From positions 64,001 through 128,000 of IMG/VR virus record IMGVR_UViG_3300042922_000265: a stretch of DNA of 64,000 bases. The stretch is one strand, 5' to 3'. Made by a program: the position numbers and the translations under genes. A model generated the notes under the pieces. That model worked only from the letters and a program-made list of their open reading frames with translations, had not been told where the DNA came from and ran no database searches. This stretch comes from a virus. Below, in pieces: positions 1-64,000 of this stretch (within the stretch, counting starts at the first letter, position 1; every line of letters begins with the position of its first letter).

Positions 1-525
1 GGCGGACTGCGGCAGTCCGGGGTCCCACCAGGTGTGCAGCAAGCGCTTGAGCGTGCAGCTGGCCCGGAAGTCGGTGGTGCCAGGATAGAGCTGGACCAGG
101 GGGACCGAGTCCAGATACCCCGAGAACACCTGGTGCCAGCTCAGCCGCTTCATGAAGATCGCTACGCGGTCCATCGGCGCGAACAACGGGGTGTAGCGCC
201 CCTGACGGCTGCCGTCCTTGGCGGGCTTGTTGGTCAGCCGGAAAGCCGCCGAGCTGACTGAGTTCTCCACCCGGTTGATCGAGACGGCCACGATGTCATC
301 GCTCACGTCGTACTGCTTGTTGCCGCGCGCGATGATGATGCGGACCTCTGGGGTGTAGACCAGGGTCTTCATCGGCGGTGGCTCGCGGGTGCCGACATCG
401 GTCAGGTAGCTGTGATCGGGCAGGAAGCTGCCGCTGCTGGCCTCACTGGAGCCGGTGTAACCGCTGCCGGGGGTAGGTCCAGGCAGCGGCGTCACGTTGC
501 CGATCGGCAGGTTCGGACTGGTCAT
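1..525 (-). CDS. Baseplate hub / minor tail protein, N-terminal part (runs off the window)
   Basis: Hand-translated open frame from ATG 525 (MTSPNLPIG...KTLVYTPEVRIIIARG...VFSGYLDSVP). ATGA overlap with the upstream stop. Lies downstream of the tape measure gene. Confidence 0.65.
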   Translation of the reverse strand, partial: MTSPNLPIGNVTPLPGPTPGSGYTGSSEASSGSFLPDHSYLTDVGTREPPPMKTLVYTPEVRIIIARGNKQYDVSDDIVAVSINRVENSVSSAAFRLTNKPAKDGSRQGRYTPLFAPMDRVAIFMKRLSWHQVFSGYLDSVPLVQLYPGTTDFRASCTLKRLLHTWWDPGLPQSA

Positions 526-1112
526 CGGCCTACCGCCGGAGGTGCGGTCGGCAGGATCGCCGGAGGCTGAATCAGGGTGCTGTCTTGTGGGTTGACCGGC
601 TGGGTGGTGTTGGTGAAGTTCGGCTGGACCAGCAGGATGTCATCTCGGTATCCCCGGTAGGGGGCGATCAGGTCACCGATGATCTTCATGATGTCGCCGA
701 ATCCCCGGCTGCCCAAGGTTGTCTTCTCGCTCATCATGGAGTCGACCAGCATGACTCCGAACGTGGCCGACGGAGCGACCTCGAATCGCTTCTCGTTGAC
801 GGTGTAGCTGGTGATGTACCCCGTCCAGTTGTCGATGTTGCGCTCGGGCCACCACAGTGTCAGCTCACTGTTCTTCTCCATCCGAGACTTCTGCTGATGC
901 TCACGGACCCACGACTCGAACTCGTGCTTGTCCTCCAGGCTCTTGTACTGGACGGTGAAGTTGATGTCGGGCTGGCCGCACCGGATCGGGAAGTGGTGCA
1001 TCATCTTGGCCGTCTGCGCGCTGGTGATCGATGCATTCATCGGCGAACGGAACTGCGTGACGTTCATTTTGAACTCACGCGACTTGTAGTCGTAGATGTA
1101 CAGGTGGCTCAC
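522..1112 (-). CDS. Minor tail / baseplate protein
   Basis: 196-aa ORF, translationally coupled, in the post-tape-measure block. Confidence 0.55.
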   Translation of the reverse strand: MSHLYIYDYKSREFKMNVTQFRSPMNASITSAQTAKMMHHFPIRCGQPDINFTVQYKSLEDKHEFESWVREHQQKSRMEKNSELTLWWPERNIDNWTGYITSYTVNEKRFEVAPSATFGVMLVDSMMSEKTTLGSRGFGDIMKIIGDLIAPYRGYRDDILLVQPNFTNTTQPVNPQDSTLIQPPAILPTAPPAVGR

Positions 1113-1288
1113 TGATGCTGCCCCCGTCCCATGATGCGCGAAGGGCGCTGGATGGGGTCCAGATCCTCACCAGCGCGGAAGAAGAACCCCCACTGGTTGC
1201 TCCAGACCAGACCGTTGCAGTCCCAGTGGACCTCCCAGCCAGTGTTGCGCGGGCGGCTCACCGGGGTGTTGCTCACGTAATCAGCCAT
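1109..1288 (-). CDS. Small hypothetical protein (59 aa, MADYVSNT...)
   Basis: ATG 1288 preceded by GGAGG. Fills the gap and overlaps the next start. Confidence 0.6.
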   Translation of the reverse strand: MADYVSNTPVSRPRNTGWEVHWDCNGLVWSNQWGFFFRAGEDLDPIQRPSRIMGRGQHQ

Positions 1289-1290
1289 GG

Positions 1291-1998
1291 TTACCTCCCT
1301 GGCGTCGGTGCGGTCACGCCCACGCCGGGCAGGCCGCTGTCGGGCTTGTTGACGGCCTCCGGCAAGTAGATCCCGCCGCCGCCGGTTGCGAATTGCAGAA
1401 TGTCCTGATAGGTGTCCAGGCCCTGACGCACCACGCCGCCGACGTCGCCGATGATGTCCATCAGCGGGCTGCCGGTCAGGTTCGGGTCGTTGTATGGCGA
1501 ACGCTGGAATCCCACGCCGTCCATCAGGCGGCGCAGCTCTGCCGAGAGCGAGTTGCGCGTCATGAGGCCCGAGACGTCCTCCTGGACCTTCATGGTGATC
1601 TCGAACTCGCGCAGCACCTCGTTCATGGCGTCCTGGAAGGGGACGCTGGCGATGTAGCAATTGAGCTTCCACCCACGGGTGGTGTACTCGAACGTCGCCG
1701 GGGTGCCGTCGCGCTGGTCAACCATGACGTCACGCAGGAACTTGGACATCCGGTTGATGTAGTCCCAGCCACCCCGACCGGCCTCGGCCTTGAGACTGAA
1801 GTCATCGATGCGGGTGCCCAGAAGCTGGATCACGCGCCCGCCGTAGGTCTGGTCGATGCGCTTGTTGAGCGTGTAGGACCAGCGGAACTCGTTCGGGTTG
1901 GTACGGAACCGGAAGGTTCGCCCATGGTGGGTCAGGCTGGCGATGCCATTCTCACCCTTGCGTAGGGGCGCAGCCTGCTGCGGGAAGGTGTAGGCCAT
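1291..1998 (-). CDS. Minor tail / tube-initiator-like protein
   Basis: 235-aa ORF immediately after the tape measure gene, TAATG coupling. Confidence 0.55.
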   Translation of the reverse strand: MAYTFPQQAAPLRKGENGIASLTHHGRTFRFRTNPNEFRWSYTLNKRIDQTYGGRVIQLLGTRIDDFSLKAEAGRGGWDYINRMSKFLRDVMVDQRDGTPATFEYTTRGWKLNCYIASVPFQDAMNEVLREFEITMKVQEDVSGLMTRNSLSAELRRLMDGVGFQRSPYNDPNLTGSPLMDIIGDVGGVVRQGLDTYQDILQFATGGGGIYLPEAVNKPDSGLPGVGVTAPTPGR

Positions 1999-4313
1999 TA
2001 CTTACCACCTCCCAGGAACGGTGCGGAGTGGTTGAAATTCGGATCACCGGGACTTGGGCTGTTCATGGTGCCCGTGCCGTATCCGGCGTTGACGCCGCGC
2101 TGCTGGCCGGTCAGGGTGACCGAGGCCGGTGCGGTAACGCGACCGTTCTGGTCGACCACGATGCGCACCTCGCCCTGAACGTTGCCCTCGGTGCGGATAC
2201 GGGTGTCAGCCATCTCTTTGCCGGTAGCTGGTGGCGGTGCCGAACGCCGCTGTGCGTCGGCCAAGATGTCCTCCGGGCTGGCGAAGTACTTGCCCACCTG
2301 GTCACCGAAGTTGGTGAAGTTACGACCGGCGGCCTTGAGCGAGTCCCAGGAGCCGCTGAGGTTACCGCTGAGTAGCTTTCCTCCGGCGGCCAGCAGGTTG
2401 CCGGGAGACTTTAGGGGCGAAAACAGGTTGCCTACCTGCTCGCCGATGGTGCCAGGGTCTGCAGCAGCCTGCGCGCGGCGCGACGAGGCGCGCCCGGTGG
2501 GGTTACCCTCCTCGACCAGCGACTTGTACAGCTCGTGGGCATCATCCCAGGAGCCCAGAGACACACCCATGGACTCACAGATCAGCATGAACTGCTCGGT
2601 GCCCAGCACCAGGTCGCCCTTGGAACTGTCGGAGGCTTGCTTGGCGAATCGACCCAGGGTTTTCCAGTAGGCGTCGCCGATGTCGATACCCTGCTGCTGC
2701 ATGCGGGCCGGGACCATGCGGGGGCTGTAGACGTCCTTGACGCCATTAGTCACAGCCATCTGCATCAGGAAGTCCGGGTTCTGCATCGCGCCCTGGGCGG
2801 TGGCCGGGACGATGTTCTTGAGCTGCTGGTTGTCGCTGAACGCCTCGTTGATCGCGTTGGTCGCCTGGGTCAGCGACTCGCCTTCCAGACCCATGCCCTG
2901 CAGGACCTTGGTGGTGTTCTGGTAGGCCGAGTTGCGCTCCTCCTGGCTCATCGCGTTGCCCTCGGTGCGGGTCAGGTCCTTGAGCATGCTCATCTGCGAA
3001 GCGAAGTCCTCGACCGACAAGCCGCCCTTCTCCACGGTGGTGCGGAAGAGATCCATGCTCTGGCTGGAGGTCATGTTCATCTCTTTGAGGTTCTCGGCCA
3101 TCATCTTGGAGACGGTGTCGAACTCCTGGCCGGTGTAGCCGTTACGCAGGGCCGACTGCATGATCGACCGCGACTGCTCCAGCGAGATGAACGGGTTGAT
3201 GGCCATCATCCGGGCCTGCATCTCATAGCCGAAGCCCTCTGCGGCTCCGCCACCGGATGCCGATCCGAGGTTGCGGTAATCCTGGATCTGCTCGCCCGCG
3301 TTCTGGACGAACTTGTTACCCGCCACGGCGGTACCCAGAGCCAGCCCGGCCAGGCCCGCGCCCTTGGCGATACCGCCCCAAGCGCCGAATCCACCACCGC
3401 CGCCATCTCCGGTGCCTCCTCCGCCACCGCCTCCTCCGCCGCCACCACCGTGGCCGCCGATGCGCCCGATCGCGCCGAGGGTCGCTGCTGCGCCCGCCAT
3501 CATGCCGCCGCCAGCACCACGGGTGCCGCTGCGAACCTCATTGAGGACCGAGGACGCCGTGCTGCCCGCCGTGGCCAGATGCTGTTGCCAGGCCGGGGCG
3601 TCCGGGTGCGGAGTGGCCGGTTCGTTCTGCTTCTCGCTGGTGGTCGGCTGGCCGCTGTTAGTCGGGTCGGGCGGGGCCGAGGATGCGCGCTGGGCCTGAG
3701 TGGCCTGTGGAGACGTCGATGCTGCCGTGGGGGCACCCTGCCCCATCCCGCCGCCGGTACCGCCGGAGACACCCTGCTGGGCCGCCAGCTGGCCGCCTAC
3801 AAGACCGAGCTGGGCCGGATTGACGTACCCCCCACGCTGGGCCGCCATGTTGGCGAACGTGCGCGGGTCGCTCTGCATCATCTGCTGCATGTAGCTGGTC
3901 ATCTGGGCCTGGCCCATACCGATGCCGGTTCCGGGCATGCCAGCAAACGGGTCCATGTAGCCCGACGGGGCGGCTGTGGAGTAGGTGCCACCACCGGGCT
4001 GCCCACCCATCGGTGCGCCACTCATGCCGACGTTGGAGTGACCGCCCAATTCCTGCTGGATGTAGCTCATCCGCTCCAGCTGGGTGATCATGTTGCGATA
4101 CGCCTGGTTGGCTTGCTCGATGATCGCCGGAAGGCTCTGCAGGTACCCCTGCCAGTCGCCGCTGGCCCGCGCCATGGCCTCTTGCTCGACCCGGATGTTG
4201 GCCACCCGCTCGCGGACCTGGTCCAGATCGTTGAGGGTGGATGCCGGGACGTCGACAGAGATCCTCGCGACGACCGAATCGTCGCGGTACTCGAAATTGT
4301 CTGGAGTGGTCAT
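1998..4313 (-). CDS. Tape measure protein
   Basis: 771 aa, Ala/Gly/Gln-rich and helical, directly follows the frameshifted chaperone. Confidence 0.8.
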   Translation of the reverse strand: MTTPDNFEYRDDSVVARISVDVPASTLNDLDQVRERVANIRVEQEAMARASGDWQGYLQSLPAIIEQANQAYRNMITQLERMSYIQQELGGHSNVGMSGAPMGGQPGGGTYSTAAPSGYMDPFAGMPGTGIGMGQAQMTSYMQQMMQSDPRTFANMAAQRGGYVNPAQLGLVGGQLAAQQGVSGGTGGGMGQGAPTAASTSPQATQAQRASSAPPDPTNSGQPTTSEKQNEPATPHPDAPAWQQHLATAGSTASSVLNEVRSGTRGAGGGMMAGAAATLGAIGRIGGHGGGGGGGGGGGGTGDGGGGGFGAWGGIAKGAGLAGLALGTAVAGNKFVQNAGEQIQDYRNLGSASGGGAAEGFGYEMQARMMAINPFISLEQSRSIMQSALRNGYTGQEFDTVSKMMAENLKEMNMTSSQSMDLFRTTVEKGGLSVEDFASQMSMLKDLTRTEGNAMSQEERNSAYQNTTKVLQGMGLEGESLTQATNAINEAFSDNQQLKNIVPATAQGAMQNPDFLMQMAVTNGVKDVYSPRMVPARMQQQGIDIGDAYWKTLGRFAKQASDSSKGDLVLGTEQFMLICESMGVSLGSWDDAHELYKSLVEEGNPTGRASSRRAQAAADPGTIGEQVGNLFSPLKSPGNLLAAGGKLLSGNLSGSWDSLKAAGRNFTNFGDQVGKYFASPEDILADAQRRSAPPPATGKEMADTRIRTEGNVQGEVRIVVDQNGRVTAPASVTLTGQQRGVNAGYGTGTMNSPSPGDPNFNHSAPFLGGGK

Positions 4314-4316
4314 GGG

Positions 4317-4706
4317 CTAGATCCACGCTCCGTTGCTCTCGTCCAGATAGCCGAAGACCTCTCCGCCCGAGACCATGCGCTGTTTCTCCAGGTCCTCGTA
4401 ATAGGCGTCCAGCTCGTCGATGTTGTCTACTACCTCTTCTGCTGGACTCCCGGCCAGAGTTAGAGGCTGGGGCTGCCAGTCCTCGTTGTCAGCAAAGAGA
4501 TCGATATAGCGTTCGGGGTACTGGTACCAGGTCTGCTTCTGCAACGTGTCGTCGATGTCCTGGACCCGCTGGCGGCGTTCTGCGTGGATCTGGTAGATCG
4601 CAGCAAACCTCTGGAAGGGGTTCAGACTCTTCTCCCGGAGGAGACCCTGATGCCAGGCTAGAGCGATGAGACCTTCAGTCTCGTCGTCTAGCCGAGCAAT
4701 TTTCCC
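4317..4706 (-). CDS. Tail assembly chaperone, -1 frameshift extension (GT-like)
   Basis: Frame is open from the slippery GGGAAAA (4700-4706) to TAG 4317: KIARLDDETEGLIALAW...LQKQTWYQ. Confidence 0.8.
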   Translation of the reverse strand, partial: GKIARLDDETEGLIALAWHQGLLREKSLNPFQRFAAIYQIHAERRQRVQDIDDTLQKQTWYQYPERYIDLFADNEDWQPQPLTLAGSPAEEVVDNIDELDAYYEDLEKQRMVSGGEVFGYLDESNGAWI

Positions 4707-5266
4707 AGCTTGACAGCCAGCTCGGCGAACTCGCGCTCCAGCTTCATGACCTCGTCGTAGATCTTCACCAAGACCGGTGGATGGAACTCCAGCAGGGCAT
4801 CGCAGTTCTTGGCAAAGATCTCGTCAGGGTCGGTGACCTCCTTGAGGCTCGTCCAGAGATCCTGAACGTTGCCCCGGTGGTCCTTGATCTCGACCAGGCC
4901 GGATGCCACCACGGCAACCTGGTGCGCGCGGGCGAACCCGTGAGTCTCCAGGTAGGGCTTGGTGTAGAGGCCGACGCGCATCTCGTCGCCGGTCTTGAGG
5001 GTGCGGATGCGCACGTCGAAGTCGGCCACGTTGACGGTCTTGTAGCGTCGACCCACGGTCAGAAGGCGCTCAAAGTCCTGGCGCTCTTCAGCGGTGAGCC
5101 TGATCTGCGGTTCTGCTTCTGCGTCCTCTGCCACCTCGACCAGATCGCCGACAATCCGACGGGTCTGCTGGTCCCCGGAGGCTTCCAGCGCATCTCGGTT
5201 CGGTGGCTGGATGTCGGGGTCGATCGTGGTGTCTACTGGACGTTCTTCTTCACTGGGGTAAGTCAC
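4688..5266 (-). CDS. Tail assembly chaperone (G-like)
   Basis: 192 aa ending KLGKLLG, with G GGA AAA just before the stop. Upstream of tape measure. Confidence 0.8.
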   Translation of the reverse strand: MTYPSEEERPVDTTIDPDIQPPNRDALEASGDQQTRRIVGDLVEVAEDAEAEPQIRLTAEERQDFERLLTVGRRYKTVNVADFDVRIRTLKTGDEMRVGLYTKPYLETHGFARAHQVAVVASGLVEIKDHRGNVQDLWTSLKEVTDPDEIFAKNCDALLEFHPPVLVKIYDEVMKLEREFAELAVKLGKLLG

Positions 5267-5278
5267 TTGCTGTCCTCA

Positions 5279-6037
5279 CTAGTACAGCGGACGGATCGCC
5301 GAAGGCTCCTCCACTGAGTGCTGGCCGTCGTCCCAACGGACGCCGACTTCGGTACCTTCCAGGTGCGTCACCGTGCCTGGAATCATGCTGCCGCGCCAAG
5401 GCATACCAACTCGGTGAGCTGGCGCGAACGTGTGGCCCAACCAGACAGGCTCTGCCATCTGCGCTGGTTGGGTGGGAGGGACCCCGAGGGCCTGGATGGC
5501 CAGCCCGCCAGCGGTGTGCTGACGGGCCGCGCTAAAAGACGGTAGGTCCCATTCCCTGGGGTCGATATTCGGCTTGGCCGGTGGCGGAGCGAACTCCTCC
5601 TCGTGGGGCCGAACCGAACGGGCCTCGTTGATCTCCGGGAAGGTGCCTTCCAGGTTCTCCGAAGAGTGCGGGTCGTAGTCCATGTAGTGGCCGACGTCGT
5701 CAGCGTGCCCGTGACCGGCATGGCCCTGGTCCACCTGGGACTCCGGGATGTGCTGAGATGGGTCGGGCCGATTCATGCCCCACTCATCGTCGAAACGATC
5801 GCGTTCGCCCTGGTATTCGCCGGAGTCTTCGGCGTCCTGAGGATGCCAGGGGTTGCCGAACGACGTCGGTCCGACCGCGTGGCGGGCCAGGAGACCGGCA
5901 TGGATAGACGGGCCGTGCAGCAGATCGGCCACCTCGTCCTGACTGACCGACGCCTGCCGGTCACGGCGCGCATAGATCCCGGCATCGGCGGCGAAGACCG
6001 CGTTGCCCTCGGAGTGCCGCTGAATCGACATGCTCAC
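5279..6037 (-). CDS. Hypothetical acidic virion-associated protein
   Basis: 252-aa ORF between tube and chaperone. C-terminal SH3-like segment (GVRWDDG). Confidence 0.5.
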   Translation of the reverse strand: MSMSIQRHSEGNAVFAADAGIYARRDRQASVSQDEVADLLHGPSIHAGLLARHAVGPTSFGNPWHPQDAEDSGEYQGERDRFDDEWGMNRPDPSQHIPESQVDQGHAGHGHADDVGHYMDYDPHSSENLEGTFPEINEARSVRPHEEEFAPPPAKPNIDPREWDLPSFSAARQHTAGGLAIQALGVPPTQPAQMAEPVWLGHTFAPAHRVGMPWRGSMIPGTVTHLEGTEVGVRWDDGQHSVEEPSAIRPLY

Positions 6038-6051
6038 TTGACGCCAGCTCC

Positions 6052-6519
6052 TTAGACGGTAGTGGTACGGATGTACTGCATCGTGATCGTCTTCGGCAGC
6101 GTCATGGTGCCGATGTTGATCTGCTCACCCTCGTCGATGTCGGTGATGACGCAACCGTGATACACCCGAGCGCGGGTGATTCCTGACGGGGACTTGATGA
6201 GCTTGCGGCAGGTGACCTCGCCCATCTGGATTTGACGCTTGAGGACGTCCAGAAGGTTGTTGGTGCCTTCCAGTCCTGGCAGACGCGACCAGACGGGCTC
6301 GTTCCACAGCTCGTAGAACGTCATGCGCAAGCTGCCTGCGCCGACCGCCATGGCGGTCACGATCTCGATCGGAGTCTCCGAATCGATGGGTTGGACGACC
6401 TGTGCTCCGGCCACGGGCTGTGGCGGGGTGTCCTGCAAGGTCTGCAGGTACGCCAGCCGAGTGCCTCGGAACGTCATCGTGGTAAAGCCGGAACCGCCGA
6501 CGCGGGTCTTGGATTCCAC
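6052..6519 (-). CDS. Tail tube protein
   Basis: 155 aa, beta-rich, immediately downstream of the sheath. Confidence 0.75.
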   Translation of the reverse strand: MESKTRVGGSGFTTMTFRGTRLAYLQTLQDTPPQPVAGAQVVQPIDSETPIEIVTAMAVGAGSLRMTFYELWNEPVWSRLPGLEGTNNLLDVLKRQIQMGEVTCRKLIKSPSGITRARVYHGCVITDIDEGEQINIGTMTLPKTITMQYIRTTTV

Positions 6520-6543
6520 GGTTCACTCCCTTCGGGTCTTGGC

Positions 6544-7992
6544 CTACAGCGCGGTCTCGGTGGTCTCGATGTCGCCCGTGAGGACGGCCACCGAGTAACG
6601 GACCACGATGTAGTTCAGTGGGTAGGCAGGCAGCCACTCGTAGCGGATCTCCAGCACGTCGGGGAGGGTCGCGATCTGGCGAACCTTGAGTCCCTGGTAG
6701 TTGCGGATGATGTCGTCACGCAGAAGCGACTGCAATGCGGCCTCGGCACTAGCCTTGACCTGAATCAGGGTGGAGTCATAGATCGGCTGACCGATCAGGC
6801 CGTCGGCGTCCAGGTAGTCCCGGATGCGGTAGACCATGACGTCCTGCTGGCCGATGATCGACCACTCTCGGGTCAGCAGATCGGTCGGGTTGGTGGTCAC
6901 GCCGTGACGCACCTGCACCTGCTGGCGTCGGGTCTTCTCGACGACCATCAGACCGTTGCTGGACTCAAGGTTCTTCTCACCCTCGCGCTGGTGCTCCGCA
7001 GGGCCGAGGAAGCCGCGCACGATCTTGCGCGTCAGCGGCTGGGCGGCATTCAGGCTGGAGGCCAGACCGGCCAGGGCGGCAGCCATGTACTGGCCGCCGA
7101 TCACTACAGGCTGGTTCAGCTCAGGGGCGTAGTACTGGAAGCTCGACGGGCTCACCAGCGCCACGCGCTGATCGAAGATCGTCTGAGCGTTGGCGATGCG
7201 CTGGGTTGACAACACCGGGGTGACCGAGCCGTCCATGCCCAGGATGGCCCGACGCTCGTAGCGGTTGTTGGACTGGGCCTGCACGTGCTGCTGAACCAGG
7301 GCCTGGATCGCGGTCGCACCCGTGGCGGGCACGATGATGGCGATCAGCTCCTCGTCGCGGAACTTGTCCAGCGCGTTGGCGTAATCGGCCATGGTGACCG
7401 TATCCGGGTCCTCCGGGTCGATGGCGCAGGTGAGCACGGTCGATGCGCCGTTCATGAAGGCGAACTTGGCGGCCAGGGTCAGCTCGGACTGGATGTTGCC
7501 CGCGCTGTCGAACGGCTCGCCGTAGAAGTCCCGAACGTCGTCGTAGTCGTAGAGCGCGTAGACCTCGAAATAGTCCGGGTCGGTGTACTGGTAGCTCAGC
7601 TGAACGGTGTCACCAGGCAGAATGTGTCCACCGTCGATGACGCGCTGCACGGTGTACAGGTCGTCGCGGGTCTCGATCTCGGAGTCGTCGCCCACGCTGA
7701 CGCGGGTGATGACGTAGTCGGTGCCCAGGACATAGAGCTGACCGGTGTTCGGGTCGACTACGCGCACCGAAGTTGGCTTGATGCCCTTCTGGGTGAGCGT
7801 TCGGTTGGTCGCTGGGGTCTCTTCATCGACGTCGGGGTTGATCTTCACGCTCTCACGGAAGGTCTTGTACCCAACGGACTGACCGAAGAGCGCTACGGCG
7901 GTCGGGACGGAGGACCGGACAGCGAGCTGCGGGCCACCAACTGCTTCGGTGTAAACCCCCGGCGGCTGGTAGCGGGTGAAGTCGATTGCCAC
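6544..7992 (-). CDS. Tail sheath protein
   Basis: 482 aa. N-terminal YQPPGVY, AAALAG and VRHGVTT motifs typical of sheath proteins. Confidence 0.9.
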   Translation of the reverse strand: MAIDFTRYQPPGVYTEAVGGPQLAVRSSVPTAVALFGQSVGYKTFRESVKINPDVDEETPATNRTLTQKGIKPTSVRVVDPNTGQLYVLGTDYVITRVSVGDDSEIETRDDLYTVQRVIDGGHILPGDTVQLSYQYTDPDYFEVYALYDYDDVRDFYGEPFDSAGNIQSELTLAAKFAFMNGASTVLTCAIDPEDPDTVTMADYANALDKFRDEELIAIIVPATGATAIQALVQQHVQAQSNNRYERRAILGMDGSVTPVLSTQRIANAQTIFDQRVALVSPSSFQYYAPELNQPVVIGGQYMAAALAGLASSLNAAQPLTRKIVRGFLGPAEHQREGEKNLESSNGLMVVEKTRRQQVQVRHGVTTNPTDLLTREWSIIGQQDVMVYRIRDYLDADGLIGQPIYDSTLIQVKASAEAALQSLLRDDIIRNYQGLKVRQIATLPDVLEIRYEWLPAYPLNYIVVRYSVAVLTGDIETTETAL

Positions 7993-8014
7993 GTCTGAAG
8001 TCCTTTCGTGCCTC

Positions 8015-8050
8015 TACGTCTTCTCGTTGGTCAAGGTGTTTCCAACAGGG
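8015..8050 (-). promoter_or_regulatory. Putative late promoter (CCTGY-N22-AANNNGT)
   Basis: CCCTGT-N22-AAGACGTA upstream of the sheath. One of 11 copies with identical spacing. Confidence 0.65.
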
Positions 8051-8782
8051 TCAGTGCCAATCGAACGGATTGGGCGGGATGTCCATCTCGCTATCCTCGG
8101 CGATTGCCCGCAACGTGTAGGTGCCGTCGTTGCGGAACACGATGTTGGACTGGCCCATGATCTGGAAGCTGTAGGAGTCCTCGTAACCGAGGGTTTCGGG
8201 GTCCCACGGCACGCCAGGGGTGACGGTCTGGCCGCCTGGGGTCACCGTGTCGTGATCGATGGCGATGGCCACGTACGGGTTGTCCTTGAGCGCGCCGATC
8301 AGTCCCCGGAACTGCTTGGTGTCGTAGGTCGGGTCGGTCAGGACGTACTCCGGGGTGCGGGCGTAGGCCAGCATGGTGACCAGGCGGTCACTGACACGGT
8401 CGCGCTCCAGGTTGGTCAAAGCCACCACGGTCAGGGTGACAGTGCCCTTGAACTGGATCTCCCGGATGGTCTCCCAGTTGATGCGCTCGTCGGGGGTGCC
8501 CGCATTGAGGGTGACCTTCTTGACGATCTCGTGGCCGATACCGGCGTTGACGAACTCGGTGAAGCTGAACTGCACCCAGATGCCGGGGTAGTACTTCTCC
8601 TCCATCGGGTATTCCATCTCGACGGAGACCTCGGAGTTGGCCATCTCGTAGCCCAGCGTGGTGCCGTGCAAGCCCTGCTTGATGGCGGTCATGACGCAGC
8701 GCTTGACCTGCTCGATGGGTCCGCCTGGTGTGCCACCGGGGAACTCCTCGTTGGCCTGTCCCGCAGCTCCTAGTTCAGCCAC
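8051..8782 (-). CDS. Tail terminator / neck protein
   Basis: 243-aa ORF just upstream of the sheath. Confidence 0.5.
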   Translation of the reverse strand: MAELGAAGQANEEFPGGTPGGPIEQVKRCVMTAIKQGLHGTTLGYEMANSEVSVEMEYPMEEKYYPGIWVQFSFTEFVNAGIGHEIVKKVTLNAGTPDERINWETIREIQFKGTVTLTVVALTNLERDRVSDRLVTMLAYARTPEYVLTDPTYDTKQFRGLIGALKDNPYVAIAIDHDTVTPGGQTVTPGVPWDPETLGYEDSYSFQIMGQSNIVFRNDGTYTLRAIAEDSEMDIPPNPFDWH

Positions 8783-9246
8783 TGGATCTGGCTCCTGTCC
8801 TCGGTGATCGACTTCATGATCGATGTCCTGATGAAGGTGCGATTCTCACGGATGGCTTTGGTCATGGCGGACTCGATGAACCGCTTGGGCTCCAGGCCGG
8901 GGTAGCGCCACTTCTGGTTGCGCCAGACCTTGCCCTTGTGCGGGATGTTGACGTAGCCAGGTTTGCCGACGTCCTTGCCGGTACGGAAGTGCGGGCCGTC
9001 GCCCATCTTGCAGCCGAGCGGGACGGTCTTGCCGTTGACCCAGGTCATCAGGTACGGCTTGACACCACTGTTCTGGTACAGCAGGTGCTTGAGGGTCGAT
9101 CGAATACCGACCTCGCCCTTGTTGCTGGCAGGCTGCAGTGCGCCAGAGGACTTCCAACCACGGCCCATGACGTCTTCGCGGGCCTTCTGCGCCGCGATGC
9201 GCGAGAGCACCGCGCAGGTCTCAGCGGGTACGGCGACGCGGGTCAT
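8770..9246 (-). CDS. Tail completion / neck protein (basic)
   Basis: 158 aa with PGLEPKRFIESA, an HK97 gp10-like C-terminus. Neck region. Confidence 0.5.
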   Translation of the reverse strand: MTRVAVPAETCAVLSRIAAQKAREDVMGRGWKSSGALQPASNKGEVGIRSTLKHLLYQNSGVKPYLMTWVNGKTVPLGCKMGDGPHFRTGKDVGKPGYVNIPHKGKVWRNQKWRYPGLEPKRFIESAMTKAIRENRTFIRTSIMKSITEDRSQIQWLN

Positions 9247-9839
9247 CTCGGATTCCCGTCGTAGCGATTGATGATCTTGCCGACGGCGGGGAACTGGTAG
9301 ATCGGCATCTGGTCGCCGACCCGATCGATCTCACCGCGCTGACTCAGCGCGTCCACACTGGTTTGCCCGAAGGCGTTGCCGGTACGGATCGACTCGTTGT
9401 TGATCTCCTTGACCGTGTAGATACCGTCGATCTCCATGACGCGATGCTCCGGGCTCCAGTGCGGCACCCGGATGATGTAGTCGCGCTGCCAGAGGTCGGG
9501 GTACCACTCGGTGTGGATGCGCCGGGGGCGCGGGTGCCAGAGACCACGGCGGTCCTGGTCTTCCTGATCCTGGGCGTCGGTGAAGACAGCCCAGGCACGC
9601 GCGAACTGGGCGACACCGCCGTCGTAGGTGGTGCCGTAGCAACGTGTGCAGCGGCTGGAATCGCTGCCCTTGTAGAGGTCGTCGTAGCACACCGGACAGC
9701 GTGGCTGGTCTCGCGGCACCTCGTTGACGTGGTACATGTGCAGCAGGATGCACTCTTCGCCATGCATCATCAGCGCGTCCCGGACACTCTGGCGAGCAAA
9801 CCGGATCGCGTACGGTTCGACGAGGTCAATGCGTGGCAT
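9243..9839 (-). CDS. Head-to-tail stopper / connector with Zn ribbon
   Basis: CPVC...CTRCYGT motif, neck region. Confidence 0.5.
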   Translation of the reverse strand: MPRIDLVEPYAIRFARQSVRDALMMHGEECILLHMYHVNEVPRDQPRCPVCYDDLYKGSDSSRCTRCYGTTYDGGVAQFARAWAVFTDAQDQEDQDRRGLWHPRPRRIHTEWYPDLWQRDYIIRVPHWSPEHRVMEIDGIYTVKEINNESIRTGNAFGQTSVDALSQRGEIDRVGDQMPIYQFPAVGKIINRYDGNPR

Positions 9840-10822
9840 TAGCGGGCGTCACCGCCCACGTAGTTGCCGATACCGACGGCAAAGCTGGCCGGGTAGAACC
9901 GAAACGCGCGGGTCTGCTGGGCGTACAGGCCGGGGATGAAAATGCCGCCCTTCATGCCACCGCCATAGATGCCGCCCGAGACCAGCAGCGCGCCGCGTCC
10001 CAGGGACAGCAGGCCGCGCTTGGCCATGGTGATGGCCTTCTCGAACTGCGGCTCTTCCTTATCCAGCTGCTCGTTCCAGCGCTGCTGGTAGTCGCGCCGG
10101 TCGGTGATGTTGGTCTGCACGTTCTGCAGGTTGGGCTGCTCGATATAACTCAGCGCCAGGTGGCGCATGCACTCCAGCTTGGTGCCCCAGACGATGATCT
10201 GGGTGAGATTGCGGGGCAGTTTCTTCTCGTCCGGGGTCACGCCGTAGGCGGTCACCGGGAAGCCGGTCATGTTGAACTTCATCGTGGCCTGTTGGGCCAG
10301 GAAAGCGATCCGCTCGTAGCTGAAGTGGGTCTGGTAGTTCTCCTGCAGCCACGGGCCACCGGCGGTCGAATCGAACAGGTCCCCGAAGAACCACGACACC
10401 TGCTCGACGATGCGCTTGCCCTCCGGGCGCAGGCGCTCGTACTCCGGCATCTGCTCCAGGATCTGCATGTTGTCCAGGTACTTGAACTCCGACCCGCTGG
10501 CGGTGTAGGTCCATTCAGCGGTCATCAGGCCGACCTTGCGGGTCCACTCCGGGCCGATGTCGTAGTGGTACATTCCGACGTCGTCACGCACGATGGAGGT
10601 CTCGTCCACGGTGACCATGAGGACCCCGCGCGGGTCGGTGTTCAGCCCGCTCAGGTCGTCGAAGAACACGCTCAGGGTCAAGCTGCCGGAGTCAACGTCC
10701 AGGGGCTCACCGTCAGCTCCGAAGACGCCCAGGGCCATGTAGCCACGGCTGTTCTGGGCGACGAACTTGCGAGCCACAGAATGGTCCCGCAGCTTGGGAG
10801 AGAAACCAGCGGGGATGGTCAT
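9839..10822 (-). CDS. Head-to-tail adaptor
   Basis: 327 aa, Ig-like N-terminus plus helical C-terminus, neck region. Confidence 0.5.
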   Translation of the reverse strand: MTIPAGFSPKLRDHSVARKFVAQNSRGYMALGVFGADGEPLDVDSGSLTLSVFFDDLSGLNTDPRGVLMVTVDETSIVRDDVGMYHYDIGPEWTRKVGLMTAEWTYTASGSEFKYLDNMQILEQMPEYERLRPEGKRIVEQVSWFFGDLFDSTAGGPWLQENYQTHFSYERIAFLAQQATMKFNMTGFPVTAYGVTPDEKKLPRNLTQIIVWGTKLECMRHLALSYIEQPNLQNVQTNITDRRDYQQRWNEQLDKEEPQFEKAITMAKRGLLSLGRGALLVSGGIYGGGMKGGIFIPGLYAQQTRAFRFYPASFAVGIGNYVGGDAR

Positions 10823-12465
10823 CAGTACGGCCTGACGTAGGTCAAGTCAAACCGGCTGTTGACCCGGCTGTTCTGGTCAAAGAAGCTGAAGATCTTGTCG
10901 ATGATGTTGTTCGGGGCGGTGTAGCGGGCCTTGAGGGTAACCACGTCGCCTTCAGCCAGCCGGATCAGACCGGACAGACTCAGGGTCTGGCTGAAGCCGG
11001 GGGTGAAGCCACTGCCACGGATGAACTTACTGTCGCGGATGGTGGTCTCCAGGCCGTTCACCAGGACCACAAGGTGGGCCTGGTCGGGGGCGAACTGAGG
11101 GTCCCACTGCAGCGCCGGTTCGATCCGGTACAGCCCAGGCTCCTTGACCACAACGTCGGTCAGAGAGGCCGCCTTGTTGAAGAACCCGAAGTCGTCCTCC
11201 AGTTCCTCGGTGAACTCGATCATGGTGCCGGAACCGAAGAGCTTCTGAGCCTTGCTCTGGCGCAGGCGCACGGTAGGGATCGCGTGGATCGGCAGGATGA
11301 TCCACCGGTTGGTGCTGGTGTAGTACCGAAGGTCCTGCATGCGCGCCCAGTCGATCTGGCTCGGCGTGGTCTGGCCAAAGAAGCGCTCGCCGACGCGCAT
11401 GCCGATCATGTAGCCACGGTTGTTCTCGCCCTTGGCCGTGACGTTGTCATTGTCGCGGACGGTGAACAGCAGGCGGCCAGCGCGATAGATCTGGATCTCC
11501 CGGTCGACGACCTGCGCGCGCCATTCGGTATTGGCGATGTAGAGATCGGTGTCGATGTTGCTGGTTGATCCCAGCGTCTTCTCGTTGGCCCGACCGCTGG
11601 TGGTGTAGCGCACCCGCGCGCCGTCGTTGCCGATCATGACGCGGATGTAGGACTGCTCGTCTTCGGACACCCGAAAGTAGAAGTCGTTGGACGCGGGCTG
11701 GGTGAGCGGCAGCGTCTCCTCGATCATGGTGCCGCCGGTTCGCCAGGTCCACACCTGGTCATCAGTCAGGGTGGTGGAATTTTCACCGGTCCAGCGTGCC
11801 CAGCTGGAGTTGTTCCAGCCGCTGTTGTCCAGCCAGGTCAGGAAGCCGTTCGGGGTGGCCATGATGCCGTGGTCATCGTCATCGGTGGCATAGCCCTGGA
11901 CCCAGCCGTCACCGCCGATCTTGAGCACGCTGGCGATGTTGAAGTCGAACAGCTGGTTGACTCCGGCCACCACCAGGTCGTTCTGCAGCTGTCCCCACTG
12001 CCGCCAGCAGCGCGTGTCGGTCTCGTAGATGGTCATACCCATGTGCGGCATGCCGGGCCGGGTGATGCTGGTGCAGATCTTGTACGGGACGTTGAGGATC
12101 TTGTCGCCGTTGTAGTCGTGGAAGTGATCGGCAGCCGCCGCCTTGAGCGGGTTGGTGCCGGTCGGGTCGATCGTGTGGTGGATCGACGTCACAGCCTGAT
12201 CGGTGTCAGGCTCCTCGTGGGTGTTGGCCTGCTTGAGCTTGGAGCCCTTGCGGATGTGTTCAGGGTCACCTGAGTGATCGTGGTCGCGGTAGGAGGTCCC
12301 GCGCTGCAGCAGCTCGACAGCGTCGCCCAGGTCCTGGGCCAGCTCGGGGAGGTTGCGATTGGCACCCGGACCGGCCTGGGCCAGCGGGGTGTCCTCCGGC
12401 AGTGTGGTGACGAAGAACTCGTCGAACGCCGGAGTCTCCGGGGTGCCCGGATAGACGATCGTCAC
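10822..12465 (-). CDS. Minor structural / fibre protein
   Basis: 547 aa, beta-rich. C-terminal C1q/TNF-like segment (PGLYRI...LAEGDVV). Confidence 0.55.
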   Translation of the reverse strand: MTIVYPGTPETPAFDEFFVTTLPEDTPLAQAGPGANRNLPELAQDLGDAVELLQRGTSYRDHDHSGDPEHIRKGSKLKQANTHEEPDTDQAVTSIHHTIDPTGTNPLKAAAADHFHDYNGDKILNVPYKICTSITRPGMPHMGMTIYETDTRCWRQWGQLQNDLVVAGVNQLFDFNIASVLKIGGDGWVQGYATDDDDHGIMATPNGFLTWLDNSGWNNSSWARWTGENSTTLTDDQVWTWRTGGTMIEETLPLTQPASNDFYFRVSEDEQSYIRVMIGNDGARVRYTTSGRANEKTLGSTSNIDTDLYIANTEWRAQVVDREIQIYRAGRLLFTVRDNDNVTAKGENNRGYMIGMRVGERFFGQTTPSQIDWARMQDLRYYTSTNRWIILPIHAIPTVRLRQSKAQKLFGSGTMIEFTEELEDDFGFFNKAASLTDVVVKEPGLYRIEPALQWDPQFAPDQAHLVVLVNGLETTIRDSKFIRGSGFTPGFSQTLSLSGLIRLAEGDVVTLKARYTAPNNIIDKIFSFFDQNSRVNSRFDLTYVRPY

Positions 12466-12548
12466 CTGGATCTCCTACTCAGCAGGGTGGGTACAGCGAC
12501 GGGGACCCGGTGTGGTCGTGAGATGCACACCGGGTCGCCTCGTCGTGC

Positions 12549-12821
12549 TTAAAGGACGCCCTCGTCCAGGTCGGGCCGCTTGCGAATCGACGTCGAATCG
12601 AACTCGTTGCGGTAGTAGTCCCGATGGGCGAACGTCTCGGGACGCGGGTTACGCGGCGTTTCCACACCGGTCTCGCGCGCCCTCTGCAGGGAGTTGTTCT
12701 CGGCCACAACAGCAGCCGCCGACGGCTGTGCCACGGCGGTGAGAATGGTCTCTCCCTGTCCGGGGTTACGGTCAAACTGGCGCGTCTGGTGCGTCAGCTT
12801 GGGCCGGTCGTACAGCGACAT
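12549..12821 (-). CDS. Hypothetical protein
   Basis: 90-aa ORF with GAGGAGG RBS. Confidence 0.6.
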   Translation of the reverse strand: MSLYDRPKLTHQTRQFDRNPGQGETILTAVAQPSAAAVVAENNSLQRARETGVETPRNPRPETFAHRDYYRNEFDSTSIRKRPDLDEGVL

Positions 12822-12833
12822 GCTGCCCTCCTC

Positions 12834-13448
12834 TTACTTGTCGAGTCCCCGTTGCGGGGTCCCGATATTGACCAGCTGGTGTGTCCAGCTGCCGTCAGCC
12901 TGGGGAGTCGACACCACGCGATGTGACTCGGATTGGAACTCCGGTGCCAGCGGCGGCACGCCCTGATCGATGTCGGCCTGGGTCTGGAAGACCGGCTGCC
13001 CGCTGATCAGGCACAGACGCTGCTTGGCCTGGCCGAAGGTGCGGCTGGTGGGGTCGTTGTCGACATCCACCGAGATGCTGCGGTCACCTGCTGGGGTCTC
13101 CAGGGTGGGCTCGACCTCATGCCACTGCCCCTTCTCGTCCTGGTACTGGACCGGCTTGATGGTCTGCTCGACCTGCCCGCTCATCAGCAGGGTGATCTCG
13201 TCTTCCATCGCCTCGTCGTCGGAGATGGTCACCGACTTCTTCATCCAGAGACGCTGGAATCCGGGCTGGTTGAGGCACTCCTTGGGGACGATGCGGATCG
13301 AATCGTCATACCCGGCGGGCTCCAGCTCAAAGCTGACGGTGTCGGTGTTGCAGGTGATCTTGTGCGGGGTGTTGTTCTTGGCGAACAGAGTCCCCGTGGA
13401 CTCGCGCAATTGACGCAGGGACTTCCGCTGCGTGGTTGGAGTGGTCAC
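12834..13448 (-). CDS. Hypothetical virion protein
   Basis: Probable GTG start at 13448 after AAGGAG. Late-promoter motif upstream. Confidence 0.6.
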   Translation of the reverse strand: MTTPTTQRKSLRQLRESTGTLFAKNNTPHKITCNTDTVSFELEPAGYDDSIRIVPKECLNQPGFQRLWMKKSVTISDDEAMEDEITLLMSGQVEQTIKPVQYQDEKGQWHEVEPTLETPAGDRSISVDVDNDPTSRTFGQAKQRLCLISGQPVFQTQADIDQGVPPLAPEFQSESHRVVSTPQADGSWTHQLVNIGTPQRGLDK

Positions 13449-13488
13449 TCCAGTCTCCTTCACTTGTAGGAGAGGGCGGGGAAGCCCT

Positions 13489-13523
13489 CACCTCTTCAGG
13501 GGACTAGAGCGAGCGATCACAGG
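13489..13523 (-). promoter_or_regulatory. Putative late promoter
   Basis: CCTGT-N22-AAGAGGTG. Confidence 0.65.
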
Positions 13524-14161
13524 TCGACAGCCGAGAGCGACTTGATACCGGGGGACGCGAAGTGACCATTGGAGTACAGGCGGCGGAAGCACCCGGCAGG
13601 ACGATGTCCGGGGATGTCCATGATGTGCGTGCTGTCGACCCAGTTAGCTCCGAGCAGCGTCGCGTTTCGGTATACGTTCCAGGTGACGACGCCCGCGTTG
13701 ATCGTAGGAATCAGCTTGATGATGTCGGAACTGCTGGTAGAGAAGCTGCCCGAGGTGGTTCCCACAATGGTGACCACGCCCGCATTCCAGGTGTGGATAC
13801 GACAGTTGTGGGTGTTGCCAGAGATGATGACGAACACACCCTTGGTCATATCGGAATTGAACACACCTGGCCCGATACCTCGGTCGGTGGTGGAAAGGGC
13901 GGCGTTGCCAGCGGTGACCTCGAAAACATCGGTGTTCAGAACATCCGACAGGACGTAGGCCGAATACTTCTGACCGTCAGAGATGGTGGAGTTGGACTCC
14001 CGCAGGATGCCGCTGATGATGGTGTGTCCGGTCGCGGCGGCACCGGTAGTCATGGCCAGGTTGTTGCCCGGCGGCAGCGCGGTGAATGGGTTGCCGTAGG
14101 CGATGTTCGCTTTCACCACGGTAGTAGGCCGAGTGAGAATGGCGTTCCGGGCGGCGAACAT
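13517..14161 (-). CDS. Minor structural protein (beta-sandwich / lectin-like)
   Basis: Start reassigned to ATG 14161 (MFAARNAIL), TAATG-coupled to the upstream stop. Confidence 0.55.
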   Translation of the reverse strand: MFAARNAILTRPTTVVKANIAYGNPFTALPPGNNLAMTTGAAATGHTIISGILRESNSTISDGQKYSAYVLSDVLNTDVFEVTAGNAALSTTDRGIGPGVFNSDMTKGVFVIISGNTHNCRIHTWNAGVVTIVGTTSGSFSTSSSDIIKLIPTINAGVVTWNVYRNATLLGANWVDSTHIMDIPGHRPAGCFRRLYSNGHFASPGIKSLSAVDL

Positions 14162-14991
14162 TATGGCGTGTAATTCTGGACGATGGACCCATACCAGCTG
14201 GTGCCGTCGCAGAAGAAGCTCGCGAGGTCCAGGCGGGACGCTGTGGTGGTCAGGGTCGGCGCGGTGCCACCGGGCCATTTGACGCCAGTGAAAGTTCCAG
14301 TGAACGCACCCGCGCCTGTGTAAATCGGCACCACGAAGCTCTTACCTGCATTGGCGGCGGGCATGGTGAACGTACAGTTGCCGGTCATCGTGACCGGGAT
14401 AATGGTGCCGGTGGACAGATCGAACGTCTTAGCGGTACCTGAGTTGCTGATCGCCTGAGCGGTTTCGATGTAGTTGGTCACCGTCGGATTGGTGATAGCC
14501 GGAGTGGTGTTTCGTACCAGGCTGCCGCTGCCGGTAGCTGTAGCAGCAGCAATTCGAGCATCAGCGGCGGTATCGAAGTCGGAGATGGTAGAGGCGGCCT
14601 GAGTGCCCGTGTGGTTCGCGCGCGCCTTGAGATTGGCGTCGGTGTCATTGGCCGTCGCACCCGTAGCGATGCCGCCCAGCTTGGTCTTCTCGGTCTGAGA
14701 GTACTGCTTGTAGGTGGTGCCGTCTTCAATGTCATCCTGAGTCAGCGCGTCAATGGAGCCACCGACATAAGTGACGACGATGTCCTCGAAAGACTGGAAG
14801 CTCGTGCGCACCGACCTCTGGGAGGGAGCCGTTTCGGTTGCCGTCGGGTCAGTGAGCCATTCGTCGGACATGGCGGCATCGGAGACCTTGGCGTCAGCAT
14901 AAGTCTCGGCAGCATCCAGCGCGGCCTGAAGGCCATCGATCGAACCGATGCCCAGACCGGAGAGATCACTCGCCTGGTGCCTGGCTGTCAT
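14161..14991 (-). CDS. Fibre-like minor structural protein
   Basis: Thr/Ala-rich. EKTKLGGIA and VKWPGGTAPTLT fibre motifs. Confidence 0.6.
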   Translation of the reverse strand: MTARHQASDLSGLGIGSIDGLQAALDAAETYADAKVSDAAMSDEWLTDPTATETAPSQRSVRTSFQSFEDIVVTYVGGSIDALTQDDIEDGTTYKQYSQTEKTKLGGIATGATANDTDANLKARANHTGTQAASTISDFDTAADARIAAATATGSGSLVRNTTPAITNPTVTNYIETAQAISNSGTAKTFDLSTGTIIPVTMTGNCTFTMPAANAGKSFVVPIYTGAGAFTGTFTGVKWPGGTAPTLTTTASRLDLASFFCDGTSWYGSIVQNYTP

Positions 14992-14994
14992 CGG

Positions 14995-15900
14995 TTACTT
15001 CTTCGCCACGACCGCGTGATACTGCGCCGAGGACCAGACCTCGTCGGGCTCGACGGTGACGCTGTTGATGGTGGCGTGGGTGACAGCGACGTCGATCTCG
15101 TCGTACGGGCTGGCGTTGCGGAAGACCACCACGTCCACGGCCTTGGTGCCGAAGTTGTGAGTCAAGGTGAAGGTGGTTGCCGACCCGTCGCCCAGGTCGG
15201 CCTCGAACGGTGCGTCGGCTCCGGCGGCCACGCCAACGTGCGCAAGAGTCAGCACCGAGGTGCCCAGAGTGAAGGAGGTGTCGTTGGTCATCAGGGCGAA
15301 GCTGTCGGCGTTGGTGCCCTCACGGACCACCCAGTAGCTGCCCAGAACAGCCTCGTCTGTGGTGTCCCAGTTGGCCGCGCGTGTCATGGCGGTGGCCGCG
15401 CCATTCCAGATGTAGGGACCGTTCTGCGTGCCAGTGGACTGGCCGTACAGCAGGACGATGTCTCCGTTGGTCATGGTGACGCCGTCCAGGGTGGCACCAG
15501 GGGTGGCAATGTTGACGTTGGAGCTGACCGAGACCCGAACCGGTCCCTTGGGTGTCTGACCGGAGACCAGACCGGAAAGCTGAGCGTCCACGTACGCCTT
15601 GGTGGCGGCGTCCTGGGCAGCACTGGGGTCTGCCAGGCCGGTACCGCGCTGGGCGTTGAAGGCCACCGGGTTGGTCGGTGCAGCCATCTGGTCCAGGCGG
15701 TTGGTGCGCACCTGGGTGTCGAAGTTGCTGATCGTGGATGCCAGCTGTGTACCGGTGTGATTGGTACGGCTGATCGCGTTGGTGTACGCGGTATCGACGT
15801 CTGTCTTGCGGGCAGCGTCGTTGGGGTTGCTGGGGGCTCCAAGGTTGATGATCTTCTTGGAGTTCATGTCCTTGTTGGACGCGGCCAAACGGGCAGTCAT
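14995..15900 (-). CDS. Fibre / head-decoration-like protein
   Basis: DAATKAYVD neck motifs, QNGPYIW segment, THNFGT C-terminal domain. Confidence 0.6.
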   Translation of the reverse strand: MTARLAASNKDMNSKKIINLGAPSNPNDAARKTDVDTAYTNAISRTNHTGTQLASTISNFDTQVRTNRLDQMAAPTNPVAFNAQRGTGLADPSAAQDAATKAYVDAQLSGLVSGQTPKGPVRVSVSSNVNIATPGATLDGVTMTNGDIVLLYGQSTGTQNGPYIWNGAATAMTRAANWDTTDEAVLGSYWVVREGTNADSFALMTNDTSFTLGTSVLTLAHVGVAAGADAPFEADLGDGSATTFTLTHNFGTKAVDVVVFRNASPYDEIDVAVTHATINSVTVEPDEVWSSAQYHAVVAKK

Positions 15901-15909
15901 TGTCTCTCC

Positions 15910-16413
15910 TCAGAACACCGTGGCGATGAAGGTGATGGGGTCGTCGGTGGAGATGCGGCAAATATCATTGCTCAGCATCTCGACGTGGAAATCGGTGTAT
16001 TCGGTCTGGCCGTCCAGAGAGAACAGCGCAACGGCCACCGGACCAGAGCGGGCGTGCTTGTGCTCGATGGTGGTGACGGTCTGGGGGGTGTTCTGCACAT
16101 GGACGTGCGGGGTCGCGGTGCCACCACTGCCTGGCTGAGGCAGGGTCTGAATCGGATAGGCGAAATCAGGATCGGCGGCCACAATGACGTCGCCGCGCTC
16201 CCAGACGCGCTCGAACCCGGAGGACTTGGCCACGGTCCAGGGCAGAGGCTGTTCATCGCCCACGTTGCCCTTGGCGGCCAGCAACCAGCGGATGCGGCCC
16301 ATGTTGAAGGTGATGGGCTGGCGCGTCAGGTTGCGTGCAAAGAGATCGGGGCGCGGCGCATAGCCGAACGGGTCAAGCTCGACCTCGTCCAGGCTCACGA
16401 AATTTGTCGACAT
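15910..16413 (-). CDS. Hypothetical structural protein
   Basis: 167-aa ORF with GGAGG RBS and late-promoter motif. Confidence 0.6.
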   Translation of the reverse strand: MSTNFVSLDEVELDPFGYAPRPDLFARNLTRQPITFNMGRIRWLLAAKGNVGDEQPLPWTVAKSSGFERVWERGDVIVAADPDFAYPIQTLPQPGSGGTATPHVHVQNTPQTVTTIEHKHARSGPVAVALFSLDGQTEYTDFHVEMLSNDICRISTDDPITFIATVF

Positions 16414-16429
16414 ACGACAACACCCTCCT

Positions 16430-16465
16430 CACCTATTGAGGTGAGAAGGGTGGTCGGCAGCAGGG
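16430..16465 (-). promoter_or_regulatory. Putative late promoter
   Basis: CCCTGC-N22-AATAGGTG. Confidence 0.65.
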
Positions 16466-16477
16466 TCGGTTACAAGG

Positions 16478-16717
16478 CTATGCAACAGCCTTCTGCATGC
16501 GGGGCCACATCGTGGTGACCGGACGCTTGATGTGCAACTTGCGCACACTCACCACCACCGGGTCCACCAGGGTGATGCAGCGACCATCGACAGCGGTCAG
16601 ACCTGGCTGGGCGATGAACTCGCGCACGTCGTCCTCGGTGTTGCTGGACGGCACGGTGACGAGAACACGCTGCTCATGATCCTCGCGGTCGGCGAGTACA
16701 ACCATGTAGGTATCCAT
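16478..16717 (-). CDS. Hypothetical protein
   Basis: ATG 16717 (MDTYMVV) after GAGGAGG. Upstream SigA-like TTGCCA-N17-CACAAT. Confidence 0.6.
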   Translation of the reverse strand: MDTYMVVLADREDHEQRVLVTVPSSNTEDDVREFIAQPGLTAVDGRCITLVDPVVVSVRKLHIKRPVTTMWPRMQKAVA

Positions 16718-16792
16718 GTCGACCTCCTCTTGTCGGTTTCTATACCACCATTGTGGGGTTTCTACACCCTTTTGGCAAGGAGAAGTGACGTG

Positions 16793-16837
16793 AACAGCAA
16801 AGGACCCCCGGCCAACGAAAGGAAAACCGGGGGTCCT
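16793..16837 (-). terminator. Intrinsic terminator
   Basis: AGGACCCCCGG/CCGGGGGTCCT 11-bp stem followed by TTGCTGTT on the minus strand. Confidence 0.65.
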
Positions 16838-16941
16838 AGCGCTTCGCTGATGCACCTCAGCTTAGCAGTTTGGGGCATTTGAGGCCCCGCTTCCCACCCA
16901 CGGGAAGGGTCTTTATCTTATCAGGCGCAAAGACCTGACGA

Positions 16942-17145
16942 CTAGCTGGAGGCGAAGGTCACAGGGTTGTCCCAGGCCGGGACAATCGTGCGCTTCTCCA
17001 GCACACCGGGAGCCACCTCGACCGAAATGGTCTGGGGGTTCGGGGTGATGCCGTCAGGCTGCTTGCGCCAGTACTCGCGCGGCATCATCTGCGACGTCGG
17101 GTACTCCGGGACATCCCCGTACTCCTTGGGGATCACCATCGTCAT
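16942..17145 (-). CDS. Hypothetical protein
   Basis: 67 aa with AAGGAG RBS. Confidence 0.6.
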   Translation of the reverse strand: MTMVIPKEYGDVPEYPTSQMMPREYWRKQPDGITPNPQTISVEVAPGVLEKRTIVPAWDNPVTFASS

Positions 17146-17148
17146 GGG

Positions 17149-17796
17149 TTACTCCTTCACCGGGCGATCCTCGGCCTCTGGAGCGTCCGAGGGGACGTCC
17201 ACGACCTGGATCGGCTCGTTGACTGGCTGCTCACCGATCGGCTCGTTGAGCGGGGGTACCTCCGGCGCGTCCTCCGCCGGAACGGAAGGGTCCTCCGGGT
17301 TGGTCGGGGTGACCGGGTCGGCCTCCACCGGGGTGCTCGGGTCGATCGGCTCAGCGACCGGGCCAGGCGCGGTCTCCGGGTCGGTCTCCGCCGGAGAACT
17401 GGTGGCCGTCTCGTAGGCGGCCTGGATCTTGGCGGCCAGGGACTCGCTCAGGGCGTTGGCCTGGGCGGCGTCCTCGGCGGCGTCGGTGTCGCGCAGGGTC
17501 TGCGCTTCATCCCGAGCAGCCTTGAGCTGGGCCTTGATGTCCTGGGACCAAGTGGTCCAGGAGGCGAGTGTCTCGTCGACAGTTGCCATGTCAACTCCTA
17601 GTTTCGTGAAGCCCCGAAGGGCCGCGATGGTGAGCCGTCCAAGTCCTAGCACCACCCACCGGGCGATGGTGTCCATGACGCCTCCTCTACTTCTTCCCCG
17701 GCCTACTCTGCCTTTCGGCAGTATCCGGGGCGCGAAGATCACGTATAGGAATACCGCACCGCCGATGAACACAAACCAATACAGGCCAGCGGTCAT
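17149..17796 (-). CDS. Membrane-anchored coiled-coil / Pro-Glu-rich protein with nested in-frame starts
   Basis: ATGs at 17796, 17676 and 17589 in frame. The last two have strong RBSs. Confidence 0.55.
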   Translation of the reverse strand: MTAGLYWFVFIGGAVFLYVIFAPRILPKGRVGRGRSRGGVMDTIARWVVLGLGRLTIAALRGFTKLGVDMATVDETLASWTTWSQDIKAQLKAARDEAQTLRDTDAAEDAAQANALSESLAAKIQAAYETATSSPAETDPETAPGPVAEPIDPSTPVEADPVTPTNPEDPSVPAEDAPEVPPLNEPIGEQPVNEPIQVVDVPSDAPEAEDRPVKE

Positions 17797-18122
17797 CAGT
17801 ACCTGGGAGTGATCTTGGTCTGCAGCCGATCGTTCTCCGGCGCTTCCTCGACGTAGTACTTGGGCGACTTGTTCTCGACCTCGCCGACGCGGCGCGGGAT
17901 GCGGTCCTCGTGGGTGAAGCCGTCCGGGCCGTCCTGGTCCGGGCCACCCAGGTTCGGGTTATCGATCCATTTCTGCTCGGTGGTCGGCACGTCCTCGCGC
18001 TTGTTGAAGGCGTTGGTGGATTCCAGGCTGTGATCACCGGGGTTGGGCAGGTCACCCTGGCCCTCGATGACACTGAGGGGCTCCGGCCATTCACCTGGCT
18101 TGACAGGCACAACCATGCTCAT
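17796..18122 (-). CDS. Hypothetical protein
   Basis: 108-aa acidic, Pro-rich ORF, coupled at both ends. Confidence 0.55.
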   Translation of the reverse strand: MSMVVPVKPGEWPEPLSVIEGQGDLPNPGDHSLESTNAFNKREDVPTTEQKWIDNPNLGGPDQDGPDGFTHEDRIPRRVGEVENKSPKYYVEEAPENDRLQTKITPRY

Positions 18123-18312
18123 GACTTGGCTTCTCCTTCTGCTGACTTCTTGCTGCGTTGTGTGCGGCGAGGCTTGCTTCCGCGTTCGCGTAGATCGACA
18201 TCAGGGCCACCCACACGATCGCCTCCTTCCACCACAGGATGGTCGGGATCGCCAGCAGCACCCAGCCGATCGCGAGGATCAAGTGCCGATTCCTCCAGGC
18301 GCTCTTCAGCAT
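18091..18312 (-). CDS. Small membrane protein overprinted on the neighbouring gene
   Basis: GAGGAGG RBS. Two hydrophobic segments (LILAIGWVLLAIPTILWW; IVWVALMSIYAN). Confidence 0.5.
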   Translation of the reverse strand: MLKSAWRNRHLILAIGWVLLAIPTILWWKEAIVWVALMSIYANAEASLAAHNAARSQQKEKPSHEHGCACQAR

Positions 18313-18436
18313 CAGCGACGGCCTCCTCGGTCGGTGGGACGGGTGGCTTGAGCACCGAGGCGTCAGAGTCAGCCGGATCGTTCGGCGGACCCGGCAGGTC
18401 CGGGCGGTTCTTGATGTAGCGCGCTTCTGCTACCAC
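18119..18436 (-). CDS. Hypothetical acidic protein
   Basis: 105-aa ORF abutting neighbours at both ends. Confidence 0.45.
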   Translation of the reverse strand: MVAEARYIKNRPDLPGPPNDPADSDASVLKPPVPPTEEAVADAEERLEESALDPRDRLGAAGDPDHPVVEGGDRVGGPDVDLRERGSKPRRTQRSKKSAEGEAKS

Positions 18437-18437
18437 G

Positions 18438-20153
18438 TCACTCTCCGATCAGGTCGTCAACCGAGGCCAACAGCGACTGGACGCTGTTGAGCCGGTGCGA
18501 GAAGTCCTCGTCGGCCTTGAACGGGGTACCCCCGAGAGCCTTGGAATCCATCGCCCAGTCGCGTGGGTTGTCGCTGTGGTTGGTCGGGCAGTGCGGGTCG
18601 TGCATCTCCTGGGGGCCTGCTGAGCAGTACTGGCAGCCCTTCCAGAGGTCCTCGGCGGCCTCACCACGGAAGGGACTGTCGTACGCCCCTCCGCTCTGCT
18701 GGTGGGGAAAGCTCTGACTCTGCACGATGCTGTCGAAGTCGTCGAACGCTCCCAGGTGCGCCATATGCGTCTGGACGAACTCATCCTGGGGATGCTGCGG
18801 GTGTGCGGCGATCCAGGTCGCCAGCGAGTTGTCCCACCAACCGCCCTGGCTGGCCAGGAACTCCAGGTAGGCGCGGCGGTTCCAGTTCGGAGTCTGCCGC
18901 AGATCCTGCTTCGGACGGCGAGGATCATCCCACCAGCCACCGCCCTGATCGCGCTGGTAACGCGGGATGGGGTTGGTCAGCGGACCCAGTCCCTGGTTGG
19001 GCTTGTCCGGGTTGAAGGTCTTGGGTGGGGTGCCGGGTTCGGGCAAACCCGCGCCCTTGCCAGCGGCGTCCACGTCGGCCTTGAACTTGGTCCACGGACC
19101 GGCCTGGACCTGCTTGGGCACCAGGTGCTTGTTCGGGTCGGGCTCGGCGGCGTTGATGCGCCGGGTGGCCTCCCAAGCCGCACGCGCGTGTAGGTCGTAG
19201 GACGGGTCGATGTGGCCCTTGTCCTTGCCCAGAGAGACCTTCTTGCCGAAGTAGGCCGGAGTCTCGTACTTCAGGCCAGCCAGATCGGCACCGTGCGGGG
19301 TGTTGCTCATCCTCACGTGGTGGGTGTCGATCGTGGAATCCTGGTCCGAACCCATGCGCCAGTCGGGCTCGCCCGTGGTCGGGTTGGTTGGGTGCTGGTA
19401 GTAGCCCGCGTCATCTTCATGACCGGGTCGCGGCTCGCGCAAGCTGGTGGGGTCCAGGATGTTCTTGGCGAAGGCGGAACGCTTCGGGCCGGTCAGGGCC
19501 TGACGCCAGCCGTCGCCCTCGGAGTGGAAGATCTGCTTGGCCGACTCGGTGTGGCTACCCATGCCGGGGACGGTGAAGTTGGGGTCGGACCCGTCGTAGT
19601 GGGTCAGGAAGTGGTGACCCTTCTCCAGGTTCTCGTCCCAGCCGGTCTTGGGGCTGTAGGCGCTCATGACGGCCACGGTCTTGCCATGGTCGCCGGTCGT
19701 CTTGGCCGCCAAGTCCTTGGTGGCATCGTGGGCGGCCTGGTACCAGACACGGCCTGCGTAGCCCTGCTCCGGGGTCATACCCTGCTGGTGGCTGATGTGG
19801 TTTTGAACCAGGTCCTCGAACGTGTGGCCCGAGCCGTTGAGCACACCCCACGGGTCATGCTCGGGGTCCTCGGTGGGGCGCTTCTTGCCCAGCTCCGAAG
19901 GATGTGGGATGTCGCTGGACATCGGTGGCCGGATCGGGGAGTGGAAGGCACCTCCGTTGCCGTTGCGCCAGTCCTGAGCAGTGAAGTCCCCGGACACGCC
20001 CTGCGGAGCTGGTGCTGCTTGCTGCTGGCCGTAGCCAGGGTTTTCCTGGCCGCGACCCGGTGGCTTACCGACCGGTACCGGCGGGATCGACGGTGCGGCG
20101 GTACGCCACGGGGACTGCATCGCGAACTGGTCGCGCGCGGTGGTGATACGCAT
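18438..20153 (-). CDS. Multi-domain protein with an alpha-helical DNA glycosylase-like (HhH) domain and a C-terminal Cys/His cluster
   Basis: Motifs GRVWY, SPKTGWDEN, GPKRSAFAKN, TIDTH, PKQVQAGPW; CQYC...HDPHC. Confidence 0.5.
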   Translation of the reverse strand: MRITTARDQFAMQSPWRTAAPSIPPVPVGKPPGRGQENPGYGQQQAAPAPQGVSGDFTAQDWRNGNGGAFHSPIRPPMSSDIPHPSELGKKRPTEDPEHDPWGVLNGSGHTFEDLVQNHISHQQGMTPEQGYAGRVWYQAAHDATKDLAAKTTGDHGKTVAVMSAYSPKTGWDENLEKGHHFLTHYDGSDPNFTVPGMGSHTESAKQIFHSEGDGWRQALTGPKRSAFAKNILDPTSLREPRPGHEDDAGYYQHPTNPTTGEPDWRMGSDQDSTIDTHHVRMSNTPHGADLAGLKYETPAYFGKKVSLGKDKGHIDPSYDLHARAAWEATRRINAAEPDPNKHLVPKQVQAGPWTKFKADVDAAGKGAGLPEPGTPPKTFNPDKPNQGLGPLTNPIPRYQRDQGGGWWDDPRRPKQDLRQTPNWNRRAYLEFLASQGGWWDNSLATWIAAHPQHPQDEFVQTHMAHLGAFDDFDSIVQSQSFPHQQSGGAYDSPFRGEAAEDLWKGCQYCSAGPQEMHDPHCPTNHSDNPRDWAMDSKALGGTPFKADEDFSHRLNSVQSLLASVDDLIGE

Positions 20154-20164
20154 GGAATGCCTCC

Positions 20165-20199
20165 TACTCCTTGAAGGCCCTCCCGCGCCGGTCTACAGG
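20165..20199 (-). promoter_or_regulatory. Putative late promoter
   Basis: CCTGT-N22-AAGGAGTA. Confidence 0.6.
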
Positions 20200-20201
20200 T
20201 T

Positions 20202-20393
20202 CTAATCGACCACGTCGATCTGCTGAACCACGCCGCTGTTCACAGCCTCGATCAGCCAATCGTGGGCATTGAACTGGTCAAGGAACTCTCCCTGAGTGGA
20301 GGTGTCCCAATCCGCTCTGGTCTCGGCTGTCGCCTTTCGCAGAATGGCGATCAGGGTGTAATAGGTGCCGTCTGCTGTCTTGTAAATCTTCAT
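20202..20393 (-). CDS. Hypothetical protein, leaderless
   Basis: ATG 20393 (MKIYKTADG) lies 6 nt after a TATAGT -10 box. Confidence 0.6.
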   Translation of the reverse strand: MKIYKTADGTYYTLIAILRKATAETRADWDTSTQGEFLDQFNAHDWLIEAVNSGVVQQIDVVD

Positions 20394-20399
20394 GGCTAT

Positions 20400-20428
20400 A
20401 CTATACCATGCTAGAACTTTATTTACAC
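20400..20428 (-). promoter_or_regulatory. SigA-like promoter with GTTCTAG spacer box
   Basis: GTGTAA-N17(GTTCTAG)-TATAGT, with TG extended -10. Confidence 0.6.
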
Positions 20429-21883
20429 TAGGCCGTTCACTCGCGCAGCGGGAACCATGATCTCGGCCAGCTGCTCGACGATCTTGGCGGCGTAGTACCG
20501 GTTGCCCACCTTGGTGGCGTGGATGCCATCGCGCTTGGACACCAGCTGGGCCTGCTGGGAGTTGGTCGGCACACCCTGCGTGCCCGTGGTCGACGGACCG
20601 TGTCCGGTCCACCAACGCTGCGCCGCGTCCGGGCCGAACCCGTTGATGTAGTAGGTGCGCGGACGCTCGCCTGCTGCGCGGATCTGCCCCTGCACGTGCG
20701 GGTAGGAGTCATCGTCGACTCGCGGCGGGCCGATGGCGTTGCCGAACAGGGTGTCATCGAACGGCTCGGGGCTGACGTGCACGATGGTGCAGTGCGGGTC
20801 CTGGGCGTGGGTCCAGTCGTAGACCTCCCCGGCGCGGTCGTACATCTGCTGCTCGGTGACGCCGCCGGAGCTGGCGTCGTTCCAGGTGCCATTGAGCAGG
20901 TAGACCAGCGGGCGCAGGCCCAAGGGCTGCCCGAAGTCCTCCCCGGCATGGTGAATGAAGGACTTGCCTCGGGCCGCCATCGCGCCCACGGCATTGGTCA
21001 TCCACCCACGGCGGCTGGCCGATGATGTCCTCGACACACCACCCACGGTGATCTGGATAAACGGCAGCGCCGGATGGAAAGAGGTGACCGACCCGATGGT
21101 GTCGTCAAAGATCTGGCCGACTCCGTTGACGAAGAATCCGGTGGCTCCCTGCGCACGGCGCGCCCAGGTCATACCGGTCATCTCGAACAGGTAGTCAATG
21201 ATGCCGTAGGTGAACCACCCGGTGACATTGTCGGCGGCCAGCGCCTGGGTGCCCTCAAAGTAGCTGTCGCCGTCAGCGATGCCGAACAGTCGCGGCGGAG
21301 CGGGCTCGACAATAGAGGTGCCGTCGGTGCGAATGGAGAAGAAGGCCGCCGCGCCCATCACCACCCGGATGCGGCCACAGTACGGCGCGGCAAAGGTGAT
21401 GTTGCGATAGCTCATGTCCCCGGATGTGCGGGTGACAATCAGGGGGTTTTCAGCCAGCTTCCAGGTGCCTCCGGCGTGCTCGATGTAGACCTGGATGTTG
21501 CCGCCGTATTCGGTGCCGCTGTTGTTGCCACCGCTGTTCCAGTGCGCGATAGAGAATCGGCTCCCGGTGAACAGGAACTCAAACTCGGTGACGTGCTGGT
21601 AGTGGTTGTTTACCAGTCCCGCAGCCTGAGCCGAGTAGACACGCGGTGTAGCGACGTTACGACAACCGCCATAGGTCTGAGGCCCGAAGAAGGATGCGCG
21701 GATGTCGCGCTCCCACTTTTGACCCTGGATGTTGAAATGCAGCTTGGCGTCACTCCACTTGTACTCAGCCTGGCTGGTGTAGGTGGTCGCGGTGTTGCTG
21801 ATGACATCAGCCGAAACGATGCCGCTGGGCAGAACACCCCTGACGGGCTTGAAGTAATCACCCAGACGAACCATCGCTGTCAT
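20423..21883 (-). CDS. SGNH/GDSL hydrolase-domain virion protein
   Basis: Block motifs GDS, GATG, GTWND and DGIH are all intact. Confidence 0.75.
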   Translation of the reverse strand: MTAMVRLGDYFKPVRGVLPSGIVSADVISNTATTYTSQAEYKWSDAKLHFNIQGQKWERDIRASFFGPQTYGGCRNVATPRVYSAQAAGLVNNHYQHVTEFEFLFTGSRFSIAHWNSGGNNSGTEYGGNIQVYIEHAGGTWKLAENPLIVTRTSGDMSYRNITFAAPYCGRIRVVMGAAAFFSIRTDGTSIVEPAPPRLFGIADGDSYFEGTQALAADNVTGWFTYGIIDYLFEMTGMTWARRAQGATGFFVNGVGQIFDDTIGSVTSFHPALPFIQITVGGVSRTSSASRRGWMTNAVGAMAARGKSFIHHAGEDFGQPLGLRPLVYLLNGTWNDASSGGVTEQQMYDRAGEVYDWTHAQDPHCTIVHVSPEPFDDTLFGNAIGPPRVDDDSYPHVQGQIRAAGERPRTYYINGFGPDAAQRWWTGHGPSTTGTQGVPTNSQQAQLVSKRDGIHATKVGNRYYAAKIVEQLAEIMVPAARVNGLV

Positions 21884-23133
21884 CGCTGCCCCCTTGCACG
21901 AGGCAGGTCAACATTGATGGCGGCCAGAAGGTTGGCGATCTTGGCAGCCAAGTAGGCGAACCCCTGATCGTTGGGCGTCGCACCATCCGCGCCAATGAGG
22001 CCCGCCTGCTGGCTGGTGGTAGGTGAACCGTTGGAACCCGCGCCCGTCCACCACGGCGCAGTGGGACCAAAGGCGTTGATGTAGACGGCCTTGGGGGTCT
22101 TGGCCACAGCCGCCGCCTGTTCGATCCGGTTGTAATCGTGACCAGAGGACGGTGACGGCGGTCCGGTCAGTGTTCCGGCCACGCCTGCGCCCGCGAAAGG
22201 CATGGGAGATACGTGCACAATCGTCACGTGACGATCGAGCCCCCTGATCCACTGAAGGCAGTCCAACGCGCGGGTGGCCATCGGTCCGGTCGGAGACCCC
22301 GTAGCACTGCCCCTGCCACCGTCCTCCAACGTGCCCACCAGGAGGAAGAACAGCGGCTTGGCGGCCAGGTCGTCGCCCAGCAGCACCTTGCGCGCGGCGG
22401 AGAACCACCGGGTAGCCCCACTGGGTCCTGTCGTGTCAGCGGTGACCGTCCCCGAGCCGTTGTAGAAGAACCCGGACTGGTAGCCACGACGCGCCCAGAC
22501 GATTCCGGTGCGCTCGAACAGATAGTCGCAGAGCCCGCCAGTCAGAAACGAGGTGCCCGACGCCTGCTTGATACCTGCGCCGTCCACCCACTTGTCACCG
22601 TCGCAGACGCCGAACGCGCGATCGGGAGAGGGCTTGATGATGGCGGACTGCTCGCAGCCGACGCCGACGAAAGCACCGCCGCCCAAGACGAAGCGGATGC
22701 GGCCATGGAAGGGCGCGGCGAAGACGATGCGCCGGTACATCAGGCCGGTGGTGGTCCCCGTCAGCGGTGCGGCCTTGGCCTTGTACATCTGGCCGCCGAC
22801 CTCGATGTAGACCTGGCTGTCGTAATAGTCCGACCCGACGAAAGCAATGTCCAGGATGGTTCCGGTGAACTCGAACTCGGTCTCGATGATGTGGGTGACC
22901 CCGGTACGGTCACTGGCCGCATTGGCGACACCATCAGCGTCACCGGCTCCCGCGTCCTGCCAGCGCTGGCCCTGGGTATTGAAGCTGGCCGCGCTCGACC
23001 GCGCGTAGATCGTGGCGGGATTGACGAAAGTCTGAGCCGTGGCATTGTATTCATCGGTGGTGAGGATGCCAGCGGGGATCAACCCGCCGATGGGCTTGAA
23101 GTACTGGCTGGCCCTGCCGGTGTTGGTGATCAT
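21880..23133 (-). CDS. Degenerate SGNH-fold paralog
   Basis: Aligns by eye to the downstream gene, but GDS is GDK, GTWND is GTLED and DGIH is DGAT. Confidence 0.65.
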   Translation of the reverse strand: MITNTGRASQYFKPIGGLIPAGILTTDEYNATAQTFVNPATIYARSSAASFNTQGQRWQDAGAGDADGVANAASDRTGVTHIIETEFEFTGTILDIAFVGSDYYDSQVYIEVGGQMYKAKAAPLTGTTTGLMYRRIVFAAPFHGRIRFVLGGGAFVGVGCEQSAIIKPSPDRAFGVCDGDKWVDGAGIKQASGTSFLTGGLCDYLFERTGIVWARRGYQSGFFYNGSGTVTADTTGPSGATRWFSAARKVLLGDDLAAKPLFFLLVGTLEDGGRGSATGSPTGPMATRALDCLQWIRGLDRHVTIVHVSPMPFAGAGVAGTLTGPPSPSSGHDYNRIEQAAAVAKTPKAVYINAFGPTAPWWTGAGSNGSPTTSQQAGLIGADGATPNDQGFAYLAAKIANLLAAINVDLPRARGQR

Positions 23134-24473
23134 CAGACACCCACCATCAGCAGGTCGTAGACGTAGACCTGTCCCGGTTCCAACTCGCCCGCCACCTTGA
23201 GCACCGCATTCGTGGTACTCGTGGTCTCGACATAGGGGAACGTGGCCGCAGTCAGTGCGCCTTGAGGGCTCACCGCGACGTATGGACGCACCGTGAAGCC
23301 GTCCAGAACCAGGGTGGCCAGGGTGCCAAACGACACCGGCCCGGTGCCAGTGGTGATAGAGATGCGGTAGGCCAAGCGAATGCCCTCGGCCTCGTAGGTG
23401 GCACCGACGCCCGCATTGGCATGCAAGGTGATCGTCGGCAGGTCACCTTCGGCGCTGAGAACCTCGTAGACCTGGGCCAATGTGACGTCCGCGCCGTCGG
23501 CTCCAGCAGCTCCAGTGGCACCCGTGTTTCCAGTGTCACCCTTGGGTCCCTGGATACCCTGAGGCCCCTGGGCTCCAGCGGCACCGGTATCGCCGGTATC
23601 ACCCTTATCGCCCTTGGGGCCTGTCGCGCCAGTCGCTCCGACCTGGCCCTGAGGTCCTTGAGCGCCCTGCAGACCGTCAGGCCCGATGGGTCCCTGGGGT
23701 CCCTGGCTGCCGGTAGGTCCGGTGGGGCCGACGTCCCCGGTGTCACCCTTGGCACCGGTCGCCCCGGTGGGTCCGGTAGGCCCGGTCTGGCCTACGGGAC
23801 CTTGTGCTCCGGTAGGTCCTGCTGCCCCGGTGTTGCCGGTGGGACCCTGAGGTCCCTGGTTGCCCGTGTCGCCCTTTGGTCCCGTGGCTCCGGTAGGTCC
23901 TGCCGGTCCGGTCAGTCCTCGCTCACCACGCAGGCCGGTGCTGCCTGTGGCTCCCGCTGGTCCGGTGGCTCCGGTGCTGCCTGCTGCCCCCTGGTCGCCC
24001 TTGAGACCGCGTTCTCCCCGGTCTCCCGTGGCACCCTTGGGTCCAGTAGCTCCGGTAGCTCCAGCTGGCCCTGTGAGGCCCCTCTCACCGCGATCACCCT
24101 TGTCACCCTTGGGTCCACGCGCACCAGTCGCGCCGGTATCGCCCTTGATGCCCTGAAGGCCACGCTCACCGCGTGCGCCGGTCTCACCGGGTAGTCCTCG
24201 CGGCCCAGTCGGTCCTGGAGGCCCCTGGGGGCCGGTATCACCCTTCGGTCCGCCTGGTGTGCCGGGTGGCCCCGGTGGGCCAGCAGGACCTTGCGGTCCC
24301 ATGGTCTCCACTCGGACGACGGTGGGACTGGCCGGGACGCTGTCGACCTGCTTGAGGCCCTCCGCCGGGGGATTCCTGATAACCCAGCCGCCGTTGGAGA
24401 GCTTCACGCTCCACAATCTGGTCAGCTTGGAGTAGCTCCACTCCCGACCCTGTTCGTCAACCCACTTGGCCAC
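23133..24473 (-). CDS. Collagen-like fibre protein
   Basis: About 90 Gly-X-Y triplets. Probable GTG start at 24473 after GGAGG. Confidence 0.85.
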
Positions 24474-24485
24474 AGTGACCTCCTC

Positions 24486-24520
24486 CACCTATTACGGGTG
24501 GAGGAGGGTGTGCTGGCAGG
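24486..24520 (-). promoter_or_regulatory. Putative late promoter
   Basis: CCTGC-N22-AATAGGTG. Confidence 0.65.
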
Positions 24521-24880
24521 TCAAGCCTTTCGTGTCGAGATGACCAGCAGGTCCCGGATGAACCGGACCAGCATGCACAGTCCCAGAGACCCGGACAAGA
24601 CGACCTCCAGAACGTAGCCCCGCTCCTGGAAGAGCAACACGGAAAATCGACTCACCGTGTAGGCCATGGCCAGGTCACCAGCGGCGCACAGCAGCGCAGA
24701 CTTGCGGGTGTCGATGACGTATCCCACCAGGACGATCAACGGCGCAGCGACATAGACGATGGCTCGTTGCTGAAAGCCCTCGGTGATGACGGTGTGCACG
24801 CCCCAGAACCAGATCAGCAGGTACACCACGAACTGGTACAAGAAGATCTGCTCAATGGTGATGTGCAGTCGCTTCAGCAT
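24521..24880 (-). CDS. Multi-pass membrane protein
   Basis: 119 aa, about four hydrophobic segments, AGGAG RBS. Confidence 0.6.
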   Translation of the reverse strand: MLKRLHITIEQIFLYQFVVYLLIWFWGVHTVITEGFQQRAIVYVAAPLIVLVGYVIDTRKSALLCAAGDLAMAYTVSRFSVLLFQERGYVLEVVLSGSLGLCMLVRFIRDLLVISTRKA

Positions 24881-24916
24881 AAGGGTTTCTCCTCCTACCT
24901 ATTCCAGGACGAGGAA

Positions 24917-24952
24917 CAAGAAAACCCCCCACGCCGTAGCGCGAGGGGTTCT
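24917..24952 (-). terminator. Intrinsic terminator after the major capsid gene
   Basis: AACCCCTCGCGC/GCGTGGGGGGTT stem followed by TTCTTG. Confidence 0.7.
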
Positions 24953-24962
24953 CCTGAGGTGC

Positions 24963-25970
24963 TTACGCCTTGCGGAGGATGACGATACCGCGAGGGTTGA
25001 GGATGGCCATACCGACCAGCTCGTCCATGACCCAGCCCTTGTGGAACTGCTCGACCATGTTGTTCTCCTCGACGTCCAAGGAGTACATGACCGGGAACAC
25101 GCCGAGGAACTGCGGCTCCGGGGTCAGGTAGACAGTGCCACGCGGGATGATGATCGACTTGCCGATCTGGAACTCGCCGAACTGCACGATGCGCTCACCG
25201 GCCACCACGGAGTCCTTGAAGGCCCAACCGGTGGTGTTGATGTCCCACCGGTACAGGTCGCGGTATTCCTGGGGGTTGGCCAGGAGGCGCGAGCTGTCCA
25301 GCTGACGCTGGTCGGTGTAGGTGACTGCGGTGTAGAGATCGTCGGGCATGAGGTGCGTGCCTGCGATGGTGATCTCGTTCGGCAGTGCGCCGCCGCCGGG
25401 GCCGGGGACAGCCGAGGCGTCCACGACACGGTAGCTGACGGCTGCAGCCTCCAGCAGCGTCACGAGGCGCGAGTCCTCCTGGCGCATGATGGCCTGCTTG
25501 GTCATGTCCTGCGTGTACTCCACGATGTTGCTGCGGAGGTAGTACAGGTCTTCCTTCTTGATCTGCGGGAAGGACGCGATGCGGAACAGCTGGACCTCGA
25601 CACGCTTGCCCTCGAACGGCGTGATCTTGATCTCGCCCTCGTTGCCGTGCAGCATGTAAGCCTGGCCGAGGTCGTCCAGCACGTCGTACTGGATCGGGAT
25701 ACCCGGCGTCAGGGTGTCCTCCAGCAGCACGTTACGCAGGATGCCCTGGTAGCGGAGCTGCAGCTGGATTGGGCCGATCATCGACTGACCGAGGCGCTGG
25801 ATGCCGCCGACCTTGTCGCTCAGGATGTGAGCGAGCTTGGTCTGCTTCTCCTGCGTGGAGAGCTTGCGCCCTGCCATGCGGCGCTTGGCCTGCACGATGT
25901 CAGCGACGTAGTCGTCACTGCTCTTGGCGAAACGGCCCAGGCCGCTGCCAACTGCGGTTGGGAGACTCAT
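24963..25970 (-). CDS. Major capsid protein
   Basis: 335 aa, follows scaffold and decoration genes, strong codon bias, terminator downstream. Resembles recalled cluster C capsid proteins. Confidence 0.85.
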   Translation of the reverse strand: MSLPTAVGSGLGRFAKSSDDYVADIVQAKRRMAGRKLSTQEKQTKLAHILSDKVGGIQRLGQSMIGPIQLQLRYQGILRNVLLEDTLTPGIPIQYDVLDDLGQAYMLHGNEGEIKITPFEGKRVEVQLFRIASFPQIKKEDLYYLRSNIVEYTQDMTKQAIMRQEDSRLVTLLEAAAVSYRVVDASAVPGPGGGALPNEITIAGTHLMPDDLYTAVTYTDQRQLDSSRLLANPQEYRDLYRWDINTTGWAFKDSVVAGERIVQFGEFQIGKSIIIPRGTVYLTPEPQFLGVFPVMYSLDVEENNMVEQFHKGWVMDELVGMAILNPRGIVILRKA

Positions 25971-26512
25971 TAGCTGCCACCTCCCAGGTTGCCGCCGGTA
26001 CCCAGGTCGTACTGGTTGAGGCGGACCACGATCTTGTCGGTCGACGGGATGTCGATCAGCTCGGCGATGACGTTCGCGCTGGTGACACCCGCCGGGGTCA
26101 GCTGACCCTGAGCGTTGGCGGTCAGCATGAAGCGTCCCGGACCGGTGGCCTCAGGCCAGTCGGCTTCGGTGTCGAAGGCCGGTGCGAGGATCTCGAACAC
26201 GGCCTGGTTGCCGCCCACCCATACGGTGAACAGTCCGGTGCCGCTACCGGTGACCTCGTTGACCTCGTGACCGTTGTATCCGCCGGTGTTGACGAACAGG
26301 GCCGAGAGGCCGAATGGGGTAGTGCCTGCCTCACCCGTGTACGGGGCGAAGACCTCTCCGTACACGCGCTGCATCACGGTGCCGGGGTAGATGTCGAAGT
26401 CGACATCCAGGTCGGGGTCAAGGAACCCGCCCCAGGGCGTTGCCTGGTGGTTGGCGTACAGCGGACGAAGGGTCCGCTTCTGCGCCGGGTTACTCAGTGG
26501 TGGCCTGAACAC
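25970..26512 (-). CDS. Capsid decoration protein
   Basis: 180 aa, beta-tulip-like size, directly upstream of the capsid gene. Confidence 0.65.
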   Translation of the reverse strand: MFRPPLSNPAQKRTLRPLYANHQATPWGGFLDPDLDVDFDIYPGTVMQRVYGEVFAPYTGEAGTTPFGLSALFVNTGGYNGHEVNEVTGSGTGLFTVWVGGNQAVFEILAPAFDTEADWPEATGPGRFMLTANAQGQLTPAGVTSANVIAELIDIPSTDKIVVRLNQYDLGTGGNLGGGS

Positions 26513-26552
26513 GATTCAACTCCTTTCATGACTCGTTGAAGCCTGCGGCTGA

Positions 26553-29500
26553 TTAGCCGAACATCAGGCTGTCGTTGCTGGGATCGTTTGCCGCGACCAC
26601 TCGGCCTGCAGTCCGAGGCGAGGTGGTTCCGCCCTGGCTGATTCCTGGTGGTACTGGCGATGCGGTCCCGCGAGTCCTTCCGCTGGCGACCTTCTGTGCA
26701 ACCCGCTCGTGATCCGCCTGGCGAACCATGGCGAAACGCTCGGCGAGCGCGGTGCGGTCCATGATCAGACCGCGTGACATCTTCTCGAACTGCGCGGCGA
26801 GCTGGTACTTCCGCTCGCGCGTGTTCTGCTCCAGACCGGCAGCGATCATGGCTTCCGCGCAGCGGATTGCCAGGATGCCGTCGGCCTTGGCGGCGCTCTT
26901 GTTCGGGGCCTGCCCCGGAGCAAAGTTCTGACCGGTGCTCAGGTCCGGGTCGGCGAGATCGTCGCCCGCGTTGTTCGCGTAGCCCTTCTCGTCGAACTGG
27001 CTGTCCTGAGACTCTTCCGGGTTGGTGTTGCTGACCGGAGCCGGGACGCTGATGCGATCATCCGGCGCGGCGGTCTCAAGATCCACTGCCTTCTTGCGCA
27101 CGGGCTGTCCCTTCTTCTCGGCCTCAACCTTTCGGGCCTGTCGCAGTGCCAAACCCAGTGCCGGGTACATCGACTCGACCTTGATCTTGTTGTAGGCCGC
27201 GAACTGGCGAGCCGCCCGGTCGATGTTCTTCGGGCTGTGCTGGCGGGCCGACTTGCCGGTGCTGGCGGTCAGCCAGCGATCGAAGACCTGGAAGGTGCGC
27301 AGGCTCGACTCCTTGGCACCAGGGTCGGTGCGCTGGGCGTCAGCGTTCGGGTCGGCGCTCTCAAAGTGATCGCCGGTCAGCTCTTCGCTGGCCGAGTCCT
27401 GAACGGTCGGGTTGACCTCGGTGGCCACCGGGCCTCCGGCATCGCTGCCGTCTGCCTTGAAGGTACGACCGGCGATGCGGGCGTACTCGCGTGCGGTGGC
27501 CTCCAGCTCACGCTTCTGCTGGGCCAGCTTGGCGGTCAGGCTCTTGGCGTACGCCTCGTCGGCCACCAGGTTGTCCTCGGTATTCGAGATCTCCTGGCCG
27601 TCCTTGGGGGTGCTGGCCTCTTCCTCTGCAGGGGTCTCCGTAATGAAGATCTCTTCCTGCTCGCCCTGATCGTTGCGACCGAACGGTCCACCGTCAGTGT
27701 GTGGTCCCTCCGCGAAGTGCGAAGTGCCCGCCGTCTTCCGGCGCGTTGCCAAGGTGCTGCGCTGTGCCATGTTGGCGGTTCCTTTCACGGTGTTCCTACT
27801 GCTTCCAGATTCTGCGGACATTTTTTCCAGGGTCCACAGGGCTGCCTCCCGGTTGAAGTCAGCCTTCTCTTCCGGCGTCAGGTCGCGACCTGCGGTGATG
27901 GCGTCCCACCAATTCGCAACCCTGTGGCCGTAGTAACGCTCCATCCAAGCCAGCTCGTGGCCTGACATCGCGCCGCGCAGCGCGAAGGTCTGCATCGGCA
28001 CCTGCGGCGGCGGTGCGCCCGCTGCCCCTCCGGTGCCGGGGATCGGGATCTTGAGCGTCATGTACTCGGTGGTGTCGACCGGTCCTGCCGGTGGCACCGG
28101 GCCGCCACCCTCGGCGGGTCCAGGGACGCCGCCGCCGTTCGGGTTGCCCATGGCCTCCGGGTTGGGACCCATACCCTGCTGCTCGTCCTCGGCCTGCTCG
28201 CGGTCCAGCTGGTTGGCTTGGGACAGATCAGGCATCGACAGCTCGTCAGGGCTCTCGACGTAGTGGTGGAAGTCGTCGTTGTCGTCCTCGGGGGCCGAGC
28301 CCTCCTCGCGGAGAGTGTCGACCGCCTGCGGGGCCTCGATCTCGCCCCATGCACGCTTCATGATCATGTCGCGCACCTCCTTCTTGAATGAGGCCGTGAT
28401 GACGCCGGTGTGCGACACATAATCGGCTTTGCGGAAGTCATGCAGGCCAGCGGTGCGCAGTGCGCGGACCAGCCGACCTGCAGCGCGATCTTGTAGCGGA
28501 CCGGTGTGCACGTGGTCCATATGGTTCTGGGTCGGGTCGCCCCGATCCTCCATTGGCTCGGTACGACCGTCTGGGTAGTGCATCTGCTGCTGCCAGATGA
28601 CGTACGGTGCGCCGTTCTCGAACGCGGTGGACTTGACCTGCTCGGCCACCGCCGGGTCGGTGGTCATGTAGTCCAAAGCGCCGTTGTTGTGCTCGTCGAA
28701 CCCGTCGCCGCCGGGGCGGTATCCACCGATCTCGTTGTCAGCGGGGTCCAGGCCCTCCAGGGCGTCGTGCAGGCCGCGCGAGATGTCCATGATGCCGTCG
28801 TCACCGACGCCACCGCTGGAGGAAGCTGCCGCTGCGGGATCACCCAGTTCGCCACCGCCGATCGCGTTGCCGACACCAGCTCCGCCACCGCTGGTGGTGC
28901 CACCACCCGAGCTGCCACCCGAGCCGTCATAGATCGGGCTGTCGCCACGCGCCTTGGACATCTGCTCGGTCTCGCAGGTCTGTCCTGGTGGGCATTCTGC
29001 ACCATGGATGTGCTTGCGCTTACCCACGATGACCTTGGAGGCCACAGCAGTCTCGTCTGCGGGGTCGAAGACGTAGCTCAGCTCAAAGAAGCTGAGCTTG
29101 TGGCAGGACTCGTAGACCAGCTTCTGCTCCATCTTGCCGGTCTTCTTGTTGCGGATGTTGATCCGCTCGCCCTTCTGCGCGAGGACGTGGTAGCACATGT
29201 CCTCCATATCCTGGGCCTTGTTGCCGCAGGCTGAGCAGATAGTAAACCCGGCCTCTGCTCCCATGGAGACGGAATCGAGTCCACCGGTCTTGATCTCGTT
29301 GGCCAGCAGAGGGAACCGCTGGGCGTCGATCTCCTGGACAACCTCAATGTACTTGTCTCGACCGTTCTCGATGTAGCGGGATGCTACAACGACACCGCGC
29401 GCCTCGTTGGGATCGTAATTTTCGTGGTTGACGAAGACGGGCTTACCCACGAAGGTGTGCGCGGCCTCTCGCAGCTCGTTGCTGGGCCAGCCGTCAAAGT

Positions 29501-29669
29501 TCTGGTTGACCCGTGCACTGATCGCCCGGACCACCGTGTACAGATAGCCGGGCTTGATCTCAAAGCCGGGGAGAGAATAGCTCTTGAGAATCCGCTTGCG
29601 GATGGCCTGCTTGGACGGCGTGCGGATGACGTACTTCTGGTCAACCACCAACTCGCGCGTGGTGCTCAC
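26553..29669 (-). CDS. Capsid maturation protease / scaffold polyprotein with an inserted M15-like peptidoglycan peptidase domain
   Basis: N-terminal PVFVNH...SVSMG...CSAC...FFELSYVFDPAD protease motifs. Internal GGYR..H..GALD..YVIW..NHMDHVH. Coiled-coil C-terminus. Confidence 0.75.
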   Translation of the reverse strand: MSTTRELVVDQKYVIRTPSKQAIRKRILKSYSLPGFEIKPGYLYTVVRAISARVNQNFDGWPSNELREAAHTFVGKPVFVNHENYDPNEARGVVVASRYIENGRDKYIEVVQEIDAQRFPLLANEIKTGGLDSVSMGAEAGFTICSACGNKAQDMEDMCYHVLAQKGERINIRNKKTGKMEQKLVYESCHKLSFFELSYVFDPADETAVASKVIVGKRKHIHGAECPPGQTCETEQMSKARGDSPIYDGSGGSSGGGTTSGGGAGVGNAIGGGELGDPAAAASSSGGVGDDGIMDISRGLHDALEGLDPADNEIGGYRPGGDGFDEHNNGALDYMTTDPAVAEQVKSTAFENGAPYVIWQQQMHYPDGRTEPMEDRGDPTQNHMDHVHTGPLQDRAAGRLVRALRTAGLHDFRKADYVSHTGVITASFKKEVRDMIMKRAWGEIEAPQAVDTLREEGSAPEDDNDDFHHYVESPDELSMPDLSQANQLDREQAEDEQQGMGPNPEAMGNPNGGGVPGPAEGGGPVPPAGPVDTTEYMTLKIPIPGTGGAAGAPPPQVPMQTFALRGAMSGHELAWMERYYGHRVANWWDAITAGRDLTPEEKADFNREAALWTLEKMSAESGSSRNTVKGTANMAQRSTLATRRKTAGTSHFAEGPHTDGGPFGRNDQGEQEEIFITETPAEEEASTPKDGQEISNTEDNLVADEAYAKSLTAKLAQQKRELEATAREYARIAGRTFKADGSDAGGPVATEVNPTVQDSASEELTGDHFESADPNADAQRTDPGAKESSLRTFQVFDRWLTASTGKSARQHSPKNIDRAARQFAAYNKIKVESMYPALGLALRQARKVEAEKKGQPVRKKAVDLETAAPDDRISVPAPVSNTNPEESQDSQFDEKGYANNAGDDLADPDLSTGQNFAPGQAPNKSAAKADGILAIRCAEAMIAAGLEQNTRERKYQLAAQFEKMSRGLIMDRTALAERFAMVRQADHERVAQKVASGRTRGTASPVPPGISQGGTTSPRTAGRVVAANDPSNDSLMFG

Positions 29670-29679
29670 GACACCTCCT

Positions 29680-29714
29680 CTCTGCTTCTAGGCGGTCGTC
29701 GCGATTACCACAGG
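29680..29714 (-). promoter_or_regulatory. Putative late promoter (variant)
   Basis: CCTGT-N22-AAGCAGAG. Confidence 0.5.
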
Positions 29715-32700
29715 CCGACGCTGTTCTCGGCCTCGTAGTGCGTGCCCCGCAGGTCCAGCTGGTCCAGGTTGCCCGCGCCGCCGCGCTTGCCCTCTTGGAT
29801 CAGTGCGGCCTGCTCGGCGGGCGAGTAATTCCGACCTGCGGTGCGCAGCATCGCCTGGCGGAATGCTGGGGACGCGGCGAAGTCGTCGTACTGGCCACCG
29901 CCGCCACCGGGAGCGTCCAGGGCCGACCCACCGGCAGCTGCCTGGCGTTGGAACTCGGCCACGATGTCACGAGGAGCTTCCTCGCCGCTGAAGTCGGCAG
30001 CGGTCTTGGAGTACGGGTCGAAATCGTCCGGGATGTGCTCGGCCTCGACCGCGCGCGCCTGGCGTGGTGCCCGAATGCTGACAACCTCGGGCTCCACGGG
30101 TGGGCGACGCGGCCCGTTGCCTGCGCGAGTAATGCCTGCACCACGCGTCATAGCTGTCACGGTCTCACCGTCGCTGCTGGACTGGCCCTTGCCCCAATCC
30201 GCACGAGCCTGGTCCAGGCCCTTGGTGAGGTGGTTCTTCTCGGGCTCCTCGGTGACGTCCTCGCGGTTGTCCGAGTAGTTGTCCTTGACGTTGTCCTTGG
30301 ACTGCTCCCAGTCGGTCTTGTTGAACCCGCCCGAGCCGTTGAACGGCTTGTGGTCGGCGGTGCCGTCCGGGTAGGCCGCCATGAGCCAGTCACGGTCGGC
30401 GTGCAGCTGTCGGCTGGAGAAGATGCCGCTGATCGCATCAGTGACGCCACCGATTGCGTCTGTGGCCATGCCGACGCCGTCACCGATCATGCCGCCGATG
30501 TCGCCCACGGTGCTCATGACGTCACCGAAGCCATCCAGGCCACCTGACATCGGCGATGCGCCCATGTCGCTGGTGGTGCCGGGATCAGTCTGCGTACCGC
30601 TCGCTGCAGGATCGTCGACCGCTGCGGTCCCCGCCGTGTCGATGGGGCCAGCGACCGCGCTGGCACCGGTTGCAGCATCCGTGGTGGCCTGAGGGGTCAC
30701 CGGAGGCGGAACAGCAGCACCTGGCGTCACCGGAGCTGTTGCCGGGTCCGCCGGGAGGTCAGCGTGCCGACGGCGGCTGGTCTTGTTGGTGGCCGTGGCG
30801 TCTGCCGCTGCGCTTGCGGGGTCACCAGGAGCGGACACTGCAGCGGTGTCGTTTCCACCGATGCCGGGTCCCTGGACCGCCGGTGCGGCGCTGGTGTCGG
30901 CACCGGTGCCGCTGCTGCCCCCTGCTGCTGAGAGGTCCAGTTTCTGGCCGGGCTGGATCAGATTGGCATCACCGCCGATGACGTCCTTGTTGGAGTCGTA
31001 CAGGCCCTGCCAGTTGTCGCCCAGGCCCTGAGACTCGGCGATACCCGAAAGGGTGTCACCCGACTGGACCTCATAGGTCCCACCACCAGCGGCAGCTCCG
31101 CCCTCACCAGGTGCATCACCCTTGACGCCGTTGCCCTGGTTGTACATCTCGTTGTAGGCGTTGGGTTGGCCACCTGCGGCACCACCCTCACCGGCAGCGT
31201 CACCCTTGGTGCCGTTGCCTTGGCCATACTGCTGGTTGTAGAAGTTCGGGCCGTCCGAGCCACCAGCGGCGGGCGCGCCCGTGCCAGTGCCCGGTGCTGC
31301 GCCACCCGGCTTGTCGTACACACCGCCGGGGTTGGCGAACGCACTGCCCTCCGGCAGCGGAGACGCTGGCTCGTTACCAGGCGCGTACGGAGTCACCGGG
31401 TTGGCTGAGCTGAACGGCGCTGCCGCCGAACCGCCGCCCGCCGGGGCAGCGGTCGGAGCGGCGGGCTGGGACTCGTTGAAGGCGTCCCCACCAGCAAACG
31501 GCGAGTTGCTCGGCATCTTGGGGGTCGACGACGGGTTGTTGCCAGGACCATACGGCAGCACAGGGTCACCCGGTGCGGCATGACGGCGCAGACTGGCCAC
31601 CAGCTGGTCGGCGTCCACGCCCTTCTCCCGCGCGCGCTCCACGTCGTCGCGGATCTGCTCGACCCGGTCCTCCATGTTGCCCAGGTCGTCTTCCTGGGGG
31701 CGCTCGGCCCAGTCGCGGATGTCCTCCAGCGCACCACGGGCCTCACCCGTATTGCGAACGGTCCAGTCCTTGATGGTCTGGTCGTCGGCCTGCTTCTGGT
31801 ACGGACGACGGCCCTTGTTGCCCTTGCCGCCCTTGTTCAGGTGGCTGGACTGCATGGTCAGGTAGGCGGCGTAGCCGTGCGAGCACAGCCGACCGACGAA
31901 CGTCAGGCGGCGCTGGAAAGCCCACTTCCCCCAGTCGCACGCGCAGTGCCAATGAGTGATCGACTGGGCACCGCCGCCACCGTATGCGCCGCCCTTCTTG
32001 ATCATGACGTCGTAGGTGCCGTGATCACCCTGGACGCTGGCGTAGATGCGGTCGTAGTCGACGTCCTTGACGGTGACGCGGCCCTCCCGGCGCAGACGCT
32101 GAGCCTTCTGGCGCACGTCCTTCCAGGCAGCGGTCCGCAGCATCTCGTCGGCCTCGACCAGCTCACCGTACTGCGCGGTGTGGTGGGCGCATCCGCCATG
32201 CACGTGACCCGCGCGGGTGATGAATCCCGCCGGGTCGTTCCTAAAAGCCGCAACCTCCGCCGAAACGGGGGCGTGGGTGTCGGCATAGCGCGAGTCCAGG
32301 CCAGCGGGACGGTAGCTGCCGTGCTTGGTGGTCAGGTCGCCCCAACCGCCGCCCAAGCTGGGCAGCGGCAGTGGGTCTTCCTGGCTGATCTGCTCGCCGA
32401 TCTGCCCACCGAGATCCGCGCCGAGTGCGGCGGAATCCTGGGCAGCCGGATCAACGTTGGGATCGCCATGAATGGCGCGCTCTGCAGCGCCACCGGCCAG
32501 ACCCTGCGCCACGCCACGGGCCAGCGGAACAGCCAGTGCTGCCGGGTTGGCGTGCAGGAACCGACCGTGGTGCTCGGCGAAGTGCACGATGCCGTCAGGG
32601 CCGGTGGTCTCGCGATCGTCCTCGGTGACGTCCTGGTCGCGCAGGTATTCGTCCTCGGTGTCGTTGACGACCATGAAGCCGGGCTCGAACGGGGTCTTCT

Positions 32701-33331
32701 CGATGTCGGTGTTGAGAACGTCGGCCTGGTGGTAGCTACCGAAGCGATTCTGCTGCGCGTCGGTGCTCATCCACTGATCAGCTGACACCGGAGCGTAGGG
32801 GTCCTCGTCCATCCCTTCTTCATCGAAGTGATGAGGGTTGGTGTCGATACCGGGGTGGCCACCGCCGTAGAGCCCTTCGGCCTGGTTGTCCTGGTACTGC
32901 TCGTGGAACGGGTGTCCCGCCGGGTAGGCGTCCTCCGGGTCGGCCTCCATGCCGCCGTGCGACGGGTAGCCCAAACCGGCGCTCTTGGCGAACAGGTCCG
33001 GGTTCGGGCCGGGGGTGCCGCGCTCGTCACCCTCGTCGCGGCTACGGTCCTCGAACGTCAGCGAGTCCGCTGGGCTGGTGCGCTCATCGGCGTCGATCTC
33101 GTGGATCGGCTGGATCGTCGACTCGGTCAGCGGACCCACACCGTACTGCGGTGCCGGGTCGTAGGGGAGATCGACGCTGTTGCTGCGATCGACGGGTGCG
33201 AACCCCACCTTGGTGGCAGGCATCCAGACGTCGAAGTCCTGCCCTGCCACGCGGTACTCAGTGCGACCGCGCGTGGTCTTGGATTCGACGATCTGGCCGT
33301 AGCCGTACTCGTCGGTGTAGACCTGCTGCAT
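29705..33331 (-). CDS. Large acidic multi-domain protein with SWIM Zn finger and LysM domain
   Basis: SWIM: WHCACDW...LCSH. LysM: YEVQSGDTLSGIA...NLIQPGQKL. Confidence 0.75.
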   Translation of the reverse strand: MQQVYTDEYGYGQIVESKTTRGRTEYRVAGQDFDVWMPATKVGFAPVDRSNSVDLPYDPAPQYGVGPLTESTIQPIHEIDADERTSPADSLTFEDRSRDEGDERGTPGPNPDLFAKSAGLGYPSHGGMEADPEDAYPAGHPFHEQYQDNQAEGLYGGGHPGIDTNPHHFDEEGMDEDPYAPVSADQWMSTDAQQNRFGSYHQADVLNTDIEKTPFEPGFMVVNDTEDEYLRDQDVTEDDRETTGPDGIVHFAEHHGRFLHANPAALAVPLARGVAQGLAGGAAERAIHGDPNVDPAAQDSAALGADLGGQIGEQISQEDPLPLPSLGGGWGDLTTKHGSYRPAGLDSRYADTHAPVSAEVAAFRNDPAGFITRAGHVHGGCAHHTAQYGELVEADEMLRTAAWKDVRQKAQRLRREGRVTVKDVDYDRIYASVQGDHGTYDVMIKKGGAYGGGGAQSITHWHCACDWGKWAFQRRLTFVGRLCSHGYAAYLTMQSSHLNKGGKGNKGRRPYQKQADDQTIKDWTVRNTGEARGALEDIRDWAERPQEDDLGNMEDRVEQIRDDVERAREKGVDADQLVASLRRHAAPGDPVLPYGPGNNPSSTPKMPSNSPFAGGDAFNESQPAAPTAAPAGGGSAAAPFSSANPVTPYAPGNEPASPLPEGSAFANPGGVYDKPGGAAPGTGTGAPAAGGSDGPNFYNQQYGQGNGTKGDAAGEGGAAGGQPNAYNEMYNQGNGVKGDAPGEGGAAAGGGTYEVQSGDTLSGIAESQGLGDNWQGLYDSNKDVIGGDANLIQPGQKLDLSAAGGSSGTGADTSAAPAVQGPGIGGNDTAAVSAPGDPASAAADATATNKTSRRRHADLPADPATAPVTPGAAVPPPVTPQATTDAATGASAVAGPIDTAGTAAVDDPAASGTQTDPGTTSDMGASPMSGGLDGFGDVMSTVGDIGGMIGDGVGMATDAIGGVTDAISGIFSSRQLHADRDWLMAAYPDGTADHKPFNGSGGFNKTDWEQSKDNVKDNYSDNREDVTEEPEKNHLTKGLDQARADWGKGQSSSDGETVTAMTRGAGITRAGNGPRRPPVEPEVVSIRAPRQARAVEAEHIPDDFDPYSKTAADFSGEEAPRDIVAEFQRQAAAGGSALDAPGGGGGQYDDFAASPAFRQAMLRTAGRNYSPAEQAALIQEGKRGGAGNLDQLDLRGTHYEAENSVGLW

Positions 33332-33351
33332 CTGTCCTCCTCGGAAGCCTC

Positions 33352-33387
33352 TACATCTTCCGGGCTTCCGAGGAGGGCGCTACAGGG
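33352..33387 (-). promoter_or_regulatory. Putative late promoter
   Basis: CCCTGT-N22-AAGATGTA. Confidence 0.65.
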
Positions 33388-33621
33388 TCACCCCGCGTAG
33401 GCAGCGCGCACGAACACCATGCCGAGCAGCGTCAGCTCGGTGGCGTCCACCACGCGATAGGTCTTGCGACCAATGCGGCGCACCGTGTAGCGGTTGCCGT
33501 TGCTGTCGTGCTCAGTGGCCGAAACCGAGCCAGTCACCATCGACGTGGTGATGGCGTTCTGGACCAGGACGGCCTCGTTCTCGATGCAACCGAGGGTGTC
33601 TTCAATGCTGTGCTTGCTCAT
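33388..33621 (-). CDS. Hypothetical protein, leaderless
   Basis: 77 aa. ATG is 6 nt after a -10 box. Confidence 0.55.
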   Translation of the reverse strand: MSKHSIEDTLGCIENEAVLVQNAITTSMVTGSVSATEHDSNGNRYTVRRIGRKTYRVVDATELTLLGMVFVRAAYAG

Positions 33622-33627
33622 GCTTAA

Positions 33628-33656
33628 AGAGTATCAGCTACTAGAACAGATTACAA
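33628..33656 (-). promoter_or_regulatory. SigA-like promoter with GTTCTAG box
   Basis: TTGTAA-N17(GTTCTAG)-TACTCT. Confidence 0.55.
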
Positions 33657-34211
33657 GTCCCAGTCGTGCTCTTCGCCCTGCCAGCGCAGGCCGATGCGGT
33701 CCAGGGTGATCTCTCCGGTGAACGTGAGCTTGTCGATCGGCACGCCGTACCCGGCAGTAATGTGCGGGGTGTAAACGGGGTGCTGCTCCTTGGAGCCGGG
33801 ATACCGGTCCTCCACGAACTTCTTCATGTCCTGGTAGAAGTCCACGATGTCGATGTTGTCGCCGATCAGGTAGACCGCGCAGGGCTCGTCGCCCTTGGGG
33901 TTGAAGAGCGCGTGCGCGAACGCCTTGCACTCGATCGGCGAGTAGTTGTTGGCCACGTAATCCAGCTGGGTGATCAGCTCGGTGGGGTCCTGGCCGCTGA
34001 CGTCCTCGCCCAAGAAGATGACCGTCATGTGCAGGTCATCAATCGGCTCAGCCTTGGGGTCGTCGACCACCAGCTGCTCCAGATCCTGCTGGCGCGGGTA
34101 GAGCGCGACCATCGCGCCGGTCTTCTTGGACTGCTCGGCGCTGGCGTCCTTGATCTTCATGGCGGGGCGAGTGCCGGGGTAGGGTCCCGGTCCACTGTCA
34201 TCGCAGCCCAT
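33651..34211 (-). CDS. 2H phosphoesterase (2'-5' RNA ligase family, Acb1-like)
   Basis: Two HxT motifs: LHMTV and YTPHITAGY. Confidence 0.8.
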   Translation of the reverse strand: MGCDDSGPGPYPGTRPAMKIKDASAEQSKKTGAMVALYPRQQDLEQLVVDDPKAEPIDDLHMTVIFLGEDVSGQDPTELITQLDYVANNYSPIECKAFAHALFNPKGDEPCAVYLIGDNIDIVDFYQDMKKFVEDRYPGSKEQHPVYTPHITAGYGVPIDKLTFTGEITLDRIGLRWQGEEHDWDL

Positions 34212-34454
34212 TCAGTGCTCCTTGATGAACATCGGCAGACCCATGAGGCCAGAGTCCGAGTGCTCCCAGAACCTGCGCCAGGTGCGCAACAGCATCGCGG
34301 TCATCGGGTAATCGCCCACGCGTTCGACAAGAACCCGAACCTCCTTGACTTCCGGCGCGGCGAAGAACCCATGCTCGTTGAAGTAATTGGCCAGGCTCCT
34401 GGCCTCATCCTCGTTGGCGACCGTGATGACTTGATGAGTGACGTCGGTGTGCAT
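34212..34454 (-). CDS. Hypothetical protein
   Basis: 80-aa ORF. Confidence 0.5.
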   Translation of the reverse strand: MHTDVTHQVITVANEDEARSLANYFNEHGFFAAPEVKEVRVLVERVGDYPMTAMLLRTWRRFWEHSDSGLMGLPMFIKEH

Positions 34455-34544
34455 GACCTGGCCTTTTTGAGGTTTAGTGCGGTTTATTGGGATGGGATAA
34501 AACGCAGCGAGACCGGGGCATGGTGGTGCCCCGGCCCCGTTGAG

Positions 34545-34700
34545 CTAGTACCAGTACCTACGGCCTCCGACGGGCCGTCCAACGGCTCCAAGCAGCCACA
34601 GGATGAGCCCGACGACCAGGAGAATCCCCCCGATCGTATAGAGGATGTTGATCCCGAGCAGCGCGCCCAGGATCAGCAGGATCACTCCGAGGACGATCAT
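34545..34700 (-). CDS. Small actinobacterial-type membrane protein (51 aa)
   Basis: Hand-translated MIVLGVILLILGALLG...GRPVGGRRYWY, with GGAGG RBS. Missing from the ORF track. Confidence 0.75.
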   Translation of the reverse strand: MIVLGVILLILGALLGINILYTIGGILLVVGLILWLLGAVGRPVGGRRYWY

Positions 34701-34786
34701 GGCCGCCTCCAGCCACGAAACCCAAGCAGGTGAGCTACCGCGATAATTCCTACTTCAATCAGCAGGATGATCTGGAAAGCATCCAT
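34697..34786 (-). CDS. Membrane microprotein (29 aa)
   Basis: MDAFQIILLIEVGIIAVAHLLGFRGWRRP, AGGAGG RBS, ATGA-coupled to the next gene. Confidence 0.55.
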   Translation of the reverse strand: MDAFQIILLIEVGIIAVAHLLGFRGWRRP

Positions 34787-34820
34787 GGTGCCACCCTCCT
34801 TCCAACTAGTGGTTGTACAC

Positions 34821-35213
34821 CTATTCCGGTTGCTGAGTACCCGGAATGGAGGTCGGTGCATCCTCCGGCGGTCCGACCCACTGAGGACCAGAGCTGTTCT
34901 CGATCATGGTGGACACCGTTTCCTCCGGTGCAGCCACCGGACCAGCGACCACACCCTCGGTCCAGACGACAGTGGCGATGGCCCGCTTGGTCCTGGTGAG
35001 CCACTGGTACTGCTCGATCAGCTGGGCAGGCAGGTTCATGTTCGACAGGCTGGCCTTGATCGCGTTGCCGATGATGGCCCGCTCCTGAGGCTCCTGGTAG
35101 GGCGCGCCCTTGAAGGGCTCCGGAGGCCAGATCTCGGTGCCGTCCGGGAGACGCAAGCCCCACTCCTCGACCGACTCTTCACTGAACACTGGGGATGGCG
35201 GCACGTATGGCAA
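34821..35213 (-). CDS. Hypothetical protein
   Basis: 130-aa ORF, AGGAG RBS with TTG start. Confidence 0.55.
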   Translation of the reverse strand: MPYVPPSPVFSEESVEEWGLRLPDGTEIWPPEPFKGAPYQEPQERAIIGNAIKASLSNMNLPAQLIEQYQWLTRTKRAIATVVWTEGVVAGPVAAPEETVSTMIENSSGPQWVGPPEDAPTSIPGTQQPE

Positions 35214-35249
35214 CTTTGCTCCTGTTTGGTAGTTACTACAGGGTGGAGT

Positions 35250-37754
35250 TTACCACTGCGGCTCGACGCCGAACACTTCCTTGAACTGTTCGACCAGATC
35301 CTCCAGCACCCGACGCGACTCGGGCGCACCACCGGCCTGGATCTCGGCCCAGTCGCCCTGGATCTGGCTACGGTAGCCGTCGGCGTTCAGCGAGCGCCAG
35401 AAGCTGTTGTCCCGGATCAGGTCAGAGACCCGTGGAGGGCCAGCCGCGTGCACCTCGCGGCGCGTGACCTGCTGCTCGACGAACTCCTGGCTGACCTTCT
35501 GGTGACGGCCCAGAGACGACGGGCCGTTGGTCCAGCGGTTGCCCTTGGCCGCCGTCAGGTTCTGCGTCGGGCGGTTGTCGTCGGACTCCTCCGGGCGCAT
35601 GCGGTTACGCTGCGGCTCGTGTGGCTCCGGGACGCCCGGTGGCAGCTCAGGACCCATCGGACCGGCGGGACCCTTGGCCTGCGGTCCTGACGCCTGCGGG
35701 CCATTGACCTGGCTGGTGCCGTGCTTCTTGGCGAAGAAGCTGCCTGCTGCGGGCGCGCCGGGGCTCGGAGCACCAGGACCCATGGCTGCCGGAGGGGCTC
35801 CGCCGGGACCAGCGGCCTGGCCCGGAGGCGGTGCACCGGGTGCTCCTGGTGCCTCCATCATCGGCTGACCGTCGGGACCCATCGGGGTGCCCGGTGGAAT
35901 ACCCATGGCTCCGGGAGGTGCCATGCCTCCGGCCATCTGCTGCTCCATCATGGACTTCTGCATGTCGATCTGCATGTCCTGCATCTCGGCCTGGTCGATA
36001 CCGGCCACCGCCTGGGCCTCGCCCAGCTCGGTCTGGGTCTTGCCCTGGCGCAGCTGCAGGGTTGCCATGAGGTGCTGAGCCAGCTCCGGCGGGTACGGCA
36101 GGTTCTGCTCGTCGCAGAGCTTCTGCACCTTGGCCATGGTCTGGGCCGTGGCCATCAGCTTGTTGACCGACTCCTCGGACTGGCGCTCCAGCTCCTGCTC
36201 GAACTCGACGTCGATGTTGACCGACATCGTCTTGTCCGAGATCGGCACGCCCATGGCCTTGAGCTGGCTGATGAACGCCCGCTCCTGGCTCTCGTCGCGC
36301 AGGTTCAGCGTGGAGAACTTGACATCCGGGATGAGCAGCTTGGGCACCTTGCGGATGTACTCGCGCCCGGTCTCGGGGTCGACGTCCTTGATCTCGCGGT
36401 ACAGCGGGATGCGCCGCCCGCCCTTGAGGTCATAGTCGAAGTGACCCTGGGCCTCGGCGATCACCTCGGCGCGCTTGGTGATGTGGCGCTTGAGATGGTT
36501 CTGGAATCCCACCATCATCTGGGTGACGAACTCGCGGTTGAGCGCCGAGCTGGCGTACGCGCCGCCGTCGCCACCTGTGATCAGTGCCGCGCCGATGCCC
36601 CATGCCTGCATGAGCTTGGACTGCACGCGCTCAAAATCGGCGTCCAGGTTCGGCACCGACTCGCGACCGAAGACGTTCTCGACCTTCAGACCGAAGTTGT
36701 GCACCACCAGGCGGAAGTCGGCAGCCAGAGCGGTCTGGAAGTCATCTCGCGCATCCTCCAGCTCTTCCTGGGTCGGCAGCCACGGCGTGCCGTCACCGAG
36801 GTTCTCCGAGCCCAGAGTGGCCAGGATCAGGGGGCTGTAGAGACGGTCGGCCACCGCGTCCTGGGCGGCGTTGAGCGACTCTTCCTGCATCAGGGTGCGG
36901 AAGCTGCGCAGCAGGTGTGGGGTGCCACGACGAGCCCACGGGCTGTTGCGGTTGACCACGCGGGAGATCAGGGCCTCCGACATGTCCAGGCCGTCGTTCT
37001 GTGCGGCGGCCTCGATCAGCTCGGGGTAGTTCTTGACCAGCTCCTGATACTCGTGGTCACGCTGCAGACGCTCGCTGGGGGTCTCTTCGGTCGTCGACAG
37101 CGAGCTGCCCTGACCCATCGGCCCCTGGCGCAGGTTCTCCACCATCTCCTTGACCATGAGCTGCACGCGGTCACGCTGGACGAACATGGACCGGGACACG
37201 CGCAGCATGTCCGGGTTCAGGATCTCCTCGCTGGACCAGACGCCCAGAGACTCGTCGAAGTGGGCCAGGCTGGTGACCTCACCGACGGTGAAGTACTCGC
37301 GCGCGAACTGATCAGGCAGGAAGCTCAGGTAGTCCAGGTCGGGACCGAGGAACATGTCCTCATAGAACTTCTTGATCAGGGGGTCTTTGCTGTCGAACTC
37401 CATGCCGACAACAGGGAACTTGCTGTAGATGTCGATGAGCAGAGGCACCAGATCGTGGGTGGCATAGAAGAGACGGCACCAGTGCCGGATCTGCTTCAGC
37501 TCGTCCTCGTTCTCGACGTCGTGAGGGATACCCTTGTCGGCCAGGGTGCCCAGGGGCTGCCGGATCTTAGGCAGAGCGATCTGCATGTTGGACCCCTCGC
37601 GCTTCATGGCGCGGATGAGGGTCGTGTTGTTGACCGAGTTCTTCTGGCCGATCTGCTCCTGCAGGGACCTGCGGGCTTCGGCCAGCCTGTCAGTGCCGAT
37701 CTTGGCGTTCTTGGGCAACCACAGAGCGAAGTTGCTGTCATTGGCGGGGCTCAT
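35250..37754 (-). CDS. Portal protein with Pro/Gly/Met-rich C-terminal extension
   Basis: Large helical protein with LVPLLIDIYSKFP and WARRGTPHL segments, upstream of the protease. ATG 37754 is coupled to the upstream TGA. Confidence 0.75.
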   Translation of the reverse strand: MSPANDSNFALWLPKNAKIGTDRLAEARRSLQEQIGQKNSVNNTTLIRAMKREGSNMQIALPKIRQPLGTLADKGIPHDVENEDELKQIRHWCRLFYATHDLVPLLIDIYSKFPVVGMEFDSKDPLIKKFYEDMFLGPDLDYLSFLPDQFAREYFTVGEVTSLAHFDESLGVWSSEEILNPDMLRVSRSMFVQRDRVQLMVKEMVENLRQGPMGQGSSLSTTEETPSERLQRDHEYQELVKNYPELIEAAAQNDGLDMSEALISRVVNRNSPWARRGTPHLLRSFRTLMQEESLNAAQDAVADRLYSPLILATLGSENLGDGTPWLPTQEELEDARDDFQTALAADFRLVVHNFGLKVENVFGRESVPNLDADFERVQSKLMQAWGIGAALITGGDGGAYASSALNREFVTQMMVGFQNHLKRHITKRAEVIAEAQGHFDYDLKGGRRIPLYREIKDVDPETGREYIRKVPKLLIPDVKFSTLNLRDESQERAFISQLKAMGVPISDKTMSVNIDVEFEQELERQSEESVNKLMATAQTMAKVQKLCDEQNLPYPPELAQHLMATLQLRQGKTQTELGEAQAVAGIDQAEMQDMQIDMQKSMMEQQMAGGMAPPGAMGIPPGTPMGPDGQPMMEAPGAPGAPPPGQAAGPGGAPPAAMGPGAPSPGAPAAGSFFAKKHGTSQVNGPQASGPQAKGPAGPMGPELPPGVPEPHEPQRNRMRPEESDDNRPTQNLTAAKGNRWTNGPSSLGRHQKVSQEFVEQQVTRREVHAAGPPRVSDLIRDNSFWRSLNADGYRSQIQGDWAEIQAGGAPESRRVLEDLVEQFKEVFGVEPQW

Positions 37755-38116
37755 GCTGCGACCTTCCTCAGGCACACCTCGGTGTACCAAGCCTTATCGG
37801 GTGCCTTCTCATGCTCTTTGGTCTCCAGCTCCACCTGGAAGCTCGGATAGACCGGAGTCCCTCCGTTGATGACCTGGGTGCTGATCTCGGTGACCACACC
37901 CACCCCGTCGAATACGGTCCCAGCGGTACGGGCCTCTACCCGATCGCCCACCTTGTAGGGGCAGGTCAGCTGGATGAAGAGCAGAGCCAGCTCCTCCGAA
38001 GTCGGAGGGAGCTGCAGAGCACACTCCTGGCAAAAGGTTCGACTGGTCCCCTGCTCGGTGTAGGCGATCTCCTTGATCGCCTTGCACCCATAACAGAGGT
38101 CGTTGGCACTGGCCAT
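37751..38116 (-). CDS. Hypothetical Zn-binding protein
   Basis: CYGC...CQEC plus an SH3-like YKVGDRV segment. Confidence 0.55.
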   Translation of the reverse strand: MASANDLCYGCKAIKEIAYTEQGTSRTFCQECALQLPPTSEELALLFIQLTCPYKVGDRVEARTAGTVFDGVGVVTEISTQVINGGTPVYPSFQVELETKEHEKAPDKAWYTEVCLRKVAA

Positions 38117-38139
38117 GACTTCCTCACTCGGTTAGCGGG

Positions 38140-41100
38140 CTACTTGAACTGGGGCTTGACCCAGTTGCCCTTGTCGTCGCGTTTTGCCCAGTCCTTGGGC
38201 GGCTGCTTGCCCGGCGTGGTAACTGGCGGCTCCTTCGGGCCTTCCTCGTAGCCCTTGTTGTCGTCGTCGCTGTAGACGGTCCAGTCCGCAAAGAAGTCGC
38301 GGCTGGCCTGCTTCTGTGGGCAGTGATGGACGTTGGGGTCCCACAGCATGGCGTCGCAAGCCGAGCAGAACTTCTCCCCGTTGCGGGTCACCACGTTGTG
38401 GTCATCGTCGCCGTAGTCCGCACCGATGCGAGAGAACGCACCCTGCTGTGCGCCCTGGTCGGCGTACGGCCAGTGGCCAAAGCTGGCCGTCTTGGAGGTC
38501 TCCATGTCGGTCTCACCGGGGGCGTGCGGTGTCGGCGCACTGTCCAGCTCGTCGTCGGCGAAGAAGTCGATGTCCTCGGCGTAGTCCTGGAACGGTCCGT
38601 CACCGGACTCGTTGTTGGACTCCTCGGTATCAGCCTCGAACTGCCGGTTGGCCATGATCACGTTCTCGCGGACCGGGATCTCGCGAGCCAGGAACATCTG
38701 CGCTTCCTCGCCGCTGGCCAGGTGCTGGCCGGTGCCGATTGCGTAGGTGTACCAGAGCTTGCCGCAGCGGCACATACCGTGGCTCGGTGGCAGATGAGAC
38801 TGACCGCACGGGCAATGGAACGCCTGACGGATATGGCTCACGTAGCCATTGAGGTGATCGTCGAACTCCCACCCGGCCACCTTGGGCTGGAAGACGCTGG
38901 CCGTCTTCGGGTGCGGCTCCAGGCCCAGGGTCTCATGCAGCTTGTCTTGGGCGCGCGGGCCGACCTTCTTGTTCTGGAGGAACTGGTCGACCTCGCCCTC
39001 GCCGCCGATGTCCAGACCCTGCTCGCCACGGCGCTTGTCGTAGCGCTGGTAGTCCTCGACTACGCCCGAGGTCTTGGCCTTGGGCAGATCGTTGACGTCC
39101 ATGTTGTCGCTGAACTGCGGCTTCTCGCTGTGTCCGGGGAACTCGAATGCATCCATCGAGTCGCCGCCGCTGGGGGGCTTCCATGTCTCACCCCCCGTCC
39201 GGGTGGTGTTACTGGCGAAAGGGTGGCGGCTCCCCATGTGGACGGCGTCCACACCCATCGGCACGCCCGCGCTGGCCATGAACTGGCCCGCGTTGAACCG
39301 GACGTTGTCCTGGCCGAACATGTCGGCCAGCGACGCGGCGATGCCCATCCGGTGCTCCGGCGGCAGGCTCTGGATGGCCTCGGCGACATGCTGGTAGTGC
39401 TTGCGGCTCATGGCCTCCAGCAGCATGTTGTAGCCGTTGACGCTCAGGTCGTAGTGACGCGCGATCTTGAGGGCGTGACCGGCCAGAGCGAGCTGACGGC
39501 TGGCTTCCTTCTTCTCGCTGGAGCCCGAGTCGCTGCCGCCGCCCGAGGACTCACCGCCTCCGGCGGGAGCCGCAGGTGCTGCCGGGGCTGGCGGTGCCAT
39601 ACCGGCCTGCTGCGACGCGGCGGCTGCCGGGTCCACAGCGCTCTGCGGACTGACGTCCACGGTGCCTTCCGGCGGGGTGACGTCCAGCGGATTGGCGGCC
39701 TGCTCGACCGACCGCGCGAACTCGATCGCCTGAACCGCCTGCTGCAGCGGGTCGATGATCATCTGGTATTCCTGCGTCTTCTGGTCAACCAGCTGCGTGA
39801 CAGCCTGGCCAGCCTGATCCAGCAGGGCACCGTTGTCTACACCAGGTGTAGTCGGAGCGGCAGGCGGAGCCGATGGGTCCGGGGCCGCTCCTGGTGCGGC
39901 AGGGGCAGCCGGGGCCGGAGCGGCGGCGGCGGGCTGCTCACCAAAAGACTGCTTGCGCCGTCCCATGTGCGGCGGAGGTCCACCAGGACCTGACGACGGC
40001 CCTTGTGGGGCACCTCCGGCGCTTTCCATCAGGATCTGCTCCAGGGTGCCCGGAGGCAGGCCCAGCGCGTCCTCGATCTGCTCTACAGCCACCAGTTCGG
40101 TATCCGGCGGTAGGGCTCCTGCGGCGTCGGGAGCGTATTCCTCGACTCCCGAGAAGTCATCCTGAGCCAGCGGCGGAGCGTCTGACAGATCCGGCGGTCC
40201 CGGAGGTGCTTGCGGGTCGCCGGGCGGTGGCCCAGCAGGATCGCCGCCGTCTTCAGGACCGAGATCAGGTGGCCCAGGCGGAGCTTCAGGATCACCAGCC
40301 GGTCCCGCATCGTCCGCCGGAGGGCCGGGTGCCTCTTCAGGCGCATCCGAAGGCGGGCCATCTTCACCCCCATCCGAGAACGGGTTCTCCGACGAACCGC
40401 CACTGTCACTGTCTGACGAGTCGCCATCGTTGCTCTCGGTGTCGTCGGACTCCGACTCGCCGCCCTTCTCAGCCGCGCCCGACGGCGGTCCGTCGCTGTC
40501 GGTGTCGCTGCCCTCAGGACCGTCGGTGTCCTTGTCGTCCGAGCCGCTGCTGGACTCGCTGTCGTGGCTGTCCGACGAGTCATCGTCGTCGCAGTCGCAG
40601 TTCTCGTCGGCCTGGCGAATCAGGTTCGCGAGCATGAAGTAGGTGGAGTCGTCGATGCCGGTGTCGGCATAGTGGTTCAGGGTGGACAGCTTGGCCACGC
40701 GCAGACCGTTGTCGCTGGCGAAGTCCTTGTACAGCTCCACGGCCAGACGGCGCGCTTCCCGGTGAGTTCCGGTGTCGCCACCCTCGCTGAAATTGCGCTC
40801 GACCTTCTCTGGTCCGCCCTGGTCCACCGAGTCCAGGTAGGCGTCGAAGTTGCCCTCCGGGATCAGGTCACCGTCGTCGAAGTCCTCGGCCAGCAGCTGG
40901 CGCGCGGCGTGGCGCGGGTCCTTGTGCTTGGGGACGTTGGGGTCCTTGTTCTTGCCCTCGGCATCTGAGCCGTCCCCGGTGTTGGTCTCGACCTCATCGG
41001 TGACCGACTTGTCGCCGTCCTGGACTTTCTTGTACTGGGAATCGGAGATGGTGCGGCTGTCGCCGTCGCCATCATCCTTCGGCTTCTTGGTGGGGTCGTC

Positions 41101-41397
41101 GGAGTTGTCCTCGCCCAGGGTGGCCACGAACTCACGCTTCATCGCGTTGTGAACGCGGCGCATGACTCCGGTGTTGGGGAAGGCTCCGGCAGCCTCGATG
41201 GTCTTGCGGATGTCCGCCTTGGCGTGGTGCCAGCGGTCCTCGAACTCGTCCTTGCCGGTGCTGCCCATGAGGAACGGTCCGTAATCGTCCCGGACGTTCT
41301 GGACTGCGGTGGCCAGTCGGGTGGCTGCCACCCGTGCCTGCCGCTGTGGTGCCTGCTGGGCGTCTACATCCGCCTCAAACAGCCCGAAGTCACTCAT
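38140..41397 (-). CDS. Large acidic low-complexity head-associated protein with Zn-ribbon motifs
   Basis: 1085 aa. CPCG..CRCG and CSAC..HHC. Late-promoter motif upstream. Confidence 0.65.
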   Translation of the reverse strand: MSDFGLFEADVDAQQAPQRQARVAATRLATAVQNVRDDYGPFLMGSTGKDEFEDRWHHAKADIRKTIEAAGAFPNTGVMRRVHNAMKREFVATLGEDNSDDPTKKPKDDGDGDSRTISDSQYKKVQDGDKSVTDEVETNTGDGSDAEGKNKDPNVPKHKDPRHAARQLLAEDFDDGDLIPEGNFDAYLDSVDQGGPEKVERNFSEGGDTGTHREARRLAVELYKDFASDNGLRVAKLSTLNHYADTGIDDSTYFMLANLIRQADENCDCDDDDSSDSHDSESSSGSDDKDTDGPEGSDTDSDGPPSGAAEKGGESESDDTESNDGDSSDSDSGGSSENPFSDGGEDGPPSDAPEEAPGPPADDAGPAGDPEAPPGPPDLGPEDGGDPAGPPPGDPQAPPGPPDLSDAPPLAQDDFSGVEEYAPDAAGALPPDTELVAVEQIEDALGLPPGTLEQILMESAGGAPQGPSSGPGGPPPHMGRRKQSFGEQPAAAAPAPAAPAAPGAAPDPSAPPAAPTTPGVDNGALLDQAGQAVTQLVDQKTQEYQMIIDPLQQAVQAIEFARSVEQAANPLDVTPPEGTVDVSPQSAVDPAAAASQQAGMAPPAPAAPAAPAGGGESSGGGSDSGSSEKKEASRQLALAGHALKIARHYDLSVNGYNMLLEAMSRKHYQHVAEAIQSLPPEHRMGIAASLADMFGQDNVRFNAGQFMASAGVPMGVDAVHMGSRHPFASNTTRTGGETWKPPSGGDSMDAFEFPGHSEKPQFSDNMDVNDLPKAKTSGVVEDYQRYDKRRGEQGLDIGGEGEVDQFLQNKKVGPRAQDKLHETLGLEPHPKTASVFQPKVAGWEFDDHLNGYVSHIRQAFHCPCGQSHLPPSHGMCRCGKLWYTYAIGTGQHLASGEEAQMFLAREIPVRENVIMANRQFEADTEESNNESGDGPFQDYAEDIDFFADDELDSAPTPHAPGETDMETSKTASFGHWPYADQGAQQGAFSRIGADYGDDDHNVVTRNGEKFCSACDAMLWDPNVHHCPQKQASRDFFADWTVYSDDDNKGYEEGPKEPPVTTPGKQPPKDWAKRDDKGNWVKPQFK

Positions 41398-41426
41398 TCC
41401 CTGCTCACTCCCAGTTGAAGGTGTTC

Positions 41427-41461
41427 TACACCTTCTGGAAGCTGCTGCAGGTTTCTACAGG
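41427..41461 (-). promoter_or_regulatory. Putative late promoter
   Basis: CCTGT-N22-AAGGTGTA. Confidence 0.65.
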
Positions 41462-41462
41462 T

Positions 41463-41582
41463 TGGCTGGCCCTCCCCCGTTACAGGGGACCTCCCTCGCG
41501 CTCTCTCGACGGTCTATGCGCACTACTCCGTCGGTGCCCCGCTCAGTTCGCCACCGTCAGTTGCAACATCGGGTGGAGGCCA
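41463..41582 (-). ncRNA. Structured 120-nt tRNA-like RNA ending in GCCA
   Basis: Closing stem TGGCCT/GGGCCA, T-arm-like TCCCC/GGGGA, internal stems CCACC/GGTGG and CGACGG/CCGTCG. Confidence 0.5.
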
Positions 41583-41584
41583 TG

Positions 41585-41655
41585 CGGCCCATCCCGGAGT
41601 CGAACCGGGCTATCGCTGGGGTTAGAAGCCAGCTAGGTCGCCAGACCAATGAGCC
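41585..41655 (-). tRNA. Atypical tRNA with CUA anticodon (amber suppressor / Pyl-like)
   Basis: Acceptor GGCTCAT/ATGGGCC, 4-nt D loop, GCTGG-CTT[CTA]ACC-CCAGC, canonical TTCGA T arm. Confidence 0.7.
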
Positions 41656-41656
41656 T

Positions 41657-41690
41657 TGGTGCTGCGGGTGGGTTTGACGCCACCCGCAAC
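41657..41690 (-). ncRNA. CCA-ended minihelix 1
   Basis: GTTGCGGGTGG-CGTCAAAC-CCACCCGCAGC-ACCA. Confidence 0.7.
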
Positions 41691-41691
41691 G

Positions 41692-41753
41692 CGCCCGAGC
41701 GAGGCTTTGAACCTCTACACTCTCGCGCCTCCGAAGAGGTGCACGTCTCGGGC
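41692..41753 (-). ncRNA. Truncated tRNA-like RNA (acceptor plus T arm, UUCG hairpin, no anticodon)
   Basis: GCCCGAG/CTCGGGC, GAGG-TTCAAAG-CCTC, CCTC-TTCG-GAGG. Confidence 0.6.
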
Positions 41754-41754
41754 C

Positions 41755-41788
41755 TGGTGCTGCGGGTGGCCGTTAAGCCACCCGCAAC
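41755..41788 (-). ncRNA. CCA-ended minihelix 2
   Basis: GTTGCGGGTGG-CTTAACGG-CCACCCGCAGC-ACCA. Confidence 0.7.
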
Positions 41789-41789
41789 G

Positions 41790-41894
41790 TGACCGGGGAG
41801 GGAATCGAACCCAACCCCTTTCCCGGTTGCCCTGCTCTGGTGAGCGCTCACCTCGGCGATCTTCCCGGTTCCGGTGCTCCTATTGCACCCGGCC
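41790..41894 (-). ncRNA. Enlarged tRNA-like RNA (105 nt)
   Basis: Acceptor GGCCGGG/CCCGGTC, GGG-TTCGATT-CCC T arm, D-like TGC/GCA hairpin, expanded centre containing GGTGAGCGCTCACC. Confidence 0.55.
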
Positions 41895-41895
41895 T

Positions 41896-41929
41896 TGGTG
41901 CCCCCGGTGGCTTTTACCCCACCGGGGAC
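41896..41929 (-). ncRNA. CCA-ended minihelix 3
   Basis: GTCCCCGGTGG-GGTAAAAG-CCACCGGGGGC-ACCA, with compensatory changes relative to copies 1 and 2. Confidence 0.7.
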
Positions 41930-41934
41930 AGGTC

Positions 41935-42297
41935 TTACATGGTGAAGGCGTTGCGTAGGCACAGCGGGTAGCTGGCGCAGAGCGCGGACGCTTTCTCTCC
42001 AGGTTCGATGGCGATAGCCGTGAACTCGTCACCGAGATCCGGTTCGACCACCTTGGAGACGACGAGATTGTGTCCCATGCTGGCCTCGGCGGCCAGAGTC
42101 AGGAGTTCGTTCTCGTCATTGACGTTGACGATCACGATGAAGTTGGACGTGCGAATCCACTCGCGCGTAACTTCGGGGTGCTCGTCGTAGAACTGAAAGG
42201 CTGCGTGACACGCCTGAGCGGTCTGCAAGCCTGGGGGGATGTCAGCCCGAACTGCGATGTACAGCTTGTCCATCAGTTCGCGGGGCTTCTCATTCAT
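41935..42297 (-). CDS. Peptidyl-tRNA hydrolase (Pth2 family, divergent)
   Basis: VRADIPPGLQTAQACHAA...DENEL...EPDL..TAIAIEP. Confidence 0.75.
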   Translation of the reverse strand: MNEKPRELMDKLYIAVRADIPPGLQTAQACHAAFQFYDEHPEVTREWIRTSNFIVIVNVNDENELLTLAAEASMGHNLVVSKVVEPDLGDEFTAIAIEPGEKASALCASYPLCLRNAFTM

Positions 42298-42309
42298 CTA
42301 CACCCCATC

Positions 42310-42340
42310 ACTGTAGCACATAGGATCATCGGCCTGTCAA
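42310..42340 (-). promoter_or_regulatory. SigA-like promoter for the Pth2 / RNA array unit
   Basis: TTGACA-N19-TACAGT with TG extension. A second TGC-TATAGT lies about 40 nt upstream. Confidence 0.55.
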
Positions 42341-42378
42341 CCATACTGACCACTATAGCATCTCTACAGGGTTTAGAG

Positions 42379-42460
42379 TAGCCGAAGTGGGACTCGAACC
42401 CACACGTCCGAAGACACGGCATTTTGAGTACCGCGCGTCTACCAGTTTCGCCATTCGGCC
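42379..42460 (-). tRNA. tRNA-Leu(CAA)
   Basis: Full cloverleaf, CGGTA-CT[CAA]AA-TGCCG, long variable arm, no encoded CCA. Confidence 0.92.
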
Positions 42461-42503
42461 ATCAGCTCGTCATCTCCGGCCTGCAGTCCTCGGATGACTC
42501 ACG

Positions 42504-42577
42504 TGCCCCTGGGGAGACTCGAACTCCCAACCACACGGGTTTAAACCGTGCCGCTCTACCAATTGGCGTACGAGGGC
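42504..42577 (-). tRNA. tRNA-Leu(TAA), short variable loop
   Basis: CACGG-TT[TAA]AC-CCGTG, TTCGAGT T loop. Confidence 0.88.
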
Positions 42578-42582
42578 CTACG

Positions 42583-42655
42583 TACTCCGAGCGGGACTCG
42601 AACCCGCACTGGGTGGCCTCTCAGACCACTGCCTCTGCCATTGGGCTACCGGAGC
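42583..42655 (-). tRNA. tRNA-Leu(GAG), short variable loop
   Basis: GTGGT-CT[GAG]AG-GCCAC. Confidence 0.88.
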
Positions 42656-42660
42656 TTACG

Positions 42661-42746
42661 TACCTGGAGAGGGACTCGAACCCTCACGACCGTCAAAGGC
42701 CACTGGATTCTGAGTCCAGCGCGTCTACCAATTCCACCACCCAGGC
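42661..42746 (-). tRNA. tRNA-Leu(CAG)
   Basis: CTGGA-CT[CAG]AA-TCCAG, long variable arm. Confidence 0.92.
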
Positions 42747-42774
42747 ATAGGTGCTGCTCTATTCAGTTGTCACG

Positions 42775-42857
42775 CGGAAGGTAGAGGAATCGAACCCCCA
42801 GGAATCACCCCGCCCCGGTATTCGACGCCGGTTGCCGACCATTCAGCGGTACCCTCC
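42775..42857 (-). tRNA. tRNA-Ser(CGA)
   Basis: GGAGGGT/ACCTTCC-G acceptor, GT[CGA]AT loop, long variable arm. Confidence 0.85.
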
Positions 42858-42869
42858 AAGGTTACTGCG

Positions 42870-42952
42870 CGGAAGGCGGGAGACTTGAACTCCACGGGGG
42901 TTAGTCCGTATCGGTTTAGCAAACCGACTGCATCACCTGATGCTCACCCTCC
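42870..42952 (-). tRNA. tRNA-Ser(GCT)
   Basis: TCGGT-TT[GCT]AA-ACCGA, G73 discriminator. Confidence 0.88.
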
Positions 42953-43034
42953 ATAGCGAGGGCGAACGCCCTCAACCTACGAAAGTCGTAGGGAGGATGA
43001 CAAACTCAGGCGTGTGAACATGGGATTGACTGTA

Positions 43035-44453
43035 TCAGAAGCTGTCGCGGCGGGTCAAGGGCCGCTTGGCACGCCAGTCCTCGTCACGCTGCTGGGCTAG
43101 CGGGCGGGCAACCTCCGACTCGGCGAAGGCCCGACCTTCGTCGCTCAAGTTCGGGCTGTGGTGCAGGTCAGGCTCGATGTTGTCGGTCACGTGATCAAAC
43201 ATCGCGGTGCCAACACCACGGCGCTGCCAATCCGGGTGGACTCGTAGGTCCCAGATCTCACCCTTCTTGCGCGGGTGATCGCCGATCCACTGCATGTGGC
43301 CGACCATCTGGTCACCGACGTGCGCCGAGATCGCAGGAAAGGCACCGGGGTCGACCTTCTCGCTGGGCTGGATCACGTCGGGAAAGGGGGCGGCTCCAAG
43401 CGGGTGGTGCTGAAAGGTCAGCCCCTCCGGGTACGGACCGTTGAGACCAGCCATCTGGAGAACCCTATGGCCACGTTCGGCCTTCGGACGGATGTCGACC
43501 ATCTCGCCGATGCCGTATTTGTCATGGGTGACGATCCCGTCATGTCCCTTGGCGATCAGGGCGTCAGAAAGAGCTTGGCCGGTCGCGCCGCCATGGGCCT
43601 GACTCAGATCATGCTTCCAGTTGCCATCGTTGTGCGGCATGTACAGCGGGTTCTCGAAACTGACATTGCCGCGCTCCCACCCAGGGTGGGGCGTACCCGT
43701 GGCGTACTGGCCATCGGACATGTACCGGCCCCACGGCTCGACCTTCTGGGCATAGTCATCAGGACCGGCCCACTGTCGCACGCCGCCGTTGTTGCGGATG
43801 TAGGGCATCGTCACGGCGGCAGTCCGATGAGCGTTCAGGACCATGTCGTTGGGCACGTGCTCGGGATGGTTCGGCGACCAGCGGATGTCCCAGGGAACGT
43901 CAGGGTGGTGCCCACGCCACTTCTTCGGCCACGGGCTGCCCTGCAGGGCTGCAGTGCGGTTCTGTGCCCTCTGGTCAGCCACCTGGAGGTAGGGCTTCAT
44001 CTCGGCCTCATTCTGACCAGTGTAGGGGACATGGGCGGGCGTGTACTGCTTCACCGCCGTCCATCCCCAGTCCGCCGGGTTGTCCTCGGCCTTGGTGACG
44101 TGCTGGTCACCAGGATCGTGGTAATCCGGGTCAGACTGTGCCCAGGCGCGACCGGCGCTGGAGAAGTGATTGGAGTGCCGGATCGGGTAGCTGGCCTCGT
44201 AGGTGGCCGGATCGGACTGTGCGTGCTTGAGCATGGCGCTGGCCACGCCCATCCGCTGGAAGTCCGGGTGCACGGTGATGGAATCGATCTCACCGTGCGG
44301 GTGCCAGTGCAGGTGGCCCAGAGGACGCCCATCCTGGGCGTGCCGCGCCATGATGCCGTTGGACCAGTGTGTGTCGAACGGCTCGAACGTCAGCGGTGGC
44401 AGGTCACCGTTTGCTCCAGCGGTGACGACTCCCCAGAGCCCCCAGGTGTCCAT
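43035..44453 (-). CDS. Polyvalent protein: GNAT, ADP-ribosyltransferase-like, GNAT
   Basis: Two motif-A copies (VHPDFQRMGVA, VHPDWQRRGVG) around a central FENPL...GHDGIV segment. Confidence 0.7.
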   Translation of the reverse strand: MDTWGLWGVVTAGANGDLPPLTFEPFDTHWSNGIMARHAQDGRPLGHLHWHPHGEIDSITVHPDFQRMGVASAMLKHAQSDPATYEASYPIRHSNHFSSAGRAWAQSDPDYHDPGDQHVTKAEDNPADWGWTAVKQYTPAHVPYTGQNEAEMKPYLQVADQRAQNRTAALQGSPWPKKWRGHHPDVPWDIRWSPNHPEHVPNDMVLNAHRTAAVTMPYIRNNGGVRQWAGPDDYAQKVEPWGRYMSDGQYATGTPHPGWERGNVSFENPLYMPHNDGNWKHDLSQAHGGATGQALSDALIAKGHDGIVTHDKYGIGEMVDIRPKAERGHRVLQMAGLNGPYPEGLTFQHHPLGAAPFPDVIQPSEKVDPGAFPAISAHVGDQMVGHMQWIGDHPRKKGEIWDLRVHPDWQRRGVGTAMFDHVTDNIEPDLHHSPNLSDEGRAFAESEVARPLAQQRDEDWRAKRPLTRRDSF

Positions 44454-44456
44454 CGG

Positions 44457-44681
44457 TCAGCCCTTGAGCGCCTTGATGCGGTCGGGCCGGAACCCCTGCC
44501 AGTGGGTGGCTTCGTCGACCACGACGACCGGCACACCAAGGTAGTTCAACGCCTCCACGGCGGCCTTGGCCGCCGGGTCGGTAGTGACATCGAGGACCTC
44601 ATAGTCCACCCCGACCTTCTCCAGCTCCTGCTTGGTGAGCTTGCAGGGCTGGCAGCCGGGCTTGGTGTAGAGCATGACCAT
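44457..44681 (-). CDS. nrdH: NrdH-like glutaredoxin
   Basis: CQPC active site, VPVV, WQGFRPD. Leaderless after TAGAAT. Confidence 0.9.
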   Translation of the reverse strand: MVMLYTKPGCQPCKLTKQELEKVGVDYEVLDVTTDPAAKAAVEALNYLGVPVVVVDEATHWQGFRPDRIKALKG

Positions 44682-44706
44682 GTGTATATTCTACCTTACT
44701 AGAGTA

Positions 44707-45135
44707 TTACTTAGGGAATTGCGAGCACTCGGGATACTGGTTCTTCTCCCGCGCTGCTGCCACCTTAGCCTGGTCCTTCTTGATTTCGGCGTTGACCGTG
44801 AAGAACCGCTGGAGAGCGGCCTTGTTCAGGTCAGCATTGCCCTCGCCCAGAGACAGATCGGTCACCAACTGCTCCCAGACCGCCTGGCGACGCTCGTCCA
44901 ACTTGGCGATGTCGTCGTTGTACCCCACTCGGGTGGTCAGCACATTGACCACCTGCACGAGGCAGGCGTTGGTCTCGTTGGCGAACTCTGCCGTCGCTGC
45001 GGCCTGGTTTTCTACCTGATCAGCGGTCTGCTGAGTACGTACGCCGATCCACACGATGAAGAACGTCGCGATGACCACGTAGGTCCAGAATCGCGAACTG
45101 TATGCGTAGGTCCCGTCAGCTTTCTTCTTGAACAT
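44707..45135 (-). CDS. Single-pass membrane protein with extracytoplasmic coiled coil
   Basis: ATG 45135 (MFKKK), TM segment FWTYVVIATFFIVWIGV. Confidence 0.6.
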   Translation of the reverse strand: MFKKKADGTYAYSSRFWTYVVIATFFIVWIGVRTQQTADQVENQAAATAEFANETNACLVQVVNVLTTRVGYNDDIAKLDERRQAVWEQLVTDLSLGEGNADLNKAALQRFFTVNAEIKKDQAKVAAAREKNQYPECSQFPK

Positions 45136-45256
45136 CGTCGACCTTCCTATCACGCCAGAACTTGCAGTACAGATGATGCGCGCCGACGCCAGCAAGGAAC
45201 GACACCGGGGTCTGGTAGACAGCAAACCCCTGGATCGTTTCCATGATGGTGTTCAT
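45116..45256 (-). CDS. Small membrane protein (46 aa)
   Basis: Hand-translated MNTIMETIQGFAVYQTPVSFLAGVG, TGATG-coupled. Confidence 0.5.
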   Translation of the reverse strand: MNTIMETIQGFAVYQTPVSFLAGVGAHHLYCKFWRDRKVDDVQEES

Positions 45257-45483
45257 CAGCCACCCTCATCCTCGTCGTCAGACTCAGATTTCTTGCTGCT
45301 GCTGTTCTTCTTGTCGATCGCCTCGTTGGCGAACCAGACACCGAAACTGGCCACCAAAAGCTGGTCGAGAACGGGGGGAGGAGTTGGGTCCCGCCATTGG
45401 AACAGTGCCCACAAGCACACCAGCAGAAACAAGCCGACCGTGGTCGGCTTGGTATCGGCCAGCGGGTTCTTCCACTTCGCCAC
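45256..45483 (-). CDS. Two-TM membrane protein (holin-like)
   Basis: 75 aa, two hydrophobic segments and a charged tail. Confidence 0.5.
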   Translation of the reverse strand: MAKWKNPLADTKPTTVGLFLLVCLWALFQWRDPTPPPVLDQLLVASFGVWFANEAIDKKNSSSKKSESDDEDEGG

Positions 45484-45491
45484 TACCCCTC

Positions 45492-45956
45492 CTAGTAGAG
45501 GAGCTGATCGTCAAAGTCCTCGAACGTCGAGGTCTGAGCAGCCGCCACTTTCGGACGGTTGGGGATCAGCTCAGCCACCTGTGATACGAAAGCCTGCACA
45601 GCACGCTGCGCAGCTTCAGGAGTCCAGGTGGAGGTCAAAGTGCGGGCGTGCCGCTGAGCGCGGTACAGCGTTTCTGAGCGGCTCTCCGGGCATTCATGCT
45701 CGGCCAGGAAATTGCTCGCCTCCAGGCGCAGCGTCTGGGCCACCTTGCGGGGGACGCTGGACGTCTTCTCGGACGGCTTGTCGTCGTCCCGATCCTCCCA
45801 GTTGTCTGGGTCCAGATCGTACTTCTCGTGCTCGCGCTGCGGTGCGTTCTTGGTCTCGGCCCAAGGGACACCAGCAGTACGGTGGGTCGGTCCTACCGAC
45901 CGGCGCTGGATGTGCGCGGGCACCGCCAGCGGATCGCGCTCTGCATTCTTGAACAT
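45492..45956 (-). CDS. Hypothetical late protein
   Basis: 154 aa with AGGAGG RBS and late-promoter motif. Confidence 0.6.
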   Translation of the reverse strand: MFKNAERDPLAVPAHIQRRSVGPTHRTAGVPWAETKNAPQREHEKYDLDPDNWEDRDDDKPSEKTSSVPRKVAQTLRLEASNFLAEHECPESRSETLYRAQRHARTLTSTWTPEAAQRAVQAFVSQVAELIPNRPKVAAAQTSTFEDFDDQLLY

Positions 45957-45968
45957 GGCAAGACCTCC

Positions 45969-46004
45969 TACCCATTACGGGGAGAAGGAGATCAAACCGC
46001 AGGG
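45969..46004 (-). promoter_or_regulatory. Putative late promoter
   Basis: CCCTGC-N22-AATGGGTA. Confidence 0.65.
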
Positions 46005-46294
46005 TCGCTGAGCGCCCGGTCGCGCGCCTCGCACCGGTCGTACCGGTAGACCTTGCCGCCCTTGACGCCGTCACGCGGATCAGCCTTGCTGAACTCGTAG
46101 GCCAGAATGGCCAGGCTGTCATTGAGCAGTCGCTTCAGCTGCGGGTCACGAGCCTCGCTGATGCGCTGATTGTCGCAGGCGCGGTGTACGAAGAACATGT
46201 TGGGCCAACGGCCCTCGGTCTCGATGTCGGCGGTGTAGCCGTCCTGCTCTCCACCGAACAGCTCGACGTGGATGGTTTTGGTCTTGATGGCCAT
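45992..46294 (-). CDS. Hypothetical protein
   Basis: ATG 46294 (MAIKTK) after AGGAGG. Confidence 0.6.
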   Translation of the reverse strand: MAIKTKTIHVELFGGEQDGYTADIETEGRWPNMFFVHRACDNQRISEARDPQLKRLLNDSLAILAYEFSKADPRDGVKGGKVYRYDRCEARDRALSDPAV

Positions 46295-46311
46295 GGAAGC
46301 ATCCTCCTGTT

Positions 46312-46347
46312 CACCTATTCCAGGGGGTCCCAGGTTCCATCGCAGGG
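46312..46347 (-). promoter_or_regulatory. Putative late promoter
   Basis: CCCTGC-N22-AATAGGTG. Confidence 0.65.
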
Positions 46348-46707
46348 TCATTTGAAGTCGTCGGAATCGACGCCCTCACCGAAATATGGACCGCTCTTGT
46401 CGCGGTAACTCATCTCGAACTTCTCCAGCAGACTCTGGGCGAGCGCGTCGGTCACGCTGCCGGTGACCACGTAATCGTGTTCAGTGAAAACCTGCTCGAT
46501 GAACCCTCTCAGCTGGCGGTACCGGCGAGCCTCCTCGGCCTCTAGGGCCTCCAGGCGCGCCGCACGATCACGGAGGTGCTCCACGACACTGGCGACCGTG
46601 GCGATCTCATTCACTCCGCCCTCGGTCAGCTTGACCAAGGCGTTGGCCAGGCGGTCCAGGTCGGAGGCGCTCCAGTCCTCATAGGGGTCGAGTTGGTTGA
46701 CCATCAT
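46348..46707 (-). CDS. Hypothetical protein
   Basis: 119 aa, coupled to the upstream gene. Confidence 0.55.
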   Translation of the reverse strand: MMVNQLDPYEDWSASDLDRLANALVKLTEGGVNEIATVASVVEHLRDRAARLEALEAEEARRYRQLRGFIEQVFTEHDYVVTGSVTDALAQSLLEKFEMSYRDKSGPYFGEGVDSDDFK

Positions 46708-47096
46708 CAGACCAACCGCTTTCCGACGCCGCCGGTGATCGGCACGCCAGAAACATCAGGGCCTGGGGCCGGTGCGGCAACGACTTCGCCCCGGTGATCA
46801 TGCCATGGGCACAACTCGACTGCGGCAGACTCCACAATCGCGAAGGCTTCATCCTGATCGTAAAACCAGGGAGCCCCTCGGAAGGCGGCGATCACAGCGG
46901 TGCCGTTGTTGCTGTCCATCGCGGCACAGGCACCCCGGCCCTGAGCGACCATCAAGGCTGAGTCATGGACGATCATCAGGTGGACGCCACCCAGGCGGTC
47001 TAGATAGCCAGGGACGTCCGCCTGCGCCGGAGATGCCATGATCATGGCTCCAGCTACGGACAGCATGCCTGCGAGTGCGAATTTTCCGATTGCCAT
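46707..47096 (-). CDS. Secreted DUF732-like protein
   Basis: Signal peptide ending PAQA-D; YLDRL..GRGAC..AAVELCP pattern. Leaderless. Confidence 0.7.
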   Translation of the reverse strand: MAIGKFALAGMLSVAGAMIMASPAQADVPGYLDRLGGVHLMIVHDSALMVAQGRGACAAMDSNNGTAVIAAFRGAPWFYDQDEAFAIVESAAVELCPWHDHRGEVVAAPAPGPDVSGVPITGGVGKRLV

Positions 47097-47102
47097 AGCA
47101 CA

Positions 47103-47131
47103 AGTATGTCAGACACTAGAACGTTTTGCAA
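47103..47131 (-). promoter_or_regulatory. SigA-like promoter with GTTCTAG box
   Basis: TTGCAA-N17(GTTCTAG)-CATACT, ATG 6 nt downstream. Confidence 0.7.
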
Positions 47132-47639
47132 CCCGGACGATGATCCAGGGAGGCACGCCGTACTTCACGGCCAGGTGCATCCGCAAGATGTCCCGTGCGA
47201 CCTGTGGCGCGGTGCTGGGCAGTCTGCGCATCACGTTGCGGATGCGGGAACGCTGGTAGCGCGTCAGGTGGTGGTATTCACCCTGCCGGGCCTCTGTGGC
47301 CCAACCACGAACTCTCGTCGGCCAGGGAGCCGTCCAACCACTGGCACCGCGTACGTCACCGATGCGCCCATCGAACGTGGGCTCGGCGGTCTGAGACCAC
47401 CACTTGCCGGGGCGTCTGCCGAACAGCGGGTTATAGGCGCGCCGGTACATGCCGTCTTGTAGGTACTCGCCGAGCTTCAAGCCCACGGAGAACTCACGAC
47501 GAAGACGAAGCTCATACTGGTGTGGGCTGAGGATTCCGTGAATCGGCCCGGTGACCAGATCTTCGTCGGCCCGGTCCAACGCCAGGATGGCCCAAGCCTG
47601 GTCTTCCAGGTCTTGGGCCACCCCGTAGTGGAGATCCAC
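47109..47639 (-). CDS. Hypothetical basic protein
   Basis: 176-aa ORF abutting the upstream stop. Confidence 0.5.
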   Translation of the reverse strand: MDLHYGVAQDLEDQAWAILALDRADEDLVTGPIHGILSPHQYELRLRREFSVGLKLGEYLQDGMYRRAYNPLFGRRPGKWWSQTAEPTFDGRIGDVRGASGWTAPWPTRVRGWATEARQGEYHHLTRYQRSRIRNVMRRLPSTAPQVARDILRMHLAVKYGVPPWIIVRVAKRSSV

Positions 47640-48833
47640 TTAGACGTTGGCCGCCGCTGCCAGCTGCATGGCCTGGACTGCGGTGCCCTCCAGCTCGAAC
47701 GCGCGATCCGGGTTGTCGACCCGCTGGACCATCGAGGTGACCGCGTGCATGATGCCGCCGGAGGTCAGCTGGCCGCCCCGCATGAAGTCGTCCAGGATCA
47801 TGTCCTGCTCGCCCTCGGAGTACTGGAGCTTCTTGCCCACCAGCTTGACGGTGTCGTCGGCGTTGGAACCGGGGATCTCGACGCCCGCGTCCTTGATCAG
47901 GTCGTCGCGCAGGCTGGTCAGGTAGCCCTCCGAGAGGAAGGACTTGACCGCATCCTTGACCTGGGCGCGGACGAACTCGTTGGCCGCGTCCTGGGTCTCG
48001 GTGCTCCAGTTGATGGAGCCGGTCTCCAGCTTGCCGCCCAGGTGGACCTTGCGGAAGCCGTCCACGTCCCGACGCAGACCGTTCTTGCAGACCTGGACCA
48101 CCGCGCGGGGCAGGATCTGGAAGGCACCACGGCCCACCTCGGAGTTGGTGAACACCAGGCCCGCGCTCATGAACGGGTTGTCCTTGGAGTCCTGGTCATA
48201 GAAGTGGTAGCCCTTCACCAGGTCCTGGGCGTGGATCTTGATCTCCGGCACGTCGACTGCCAGGTAGATGCGCTCGTCGGAGAGATCGATACCGGTGATG
48301 TTGGAGGCGTCCAGGCGCTTCTCGACGCCGTCCTCGCCGGTCACGGTGACCTCACGCAGGCCCTGCAGGACGCTCATGACGGTGTCCAGGTGGTCCCGGA
48401 AGCCGTAGCGGTCGCTCAGGATGGCCCGCACGTAGCCCATCGAGGTGGGGTCCTCCGGGTTGGAGCCCTGGATGATGCGCAGCAGGCTGCGACCCGTGGC
48501 GTCGGCAGCCCACTCGTTGACGTTGGTGTCCAGCAGCGAGACCTTCTCGGCCCGCATGCGGCGAATGTAGCGGACCGGGATGCCGAACAGGTCGGCGAGG
48601 TTCTGGTCCACGATGTGCGCGGTGTCGTAGGCACCGTTCGGGTTGGTCACGCCGTCGCCGTCGAGGATGATCTCCTGACCGTCGATGATGATGCGACCCA
48701 TCTCCAGGTGGATGGAGTTGGTGGGGACCACGAGGTCCACCTTGGCCGCGTGCTGGTCCTTGAGGACCTGCACCAGGGTCGGCAGATCGGCGTTGCGAAG
48801 GGTGCGGGTGGGAAGCGGGGCGAGAGTGGTCAT
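47640..48833 (-). CDS. DUF932-like protein
   Basis: TNSEVGRGA...VCKNG motif, strong codon bias. Confidence 0.65.
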   Translation of the reverse strand: MTTLAPLPTRTLRNADLPTLVQVLKDQHAAKVDLVVPTNSIHLEMGRIIIDGQEIILDGDGVTNPNGAYDTAHIVDQNLADLFGIPVRYIRRMRAEKVSLLDTNVNEWAADATGRSLLRIIQGSNPEDPTSMGYVRAILSDRYGFRDHLDTVMSVLQGLREVTVTGEDGVEKRLDASNITGIDLSDERIYLAVDVPEIKIHAQDLVKGYHFYDQDSKDNPFMSAGLVFTNSEVGRGAFQILPRAVVQVCKNGLRRDVDGFRKVHLGGKLETGSINWSTETQDAANEFVRAQVKDAVKSFLSEGYLTSLRDDLIKDAGVEIPGSNADDTVKLVGKKLQYSEGEQDMILDDFMRGGQLTSGGIMHAVTSMVQRVDNPDRAFELEGTAVQAMQLAAAANV

Positions 48834-48917
48834 GTGTTGTGTTCTCCTTCGGGGTGTGTCTGACTGACAGGATCTACTTTACACCCTCTATAGGACAAAA
48901 CACAACACCTACTAGAA

Positions 48918-49373
48918 CTAGCTGGTAGACGCCTTGATTTCGTCGTCAACCCTGTAGGGTTCCAGCCAGATCTCCAGCCGGTCCAGGGCACCATCCCCAC
49001 CGGTCTTCTCCACCCAGCCGTAGATGTACCCGGCGGCGAACGCCAGGGCCTGGTCCACGTCCTCGTCAGCCAAACTGATCACCACCGGGATCTCGCCGTC
49101 GTGCATCAGCTGCAGCGGTTCATGACCACCCTCGCCCTCCACGCTGGACCACACGGTCACCTGCTGGCCCATGGCCCCGGTCTTGAACACTGGGAACTGG
49201 GTGGCGATACGGTAGGGCTTAACCTCCTTGGGTACCGAGGGGTTCGGCGTCACCTCCACTCGGACGTGCTGGTCGGGATGCAGCTCACGGTGCTGGCGCG
49301 CCTGAGCAAGGAGATCCTGCGCCTGCGCGTTCTTCCTCAGCTGCTCCAGCCGCTCGCTCATGGGGTCGGACAT
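48918..49373 (-). CDS. Hypothetical protein
   Basis: 151 aa with AAGGAG RBS. Confidence 0.55.
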   Translation of the reverse strand: MSDPMSERLEQLRKNAQAQDLLAQARQHRELHPDQHVRVEVTPNPSVPKEVKPYRIATQFPVFKTGAMGQQVTVWSSVEGEGGHEPLQLMHDGEIPVVISLADEDVDQALAFAAGYIYGWVEKTGGDGALDRLEIWLEPYRVDDEIKASTS

Positions 49374-49668
49374 ACTTCTCCTTCATCGCGATGGCCAGAC
49401 GGTACACCGCTGCCTCGCCGTACATGGTCTTGTCGATCTTGCCGTGCGTAACCACCCGATACTCCAGATCATGATCTGCAGCAAGACAAGACGTGGTGTC
49501 GTAGATCAACGCCAGAACGTAGGTCGGAAAGTGCTTGCCCTGGCTGGGGGTAATGTCACGCGTTAGCGACCAAGAGAACAACAGCGGCAGATCCGGCAGC
49601 GGAATCTCGCCGAACTCCGGGATCTCCGGCAGCTCAGAACCCCATGCCTCGATCCACGGTGTGGTCAC
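49285..49668 (-). CDS. Hypothetical protein
   Basis: GTGA-coupled start at 49668. Confidence 0.5.
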   Translation of the reverse strand: MTTPWIEAWGSELPEIPEFGEIPLPDLPLLFSWSLTRDITPSQGKHFPTYVLALIYDTTSCLAADHDLEYRVVTHGKIDKTMYGEAAVYRLAIAMKEKYVRPHERAAGAAEEERAGAGSPCSGAPAP

Positions 49669-50624
49669 TTCTTCACCAGCTGTGTCCACTCGCCTTCAGG
49701 AGAAATGCGCCAGACCGTGTCATGCAGGTCCTGTCGTTCGGCGAAGCTCTTGGTGTCCAACCACGCGGTCACGAGGTTGTGAATGGAGCATTCCAGCAGG
49801 TCGTCGTTGGCCCGTTCGTGCAGCGGATGCTTGCTGTTGAAGAACCCCCTGCTGTCGATACGGACGATATGGCCTTTCTCGTCATCACCAAGGTCGCGCA
49901 AGTACTTGCGGGCCTCGGCGAGGTCCTTACGCAGCCACTGCGCCTCGCTCACATGCGGCTTAGTGTCCCACTGGTTGATGCCCCAGACGATGGCATGCAG
50001 AGCGATCTGGAAGTGCCAGCCCCACTCGCGCAGGTCCCACTCCCAGCTATCGGTGAACTCGTAGTCCGGGCGGACGCTACCTCGCCGACGAGCCCTGGAC
50101 ATCCACTGCGGGACGAAGTCCTTGGCGGGCTCCGGCGGCGGTTCGGGGTGGTAGTACTGGAAGTTGTTCAGCCGACGGTGCGCCTCGTTCTCATCGATCT
50201 CGTCAAGACCGTCCAGGACCTCTTCCCGGATCGCCTTCCAGATGGGCGCGTGTGGGCGATCGACCCACTCCTGGGACTCGCGGAAGTGCTCGTAGACCCG
50301 GCGCTTGAGCGTGTCGGTGGAGAACTTCTTGGCCGTCTCCCGGACCGGTCCCTGTAGCTTCTCGGCCCAGTATTGCTCGTTGATATGACCGACCGGCGAC
50401 CGGAAGAACTCGAACATGTCCGAGATGCGGGCGAAGTGGTAGTCCTCCAGGTCCCCGGTGATAACCAGGTGTCCCGGCCAGGTGACCAGGTCGAAGCGCC
50501 AGATGCTGGTCCCTGGTTCCTGGAAGCGCACGTGCCGGTAGAGGCCCTCGTCCTTGAGCACGATCATCCGGTGATTGGTGACCGAGCACTGCAGCATGGA
50601 CAGTGGGGTGTGCGGCGTCGTCAC
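49665..50624 (-). CDS. Conserved phage hypothetical protein
   Basis: 319 aa with FDLVTWPGHLVITGD...DMFEFFR...YWAEK. Confidence 0.65.
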   Translation of the reverse strand: MTTPHTPLSMLQCSVTNHRMIVLKDEGLYRHVRFQEPGTSIWRFDLVTWPGHLVITGDLEDYHFARISDMFEFFRSPVGHINEQYWAEKLQGPVRETAKKFSTDTLKRRVYEHFRESQEWVDRPHAPIWKAIREEVLDGLDEIDENEAHRRLNNFQYYHPEPPPEPAKDFVPQWMSRARRRGSVRPDYEFTDSWEWDLREWGWHFQIALHAIVWGINQWDTKPHVSEAQWLRKDLAEARKYLRDLGDDEKGHIVRIDSRGFFNSKHPLHERANDDLLECSIHNLVTAWLDTKSFAERQDLHDTVWRISPEGEWTQLVKK

Positions 50625-50830
50625 GAGCGATTCACCCGCAACTCAGCGGTAACCGTGCACCAGTCGCTGCCCTTCTTGTCGCCAGCCATGTCGCGACCGG
50701 CGACGTGATGGGTGACCTTCAGTGGCTTCTTGGGGTCGATACCGAGGCCCTCCGCTGCATCGGCCCAGTCCCGGATGGACTGCAGCGTGAGCACCTCGTC
50801 GGGGTCGACGTTGAGCTTGAGTTCGATCAC
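50621..50830 (-). CDS. Hypothetical protein
   Basis: 69 aa, coupled. Confidence 0.55.
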   Translation of the reverse strand: MIELKLNVDPDEVLTLQSIRDWADAAEGLGIDPKKPLKVTHHVAGRDMAGDKKGSDWCTVTAELRVNRS

Positions 50831-50985
50831 TTCACGTACTCCACGTAAGAGTCGTTTTCCCCACCGAGGTGGGCAAGGCGCGCGGGAATGGACAGGCCCG
50901 CGTGTCCGACGTGAGCCTCACCGGTCACCGACAACTCGCGAGCGGCAGCGCGGTCGATCTCCTTGCCCTCGTAGAAGTACCTCAT
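50827..50985 (-). CDS. Small hypothetical protein (52 aa)
   Basis: Hand-translated MRYFYEGKEI, AAGGAG RBS, GTGA-coupled. Confidence 0.55.
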   Translation of the reverse strand: MRYFYEGKEIDRAAARELSVTGEAHVGHAGLSIPARLAHLGGENDSYVEYVK

Positions 50986-51017
50986 TTTGCTCCTTCTTGG
51001 TAGTCGCTATACGGATT

Positions 51018-52109
51018 CTACAGCCTTGCGGGATCGCGATCGTACTGAATCATGGCCGCCTTCTTGGCCAGCTCCTCCTCGATCCATTTCTGCGACTCCT
51101 TGACCTTGACGTCGAAGTAGCCCTGTGGATCGTTGGGGTCCGCACGCGGCAGCACCCGGTAATTCAGATGGTGGATCTGGGCGTACTGAATCCACCATTC
51201 GTCACTGATCTCACGGCGGTCACCGCCATAGCGCAGCGGATCGGGCTCGAACGGAATCTCCGACGGCGTGATGATGTACAGATCGCTCTTGAGCGCATCG
51301 GCCTGCTTGAGCAGGGCCATGGGTGGATAGTCCCGCAGCCGGGGGAGGCTCCAGGTGTCCAGGCTGTCGTAGTGATTGGCCCAGTACTGCCAGTAGCCGT
51401 GCGTGCTGTACAAGTCGGTGTCCTGGACGCGCAAGGGTGTCCTGAAGGGCATCCGCTGCAGCGCCGCCTGACCGCGCCAGATGTTGGTCATCGACTCGAT
51501 CGTGATGCGATTTTCAACGTTCTCCAGGTACGGCCTGGCGAACTCCACGGTCTGGTCGCACCAGTTGTTGCGCTGCAGCTCACGGGTCAGCCGGGTCTTG
51601 CCGGTCGACTCCGCACCGAAGATGGTCACCGTGGTCTGCAGGAATTTGCGGAACTCCGGGAGGATCAGCCCGAACTTCTTCAGCGGCTCCTCGCGGATGG
51701 CGGTGCCGCTGACCCGGTTCATCACTCGTTCGACGTCGAAGGGCATCCAGATGGCATCGGTCATCTCCGCACACCACTTGCAATAGGGCTCACTGCCGAC
51801 GATGTAGTCACCGGGCTGGATGCCCATGCCCAGCAGCATGCCCTGCCACAGCTCGCGGAACCCCTGGCCCTGGGCATCCTCGGGCAGCTGCTTGTGCAGG
51901 TGGAACAGCTTGACGTTCGAGGCCAGCTTGAAGTCATTCTTGATCGCCAGCTCCAGCGCGCCCTTGCGCTGCCAGACCATCGGCTCCGATGGCATCGTCC
52001 CCAGCATCACCGTGACACCGTCCTCGGCCAACAGAGAGGCGTAGCGGATCAGCTCCATGTGCCCCACCGTCGGCGGGATGCAGGTGAGCATCACGAACGC
52101 TCTGGCCAT
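51018..52109 (-). CDS. nadR: NadR-like NMN adenylyltransferase / nicotinamide riboside kinase
   Basis: PPTVGH (HxGH variant), VSGTAIR, Walker A GAESTGKT, DTD motif. Adjacent to pnuC. Confidence 0.85.
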   Translation of the reverse strand: MARAFVMLTCIPPTVGHMELIRYASLLAEDGVTVMLGTMPSEPMVWQRKGALELAIKNDFKLASNVKLFHLHKQLPEDAQGQGFRELWQGMLLGMGIQPGDYIVGSEPYCKWCAEMTDAIWMPFDVERVMNRVSGTAIREEPLKKFGLILPEFRKFLQTTVTIFGAESTGKTRLTRELQRNNWCDQTVEFARPYLENVENRITIESMTNIWRGQAALQRMPFRTPLRVQDTDLYSTHGYWQYWANHYDSLDTWSLPRLRDYPPMALLKQADALKSDLYIITPSEIPFEPDPLRYGGDRREISDEWWIQYAQIHHLNYRVLPRADPNDPQGYFDVKVKESQKWIEEELAKKAAMIQYDRDPARL

Positions 52110-52864
52110 CAGAAGTCTCCTCGGGCGGCCTGCGTGGCGGCGATCTCGTCGGGTGTTGCCTCACGGACTCCGACCGCTTTCCACTCCCTGCTGCGATTCC
52201 ACATCCAGAAGCCAACCACGGTGTTGACCAGGAATAGCACGTACTGGAAGCCAGCCAGCGGCAGACCCGAGCTGAAGTAGGTGTAGATGGCGGCCACGTT
52301 GACCACGGCCCATACCGCCCACGTCTCCAGCTTCTTGTTGTCCAGCAGCATCTGCGCCAGCACGGTGCCGATCAGAATCAGAGCGTCCGCCGGGGCGAAC
52401 CGTCCTCCAAGACCCTCCACGATCTCCACAGCACCCCAGTAGGTCAGCGCCGTCAGGATGACGTACATCGGCAGCCAGCGCAGCTTCAGGCGGCTCACAG
52501 AACGAGCCTGGTCGTCCGAACGCCACCGGAACCAGCCGTACACCAGGTACGGGCACAGGTAGGCGTTCAGAATGGCCGAGGCAGCCAGGTCACTCTGCCA
52601 GAACAGCACCGCGTAGGCCGCCGTGCTCACCGCGCCGATCGGGTAGTTGATCCGGCGCTGACGCACGCACAGCCAGGTGCAGGCATAGCTGGTGTAGACA
52701 GCGAACGCCTCCAGCGGGTTGATGCCATCAGGGAGCCAGCCTGCCCACAGAGCGATGGCGTAGCTACCACTGGTGAACAGACTGGCCAGCGCGAACGCTT
52801 CCACCAGATGACCGATCAGCTTCTCGCGTCGGATGACCTTGGTGTAGTACTCCGGGACTGTCAT
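52109..52864 (-). CDS. pnuC: Nicotinamide riboside transporter PnuC
   Basis: Multi-TM. YGWFRW and AQMLL..KKLETWAVW..VN motifs. ATG 52864. Confidence 0.85.
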   Translation of the reverse strand: MTVPEYYTKVIRREKLIGHLVEAFALASLFTSGSYAIALWAGWLPDGINPLEAFAVYTSYACTWLCVRQRRINYPIGAVSTAAYAVLFWQSDLAASAILNAYLCPYLVYGWFRWRSDDQARSVSRLKLRWLPMYVILTALTYWGAVEIVEGLGGRFAPADALILIGTVLAQMLLDNKKLETWAVWAVVNVAAIYTYFSSGLPLAGFQYVLFLVNTVVGFWMWNRSREWKAVGVREATPDEIAATQAARGDF

Positions 52865-53046
52865 TTCTTGTCTCGGTTGTAGGCGTCCCAGTTGCAGCTC
52901 AAACCACCCGAGCTGTTGCCGACGCACCAGACCTCACCGCCATACTCGTCCGCCGGGAGCCAGGCCCCGGTGTTGGTGATGCCCTCGATGCCGCAGCCGG
53001 TCAGGACGACAGCCAAGGCGGCCATCCCGATGATCATCTTCTTCAC
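52861..53046 (-). CDS. Small lipoprotein
   Basis: Lipobox LTGC, C-terminal GGLSCNW. Confidence 0.6.
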   Translation of the reverse strand: MKKMIIGMAALAVVLTGCGIEGITNTGAWLPADEYGGEVWCVGNSSGGLSCNWDAYNRDKK

Positions 53047-53339
53047 TTCTTGCTCCAATCGCAGCTCAAGCCGCCGTAATCGACGGGCATCCATACACAC
53101 GGAAGTGTGCGCCCGTCCTTGAGGTTGATGTCGATCTCGTAGGTGTAGGGGACCGTGCCGGTGTAGCCGCGATCCTGGACGGTGGCCTCTTCTTTGGACA
53201 CGGTGTCGCAGCCAACCAAGAAGATCATGACTAGCCCCAGGAGGACCCCAAGCGCCATGGCTTGAAAGAGGGCCTCCAGACGCTCCACCCGGCCCTGGAG
53301 TGTGATGGTGCCAGAGGCATCACGGTCGAAATGCTTCAT
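53043..53339 (-). CDS. Lipoprotein / membrane protein
   Basis: ATG 53339, lipobox-like LVGC, C-terminal GGLSCDW. Confidence 0.6.
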   Translation of the reverse strand: MKHFDRDASGTITLQGRVERLEALFQAMALGVLLGLVMIFLVGCDTVSKEEATVQDRGYTGTVPYTYEIDINLKDGRTLPCVWMPVDYGGLSCDWSKK

Positions 53340-53731
53340 CGCCGTCGCATCCTCACGGTGATGCCCAGACGGGTCTCCAACTCGGTCATGCGCTCTTGCA
53401 ATGCGACCTCGCGGTCGGGCTCCTCTTCGGTCTCTCGCACGATTGTCCTCGCTGCTCGGATGGTGGCCGCCACGATCTCGTCGATCGTGGCGGTTTCGAC
53501 GTTCAGCCGCCGGTAGTCGGAGTTGGGCTCGTGCAAGAACTCCAGCTTGCCGGTGCGGTAGGACAGACGTTTCTTGCCCCGCCAGTTGGTCTCCAGTTCC
53601 TTGCTCCACAAGGTTCCCCACACCTCACCAGCGCGAAAGTCCAGCTCCAGGAGCCAGCCGTAGCCCTTGGGTGGCGCAGGCATCGCGGGTTCCAACTCGG
53701 TGACGTAGCCGCCGTTCACGCTCCCGGTCAT
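53336..53731 (-). CDS. Hypothetical protein
   Basis: ATGA-coupled start at 53731. Confidence 0.55.
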   Translation of the reverse strand: MTGSVNGGYVTELEPAMPAPPKGYGWLLELDFRAGEVWGTLWSKELETNWRGKKRLSYRTGKLEFLHEPNSDYRRLNVETATIDEIVAATIRAARTIVRETEEEPDREVALQERMTELETRLGITVRMRRR

Positions 53732-53934
53732 CGTGCCTCCAATTGTTCGACGAGCAGATCGAAGGTGCCGACCTGGACCAGACCCTTGAAGAGCAAGCCC
53801 ATGGCCACGATCCATAGAACGGAAGTGACCGTCGCGGCGAGAACCGACCCGATGATGGTCTCGGCTTGTGCCATCCCCATCATGAAGTACAGGCAGATGA
53901 AGTAGGCGATCGCAGCCAGCGGCAGGTAGCTCAT
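53728..53934 (-). CDS. Two-TM membrane protein
   Basis: 68 aa, hydrophobic. Confidence 0.55.
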   Translation of the reverse strand: MSYLPLAAIAYFICLYFMMGMAQAETIIGSVLAATVTSVLWIVAMGLLFKGLVQVGTFDLLVEQLEAR

Positions 53935-54179
53935 TGGACCACCTGCGGTGGCAGCATCAGTTCGACCCAGGTGGTGGGCTCCGGGGGTGCCAGCGGCACC
54001 GTGGGGCTCAGCAGGTCCTCGATGTACTGATCGAGAAACGGGGTGATCTGCTCCTCGGGCTGGACGGTGTAGACCGTTTCCGAAGGTTGGGCTTCCGGCG
54101 GGTTCTCCGGTGAGGTACCGCAGGCACTCAGTCCGAGCGCGGCGGCGACCGCCATGGTGGCGATGAGGGTACGGTTCAT
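53931..54179 (-). CDS. Lipoprotein
   Basis: Signal peptide with lipobox LSAC. Confidence 0.65.
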   Translation of the reverse strand: MNRTLIATMAVAAALGLSACGTSPENPPEAQPSETVYTVQPEEQITPFLDQYIEDLLSPTVPLAPPEPTTWVELMLPPQVVQ

Positions 54180-54229
54180 GGTCTCTTCCTGGTGGGTGAT
54201 TGGATACTTACTATAACACTTCTACAGGG

Positions 54230-54475
54230 TCAGTAGCCCAGTGCGCGGGCGCGGCGAGCCTCGTTCTCCTCCCGGTTGTTGCGCTCCTCGCGCTCGCGAC
54301 GATTCCGGGCCTTGGACTCTTCCTCAGTCTCGGCGATCGTGGCCTTGAGTCGGTCGATCTCGTCCAGGGCCTCCAGGTGACTGTCCAGGACCTGGGCGTA
54401 AGAGTTGCTGTCCACGTAGAAGCTCATCTTGTGGGCAAACCGACGCTTGTCCTGCAGCGTCTCGCGCTTCATCAT
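54230..54475 (-). CDS. Coiled-coil hypothetical protein
   Basis: 81 aa with GGAGG RBS. Confidence 0.55.
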   Translation of the reverse strand: MMKRETLQDKRRFAHKMSFYVDSNSYAQVLDSHLEALDEIDRLKATIAETEEESKARNRREREERNNREENEARRARALGY

Positions 54476-54584
54476 TTCTCGCCTCCGGTGATGTCATTGA
54501 TGGTTTGGTTGGCCATTGCCCGCACCGAGCAGGCCAAGGCCAGCGGGATCAGCAGGACCGCGATGACGGCCACCCAACCCCACA

Positions 54585-54902
54585 TCAGTTCTTAGCCCTT
54601 CCATCGGTGTAGGCGGTGTAGGTGCGGGTGGCCTCACGCTTGCCACCGTTGTCGATCGCGACGAACTGGTCGGTCATCACGATCAGACCCCGCAGTTCCT
54701 CGGCGGTAGCCTGTTCGATCTGCTGGCGCATCTTGTTGACGGTGCGCTTGATGACCGCCGAGTTGTCGCTGTAGTTGCCACGGCAGCCGCAGGCGCAGCC
54801 CAACTTGCCGGAGTAGGTCAGCGAGATGGGCTTGTCCAGCTCGTTGAGTGCCCGGTTCTTGAGGATGATGGTCTCGGTGGACAGATCGGTGACGAGAGGC
54901 AT
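54585..54902 (-). CDS. Hypothetical protein
   Basis: YSGK.GCACGC.GNY motif, AGGAGG RBS. Confidence 0.6.
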   Translation of the reverse strand: MPLVTDLSTETIILKNRALNELDKPISLTYSGKLGCACGCRGNYSDNSAVIKRTVNKMRQQIEQATAEELRGLIVMTDQFVAIDNGGKREATRTYTAYTDGRAKN

Positions 54903-54934
54903 GACGCCTCCTTTCGGTGGGAGGGACTGGCAGG

Positions 54935-55348
54935 TTAGAGGAAGGCGGAGACGGCGTCGTCCAGGGCGGCGAAGATGGCCGAACGGCCCGCGTAGGAGGG
55001 ACGTGAGTCCTCGTACTCACCGTCGGTCAGCTCGCCGACCGAGATACCCAGCGCGTCAGCTTCGGCCTCGTAGCGCTGCTGATCGGTCATCTGGTTGTCC
55101 TCGTCGGCCAGAGCGGCCTCGGCAGCGTTGTCATCGAACTCGACGCCGTCGACCAGGATGGTGAAGTTGGCGACCGGGGTCTCGTCGATCTGATGGGCCT
55201 TGATGGCGAAGGTGCGACCGTCGAGCTTGACGACGTAGTTGACGGTGCCGTCCTTGAGAGGAAAGGCGGTGGCGACACCCTCGGCGACGAAGAGGTCAAC
55301 AACAGAGCGGTCGTAGCGGGCGGCGGCAGTGGCGGCGATGGTAGGCAT
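54935..55348 (-). CDS. Hypothetical acidic protein
   Basis: 137 aa, first gene after a SigA-like promoter. Confidence 0.65.
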   Translation of the reverse strand: MPTIAATAAARYDRSVVDLFVAEGVATAFPLKDGTVNYVVKLDGRTFAIKAHQIDETPVANFTILVDGVEFDDNAAEAALADEDNQMTDQQRYEAEADALGISVGELTDGEYEDSRPSYAGRSAIFAALDDAVSAFL

Positions 55349-55385
55349 TTCGTCTCCTGTGGGTGGTTTCGTGCGGTACCTGTTA

Positions 55386-55414
55386 AGTATGACAGAGACT
55401 AGAACCTATTGCAA
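55386..55414 (-). promoter_or_regulatory. SigA-like promoter with GTTCTAG box
   Basis: TTGCAA-N17(GTTCTAG)-CATACT. Confidence 0.7.
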
Positions 55415-55421
55415 CCCCTGA

Positions 55422-55772
55422 TCAGTAATTGCGCGTCATCAGCATCCAGGTCTCGACCGTGGACTTCTTGTTCCGATCGCGCGGGCCGACGCTGTCACTG
55501 GTGCTGACGTATTGGCCATTCAGGGCGGCCTGATCCCTGGGAGTCTGGAAGGTGGCCGAAGTGATCGCGCCCAGGTAGTTGTAGGTGACCCGAATGTCCT
55601 CGGTGAGACGGAATCCCTGCAGGTCGGCAATGATGCGCAGCTTGTGGTCGGGAGGCAACTGCACGGAGGCATGAAAGGTATCGGACCAGGCACGATTCTC
55701 CGCCAGGGTCCACCCCGTACGCTCAGCTAGAGTGCGCAGGTCTTCGCGAGTCTTGGAGAGCTTGTTGGTCAT
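55422..55772 (-). CDS. Hypothetical protein, leaderless
   Basis: 116 aa. Confidence 0.6.
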   Translation of the reverse strand: MTNKLSKTREDLRTLAERTGWTLAENRAWSDTFHASVQLPPDHKLRIIADLQGFRLTEDIRVTYNYLGAITSATFQTPRDQAALNGQYVSTSDSVGPRDRNKKSTVETWMLMTRNY

Positions 55773-55778
55773 GGTCTA

Positions 55779-55808
55779 ATTAAAGCAGACTAGAACGACA
55801 TGGCGCAA
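55779..55808 (-). promoter_or_regulatory. SigA-like promoter with GTTCTAG box
   Basis: TTGCGC-N18(GTTCTAG)-TTTAAT. Confidence 0.55.
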
Positions 55809-55812
55809 GCGC

Positions 55813-56052
55813 CTAGAACCCGCAGGGTACGTCAGAGCCCTCATCGCCCGCGTGGCTCTCCAGCTCGGAGCTGCCGTCGGAGTAGTACACCCGGACTGCC
55901 GAGTGGTGGCCGCACATCTCAGCCTCACGCCTGACCACTGTCGATTCGGGAGGGTCGAACGTAGCGCACCTTGGTGCCTCGTCCCACCACGGGTGCGGGG
56001 TCCAGGAGACCCGATCGATCTCATCGCGGAGCGGCCCGATGCCCTTCCTCAT
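55813..56052 (-). CDS. Hypothetical protein
   Basis: ATGA-coupled start. Confidence 0.5.
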   Translation of the reverse strand: MRKGIGPLRDEIDRVSWTPHPWWDEAPRCATFDPPESTVVRREAEMCGHHSAVRVYYSDGSSELESHAGDEGSDVPCGF

Positions 56053-56243
56053 TTGTTCATCGTCCTCGCGTCGTACTGCTCCTGAGTCTCGCACCAGCAC
56101 CGGTCATTCCACTGGTTGGTGCAGGTGTGCCTTGGCAGATCTCCTCGCGCGCGGGCGCTCTTGGTCCACTCCCGGCTGGTCTCCTCACGAAGCTCCCGCT
56201 GATCCTCGGGGAAGGACGCGGGGCGCGTGGCCCTGCGCCTCAT
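56049..56243 (-). CDS. Hypothetical protein
   Basis: ATGA-coupled start. Confidence 0.45.
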   Translation of the reverse strand: MRRRATRPASFPEDQRELREETSREWTKSARARGDLPRHTCTNQWNDRCWCETQEQYDARTMNK

Positions 56244-56554
56244 TGCATCCAGTCCGGGCGCGGGTCGATGAAGTCGCTGATCGAGAAGACACACATCGGC
56301 GGCGCGGGATGCTCGTCGGTCTCCCACTCGCCGCACCCGTGGCAGCGATGGGTCAGCTCGCCGTCGATCATCATCAGATCGCTGCTGTAGATCAGCTCAT
56401 GGCTGGTGGGCTGCTCACGGACCCCGGCGGCTACCTCCAGGGTCACCAGGCCCAGCCAGACGTGGCTCCTGGTGCGCGGGTCCCAGAACCGATCGCGGCG
56501 TTCGCGCCACTGGACACCGAAGGGCTTCATGTCGTCGATGGCATGTCGGGCCAT
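56240..56554 (-). CDS. Hypothetical protein
   Basis: ATG 56554 (MARHAID) after GGAGG. Confidence 0.55.
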   Translation of the reverse strand: MARHAIDDMKPFGVQWRERRDRFWDPRTRSHVWLGLVTLEVAAGVREQPTSHELIYSSDLMMIDGELTHRCHGCGEWETDEHPAPPMCVFSISDFIDPRPDWMQ

Positions 56555-56715
56555 CAGTACCCCCTCCGAATGCTCCAGTAGATGCGCTTGGCGCAGGCGG
56601 CCTCGTTGCTGCAGATCACCTCGGTGACGGTGCGCGGGTAGGGCTGGTAGCCGCGCGTGCCCTGGCGACCGCACAGACAGCAGAACTTCATCAGGCTGTA
56701 GTCGTCCATCACCAT
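56554..56715 (-). CDS. Cys4 zinc-finger microprotein
   Basis: Hand-translated ...CCLCGRQGTRGY...CSNEAACAKRIYW. Confidence 0.6.
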   Translation of the reverse strand: MVMDDYSLMKFCCLCGRQGTRGYQPYPRTVTEVICSNEAACAKRIYWSIRRGY

Positions 56716-56882
56716 TTCCATCCTGCCGGTTTACCCACCTTGCGCCACACCCGCTTGTCACAGGCGATCGACGCCGTGCAGCGGTACTGGCCCTTGTGCT
56801 TGCCCCAACGCACCTCGTGGAAGCCACGAGTGCCGACGCGCTCGCACAGAAAACAGACGCGGCTAACGGGTCTGTGTGCCAT
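56709..56882 (-). CDS. Cys4 zinc-finger microprotein (paralog)
   Basis: Hand-translated MAHRPVSRVCFLCERVGTRGF...CTASIACDKRVW, GGAGG RBS. Confidence 0.6.
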   Translation of the reverse strand: MAHRPVSRVCFLCERVGTRGFHEVRWGKHKGQYRCTASIACDKRVWRKVGKPAGWKW

Positions 56883-56981
56883 CGTGCACCTCCATCAGGC
56901 TCCAGTGGTCCCATTGCGGCGGCGTGGTGCCAAACAGGGCGTGCATGCGGATCTCCGCCACGATCGTGGCCCAGGGGACCA

Positions 56982-57377
56982 TTACCAGGCCACCAGAAGG
57001 ATGCAGCGGTCCCGGTGGCCGGTCCTGCAGCGCGCGCAGGCGTAGGCGGCACCAACCTCGGGGTGGTCGTGACAAGACCGCTGTCCCAGCGCGCCCAGCG
57101 GCGCGCTGCGCCCAGAGGCCAGGGCGTGCAGCTTGCGCGCAGGCGGAGTGTAGGGCCGATCGAGCTGCCACGCCTTGATGCCCTCGATAGACAACCCCGC
57201 GCGGTAAGTGCGCTCCACCTGACCGCTGTACACAGTGATCCAGCCCCGGTTCTCCAGCTTCCTGGCCGTCGGCTTGGTGGAGTTGGCGAAGGTCCAGACC
57301 TGCTCACCGAGCCGGTACCGGGCAGCCAGCACCTCCATCATCAGGTCTTCGCTGGGCGAGACGTCGGCGGCGCTCAT
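56982..57377 (-). CDS. Hypothetical protein (winged-helix-like)
   Basis: ATG 57377; ARKLENRGWI segment. Confidence 0.5.
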   Translation of the reverse strand: MSAADVSPSEDLMMEVLAARYRLGEQVWTFANSTKPTARKLENRGWITVYSGQVERTYRAGLSIEGIKAWQLDRPYTPPARKLHALASGRSAPLGALGQRSCHDHPEVGAAYACARCRTGHRDRCILLVAW

Positions 57378-57549
57378 CGTTCCCGCTTGATCGTCATCAG
57401 CAAGCGCTGGTGAGCTGAGGGCGCGGGGTGGTTGACCCGGCTGGCGTCGTAGCGATTCTCCCAGCCGGTGCGCATCCAGTGCCCAAAGGACCAGAAGACC
57501 TGGGGAGACTTCATCGACGGCGTCCAGCCGTTCTTGTGGTGGACCCCCA

Positions 57550-57735
57550 TCACTGCCTCCGCTTCTTCTTGGACTGATTCTCGGCCTTGCGAGTACCGAC
57601 GAATCGACCACCGGCAGGCAGACCCCGATCGTAGGTGTAGTCAGTACCACCACCGTGGGACTTGATGTCGGTGATGATCCGCTCATGCTCCACGGTGATG
57701 ATCACCCGGTCGCCAATCTCAAAGTCGCTCATCAT
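57550..57735 (-). CDS. Small SH3-like hypothetical protein
   Basis: FEIGDRV motif. Confidence 0.5.
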   Translation of the reverse strand: MMSDFEIGDRVIITVEHERIITDIKSHGGGTDYTYDRGLPAGGRFVGTRKAENQSKKKRRQ

Positions 57736-57902
57736 TCCCCCTGATTCGGTGCGATCTCGTCGGCCAGGTCAATCAGCTTCTGGGCCAGGTCCTGGTCTTT
57801 GGTGTACCCCACGACGATCGCGGCAGCGTCGTGCAAGGTGGCAGCGGACTTGAAGCGCAGCTCGCGCTGGGCCGGGGTCAAGGGCTTGGGCTCAGTAGAC
57901 AT
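57732..57902 (-). CDS. Hypothetical protein
   Basis: ATG 57902 after AGGAGG. Confidence 0.5.
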   Translation of the reverse strand: MSTEPKPLTPAQRELRFKSAATLHDAAAIVVGYTKDQDLAQKLIDLADEIAPNQGE

Positions 57903-58032
57903 CGTCGTCCTCCTTGTCGAGCACCAGGGCCAGGGCCTTGGCGATGAATACGCCAGCGAGACCAATGACCAGCATCGGTACGGCAATGTAGCCCATCAGG
58001 CCCCAGAATTGATCCCACGGGAACTCACTCAC
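57892..58032 (-). CDS. Small membrane protein
   Basis: GTG 58032, one TM segment. Confidence 0.5.
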   Translation of the reverse strand: MSEFPWDQFWGLMGYIAVPMLVIGLAGVFIAKALALVLDKEDDDVY

Positions 58033-58037
58033 AGCTT

Positions 58038-58526
58038 TCACAGCTTCACGTCTCCGGTTCGGTAGAGGATGGCCAGGGCGGTGCTGACCTGCGGACCCAT
58101 GGTGTGACTCAGCAGGGTGACGAACGTGCGGGCGAAGTCCGGGCCGTGACCATGGGACTTGCTGTAGTGATGGGCCAACTCGTGCAGGACCACGGTCTCC
58201 CGCAGTGCCCAGCCCGATCCGCTGGCCATCTTGGTGGCCTTGGTGTTGATGGCGATCGTGTTCAGCCGGTAGTGCGCGGCAGTGTCGCCCCGGCGCTCGC
58301 GGACGTGGACGCGGCCCACCTTGCCGAACGCACCGATCACGTTCGGGTTCAGGGTGACCAGGTCCACGTAGCGCTGGACGGCGGCCAGGTCCTCGAACTT
58401 GCGCTCGGGCTCCAGCTGCAGTGGCACGCCGTGGAGGTTGATGTTGCCTCCCACGTTGTCGTACAGCCACTGCAGCTGGTGCTCGGCGGAGTAGACCTTA
58501 CTCTGCTGGAAGTCTCGGTTGCTCAT
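58038..58526 (-). CDS. HEXXH metallohydrolase (TIGR04338 / Rv0185-like)
   Basis: RDFQQSKVYSAE...LRETVVLHELAHH...HGPDF. ATG 58526. Confidence 0.75.
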   Translation of the reverse strand: MSNRDFQQSKVYSAEHQLQWLYDNVGGNINLHGVPLQLEPERKFEDLAAVQRYVDLVTLNPNVIGAFGKVGRVHVRERRGDTAAHYRLNTIAINTKATKMASGSGWALRETVVLHELAHHYSKSHGHGPDFARTFVTLLSHTMGPQVSTALAILYRTGDVKL

Positions 58527-58560
58527 GAGATCTACTCTAGCACATAGAACCCCGGAAGGT

Positions 58561-59454
58561 CTAGGCGATAGCCTTGCGTGATCCGATCGATGCCGAGCTG
58601 GAGATCCGGGCGTTGGCACCGGCAGCCGAGCCCGCGCGCGAGGAGGTGTAGGCACCGCCACCGCTCCAGCCACCCCGGTAAGAGCCACGGGCGTTGGACT
58701 TCTCCTTGTACAGGTTGGCCACGGCCTCCTTCTTCTCGACCAGCACCAGGGCGTAGCCGACATCGCCCTTGGCCTGCTCGGAGCCCTGCAGCATCTCGGA
58801 GGCGTGGACCTTCTCCATAGCATCGAACTTGGCCTGGGCCAGGCGCGAGCCGACGCGGCGGGCGAAGGACTGCTGGAAGTCCAGGCGCGCGGTCAGCCAG
58901 CTCACCGGCTTCTCCTCGCGACCGACCCATTCCTCGACAATGTCGTTGTGCCAGTAGTAGCGCTCGTACTCCGTGCGCGAGATCTGCTTGCCGGTGACCT
59001 TGTTGCGGTAGATCCAGCGGCCACCGACAGTGCGGGTGTCCTTCTTCCACTCGCCGGTCTTGCGGTACTCCGCAGCGGCGGCGGCCATCTGGACTGACAG
59101 GCTGGTGAATAGCGCCTCGGCGACGTCGATGTCCTCCTCGAACCCGAACGCGATGACGTAGGTCGAGTTGCGGGCGATGTTGAACTTGATGTCGTTGACC
59201 TCGGCGATGCCCTGGAAGAGTCGAACCAGGGTGTTGAGGCCCTTGGTGCCGCGCACGCCCATGGTGATGGTGCGCACGACGGGGACGGTGCGCTCCTTGG
59301 CGATCGTCATGTGGCGGGCCTTGGCCAGGTCCACCGAGTAGGTGGTCGCCAGCTCTTGGGCCTTGCGCATGAAAACCTCGGCCTCGGCATTGGTGCCAGC
59401 GTTCTCGGCCTGATTGAGGATCTTGGCGATCTTGGCGGTGATGGAGTCAGACAC
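58561..59454 (-). CDS. DUF2786-domain protein
   Basis: KIAKILNQAE..EAEVFMRKAQEL N-terminal motif. GTG 59454 after AAGGAG. Confidence 0.75.
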   Translation of the reverse strand: MSDSITAKIAKILNQAENAGTNAEAEVFMRKAQELATTYSVDLAKARHMTIAKERTVPVVRTITMGVRGTKGLNTLVRLFQGIAEVNDIKFNIARNSTYVIAFGFEEDIDVAEALFTSLSVQMAAAAAEYRKTGEWKKDTRTVGGRWIYRNKVTGKQISRTEYERYYWHNDIVEEWVGREEKPVSWLTARLDFQQSFARRVGSRLAQAKFDAMEKVHASEMLQGSEQAKGDVGYALVLVEKKEAVANLYKEKSNARGSYRGGWSGGGAYTSSRAGSAAGANARISSSASIGSRKAIA

Positions 59455-59497
59455 TGGGTGTCTCCTTCTCGTGTGGGTGAGGTGTAGGTGCCCACTA

Positions 59498-59526
59498 ATC
59501 ATGACAGAAGCTAGAACGAAATGCAA
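59498..59526 (-). promoter_or_regulatory. SigA-like promoter with GTTCTAG box
   Basis: TTGCAT-N17(GTTCTAG)-CATGAT. Confidence 0.65.
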
Positions 59527-59611
59527 GTCATGATGGCAAACGAAAACAGAATGGTCGCCACCACCAGGCCACTGATGTAGCCGTACCAGAACATACGACT
59601 CGGGTCACCCA

Positions 59612-60019
59612 TCAGAACAGCTTCAACCATCCGGTGACCGGGGCGAGCTTCTCGTCAGTGTCAGGCCCCACCGCGATGCAGGTGAACGTGGTGCGCCCAC
59701 CGAACTCGGTGAGCCCGTTGTCGAGGATGGGCGCGGCGATGAGCCCCTGGGCCAGCGCGTCGGTGTAGACGTCACTCAACTGGACCTCGGACTCCGCCCG
59801 GACGACGACCTTGGTGAAGCTGTTCTGCAGCCACTCGTCGACCAGCAGAGCCTTCTTGGACCACTCCGCCGTCTCCTCCTCGGTGCCACTGAATCCCTGC
59901 AGGTAGGGCAGGACGGCGGCCATGGAGGCGTGGGCGGCCTGGGCCATCAGCTTGCCGCTGCGGACCTTGTGTCCCTCGGTGTTGCGGAGATCGGTCCGCA
60001 TGACGATGACCTGCTTCAT
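59612..60019 (-). CDS. pth2: Peptidyl-tRNA hydrolase Pth2
   Basis: KQVIVMRTDL..GKLMAQAAHA..KVV..DNGLTEF..TCIAVGP..TGWLKL. Confidence 0.9.
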   Translation of the reverse strand: MKQVIVMRTDLRNTEGHKVRSGKLMAQAAHASMAAVLPYLQGFSGTEEETAEWSKKALLVDEWLQNSFTKVVVRAESEVQLSDVYTDALAQGLIAAPILDNGLTEFGGRTTFTCIAVGPDTDEKLAPVTGWLKLF

Positions 60020-60354
60020 TTGTAGTCCTCGAAGTAGCTGATGGCGAGCTTAACGCCGTCGATCTTGGCCGACAGACGATTGCGCTCGGCACGCGCGGCG
60101 CTCGGATGCAGCTCATCGTGGCGCTCCTGCAACCGGGCCACGGCCCGCTGTAGACGGGACTTGATGTCGGGATCGTGGGTCACCTGCAGCTCGTAGCCCA
60201 TCACCATCAGCTCGTCGCGGATACGCGCGCTGATCACCTTGACGTCGTGATTGCCCTGGTCGTCGGTGAAGTCCATGCCGAGCATGGCGGCCTCTAGAAC
60301 CGCGTGGGCTTCAGGCCCGCTCTTGACCGTCTTGATGTAGATCGATGACGTCAT
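60016..60354 (-). CDS. Hypothetical protein
   Basis: ATG 60354 after GGAGG. Confidence 0.55.
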   Translation of the reverse strand: MTSSIYIKTVKSGPEAHAVLEAAMLGMDFTDDQGNHDVKVISARIRDELMVMGYELQVTHDPDIKSRLQRAVARLQERHDELHPSAARAERNRLSAKIDGVKLAISYFEDYK

Positions 60355-60442
60355 GTGAAAACCTCCGTGATGAGTAGGTAGATGCCGTATCCCAGGGCGA
60401 ACAGGATGAACGCTGCCAGGATGACGTGGATGATGATCAGGA

Positions 60443-60832
60443 TCACCGCGCGGTCCGCACCACGCACAGGTTGGAGGTGACCAAGTCGATCTGCAGCGAG
60501 TCACCACCGTTGATCTCGACACCCTTGACTCCACGGTCGCGGCTGTACTTGACCATGATGTCGTGATGAAACTCGTCGTCGTTGTGCGGGTTGAAATGCA
60601 CGGTCTGGTAGCCGTAGTGCTCCGGGACGTAGATGCGGTTGTCGTAGTCGCCGTACCAGATGCTGGTCTTCTCCACGGTGCCCAGGTGCTCGGCGAGCTT
60701 ATCCTGGGCCACCTTGGTGGCGCGGCGGCCCTCAGTGAGGCGCTTCTGCGCCCAGGCGGGCAGCTTGTCCTCGCGGGGGTCCGGGGTAGCCAGCTCCTCG
60801 GGCTTGAGTGGGGGAGGGTGTCGTGTGCTCAT
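60443..60832 (-). CDS. Hypothetical protein
   Basis: ATG 60832 after GAGGAGG; KLPAWAQ motif. Confidence 0.6.
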   Translation of the reverse strand: MSTRHPPPLKPEELATPDPREDKLPAWAQKRLTEGRRATKVAQDKLAEHLGTVEKTSIWYGDYDNRIYVPEHYGYQTVHFNPHNDDEFHHDIMVKYSRDRGVKGVEINGGDSLQIDLVTSNLCVVRTAR

Positions 60833-60842
60833 GATTGCCTCC

Positions 60843-61079
60843 TCAGGCGGTTGCGTAGATCTCGATGTGCCAGGTGGTGCTGACGGGGGTGGGTTGGGTG
60901 GTGTCGTCGTCGGGCACCAGCGCAACGCTGGTGATCTTCCAGGCCATGTCGTCGAAATGGATGGTCTGACCCACCACGGGCATGACCGGCATGCCGTTGA
61001 ACCAGCGCGTGACCTGGATGCTGCGCGGGAAAGCTCCGGGGTCCGGGTTGTCCTTGTACCCGGTGACGTGCATCCTCAT
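60843..61079 (-). CDS. Hypothetical protein
   Basis: 78 aa, coupled. Confidence 0.55.
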   Translation of the reverse strand: MRMHVTGYKDNPDPGAFPRSIQVTRWFNGMPVMPVVGQTIHFDDMAWKITSVALVPDDDTTQPTPVSTTWHIEIYATA

Positions 61080-61552
61080 CAGGCTGCCGCGCGCTTGATC
61101 GCCTTGCGGATCTTCTCAGAGGCGCGGAAGTCAGCATGCCAGCGATCCTCGATCTTGGCCGAGCCATAGAAGTTGACGTCGAAGTAGTCGACCTGGATCT
61201 CGCTGGCGTCGTAGTTGTAGGACGAATGGATGTCCTTGAGAACCTTCTCGACACCCTGGCCCTTGATGGTCAGTACCTCGGAGGTGCGACCACGCGAGCA
61301 ATCCCAGTGGTTGCAGCCGGTCTTGGCCTGGCCGGGGCAGGTCTCCCACATGCCCTCCAGATCGATGGCGGTGATGTCGATCGAGCGGCCACCGGAGTAG
61401 TTGTCCACCTTCACCGAGTAGTTGCGCATCCCACCGGGAAGCGTGCCCGTCTTGATCGCGGCCTTGATGTCAGCTCGCATGCTCTTGGCGATCTCGGAAG
61501 CGGTGACGTAGGTGGTGGGGCAGTTGCGTCCGGTGAACTTGCGCTCGTACAT
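61079..61552 (-). CDS. LPD29-like domain protein
   Basis: AKSMRADIK..YSVK...YSGGRSI..YNYDAS..DYFDVNFY. ATG 61552. Confidence 0.6.
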   Translation of the reverse strand: MYERKFTGRNCPTTYVTASEIAKSMRADIKAAIKTGTLPGGMRNYSVKVDNYSGGRSIDITAIDLEGMWETCPGQAKTGCNHWDCSRGRTSEVLTIKGQGVEKVLKDIHSSYNYDASEIQVDYFDVNFYGSAKIEDRWHADFRASEKIRKAIKRAAA

Positions 61553-61588
61553 GGTGGTCTCCTGTGGGTGGTGGTTGCGTGTGTATTT

Positions 61589-61617
61589 AGTATAGCAGAC
61601 TAGAACGATTGATGCAA
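61589..61617 (-). promoter_or_regulatory. SigA-like promoter with GTTCTAG box
   Basis: TTGCAT-N17(GTTCTAG)-TATACT. Confidence 0.7.
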
Positions 61618-61622
61618 ACCGT

Positions 61623-61871
61623 TCAGCGCCCGCCATTGGCGGCGTAGTCATCGTTGGCGAGCTTGATCGCGGCCTGGTAGCCAACCCCTTTGCCGAGATC
61701 GTTGAGAACCTCGGTGCCACCATGACCCTGCCGGGTGCGCGGGACGGTGACCTTGGCGATCCATCCACCAAGCTCGTCGATCTTCTCGACGGTGTACTCG
61801 GTGCCGAAGTGGGTCTTGGCGGTCTTCTTGATGCCGTTGATGACGGTGGTGAACTTCAGTGCGTTGCTCAT
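61623..61871 (-). CDS. Hypothetical protein, leaderless
   Basis: 82 aa. Confidence 0.6.
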   Translation of the reverse strand: MSNALKFTTVINGIKKTAKTHFGTEYTVEKIDELGGWIAKVTVPRTRQGHGGTEVLNDLGKGVGYQAAIKLANDDYAANGGR

Positions 61872-61877
61872 GACTCA

Positions 61878-61906
61878 AGTATGACAGACACTAGAATTTA
61901 TCGCAA
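61878..61906 (-). promoter_or_regulatory. SigA-like promoter with TTCTAG box
   Basis: TTGCGA-N17(ATTCTAG)-CATACT. Confidence 0.65.
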
Positions 61907-62101
61907 GCTCCCGCCATGGTCTGGCCGATAGACAGAGTGACGACCGAGGAACACCAGATTCATGCGCGCCTGATGTGCGTCGGTGGTCTTGTTGGTCGTC
62001 AGCGTGCGGCACTTCTTGTCTGGTAGCGATCCACACGTCGGGCAGGTGTATCGCGCGTAGTCGTAGGGGATGCGACGACGGTCGGTTATCTCATCCTCCA
62101 T
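61898..62101 (-). CDS. Small zinc-finger protein
   Basis: CPTCG...CRT...AHQAR. Confidence 0.55.
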   Translation of the reverse strand: MEDEITDRRRIPYDYARYTCPTCGSLPDKKCRTLTTNKTTDAHQARMNLVFLGRHSVYRPDHGGSLR

Positions 62102-62228
62102 CTCCACTTGAGATTCCAGAACCTGGGCACGGTGGCGCACGGCGTGAAGGGCGGATGCCACCCACGCTGGCAGTACCACCCCTTCGGCTGGGGGCGCTGA
62201 CACTGCTGCGGCACAACATCAGGTGTGG

Positions 62229-62573
62229 TCATCGGTGATTCCTCTCAGCGTTCTCCCGCGCCACCATGCGCATCGCCTCCCAGAGATCAGCCATGATGTT
62301 GTCCTCCGGGTGGCGCTCATACGGCGGGCACTCGGTGGCGCTGCGGTGATGCAGCCGCCCGTAGCCGCCCCAGTTCGTGTCCTTGCAATGCGGGTGACGA
62401 CAGTACTTCTCCGGGTAGAAATGCTCCTGAAAGTGGTCACCGTGACCCTGGTAGGAGTAATCCACCGCGTGCCGGGGCTTGTGGTCGCCAGGATCACGCA
62501 CACCGCTAGGGATCGACCGCTTGGCATGCCTGCCGTACAGGAACGCGCCGATGTCGGTCAGAGGGACGCTCAT
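62229..62573 (-). CDS. Hypothetical protein
   Basis: His/Cys-rich ORF coupled to the CCA enzyme gene. Confidence 0.5.
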   Translation of the reverse strand: MSVPLTDIGAFLYGRHAKRSIPSGVRDPGDHKPRHAVDYSYQGHGDHFQEHFYPEKYCRHPHCKDTNWGGYGRLHHRSATECPPYERHPEDNIMADLWEAMRMVARENAERNHR

Positions 62574-63736
62574 GATGCCTCCATCCAATCTGCCAGGTGA
62601 GAGATGACGTCCTCGTGGGTCAGTTTGCCCTCATCCAGCCGCAGCTCCCAGAGGAAACGCAACGCCTCGCCCACGCGCGGACCCTTGGAGAGGCCGGTCA
62701 AATCCATCACCTCGGCACCGGACAGGAAGGGCTCGGGATGACCCTCGGCCTCCAGTAGCGTCTCGATGCGACCGGAGAGGATGTCATCACCCAGCAGTTC
62801 CTCCAGCTGAGGCAGTAGGTCACCAGAGATGGCAACCACTCGCCGCACCATAGGCCAGGTCCATTCCGACACCTCCTGGAATCGCTGCACCCAGGTCACC
62901 AGGTTGGTGACGGAACGCTGACGCTCAACGCTCATCCTGAAGCGCTTGGTGATGTCGGTGACCTTGTGCGGGTCCACCTCCAGCAGCAGGTCCGCCCACG
63001 CGGACTCCAGAGTGGCGCGCTGCTTGATCGACGGCGCGGCGATCAGCTCGGGCAGGATCTCCTTGAGCAGGCCGGTGTGCAGCATCTCCGACAGCCCCCG
63101 GAACGGGTCCGGGCTCATCAGCATCCGATCCATCTCCACAGCCTTGCGCTCAGCACTGACCATGTGGATCAGCTCACGGTTGGCCGCGATGGCCAGCTTC
63201 TCCGCGTCACCGACCTTGAAGCCCAGCTGAGCAGCGAAGCGCACTGCGCGCATCATCCGCAGCGGGTCGTCGGTGAAGGTCTTGACCGGGTCCATCGGCG
63301 TCTTGAGCAGCCCCAGGGACAGGGCGGTCTTGCCGTTGAACGGGTCGATGACGTGGTCGTTGAGGCCGAGCTGAGTAACCTGCATGGCCATCGCGTTGAT
63401 GGTGAAGTCGCGGCGCTGCAGATCCTCCTCCAGGACCTCGGTGAACGCCACCTCCGGCTTGCGGCCCGGACCGTCGGTGCGCATCGTGGTGATCTCCACA
63501 TCGAATCCGTCACGGCGCGCGGCGATGGTTCCGAACCGGGCACCGACGTCCCAGATGGCGTCAGCCCACGAGGCCAAGATCGCCTGGATCTCATCCGGCT
63601 TGGCCGTGGTGGTGAAGTCCCAGTCCTTGACCTCGCGGTTCAGGAGTTTGTCCCGGACGCTGCCGCCGACCAGGAAGAGCCGATGGCCCGCCTGATCGAA
63701 CTTCAGCCCGAGGCTGGAGAGAAGTTGGGGGTGCAT
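62570..63736 (-). CDS. cca: tRNA nucleotidyltransferase (CCA-adding enzyme / poly(A) polymerase family)
   Basis: GGSVRD..DWDF, EDLQRRDFTINAMA, DDPLRMMRAVRF. Leaderless ATG 63736 after TTGACC-N18-TAGAAT. Confidence 0.9.
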   Translation of the reverse strand: MHPQLLSSLGLKFDQAGHRLFLVGGSVRDKLLNREVKDWDFTTTAKPDEIQAILASWADAIWDVGARFGTIAARRDGFDVEITTMRTDGPGRKPEVAFTEVLEEDLQRRDFTINAMAMQVTQLGLNDHVIDPFNGKTALSLGLLKTPMDPVKTFTDDPLRMMRAVRFAAQLGFKVGDAEKLAIAANRELIHMVSAERKAVEMDRMLMSPDPFRGLSEMLHTGLLKEILPELIAAPSIKQRATLESAWADLLLEVDPHKVTDITKRFRMSVERQRSVTNLVTWVQRFQEVSEWTWPMVRRVVAISGDLLPQLEELLGDDILSGRIETLLEAEGHPEPFLSGAEVMDLTGLSKGPRVGEALRFLWELRLDEGKLTHEDVISHLADWMEAS

Positions 63737-63769
63737 GAAATCCATTCTAGCCGATAGAGGACTACAGGG

Positions 63770-64000
63770 TCAACTGAGTGCGTCGACCACAGCCTGGGCC
63801 TCGTCGAACGTGTTGACGGTGACCGTGGTCTTCTTGGCCTTGAGCTGGTACTTCATGTCGGTGACGACAAACCGCGTCAGGTAGGCGCGGCCCGACTGCA
63901 CCACGATCTGCTCCACCAAGAAGCGCCCGCTGTTGCTCATCCACTCGCCGGGATAGTCGCCCGTGGGCAGCAGATTGCCCGGACGGGTGGCCTCGCGCTG
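63770..64000 (-). CDS. Hypothetical protein, C-terminal part
   Basis: Open frame from the window edge to TGA 63770. Confidence 0.5.
   Translation of the reverse strand, partial: QREATRPGNLLPTGDYPGEWMSNSGRFLVEQIVVQSGRAYLTRFVVTDMKYQLKAKKTTVTVNTFDEAQAVVDALS

Follow-up and report, generated by a model that had tools for sequence, protein, structure and literature searches.

A Pth2-like phage gene with an amber codon next to its start precedes a conserved array of CCA-ended tRNA-like RNAs

The window, a stretch of 64,000 nucleotides of mycobacteriophage DNA, carries on its minus strand a compact unit in which a gene for a Pth2-like protein is followed by a row of abutting small RNA elements and a tRNA with a CUA anticodon. 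The features are listed below from the promoter onwards.

42310..42340, minus strand: SigA-type promoter, with -35 TTGACA (42340..42335), a 19-nt spacer and an extended -10, TGcTACAGT, whose hexamer lies at 42315..42310.
42298..42303, minus strand: probable start-amber gate, GTG (42303..42301) followed by an in-frame TAG (42300..42298), 6 nt past the -10.
41935..42297, minus strand: Pth2-like ORF, 120 aa as annotated, 122 codons when counted from GTG-TAG, stop TAA.
41930..41934, minus strand: 5-nt spacer GACCT from the Pth2 stop to the first RNA element, of a conserved AGAC type.
41896..41929, minus strand: minihelix m1, with an 11-bp stem, the loop GGUAAAAG and ACCA.
41789..41894, minus strand: TL1, a 106-nt tRNA-like RNA that lacks an anticodon loop and ends in AC immediately before m2.
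41755..41788, minus strand: minihelix m2, with the stem GUUGCGGGUGG/CCACCCGCAGC and ACCA.
41691..41753, minus strand: TL2, a 63-nt tRNA-like RNA that lacks an anticodon or D arm and ends in GC before m3.
41657..41690, minus strand: minihelix m3, with the same stem as m2, the loop CGUCAAAC and ACCA.
41584..41655, minus strand: tRNA with a CUA anticodon (amber reader), found by ARAGORN, with G73, a C31.C39 mismatch and a 4-nt D loop.
41463..41583, minus strand: R120, a structured RNA of 121 nt that is closed by a 6-bp stem, bears a hairpin in the T-arm position (loop UGUAAC) and has a 3' GCCA.
41454..41460, minus strand: CTGTAGA motif of the next transcription unit (a 1085-aa ORF), which bounds the array on its downstream side.

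An earlier note on this DNA had placed a SigA-like promoter at 42310-42340 before Pth2, and it is present as exactly TTGACA-N19-TACAGT. A comparison of promoters showed that in Phabba, Myrna and ScoobyDoobyDoo both hexamers are kept and the spacer is variable; a consensus promoter scan, which allowed spacers of 16-18 nt, did not call the N19 promoter of the window. Metagenomic relatives maintain the geometry TTGAC-N16-19-(-10)-N6-7-start, and a promoter of the same type also stands 5' of the phage's two other tRNA clusters. The gap-free minus-strand array that the note had begun 5 nt past the Pth2 stop is there with every element it listed. Its 34-nt size for the minihelices held, although the other RNAs each measured one nucleotide more (106 instead of 105 nt for the enlarged RNA, 63 instead of 62 nt for the anticodon-less one and 121 instead of 120 nt for the GCCA-ended one), and the tight abutment was borne out with junctions of 0-2 nt rather than the 1-2 nt claimed. 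The spacer after the Pth2 stop recurs in relatives, as far as 44% protein identity, in the form stop-(A)AGAC(N)T(T)/G, the last slash marking the junction. At the other end, the (C)CCTGTAGA/T motif is found 5' of many minus-strand genes, approximately 40-60 nt ahead of their start codons. No terminator-like sites or T-tract terminators were found in the array region. Genes flanking the cassette are unrelated between loci (PPE, Band_7, RlaP nucleotidyltransferase, HNH, sigma factor and DHFR), and because they differ from locus to locus the cassette is autonomous; a conserved protein partner beside it was rejected as a candidate on the same ground.

The Pth2-like ORF matches Pfam PF01981 over residues 11-103 with 40.7 bits (cut-off 23; E 3e-10), and a profile built from 15 relatives matches solved Pth2 chains with an E value of 5e-11. 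The AlphaFold model (pLDDT 93.4, pTM 0.86) returned only Pth2 or Pth2-fold structures among its top 14 Foldseek matches (2zv3, 1q7s, 3erj, 1wn2, 1rlk, 1xty and 1rzw), the best of them at TM 0.66-0.73 and about 25% identity. The protein, as modelled, is of the Pth2 alpha/beta fold. In the aligned solved Pth2 chains a lysine in a G-K motif precedes AAQxxHA; in the window protein it is replaced by Leu24, and across the phage Pth2 clade the position holds L, A, M, P, S or I. In the Sulfolobus enzyme this lysine is reported to be catalytic. Conserved within the clade are an acidic E85-P86-D87 block together with R17, D19, Q28 and H31. Since the lysine of the solved enzymes is missing, the chemistry of the phage protein is uncertain. 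This Pth2 occurs in 213 phage records.

The reading frame of Pth2 can be extended upstream by two codons. GTG-TAG adjoins the annotated ATG and coincides with the predicted transcript start, so that it would form the 5' end of a leaderless mRNA. An ATG, GTG or TTG followed by TAG precedes the Pth2 ORF in frame in the window, in 3 Myrna-type and 4 Bxz1-type phages and in 13 metagenomic loci; the relatives with such a start (about 20) include cultured phages of the Bxz1, I3 and Myrna types. The -10 hexamer lies 6-7 nt 5' of the gated start, and from the TAG to a conserved KLY(I/V)AVR the segment differs in length by whole codons only. Valine (GTG, GTA or GTT) is the codon after TAG in 16 of the gated loci, the codon following TAG is not a start codon in 10 of the 13 gated metagenomic loci, and most gated relatives have no alternative usable start codon. 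The Pth2 gene itself never ended in TAG among the gated loci checked. As a caveat, an ATG or GTG lies directly 3' of the TAG in the window and in the Bxz1- and Myrna-type phages, where initiation may occur at that codon with a 6-nt leader.

No other gene in the genome has, as Pth2 does, a start codon immediately 5' of a TAG and an ORF immediately 3' of it. Genome-wide recoding of TAG (code 15) or adaptation to suppression was rejected, as TAG terminates 52 of 188 crude phage genes (28%) and no enrichment of back-up stops was seen downstream of these terminators (p = 0.16). With TAG as the ordinary stop of so many genes, strong suppression would come at a cost. Quadruplet decoding was rejected as well: a triplet frame joins ATG-TAG to the ORF even in locus L021, whose tRNA has an anticodon loop of 8 nt. 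The in-frame TAG at codon 2 pairs with a tRNA(CUA) encoded 0.6 kb downstream on the same strand, as it does in relatives, and two loci that carry a tRNA(UUA) (L022 and L009) have no early TAG. A CUA tRNA lies 3' of Pth2 in the cultured relatives and in most metagenomic ones. The window tRNA is atypical, scoring 25 bits on the best model of the Rfam clan, under threshold, and on RF00005 the CUA tRNAs of relatives reach 31-68 bits. No amino acid could be assigned to these tRNAs, whose discriminators mix A, G and U and whose acceptor stems differ. Taken together, the sequence comparisons suggest that the amber gate at codon 2 is very probably real. With GTG-TAG at the predicted transcript start and start-TAG kept in about 20 relatives, the tRNA(CUA) of the array is most likely the key that licenses Pth2 synthesis, a link missed when the earlier note counted this tRNA as one more member of the array.

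Two known arrangements resemble this gate. Code-15 phages with suppressor tRNAs likewise encode a tRNA(CUA), and in prfB autoregulation an in-frame UGA controls the synthesis of a translation factor. In contrast to both, the present genome is not recoded and has its sole start-adjacent in-frame TAG in Pth2, the stop is codon 2 of a predicted leaderless mRNA, and the tRNA that reads it is encoded in the same operon.

The three minihelices each comprise 34 nt, with 11 bp, an 8-nt loop and ACCA. When the whole genome was searched for hairpins with 9 bp or more and ACCA directly after the stem, 11 matches emerged, compared to approximately 2 per genome in shuffles; no clean stems of 11 bp or more other than m1-m3 formed a cluster. 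Among 9 distinct minihelices taken from relatives, all 99 cells are paired, compensatory changes of both partners occur at 8 of the 11 positions, and the length was 34 nt in all except one of 35 nt. G1-C72 and A73-CCA are invariant in all nine, U2.G71 occurs in eight, and the 3:70 pair is either C-G or U-A. To the 11 bp of the helix a non-canonical closing pair may be added. By position, m1 corresponds to the element that comes first behind Pth2 in every gated relative; the Bxz1-type phages have there a longer element with a T arm and a similar 3' strand. No phage tRNA has an acceptor stem in common with a minihelix.

TL1 consists of an acceptor stem, a D-like hairpin, a long central arm with a GUGAGCGCUCAC hairpin and a T arm with UUCGAUU. 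Its only Rfam match is a weak one to tRNA-Sec (17.7 bits), and relatives of TL1 in three loci (L011, L013 and L014) retain the acceptor and long-arm pairs by compensatory changes. In TL2 a 7-bp acceptor stem is combined with a UUCG-capped hairpin and the T arm GAGG-UUCAAAG-CCUC; relatives of this type end in ACCA in Phabba and Myrna and in GCCA in ScoobyDoobyDoo. R120, which is absent in Myrna and ScoobyDoobyDoo, aligns with its Phabba counterpart over 30 pairs, 8 of them preserved by two-sided changes that include a full flip of the 3' hairpin. None of m1-m3, TL1, TL2 and R120 matched the canonical tRNA model RF00005 at its gathering threshold. Membership of tmRNA, YrlA or another known RNA family was rejected for want of any Rfam or ARAGORN match; ARAGORN found no tmRNA in the 167-kb genome, and Rfam gave no tmRNA match.

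In 18 regions downstream of Pth2 we counted 41 elements with a closed stem and NCCA, tiled head to tail, where shuffles gave 3.5 ± 1.8 (a 12-fold excess). At least one CCA mimic lies between Pth2 and the CUA tRNA in every gated locus where that stretch was readable, and the number of mimics ranges from 1 to 6 per locus with diverse acceptor stems. A distant AT-rich huge phage (Pth2 identity 38%, TAG at codon 4) carries a 37-nt element with a stem and ACCA 6 nt past the stop and has no tRNA within 2.5 kb. Pseudogenes do occur in phage tRNA clusters, and a 109-aa ORF (41633..41962, minus strand) overlaps the array, so decaying tRNA genes, chance hairpins devoid of function, a hidden coding region or terminators might be proposed. 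We regard all of these as scarcely credible, given the perfect pairing with compensatory changes at near-constant length, the excess over shuffles, the lack of T-tract terminators and the presence in minihelices of a full CCA that true tRNA genes do not have. A protein-coding reading was rejected in particular because the ORFs that cover the array lie on different strands and in different frames among relatives and are not conserved. As judged from these patterns, the array is almost certainly a selected structured RNA, and the comparisons support a module of conserved tRNA mimics linked to this Pth2 clade, in preference to tRNA genes in decay, coding sequence or terminators.

Much of what the earlier note had said of the array agrees with these data. 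Its contrast between nearby normal tRNAs lacking an encoded CCA and minihelices that encode it extends to the whole phage, where nearly all of 35 tRNA genes end at N73-C74, the same junction as in TL1 (AC/G) and TL2 (GC/G), whereas m1, m2 and m3 each encode the full ACCA. It had named non-conservation of the structures or a conserved coding ORF as grounds for doubt; relatives show covarying structures and no conserved ORF. The proposal of a dedicated tRNA-mimic system stands as regards a selected module tied to the Pth2 clade, and fell short in not recognising the CUA tRNA as its probable key. Of the three functions that the note offered for the RNAs (decoys for defences, puromycin-like acceptors and processing signals), the sequence is in good agreement with processing by RNase P, yet its features do not discriminate between the three. 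The note knew of no description of the arrangement; our literature searches found no published account of an operon of Pth2 with CCA minihelices, nor an RNA-seq paper on a cluster C phage.

How the parts might work together can be outlined as follows. The SigA-type promoter of a self-contained early operon would start a leaderless mRNA opening GUG-UAG, and synthesis of the Pth2-like protein would depend on the reading of codon 2 by the tRNA(CUA) of the same operon; we infer that pausing of the ribosome at the start and stop codons would leave enough time for even a weak suppressor to work. Past the stop codon, the RNA reads as a row of abutting RNase P substrates. Bacterial RNase P cleaves hairpins made of an acceptor and T stem, reading G+1/C+72, a 3' RCCA and a length of 12 bp (PMC11143913), and the minihelices have the features of such model substrates (G1-C72, ACCA and a coaxial helix resembling about 12 bp with a loop). 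Cleavage at each G+1 would create the 5' end of one piece and give the preceding piece a 3' end of (N)CCA or of N73-C74, the latter to be completed by the CCA-adding enzyme. Maturation of the array by RNase P is likely on this sequence evidence. The products would be three 34-nt acceptor/T-arm minihelices, two anticodon-less tRNA-like RNAs and the 121-nt GCCA RNA, none of which could decode. These mimics may act in trans through the sole feature common to all, a G1-C72 acceptor helix with A/G73-CCA, as ligands (pseudo-substrates or buffers) for proteins that read tRNA 3' ends; the most likely such protein would be the co-encoded Pth2-like one, whose family binds exactly the tRNA 3' end. Action in trans appears to be favoured by the copy number of 1-6 with diverse acceptor stems, by the full CCA encoded in minihelices unlike the phage's true tRNAs, and by the reduction of the longer elements to a bare acceptor/T helix. 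The putative link between mimics and protein is drawn from the adjacency of the genes, and a role in trans for the mimics, together with that protein or on its behalf, is proposed only tentatively. A gated Pth2 operon with an RNase P-processed array and trans-acting mimics is the best explanation as a whole, at somewhat under an even chance of being correct.

The invariants of the minihelices are exactly what RNase P needs and so could reflect selection for cleavage alone. The mimics might then be punctuation in cis, RNase P entry sites that separate the Pth2 mRNA from tRNA(CUA), give exact ends to neighbours and/or provide a stable, CCA-terminated tRNA-like 3' end for the mRNA, with the released pieces being functionless. 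This would fit the first element, which always lies 5-15 nt past the Pth2 stop behind the conserved AGAC-type spacer and is similarly placed in the distant phage that has no nearby tRNA, as well as the minimal cassettes (L020 and L023), which have one element between Pth2 and tRNA(CUA), and the CCA-less TL1 and TL2, each adjoining a minihelix whose 5' cleavage would form their 3' end. There is precedent in plant mitochondrial t-elements, which define mRNA ends (PMC1920247). In these and in MALAT1 mascRNA an RNase P/Z cut at an adjacent tRNA-like structure sets the end of an RNA; however, those structures are single and need no encoded CCA, whereas here up to six abut, with encoded CCA and diverse acceptor stems. 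One element would suffice for punctuation, yet arrays reach 4-6, the other tRNAs of the phage (approximately 30) are made without such helpers, and the conserved U2.G71 and T-loop-like loop motif are left unexplained. We consider punctuation in cis rather unlikely.

Anti-defence decoys are a more doubtful proposal. CCA mimics would absorb host toxins that hit tRNA 3' ends (MenT/AbiEii nucleotidyltransferases, toxSAS pyrophosphokinases or GNAT acetyltransferases), and Pth2 would clear blocked aminoacyl- or peptidyl-tRNAs. The toxSAS enzyme FaRel2 modifies a lone minihelix efficiently in vitro (bioRxiv 10.1101/2024.07.05.602228), mycobacterial MenT toxins target tRNA acceptor ends (PMC7450476, PMC10435456), phage PTH2 has been proposed to act in ribosome rescue after tRNA attack (PMC7824862), and many differing acceptor stems would suit a panel of decoys. 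The minihelix acceptor stems, however, mismatch the phage's own tRNAs. A weak bacterial pattern scan for the m2/m3 acceptor 3' strand gave, among the matches listed, almost no tRNA (80 non-tRNA matches and one Patescibacteria tRNA-Leu), a result that is uninformative for mycobacteria. Moreover, a toxin that inactivates CCA ends would hit tRNA(CUA) too and so shut off Pth2, an odd design for a counter-measure. Still further down lies the idea that the mimics are aminoacylated and serve as puromycin-like peptide acceptors or amino-acid donors that Pth2 recycles. Their tRNA-like acceptor end has A73-CCA, and minihelices are charged by some synthetases, but G3.U70 or another known anticodon-independent identity set is absent, the acceptor stems are highly variable and the sequence gives no sign of charging; we think this very improbable.

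Several known RNAs are comparable in part. T4 stable RNAs species 1 and 2 (rnaC and rnaD) belong to the T4 tRNA cluster and are approximately 120-140 nt long. Like the phage mimics they are non-decoding small RNAs with tRNA-like ends, co-transcribed and co-processed with phage tRNAs, but they are not known to be linked to Pth2 or a suppressor tRNA or to include a 34-nt minihelix form, and only R120 is of similar size. Synthetic acceptor/T-arm minihelices, used as models for RNase P, synthetases, the CCA-adding enzyme and toxSAS, share the coaxial helix resembling 12 bp, the loop cap, G+1/C+72 and the discriminator with CCA, whereas the phage ones are natural, covary, are arrayed with other mimics behind a Pth2-like gene and have an 8-nt loop (GGUCAAAG) in place of the canonical 7-nt T loop. 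The tRNA-like domain of tmRNA and the TLD-only RNA of mycobacteriophage DS6A, proposed to titrate SmpB (PMC4131195), also combine an acceptor stem and a T arm without an anticodon arm, the latter in a mycobacteriophage; the mimics differ in having no G3.U70 and in their unrelated T-arm and acceptor sequences.

A bolder proposal, which we think improbable as it stands, joins the parts into a three-part circuit of a Pth2-fold protein acting on tRNA 3' ends, acceptor-arm mimics as its pseudo-substrates or partners, and the amber gate at codon 2, by which phages would take over or protect the host tRNA pool. In it the mimics would buffer or direct the protein, a role much like that of the RNA antitoxins of type III toxin-antitoxin systems. 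In such systems (ToxIN) a small protein gene stands beside a tandem array of short processed RNAs, and here too the array adjoining the gene consists of short RNAs that could bind its product, but the predicted phage RNAs are non-identical, tRNA-shaped and 3' rather than 5' of the protein gene. With the gate, no protein would appear until transcription, processing and charging of the suppressor tRNA at the distal end, and hence of the mimics that precede it, were complete. If true, this would be an RNA-protein circuit of a kind not described.

If the proposed gate and mimics are real, the 'orphan' suppressor tRNAs of phages would gain a natural target, a single gated gene in genomes of standard code, and the acceptor/T-arm minihelix, so far a laboratory construct, would be naturally encoded as a conserved gene. 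The function of the phage Pth2-like protein would become a concrete question, as its clade is without the lysine conserved in solved Pth2 enzymes. The whole would be a compact, mobile translation-control cassette present in more than 200 sequenced cluster C mycobacteriophages (Bxz1, I3, Catera and Myrna), and since cluster C carriers grow on M. smegmatis mc2 155, its predictions are open to standard phage genetics.

The 167-kb phage genome around the window carries 35 tRNA genes, and no tmRNA was found in it. The Pth2 cassette lies in the smaller of the genome's two tRNA regions, adjoining Leu and Ser tRNAs, and this region is ~73% identical to the Myrna-type (subcluster C2) mycobacteriophages Phabba, Myrna and ScoobyDoobyDoo. 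All elements of the Pth2-led array described in an earlier note on this DNA were located, with 5 nt between the Pth2-like stop and the first RNA element and junctions of 0-2 nt. The cassette and its surroundings are listed below (m1-m3, CCA-ended minihelices; TL1 and TL2, anticodon-less tRNA-like RNAs).

43035..44453, minus strand: 472-aa protein carrying a pair of GNAT acetyltransferase domains, immediately upstream of the tRNA cluster promoter
43058..43029, minus strand: tRNA cluster promoter TTGACC-N18-TACAGT, downstream of the GNAT-domain gene
42776..42857, minus strand: extra tRNA-like gene, flanked by tRNA-Ser(gct) and tRNA-Leu(cag); Rfam tRNA-Sec score 29 bits
42297..41935, minus strand: Pth2-like ORF, Pfam PF01981, 40.7 bits (cut-off 23), stop codon TAA
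41929..41896, minus strand: minihelix m1, 34 nt
41894..41789, minus strand: TL1, 106 nt
41788..41755, minus strand: minihelix m2, 34 nt
41753..41691, minus strand: TL2, 63 nt
41690..41657, minus strand: minihelix m3, 34 nt
41655..41584, minus strand: tRNA(CUA), amber anticodon
41583..41463, minus strand: R120, 121 nt, 3' end GCCA
41398..41460, minus strand: ~60-nt leader of the 1085-aa gene, with hairpin CCAGAAGGU...ACCUUC..CUGG
38140..41397, minus strand: 1085-aa acidic, Pro/Ala-rich protein, no Pfam match

In each minihelix an 11-bp stem is capped by an 8-nt loop and followed by ACCA. A whole-genome scan for hairpins with 9 bp or more preceding ACCA gave 11 matches; apart from m1-m3, none was a clustered, clean stem of 11 bp or more, and shuffled genomes gave ~2 weak matches. 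The contrast in CCA encoding drawn earlier also held: ACCA is encoded in full in the minihelices, but nearly all of the phage tRNA genes end at N73-C74. TL1 and TL2 end in AC and GC, respectively, each followed by G, which is the junction type of the true phage tRNAs. No terminator-like site was found in the array.

Several features of the surroundings were recorded. About two thirds of the phage tRNA genes have a G directly after N73-C74, often as ACGT, and this partial-CCA junction, seen in the window tRNAs at 42378..42952, may be a 3'-processing signal. The extra tRNA-like gene was not called by ARAGORN and looks Ser-like with an enlarged anticodon loop; the Myrna annotation has two tRNA-Ser genes at this site. 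Unrelated genes occupy the position of the two-GNAT gene in relatives, and the leader hairpin of the 1085-aa gene is kept in 4/4 Myrna-type phages. Minus-strand copies of a (C)CCTGTAGA/T motif lie at the array end (41460) and just upstream of the Pth2 promoter (42369), with further copies in the window (e.g. 54227, 51023, 35241 and 20198) and elsewhere (15967, 12413 and 8528, genome coordinates). The motif precedes many minus-strand start codons by ~40-60 nt, often with a TATAGT-like hexamer following it, and looks like a phage-specific promoter or leader motif.

The earlier note had allowed that the region might prove to be a conserved coding ORF or that its structures might not be conserved. 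No ORF across the array is common to relatives, and the pairing of the minihelices, TL1 and R120 is kept. Phabba, Myrna and ScoobyDoobyDoo have minihelices at matching places with different stems, and metagenomic relatives supplied further examples. Across nine distinct sequences of 11 stem positions each, 99/99 stem cells were standard-paired, with two-sided changes at 8/11 positions. G1-C72 and A73-CCA were invariant, U2.G71 was present in 8/9, the length was 34 nt in 8/9 (35 nt in one) and the loop consensus was GGUCAAAG. In the ~106-nt TL1 relatives at three other loci (L011, L013 and L014), acceptor and long-arm pairs were kept by compensatory changes and a GUGAGCGCUCAC hairpin was present. 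Of 30 pairs aligned between R120 and Phabba, 8 were preserved by two-sided changes, including a full flip of the 3' hairpin. In 18 regions running from the Pth2 stop to the next CUA tRNA, 41 closed 7-bp stems with a trailing NCCA were counted, tiling head to tail 0-1 nt apart, versus 3.5 ± 1.8 (maximum 9) in 200 Markov-chain shuffles that preserved dinucleotide frequencies. On this comparative evidence the array elements are selected RNA structures, and the cassette architecture is strongly supported.

Bxz1-type (C1) phages such as I3 and Catera carry longer elements at the minihelix positions; these combine a 7-bp acceptor stem and a variable hairpin with a T arm of sequence GGAGG-UUCGAnn-CCUCC, and end in ACCA. 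Because the 3' strands of these elements resemble those of the minihelices, we interpret the minihelix as a reduced form in which the acceptor/T helix and CCA alone are retained.

Hairpins built from an acceptor stem, a T stem and a loop are substrates of bacterial RNase P, which reads G+1/C+72, a 3' RCCA and 12-bp length (PMC11143913). The minihelix invariants coincide with these determinants (G+1/C+72, RCCA and helix length), and the mimics, that is, the non-decoding tRNA-like elements, are probably matured by RNase P. Because the elements abut, a predicted cut at each G+1 would also set the upstream 3' end, leaving a piece that ends in CCA (plus 0-1 nt) or at N73-C74 for completion by the CCA-adding enzyme.

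With tblastn, 213 phage records were found to carry the Pth2-like protein, almost all of them from cluster C mycobacteriophages, and a profile scan of metagenome contigs added 20 loci (36-68% identity, 28-67% G+C). An AlphaFold model built on 15 relatives (pLDDT 93.4) matched solved Pth2 structures (TM about 0.7) and nothing else convincingly, and on this model the product is a Pth2-fold protein. In profile alignments the G-K motif lysine of solved Pth2 aligns with Leu24, where clade members have L, A, M, P, S or I; R17, D19, Q28, H31 and the E85-P86-D87 block are conserved. Flanking genes vary between loci, so the cassette appears autonomous, with the Pth2-like protein its sole constant protein partner. 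At L017 an RlaP-family 'RNA repair pathway' nucleotidyltransferase (2993-3874, minus strand) lies ~0.6 kb downstream of the cassette; no other neighbour has an obvious link to tRNA ends, and this gene is not kept at other loci. In two 28% G+C contigs (L026 and L028) the Pth2-homologous frame is interrupted by an in-frame stop midway through the match, possibly a further gate or a sign of an alternative code.

The 5' end of the Pth2-like ORF revealed a likely amber gate, a start codon followed by an in-frame TAG. The Pth2 promoter is TTGACA-N19-TACAGT, a type also found ahead of the phage's other two tRNA clusters; its hexamers are kept in three Myrna-type phages while the spacer changes. In the window GTG-TAG-ATG starts 6 nt past the -10, and from the usual -10-to-start distance the mRNA 5' end is predicted to fall on the GTG, making the amber the second codon. 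The three Myrna-type phages have GTG-TAG-GTG, I3, Catera, BadAgartude and Cane17 have ATG-TAG-GTG, and 13 metagenomic loci have ATG, GTG or TTG before TAG. The geometry TTGAC-N16-19, -10, N6-7, start is kept in all gated loci except one. Genome-wide, Pth2 alone has a start codon directly before TAG and an ORF directly after.

In the window and cultured relatives, which carry a start codon directly after TAG, initiation may instead occur there on a 6-nt leader. TAG is followed by GTA, GTT, ATC, CTG or GGC at 10 of the 13 metagenomic loci, where no other start codon precedes the conserved KLY(I/V)AVR, so read-through from the first codon would be the sole entry to the ORF. In 16 loci valine occupies codon 3, spelled GTG, GTA or GTT, as expected of a translated rather than an initiation codon, and the TAG-to-KLY stretch changes length by whole codons only. 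The Pth2 stop in the gated loci checked is TAA or TGA, never TAG.

A CUA tRNA, the putative reader of the gate, lies downstream of Pth2 in the cultured relatives and 12 metagenomic loci (ARAGORN), and in three more by visual inspection, one with an 8-nt anticodon loop. At L021 ARAGORN called the suppressor (1090-1168; loop CCCCUAAU) 'ccta', and despite its 8-nt anticodon loop the gate there reads as an in-frame triplet, GTG-TAG-CTG. A C31.C39 mismatch, which makes the loop effectively 9 nt, is present in most cluster C CUA tRNAs. Ordinary Pth2 starts were seen at one low-G+C locus and at two UUA-tRNA loci, L022 and L009, where tRNA(UUA) ochre suppressors (2436-2508 and 2905-2981, respectively) follow distant Pth2 relatives that have Shine-Dalgarno starts, no early stop and no clear CCA mimics. 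Genome-wide recoding of TAG was ruled out, TAG terminating 52 of the 188 crude genes of the phage, and no excess of back-up stops was found after TAG-ending genes (p = 0.16); a weak or context-dependent suppressor is therefore probable. A ribosome halted on the start-stop pair would give such a suppressor time to act.

We tentatively favour, as one possible role, that the mimics act in trans as ligands or pseudo-substrates of the Pth2-like protein, because their copy number varies from 1 to 6 per cassette with very different acceptor stems, the full CCA is encoded while true tRNA genes lack it, longer elements shrank to a bare acceptor/T helix and U2.G71 is conserved. The main rival, to which we give somewhat less weight, is a role in cis as RNase P punctuation or an mRNA 3'-end cap. 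Pointing this way, the first element always lies 5-15 nt past the stop after a conserved AGAC-type spacer, and minimal cassettes (L020 and L023) have a single element. L010, from a distant AT-rich huge phage with TAG at codon 4, has a 37-nt stem plus ACCA 6 nt after the stop with no tRNA found within 2.5 kb, tying the element to the Pth2 gene or its mRNA. Ranked after the cis role, and improbable in our judgement, is a decoy function, in which the mimics would divert host toxins directed at the CCA end; toxSAS enzymes modify minihelices efficiently in vitro (bioRxiv 10.1101/2024.07.05.602228), and MenT toxins act on acceptor ends (PMC7450476 and PMC10435456). The tRNA-mimic interpretation first proposed is supported in part: its conserved architecture stands on comparative evidence. 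The amber gate had gone unrecognised.

A PTH2-like gene has been noted within cluster C tRNA arrays (PMC5966550), PTH2 occurs in jumbo phages, where a role in ribosome rescue has been suggested (PMC7824862), and known targets are often lacking for phage suppressor tRNAs (PMC5852040). In agreement with the earlier note, which knew of no such arrangement, no account of naturally encoded CCA minihelices, of arrays of mimics following a phage Pth2 or of a Pth2 gated by amber was found in the literature searched. Among the closest known things are the T4 species 1/2 RNAs, laboratory minihelices, code-15 phages and prfB autoregulation. Also close are t-elements (PMC1920247) and the DS6A TLD-only RNA (PMC4131195). 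The cassette is present in widely held, cultured mycobacteriophages, and takes the form of a likely leaderless gate at codon 2 together with extreme, 34-nt minihelices.

What the first reader, a model, noticed from the sequence alone, without database searches (positions are those of the whole stretch)
41657..41929. Three co-varying 34-nt acceptor-stem minihelices
Copies at 41657-41690, 41755-41788 and 41896-41929 share an 11-bp stem, G1-C, a U2.G wobble, an 8-nt loop, discriminator A and terminal CCA. Copy 3 replaces TGCG/CGCA with CCCC/GGGG, which is three fully compensatory pair changes, and all three loops differ. Structure and the 3' end are conserved rather than sequence. There is no U-tract, so they are not terminators. 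tRNA scanners would miss them.
Basis: seen in the sequence. Interest (0 to 1): 0.88.

Follow-up and report, generated by a model that had tools for sequence, protein, structure and literature searches.

The report
Phage genes for CCA-ended tRNA minihelices
A Myrna-like mycobacteriophage carries three tiny genes for 34-base hairpin RNAs that copy only the amino-acid-accepting arm of a tRNA, ACCA tail included; related phages keep them through compensating mutations right behind a peptidyl-tRNA-hydrolase-like gene, so they are selected tRNA look-alikes that cannot decode and whose job is still unknown.

Summary
Three 34-nt units at 41690->41657, 41788->41755 and 41929->41896 each have G1-C, U2.G, an 11-bp stem (13 bp in copy 2) and ACCA. 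They are the only such elements in the 167-kb genome (covariance model 47-55 bits; the next hit, 18.6, is their own reverse strand).

The phage is a cluster C2 (Myrnavirus) mycobacteriophage. The units lie in one tRNA operon: four tRNA-Leu, a Pth2-like gene, minihelix, 107-nt tRNA-like, minihelix, 64-nt anticodon-less tRNA-like, minihelix, tRNA(CUA). Myrna, Phabba, ScoobyDoobyDoo and about 15 metagenomic phage contigs hold the same units at the same place.
- Across 22 distinct sequences, 99.6% of cells pair and 10 of 11 pairs change on both sides.
- One relative has a textbook form: 12 bp plus the T-loop UUCGAAU plus ACCA.
- Units abut their neighbours with 0-1 nt spacers, usually U-1/G+1.

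Best reading: non-decoding tRNA acceptor-arm mimics released by RNase P. Their function is inferred only (decoy or partner for enzymes that read the CCA end); a cis processing role is the main rival. No Rfam family or paper was found. Earlier notes of this scan describe Pth2-linked tRNA mimics in other phages.

The parts
41896..41929 (-). Minihelix copy 3. It starts 5 nt after the Pth2-like stop codon: 11-bp stem, loop GGUAAAAG, ACCA.
   Evidence: Covariance model 55.1 bits. Positional orthologues in Myrna, Phabba, ScoobyDoobyDoo, L009, L010, L012, L013, L022, L023, L025, L032 and L064.
41789..41894 (-). About 106-nt tRNA-like element. Acceptor GGCCGGG/CCCGGUC, T-loop UUCGAUU, D-arm-like hairpin, long middle part, ends N73-C with no CCA. 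Not called as a tRNA.
   Evidence: No tRNA hit at E<1. Homologous elements in L014, L022, L033 and L064.
41755..41788 (-). Minihelix copy 2. Same stem as copy 1, loop CUUAACGG (13 bp plus UAAC possible), ACCA.
   Evidence: 47.7 bits.
41691..41754 (-). 64-nt anticodon-less tRNA-like element. Acceptor GCCCGAG/CUCGGGC, a UUCG-capped hairpin in place of the D and anticodon arms, T-loop UUCAAAG, ends G73-C.
   Evidence: A comparable element stands in L010 before the identical minihelix.
41657..41690 (-). Minihelix copy 1. Loop CGUCAAAC, ACCA, one nucleotide upstream of tRNA(CUA).
   Evidence: 51.3 bits. 34/34 identical to L010:2986-3019 although the flanks have diverged.
41584..41655 (-). tRNA with anticodon CUA (amber-suppressor type), a 4-bp anticodon stem and a 9-nt loop. 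It is the constant last member of the module.
   Evidence: ARAGORN, fold. A CUA tRNA ends the module in nearly all relatives.
41935..42297 (-). Pth2-like (PF01981) gene of 120 aa. It is the constant first member of the module.
   Evidence: Pfam 40.7 bits. Homologues. PDB profile match to archaeal Pth2 2zv3.
42378..42952 (-). Upstream tRNA genes of the same strand: Ser(GCU), a likely Ser(CGA) missed by ARAGORN, and Leu x4. None has an encoded CCA.
43029..43058 (-). Promoter-like site (TTGACC, 18 nt, TG-TACAGT) ahead of the tRNA array. It is the inferred start of the transcription unit. No intrinsic terminator lies between it and 41200.
   Evidence: This is a consensus match only.

Best explanation
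The three units are genes for about 34-nt RNAs that reproduce the coaxial acceptor-stem/T-arm half of a tRNA, with discriminator A73 and a genomically encoded CCA. They have no D arm and no anticodon arm, so they cannot decode.

Expression and release (inferred, not measured):
- They are co-transcribed with the tRNA array and the Pth2-like gene.
- RNase P cuts at G+1 of each unit, which fits the U-1, G+1 and 3' ACCA features.
- The same cut at the next element, 0-1 nt downstream, makes each unit's 3' end.
- The array therefore resolves into free minihelices with tRNA-like ends.

Function (inferred). They most likely act in trans as non-decoding mimics of the tRNA end. They would be a competing substrate, decoy or partner for proteins that read only the acceptor helix plus NCCA. 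Candidates are host toxins that attack the tRNA CCA end, the phage's own divergent Pth2-like enzyme, and its CCA-adding enzyme.

My odds:
- About 0.85 that they are selected tRNA-arm-mimic RNA genes released by tRNA-processing enzymes.
- About 0.45 that the function is trans-acting mimicry or decoy rather than cis processing.
For: Shown here:
- Anatomy and uniqueness in the genome.
- Same strand and tight tiling with tRNAs and tRNA-like elements.
- Homologues at the orthologous place, 4-7 nt after the Pth2-like stop codon, in three cultured C2 phages and many metagenomic contigs.
- Whole-record searches find them only at this locus in Myrna, Phabba and ScoobyDoobyDoo, and none in the C1 phage ET08.
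- Covariation: 9 seeds are 100% paired with 8 of 11 pairs double-sided. 22 distinct sequences are 99.6% paired, 10 of 11 pairs double-sided, 58 double-sided cells, and 0 of 500 shuffles reach the observed score.
- A less biased test picked units only by 7 outer pairs plus NCCA. In 22 of 24 distinct units the inner 4-5 pairs are perfect too.
- Among 78 Pth2 loci, closed-stem-plus-NCCA elements number 117 on the sense strand, 48 on the antisense strand and about 30 in shuffles. 28 loci have one starting within 13 nt of the stop codon.
- tRNA ancestry: L010 has 12 bp plus UUCGAAU plus ACCA. The loop core GUCAAA/UCRAA recurs on unrelated stems.
- At the same position other relatives carry mini-tRNAs (acceptor, small central arm, T arm, NCCA). 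The minihelix is thus the end point of a reduction series.
- Product rather than punctuation: two minihelices sit back to back in L013, and there are 2-3 copies per genome.
- Copy 1 is 34/34 identical to L010's second unit while the flanks and Pth2 (68% aa identity) have diverged.
- Encoded CCA is special to these units. Only 3 of the phage's 35 ARAGORN-called tRNAs encode CCA.
- U-1 precedes 21 of 30 units, and A-C-U-U precedes most first units.
- The phage encodes its own CCA-adding-type nucleotidyltransferase.

From papers:
- A synthetic tRNA minihelix is an efficient substrate of the CCA-targeting antiphage toxin FaRel2, which reads acceptor pairs 1, 2, 4 and 5 (PMC11559606).
- A tRNA-like-domain-only tmRNA in mycobacteriophage DS6A has been proposed to act by titration (PMC4131195).

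From established knowledge: acceptor/T-arm minihelices with CCA are model substrates of bacterial RNase P, CCA-adding enzymes, EF-Tu and several synthetases.
Against:
- Helix and loop geometry is 11 bp plus 8 nt rather than the canonical 12 plus 7, and the loops are not uniformly T-loop-like. L023 has GAAA, and copy 2 can close to a tetraloop.
- The invariable start 4-7 nt after the stop codon and the 0-1 nt tiling fit a pure processing role equally well.
- No target protein is identified. Known acceptor-stem identity sets are not matched: no G3.U70, no G-1/C73, and U2.G71 appears in no aminoacylation identity set in PMC9976931.
- The covariation sets were partly selected by pairing or fitted to the model. 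The percentage paired is therefore inflated, although positional orthology and the inner-stem test are independent of that selection.
Confidence: 0.55

Rival explanations
1. Cis-acting processing and stability punctuation. The minihelices are minimal RNase P entry sites, like plant mitochondrial t-elements or the MALAT1 mascRNA. They cut the Pth2-like mRNA from the downstream RNAs and create the 3' ends of the CCA-less tRNA-like elements before them. The released hairpin is only a by-product.
For: - The first unit always begins 4-7 nt after the stop codon, behind a conserved (A)CUU leader with U-1/G+1.
- In the window each tRNA-like element ends N73-C directly against a minihelix G+1. One RNase P cut would leave a substrate for CCA completion.
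- For a substrate lacking the tRNA body, CCA is known to matter most for bacterial RNase P (established knowledge).
Against: - The neighbouring tRNA-like element or tRNA(CUA) already offers an RNase P site.
- Tandem minihelices (L013) and a minihelix between two CCA-ended elements (Myrna, Phabba) are redundant for punctuation.
- The conserved loop core and 34/34 identity across diverged phages suggest constraint beyond 'any helix plus CCA'.
Confidence: 0.27
2. Aminoacylated carriers. The minihelices are charged by a host or phage enzyme. They then serve as dedicated amino-acid donors or acceptors outside the ribosome, or as substrates of the Pth2-like enzyme. A possible user is the neighbouring tandem-GNAT protein, by analogy with phage Mu Mom, which uses Gly-tRNA.
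For: - Perfect acceptor helix, A73 and CCA.
- A conserved U2.G71 wobble (19 of 22) looks like a recognition mark.
- A 472-aa tandem-GNAT ORF lies just upstream, with the same synteny in L007.
- Mom is a GNAT that uses charged tRNA (PMC13219725).
Against: - No known minihelix identity element is present.
- GNAT synteny is seen only in the C2-like subset, whereas the Pth2 link is general.
- The GNAT hits are to acetyl-CoA-type families.
Confidence: 0.1
3. Decaying remnants of tRNA genes with no function of their own. The hairpins would be left after internal deletions in a fast-evolving tRNA array.
For: The region is very plastic between relatives. Minihelix, mini-tRNA and long tRNA-like forms replace each other.
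Against: Relics should accumulate mismatches and lose CCA. Instead 99.6% of cells pair with many compensatory changes, and CCA is kept although the phage's working tRNAs mostly lack it.
Confidence: 0.04
4. U-tract-less ('I-shaped') mycobacterial terminators, or DNA-level palindromes.
For: GC-rich perfect hairpins. No canonical terminator lies in the region.
Against: - They sit upstream of further genes of the same unit, including a conserved tRNA 1 nt away.
- The strand-specific ACCA is retained (0 of 28 hairpins on the opposite strand are followed by NCCA).
- The loop resembles a T-loop.
- One distant relative (L039) has, directly after its Pth2 gene, a hairpin followed by a T-run, which is terminator-like.
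Confidence: 0.04

Closest known systems
Synthetic tRNA minihelices (acceptor stem stacked on the T stem-loop plus NCCA), used as model substrates for RNase P, CCA-adding enzymes, EF-Tu, synthetases and the toxSAS FaRel2
   Same: One continuous helix of about 12 bp, a T-type loop, a discriminator base and a single-stranded CCA. L010's copy is exactly 7+5 bp plus UUCGAAU plus ACCA. A minihelix is enough for FaRel2.
   Different: Those are laboratory constructs. Here the form is encoded in a genome, conserved and multi-copy. Most copies are 11 bp plus an 8-nt loop with a GUCAAA core rather than 12 plus 7.
tRNA-like-domain-only tmRNA of mycobacteriophage DS6A (PMC4131195)
   Same: A mycobacteriophage-encoded, non-decoding, CCA-ended fragment of a tRNA-like molecule, proposed to work by titrating a tRNA-binding protein.
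   Different: The tmRNA domain has the alanine mark G3.U70 and a D-loop analogue for SmpB. The minihelices have C3-G70 or U3-A70 and no such element. No tmRNA gene was called by ARAGORN in this genome.
Anticodon-less or reduced tRNA look-alikes next to phage Pth2-like genes (earlier notes of this scan), and stable tRNA-like RNAs in the T4/T5 tRNA clusters (recalled, not tested)
   Same: Same cassette logic: a Pth2-like gene followed by CCA-ended tRNA-shaped RNAs that cannot decode, kept through compensatory changes (my own loci).
   Different: Those retain an elbow and a central arm. The minihelix is the most reduced member, with no central arm at all.
t-elements of plant mitochondria, and mascRNA at the MALAT1 3' end
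   Same: tRNA-like folds directly after a longer transcript, cut by RNase P or RNase Z to make its 3' end (established knowledge).
   Different: Those are cloverleaf-like, single and not CCA-encoded. Here the units are bare helices, CCA-encoded and repeated.
Intrinsic terminator hairpins
   Same: A GC-rich perfect stem-loop downstream of a stop codon.
   Different: No U-tract, a conserved ACCA, and further co-oriented RNA genes 0-1 nt downstream.

Membership tests
Canonical tRNA (Rfam RF00005) | Cloverleaf with D arm, anticodon arm and 7-nt anticodon loop | tested here: not met
   34 nt with a single helix. No tRNA hit at E<=1, and none from ARAGORN.
Canonical tRNA (Rfam RF00005) | 7-bp acceptor stem, discriminator base, 3' CCA | tested here: met
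   G1-C72 through pair 7, A73 and CCA in all three copies.
tRNA minihelix (acceptor plus T-arm half-molecule) | Continuous helix of about 12 bp (7+5) | tested here: met
   11-13 bp in the window copies. 11-13 bp in 22 of 24 distinct relatives.
tRNA minihelix (acceptor plus T-arm half-molecule) | 7-nt T-loop UUCRANY | tested here: inconclusive
   Exact in L010 (UUCGAAU). The window loops are 8 nt. The UCAAA core is present in copy 1 only, GUAAAA in copy 3, and copy 2 can close to a tetraloop.
tRNA minihelix (acceptor plus T-arm half-molecule) | Cleaved by RNase P at +1, repaired by CCA-adding enzyme, chargeable | not testable with these tools
   Only sequence features that fit: U-1 in 21 of 30 units, G+1, and ACCA.
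tmRNA tRNA-like domain | G3.U70 alanine identity pair | tested here: not met
   Pair 3-70 is C-G, U-A, G-C or G-U in 14, 4, 3 and 1 of 22 sequences. None of the window copies has G.U.
Intrinsic (Rho-independent) terminator | GC hairpin followed by a U-tract | tested here: not met
   No terminator-like site in 41200-43200. ACCA plus purine follows each hairpin.
Any Rfam 15 family | Score at or above the family's gathering threshold | tested here: not met
   Only four tRNA-Leu pass in the window. Nothing matches at 41657-41929.
Pth2-linked phage tRNA-mimic cassette (this scan's working class) | Lies directly downstream of a PF01981 gene, CCA-ended, non-decoding, structure kept by compensatory change | tested here: met

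The most novel reading that the evidence does not exclude
The minihelices are a phage counter-defence RNA. Made in bulk by RNase P from a tRNA operon, they would soak up host enzymes that disable tRNAs at the CCA end. Candidates are pyrophosphorylating toxSAS such as the prophage-borne PhRel/CapRel type, MenT/AbiEii nucleotidyltransferases, and tRNA-acetylating GNAT toxins. The divergent Pth2-like enzyme and the phage CCA-adding enzyme would clean or rebuild damaged ends. Together they would form a previously unrecognised RNA-protein 'tRNA-end protection' module, widespread in large actinophages and beyond.
Probability: 0.25. Interest if true: 0.9.

Novelty: new variant of a known kind. Interest (0 to 1): 0.74.

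Why it matters
Minihelices have been laboratory tools for about 35 years, used to ask what enzymes see in the top half of a tRNA. Finding them as conserved, multi-copy natural genes would show that a virus uses the acceptor arm alone as a functional RNA.

The constant partnership with a divergent Pth2-like protein and a suppressor-type tRNA defines a compact module that can be manipulated in a cultured, non-pathogenic system (Myrna or Phabba on M. smegmatis). Its function can be tested directly.

It bears on two open topics: how phages defend translation against tRNA-targeting immunity, and what the unexplained 'stable RNAs' in phage tRNA clusters are for.

It also flags annotation errors. Myrna gene 85 ('tRNA-Ser') and Phabba's 'tRNA-OTHER' span a minihelix plus a mini-tRNA.

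Tried and rejected
- BLASTN of the 371-nt array against cultured phages matched only the tRNA(CUA) part of Myrna. The units are too short and variable for nucleotide search, so relatives were reached through the Pth2-like protein instead.
- An IUPAC scan of IMG/VR for the commonest acceptor sequence gave one hit. It lies inside a glycine-rich coding region with no inner pairing, so it is chance.
- I tried to reach a host (M. smegmatis) genome to compare acceptor stems, using the phage CCA-enzyme. Its best cellular relatives are not mycobacteria, so that comparison was dropped.
- The model found nothing in 3 plus 151 sampled genomes of one actinobacterial class. The sample is uninformative: its taxonomy is unknown to me, and there was no positive control.
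- I looked for extra minihelices after the phage's other 35 tRNAs, prompted by 'GUUGCGGU' tails after tRNA-Glu and tRNA-Phe. There are none.
- I checked known acceptor-stem identity sets for U2.G71. None matches.
- Literature searches for phage or mycobacteriophage minihelix or tRNA-like genes found no description.
- The MenT3 specificity paper does not mention minihelices.
- Considered and rejected: terminators, tmRNA pieces, Ro-associated Y RNA (the phage's Ro60 gene is about 100 kb away), and type III antitoxin repeats (these are not identical direct repeats, and they sit downstream rather than upstream).

Full report
**Observation**

The three 34-nt copies are real. They are meaningful on the minus strand.
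- c3, 41929->41896: GUCCCCGGUGG/GGUAAAAG/CCACCGGGGGC/ACCA
- c2, 41788->41755: GUUGCGGGUGG/CUUAACGG/CCACCCGCAGC/ACCA
- c1, 41690->41657: GUUGCGGGUGG/CGUCAAAC/CCACCCGCAGC/ACCA

Each folds as predicted, at -22.7 to -26.9 kcal/mol and z -4.0 to -6.1. Copy 2 can extend to 13 bp with a UAAC loop. Copies 1 and 2 share one stem, so they are a duplication. Copy 3 differs from them by three double-sided pair changes. No U-tract follows any copy.

A hairpin-plus-NCCA scan and a covariance model both find only these three in the 167,373-bp genome. The model gives 47.7-55.1 bits for the three copies, which are among its seeds; the next hit, 18.6 bits, is their own reverse strand, so there is no fourth copy.

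**Context**

The genome is a cluster C2 (Myrnavirus, Ceeclamvirinae) mycobacteriophage related to Myrna, Phabba and ScoobyDoobyDoo.

On the minus strand the order is:
1. a promoter-like site (43058->43029);
2. tRNA-Ser, a second Ser-like tRNA, and four tRNA-Leu;
3. a 120-aa PF01981 Pth2-like gene (42297->41935);
4. 5 nt of spacer, then c3;
5. 1 nt, then a tRNA-like element of about 106 nt that ends N73-C;
6. c2;
7. a 64-nt tRNA-like element whose D and anticodon arms are replaced by a UUCG-capped hairpin, also ending N73-C;
8. c1;
9. 1 nt, then a tRNA with anticodon CUA.

No terminator-like site lies in the stretch. ARAGORN and Rfam call none of the minihelices or tRNA-like elements.

**Relatives**

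Myrna and Phabba have two minihelices: GUCGGGGGAGG-GGUCAAAG-...-ACCA and GCCCCGGCUGG-GGUCAAAG-...-ACCA. They flank a 54-nt D-armless mini-tRNA with ACCA. ScoobyDoobyDoo has one 35-nt minihelix. All start 4-5 nt after the Pth2-like stop codon. Whole-record model searches find them only there, and none in the C1 phage ET08.

In C1 phages the Pth2-like gene sits in the main tRNA array. It is followed by CCA-ended tRNA-like elements of 70-77 nt and a CUA tRNA.

I fetched metagenomic contigs through Pth2-like homologues. Many show the same layout.
- L010 has a textbook minihelix (12 bp, T-loop UUCGAAU, ACCA). It also has a second unit 34/34 identical to window c1, although the flanks have diverged.
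- L013 has two minihelices 1 nt apart.
- L022, the closest relative, has two.
- L023 has a bulged 13-bp form with a GAAA loop.
- More distant contigs (Pth2 identity 42-51%: L037, L045, L053, L059) also carry them, some with discriminator U.

Where no minihelix follows the stop codon, a mini-tRNA takes its place. It has an acceptor stem, a small central arm, a T arm and NCCA. Examples are ET08, L006, L007, L014, L024, L034, L036 and L041. The minihelix is therefore the fully reduced end of a series of non-decoding tRNA mimics.

The module nearly always ends with a suppressor-type tRNA. This is usually CUA. In L045 it is UCA.

**Statistics**

Nine 34-nt seeds are 100% paired, with 8 of 11 pairs changed on both sides. 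Those seeds were picked by a perfect-stem scan, so that figure is biased.

The model then found non-seed members at 25-58 bits. On 22 distinct sequences:
- 99.6% of 242 cells pair;
- 10 of 11 pairs show double-sided changes, in 58 cells;
- 0 of 500 shuffles reach the observed covariation score;
- slid controls drop to 47-58% paired.

This alignment is fitted to the model, so I ran two checks that do not depend on it.
- I selected units only by seven outer pairs plus NCCA and a span of 30-37 nt. In 22 of 24 distinct units the inner stem is perfect as well.
- I selected long hairpins (stem of 10 bp or more) regardless of what follows. About 22 of 35 on the sense strand are followed by NCCA, against 0 of 28 on the antisense strand.

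Over 78 loci, closed-stem-plus-NCCA elements number 117 on the sense strand, 48 on the antisense strand and about 30 in shuffles. 28 loci have one starting within 13 nt of the Pth2 stop codon.

Other recurring features:
- The U2.G71 wobble is kept in 19 of 22 sequences.
- The loop core xGUCAAAx recurs on unrelated stems.
- U-1 precedes 21 of 30 units.
- The first units sit behind a conserved (A)CUU leader.

**Encoded CCA**

Only 3 of the phage's 35 ARAGORN-called tRNAs encode CCA. Most end N73-C and are then followed by G. All minihelices carry ACCA, or rarely UCCA.

The phage encodes a CCA-adding-type nucleotidyltransferase (PF01743, window 62570-63745). It also encodes a Ro60/TROVE protein elsewhere in the genome.

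**Mechanism: shown and inferred**

Shown:
- a conserved, strand-specific, CCA-ended helix;
- its tight tiling with tRNA genes;
- its link to Pth2-like genes;
- its maintenance by compensatory change.

Inferred from established knowledge of tRNA processing:
- The units are co-transcribed with the array.
- Bacterial RNase P accepts acceptor/T-arm minihelices with CCA and prefers U-1/G+1. It would cut at each +1.
- Because neighbours abut with 0-1 nt, the same cuts would create the 3' ends.
- Encoded CCA would block RNase Z.

Inferred function: a trans-acting mimic of the tRNA end. Multi-copy and tandem arrangement, the conserved loop and wobble, and identity across diverged phages argue for a product rather than a mere cut site. 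Two published findings make titration or decoy plausible.
- A synthetic minihelix is an efficient substrate of the antiphage toxSAS FaRel2, which reads the CCA end and acceptor pairs 1, 2, 4 and 5 (PMC11559606).
- A tRNA-like-domain-only tmRNA in mycobacteriophage DS6A has been proposed to act by titration (PMC4131195).

Neither a target nor expression is demonstrated here.

The main rival is a cis role as an RNase P punctuation mark. It would define the Pth2 mRNA 3' end and the ends of the CCA-less tRNA-likes. This fits the fixed distance from the stop codon but not the redundancy.

A carrier role for non-ribosomal aminoacyl transfer is possible but weak. In its favour are the tandem-GNAT neighbour and the Mom precedent (PMC13219725).

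Relics and terminators are disfavoured by the conservation data.

**Comparison with the known**

The units work like laboratory tRNA minihelices and belong with natural tRNA mimics (tmRNA tRNA-like domain, t-elements, mascRNA, viral tRNA-like structures). They fail the tests for canonical tRNA, for the tmRNA domain (no G3.U70) and for terminators, and they match no Rfam family. I found no paper describing genomically encoded minihelices in phages.

Earlier AI notes of this scan report anticodon-less tRNA mimics beside Pth2-like genes in other phages, and one notes a CCA-minihelix. I treated these as leads. My own survey of about 80 loci shows the cassette independently.

**Verdict**

This is a real, selected RNA element. 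It is the most reduced member of a Pth2-linked class of non-decoding tRNA look-alikes. I rate it a new variant of a known kind (tRNA mimicry). The function is open and experimentally tractable.

Noticed in passing
window 41584-41655 (-): The tRNA next to copy 1 has anticodon CUA (amber-suppressor type) with a 31x39 mismatch, giving a 4-bp anticodon stem and the 9-nt loop CUUCUAACC. Relatives have either this form or a normal 7-nt CUCUAAN loop, and L045 has UCA instead. A CUA tRNA ends nearly every Pth2 module. A 2026 paper on 4-bp anticodon stems (PMC13092985) may be relevant. Earlier notes of this scan propose four-base decoding for enlarged-loop tRNAs beside Pth2; I did not test that here.
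   Followed up: partly
window 41789-41894 (-): A tRNA-like element of about 106 nt with a D-arm-like hairpin, a long central insert holding a small GC hairpin, and a UUCGAUU T-loop. It is conserved in L014, L022, L033 and L064, where it sometimes ends ACCA. No scanner calls it.
   Followed up: partly
window 41935-42297 (-): In the profile alignment to archaeal Pth2 (2zv3), the phage clade has GL where Pth2 has GK, and PDLGD plus a gap where Pth2 has DAGHT. The residues I recall as catalytic (Lys and Thr; from memory, unverified) may therefore be replaced. The clade's own invariant residues are Q25, Q28, H31, W47, S51, N52, E85, P86, D87 and E91. It may not be an ordinary peptidyl-tRNA hydrolase.
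   Followed up: partly
window 43035-44453 (-): A 472-aa ORF with two GNAT acetyltransferase-like regions lies just upstream of the tRNA array. Its Myrna counterpart (gp78) is annotated 'ParB C-terminal domain'. The same GNAT, tRNA array, Pth2 and large-ORF synteny appears in the metagenomic contig L007.
   Followed up: no
window 42776-42857 (-): A probable tRNA-Ser(CGA) missed by ARAGORN. It has only a sub-threshold tRNA-Sec model hit of 29 bits. ARAGORN calls the equivalent gene in L007.
   Followed up: no
window 62570-63745 (-); genome 6632-7645 (outside the window): The phage encodes a CCA-adding-type nucleotidyltransferase (PF01743, 114 bits) and a Ro60/TROVE protein. The best cellular relatives of the CCA enzyme are not mycobacterial.
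   Followed up: partly
whole genome (tRNA arrays at 15994-16151, 43515-49114 and 105584-106952): 32 of the 35 ARAGORN-called tRNAs lack CCA. Most end N73-C and are often followed by GU (for example ACGU). Several T-arm-like fragments (GGUUCGAUUCC) lie between called tRNAs in the main array, so more uncalled tRNA-like elements are likely.
   Followed up: no
window 41398-41583 (-): A stretch after tRNA(CUA), of the form GGCCUCCAC...GGUGGCGAACUGAG...GGGAGG..., is recognisably conserved in Phabba, L007 and L022. In L007 it lies before the CUA tRNA. It may be another structured RNA or the leader of the 1085-aa gene.
   Followed up: no
L009, L012, L013, L024, L025, L031-L033, L064 and L005 (ET08): In C1-like relatives a small conserved hairpin flanked by CAAA motifs (GCAAA-CCUGGGUG-NNNN-CUGCCCAG-CAAAG) directly precedes the CUA tRNA. 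This is where C2 phages have a minihelix.
   Followed up: no
L001 (Myrna genes 85/86) and L002 (Phabba gt005): The public annotations 'tRNA-Ser' (Myrna 85) and 'tRNA-OTHER (NNN)' (Phabba) span part of a minihelix plus the 54-nt D-armless mini-tRNA. They are not real tRNA-Ser genes. The CUA tRNA is annotated as Ser in Myrna and as Arg(tct) in Phabba.
   Followed up: partly
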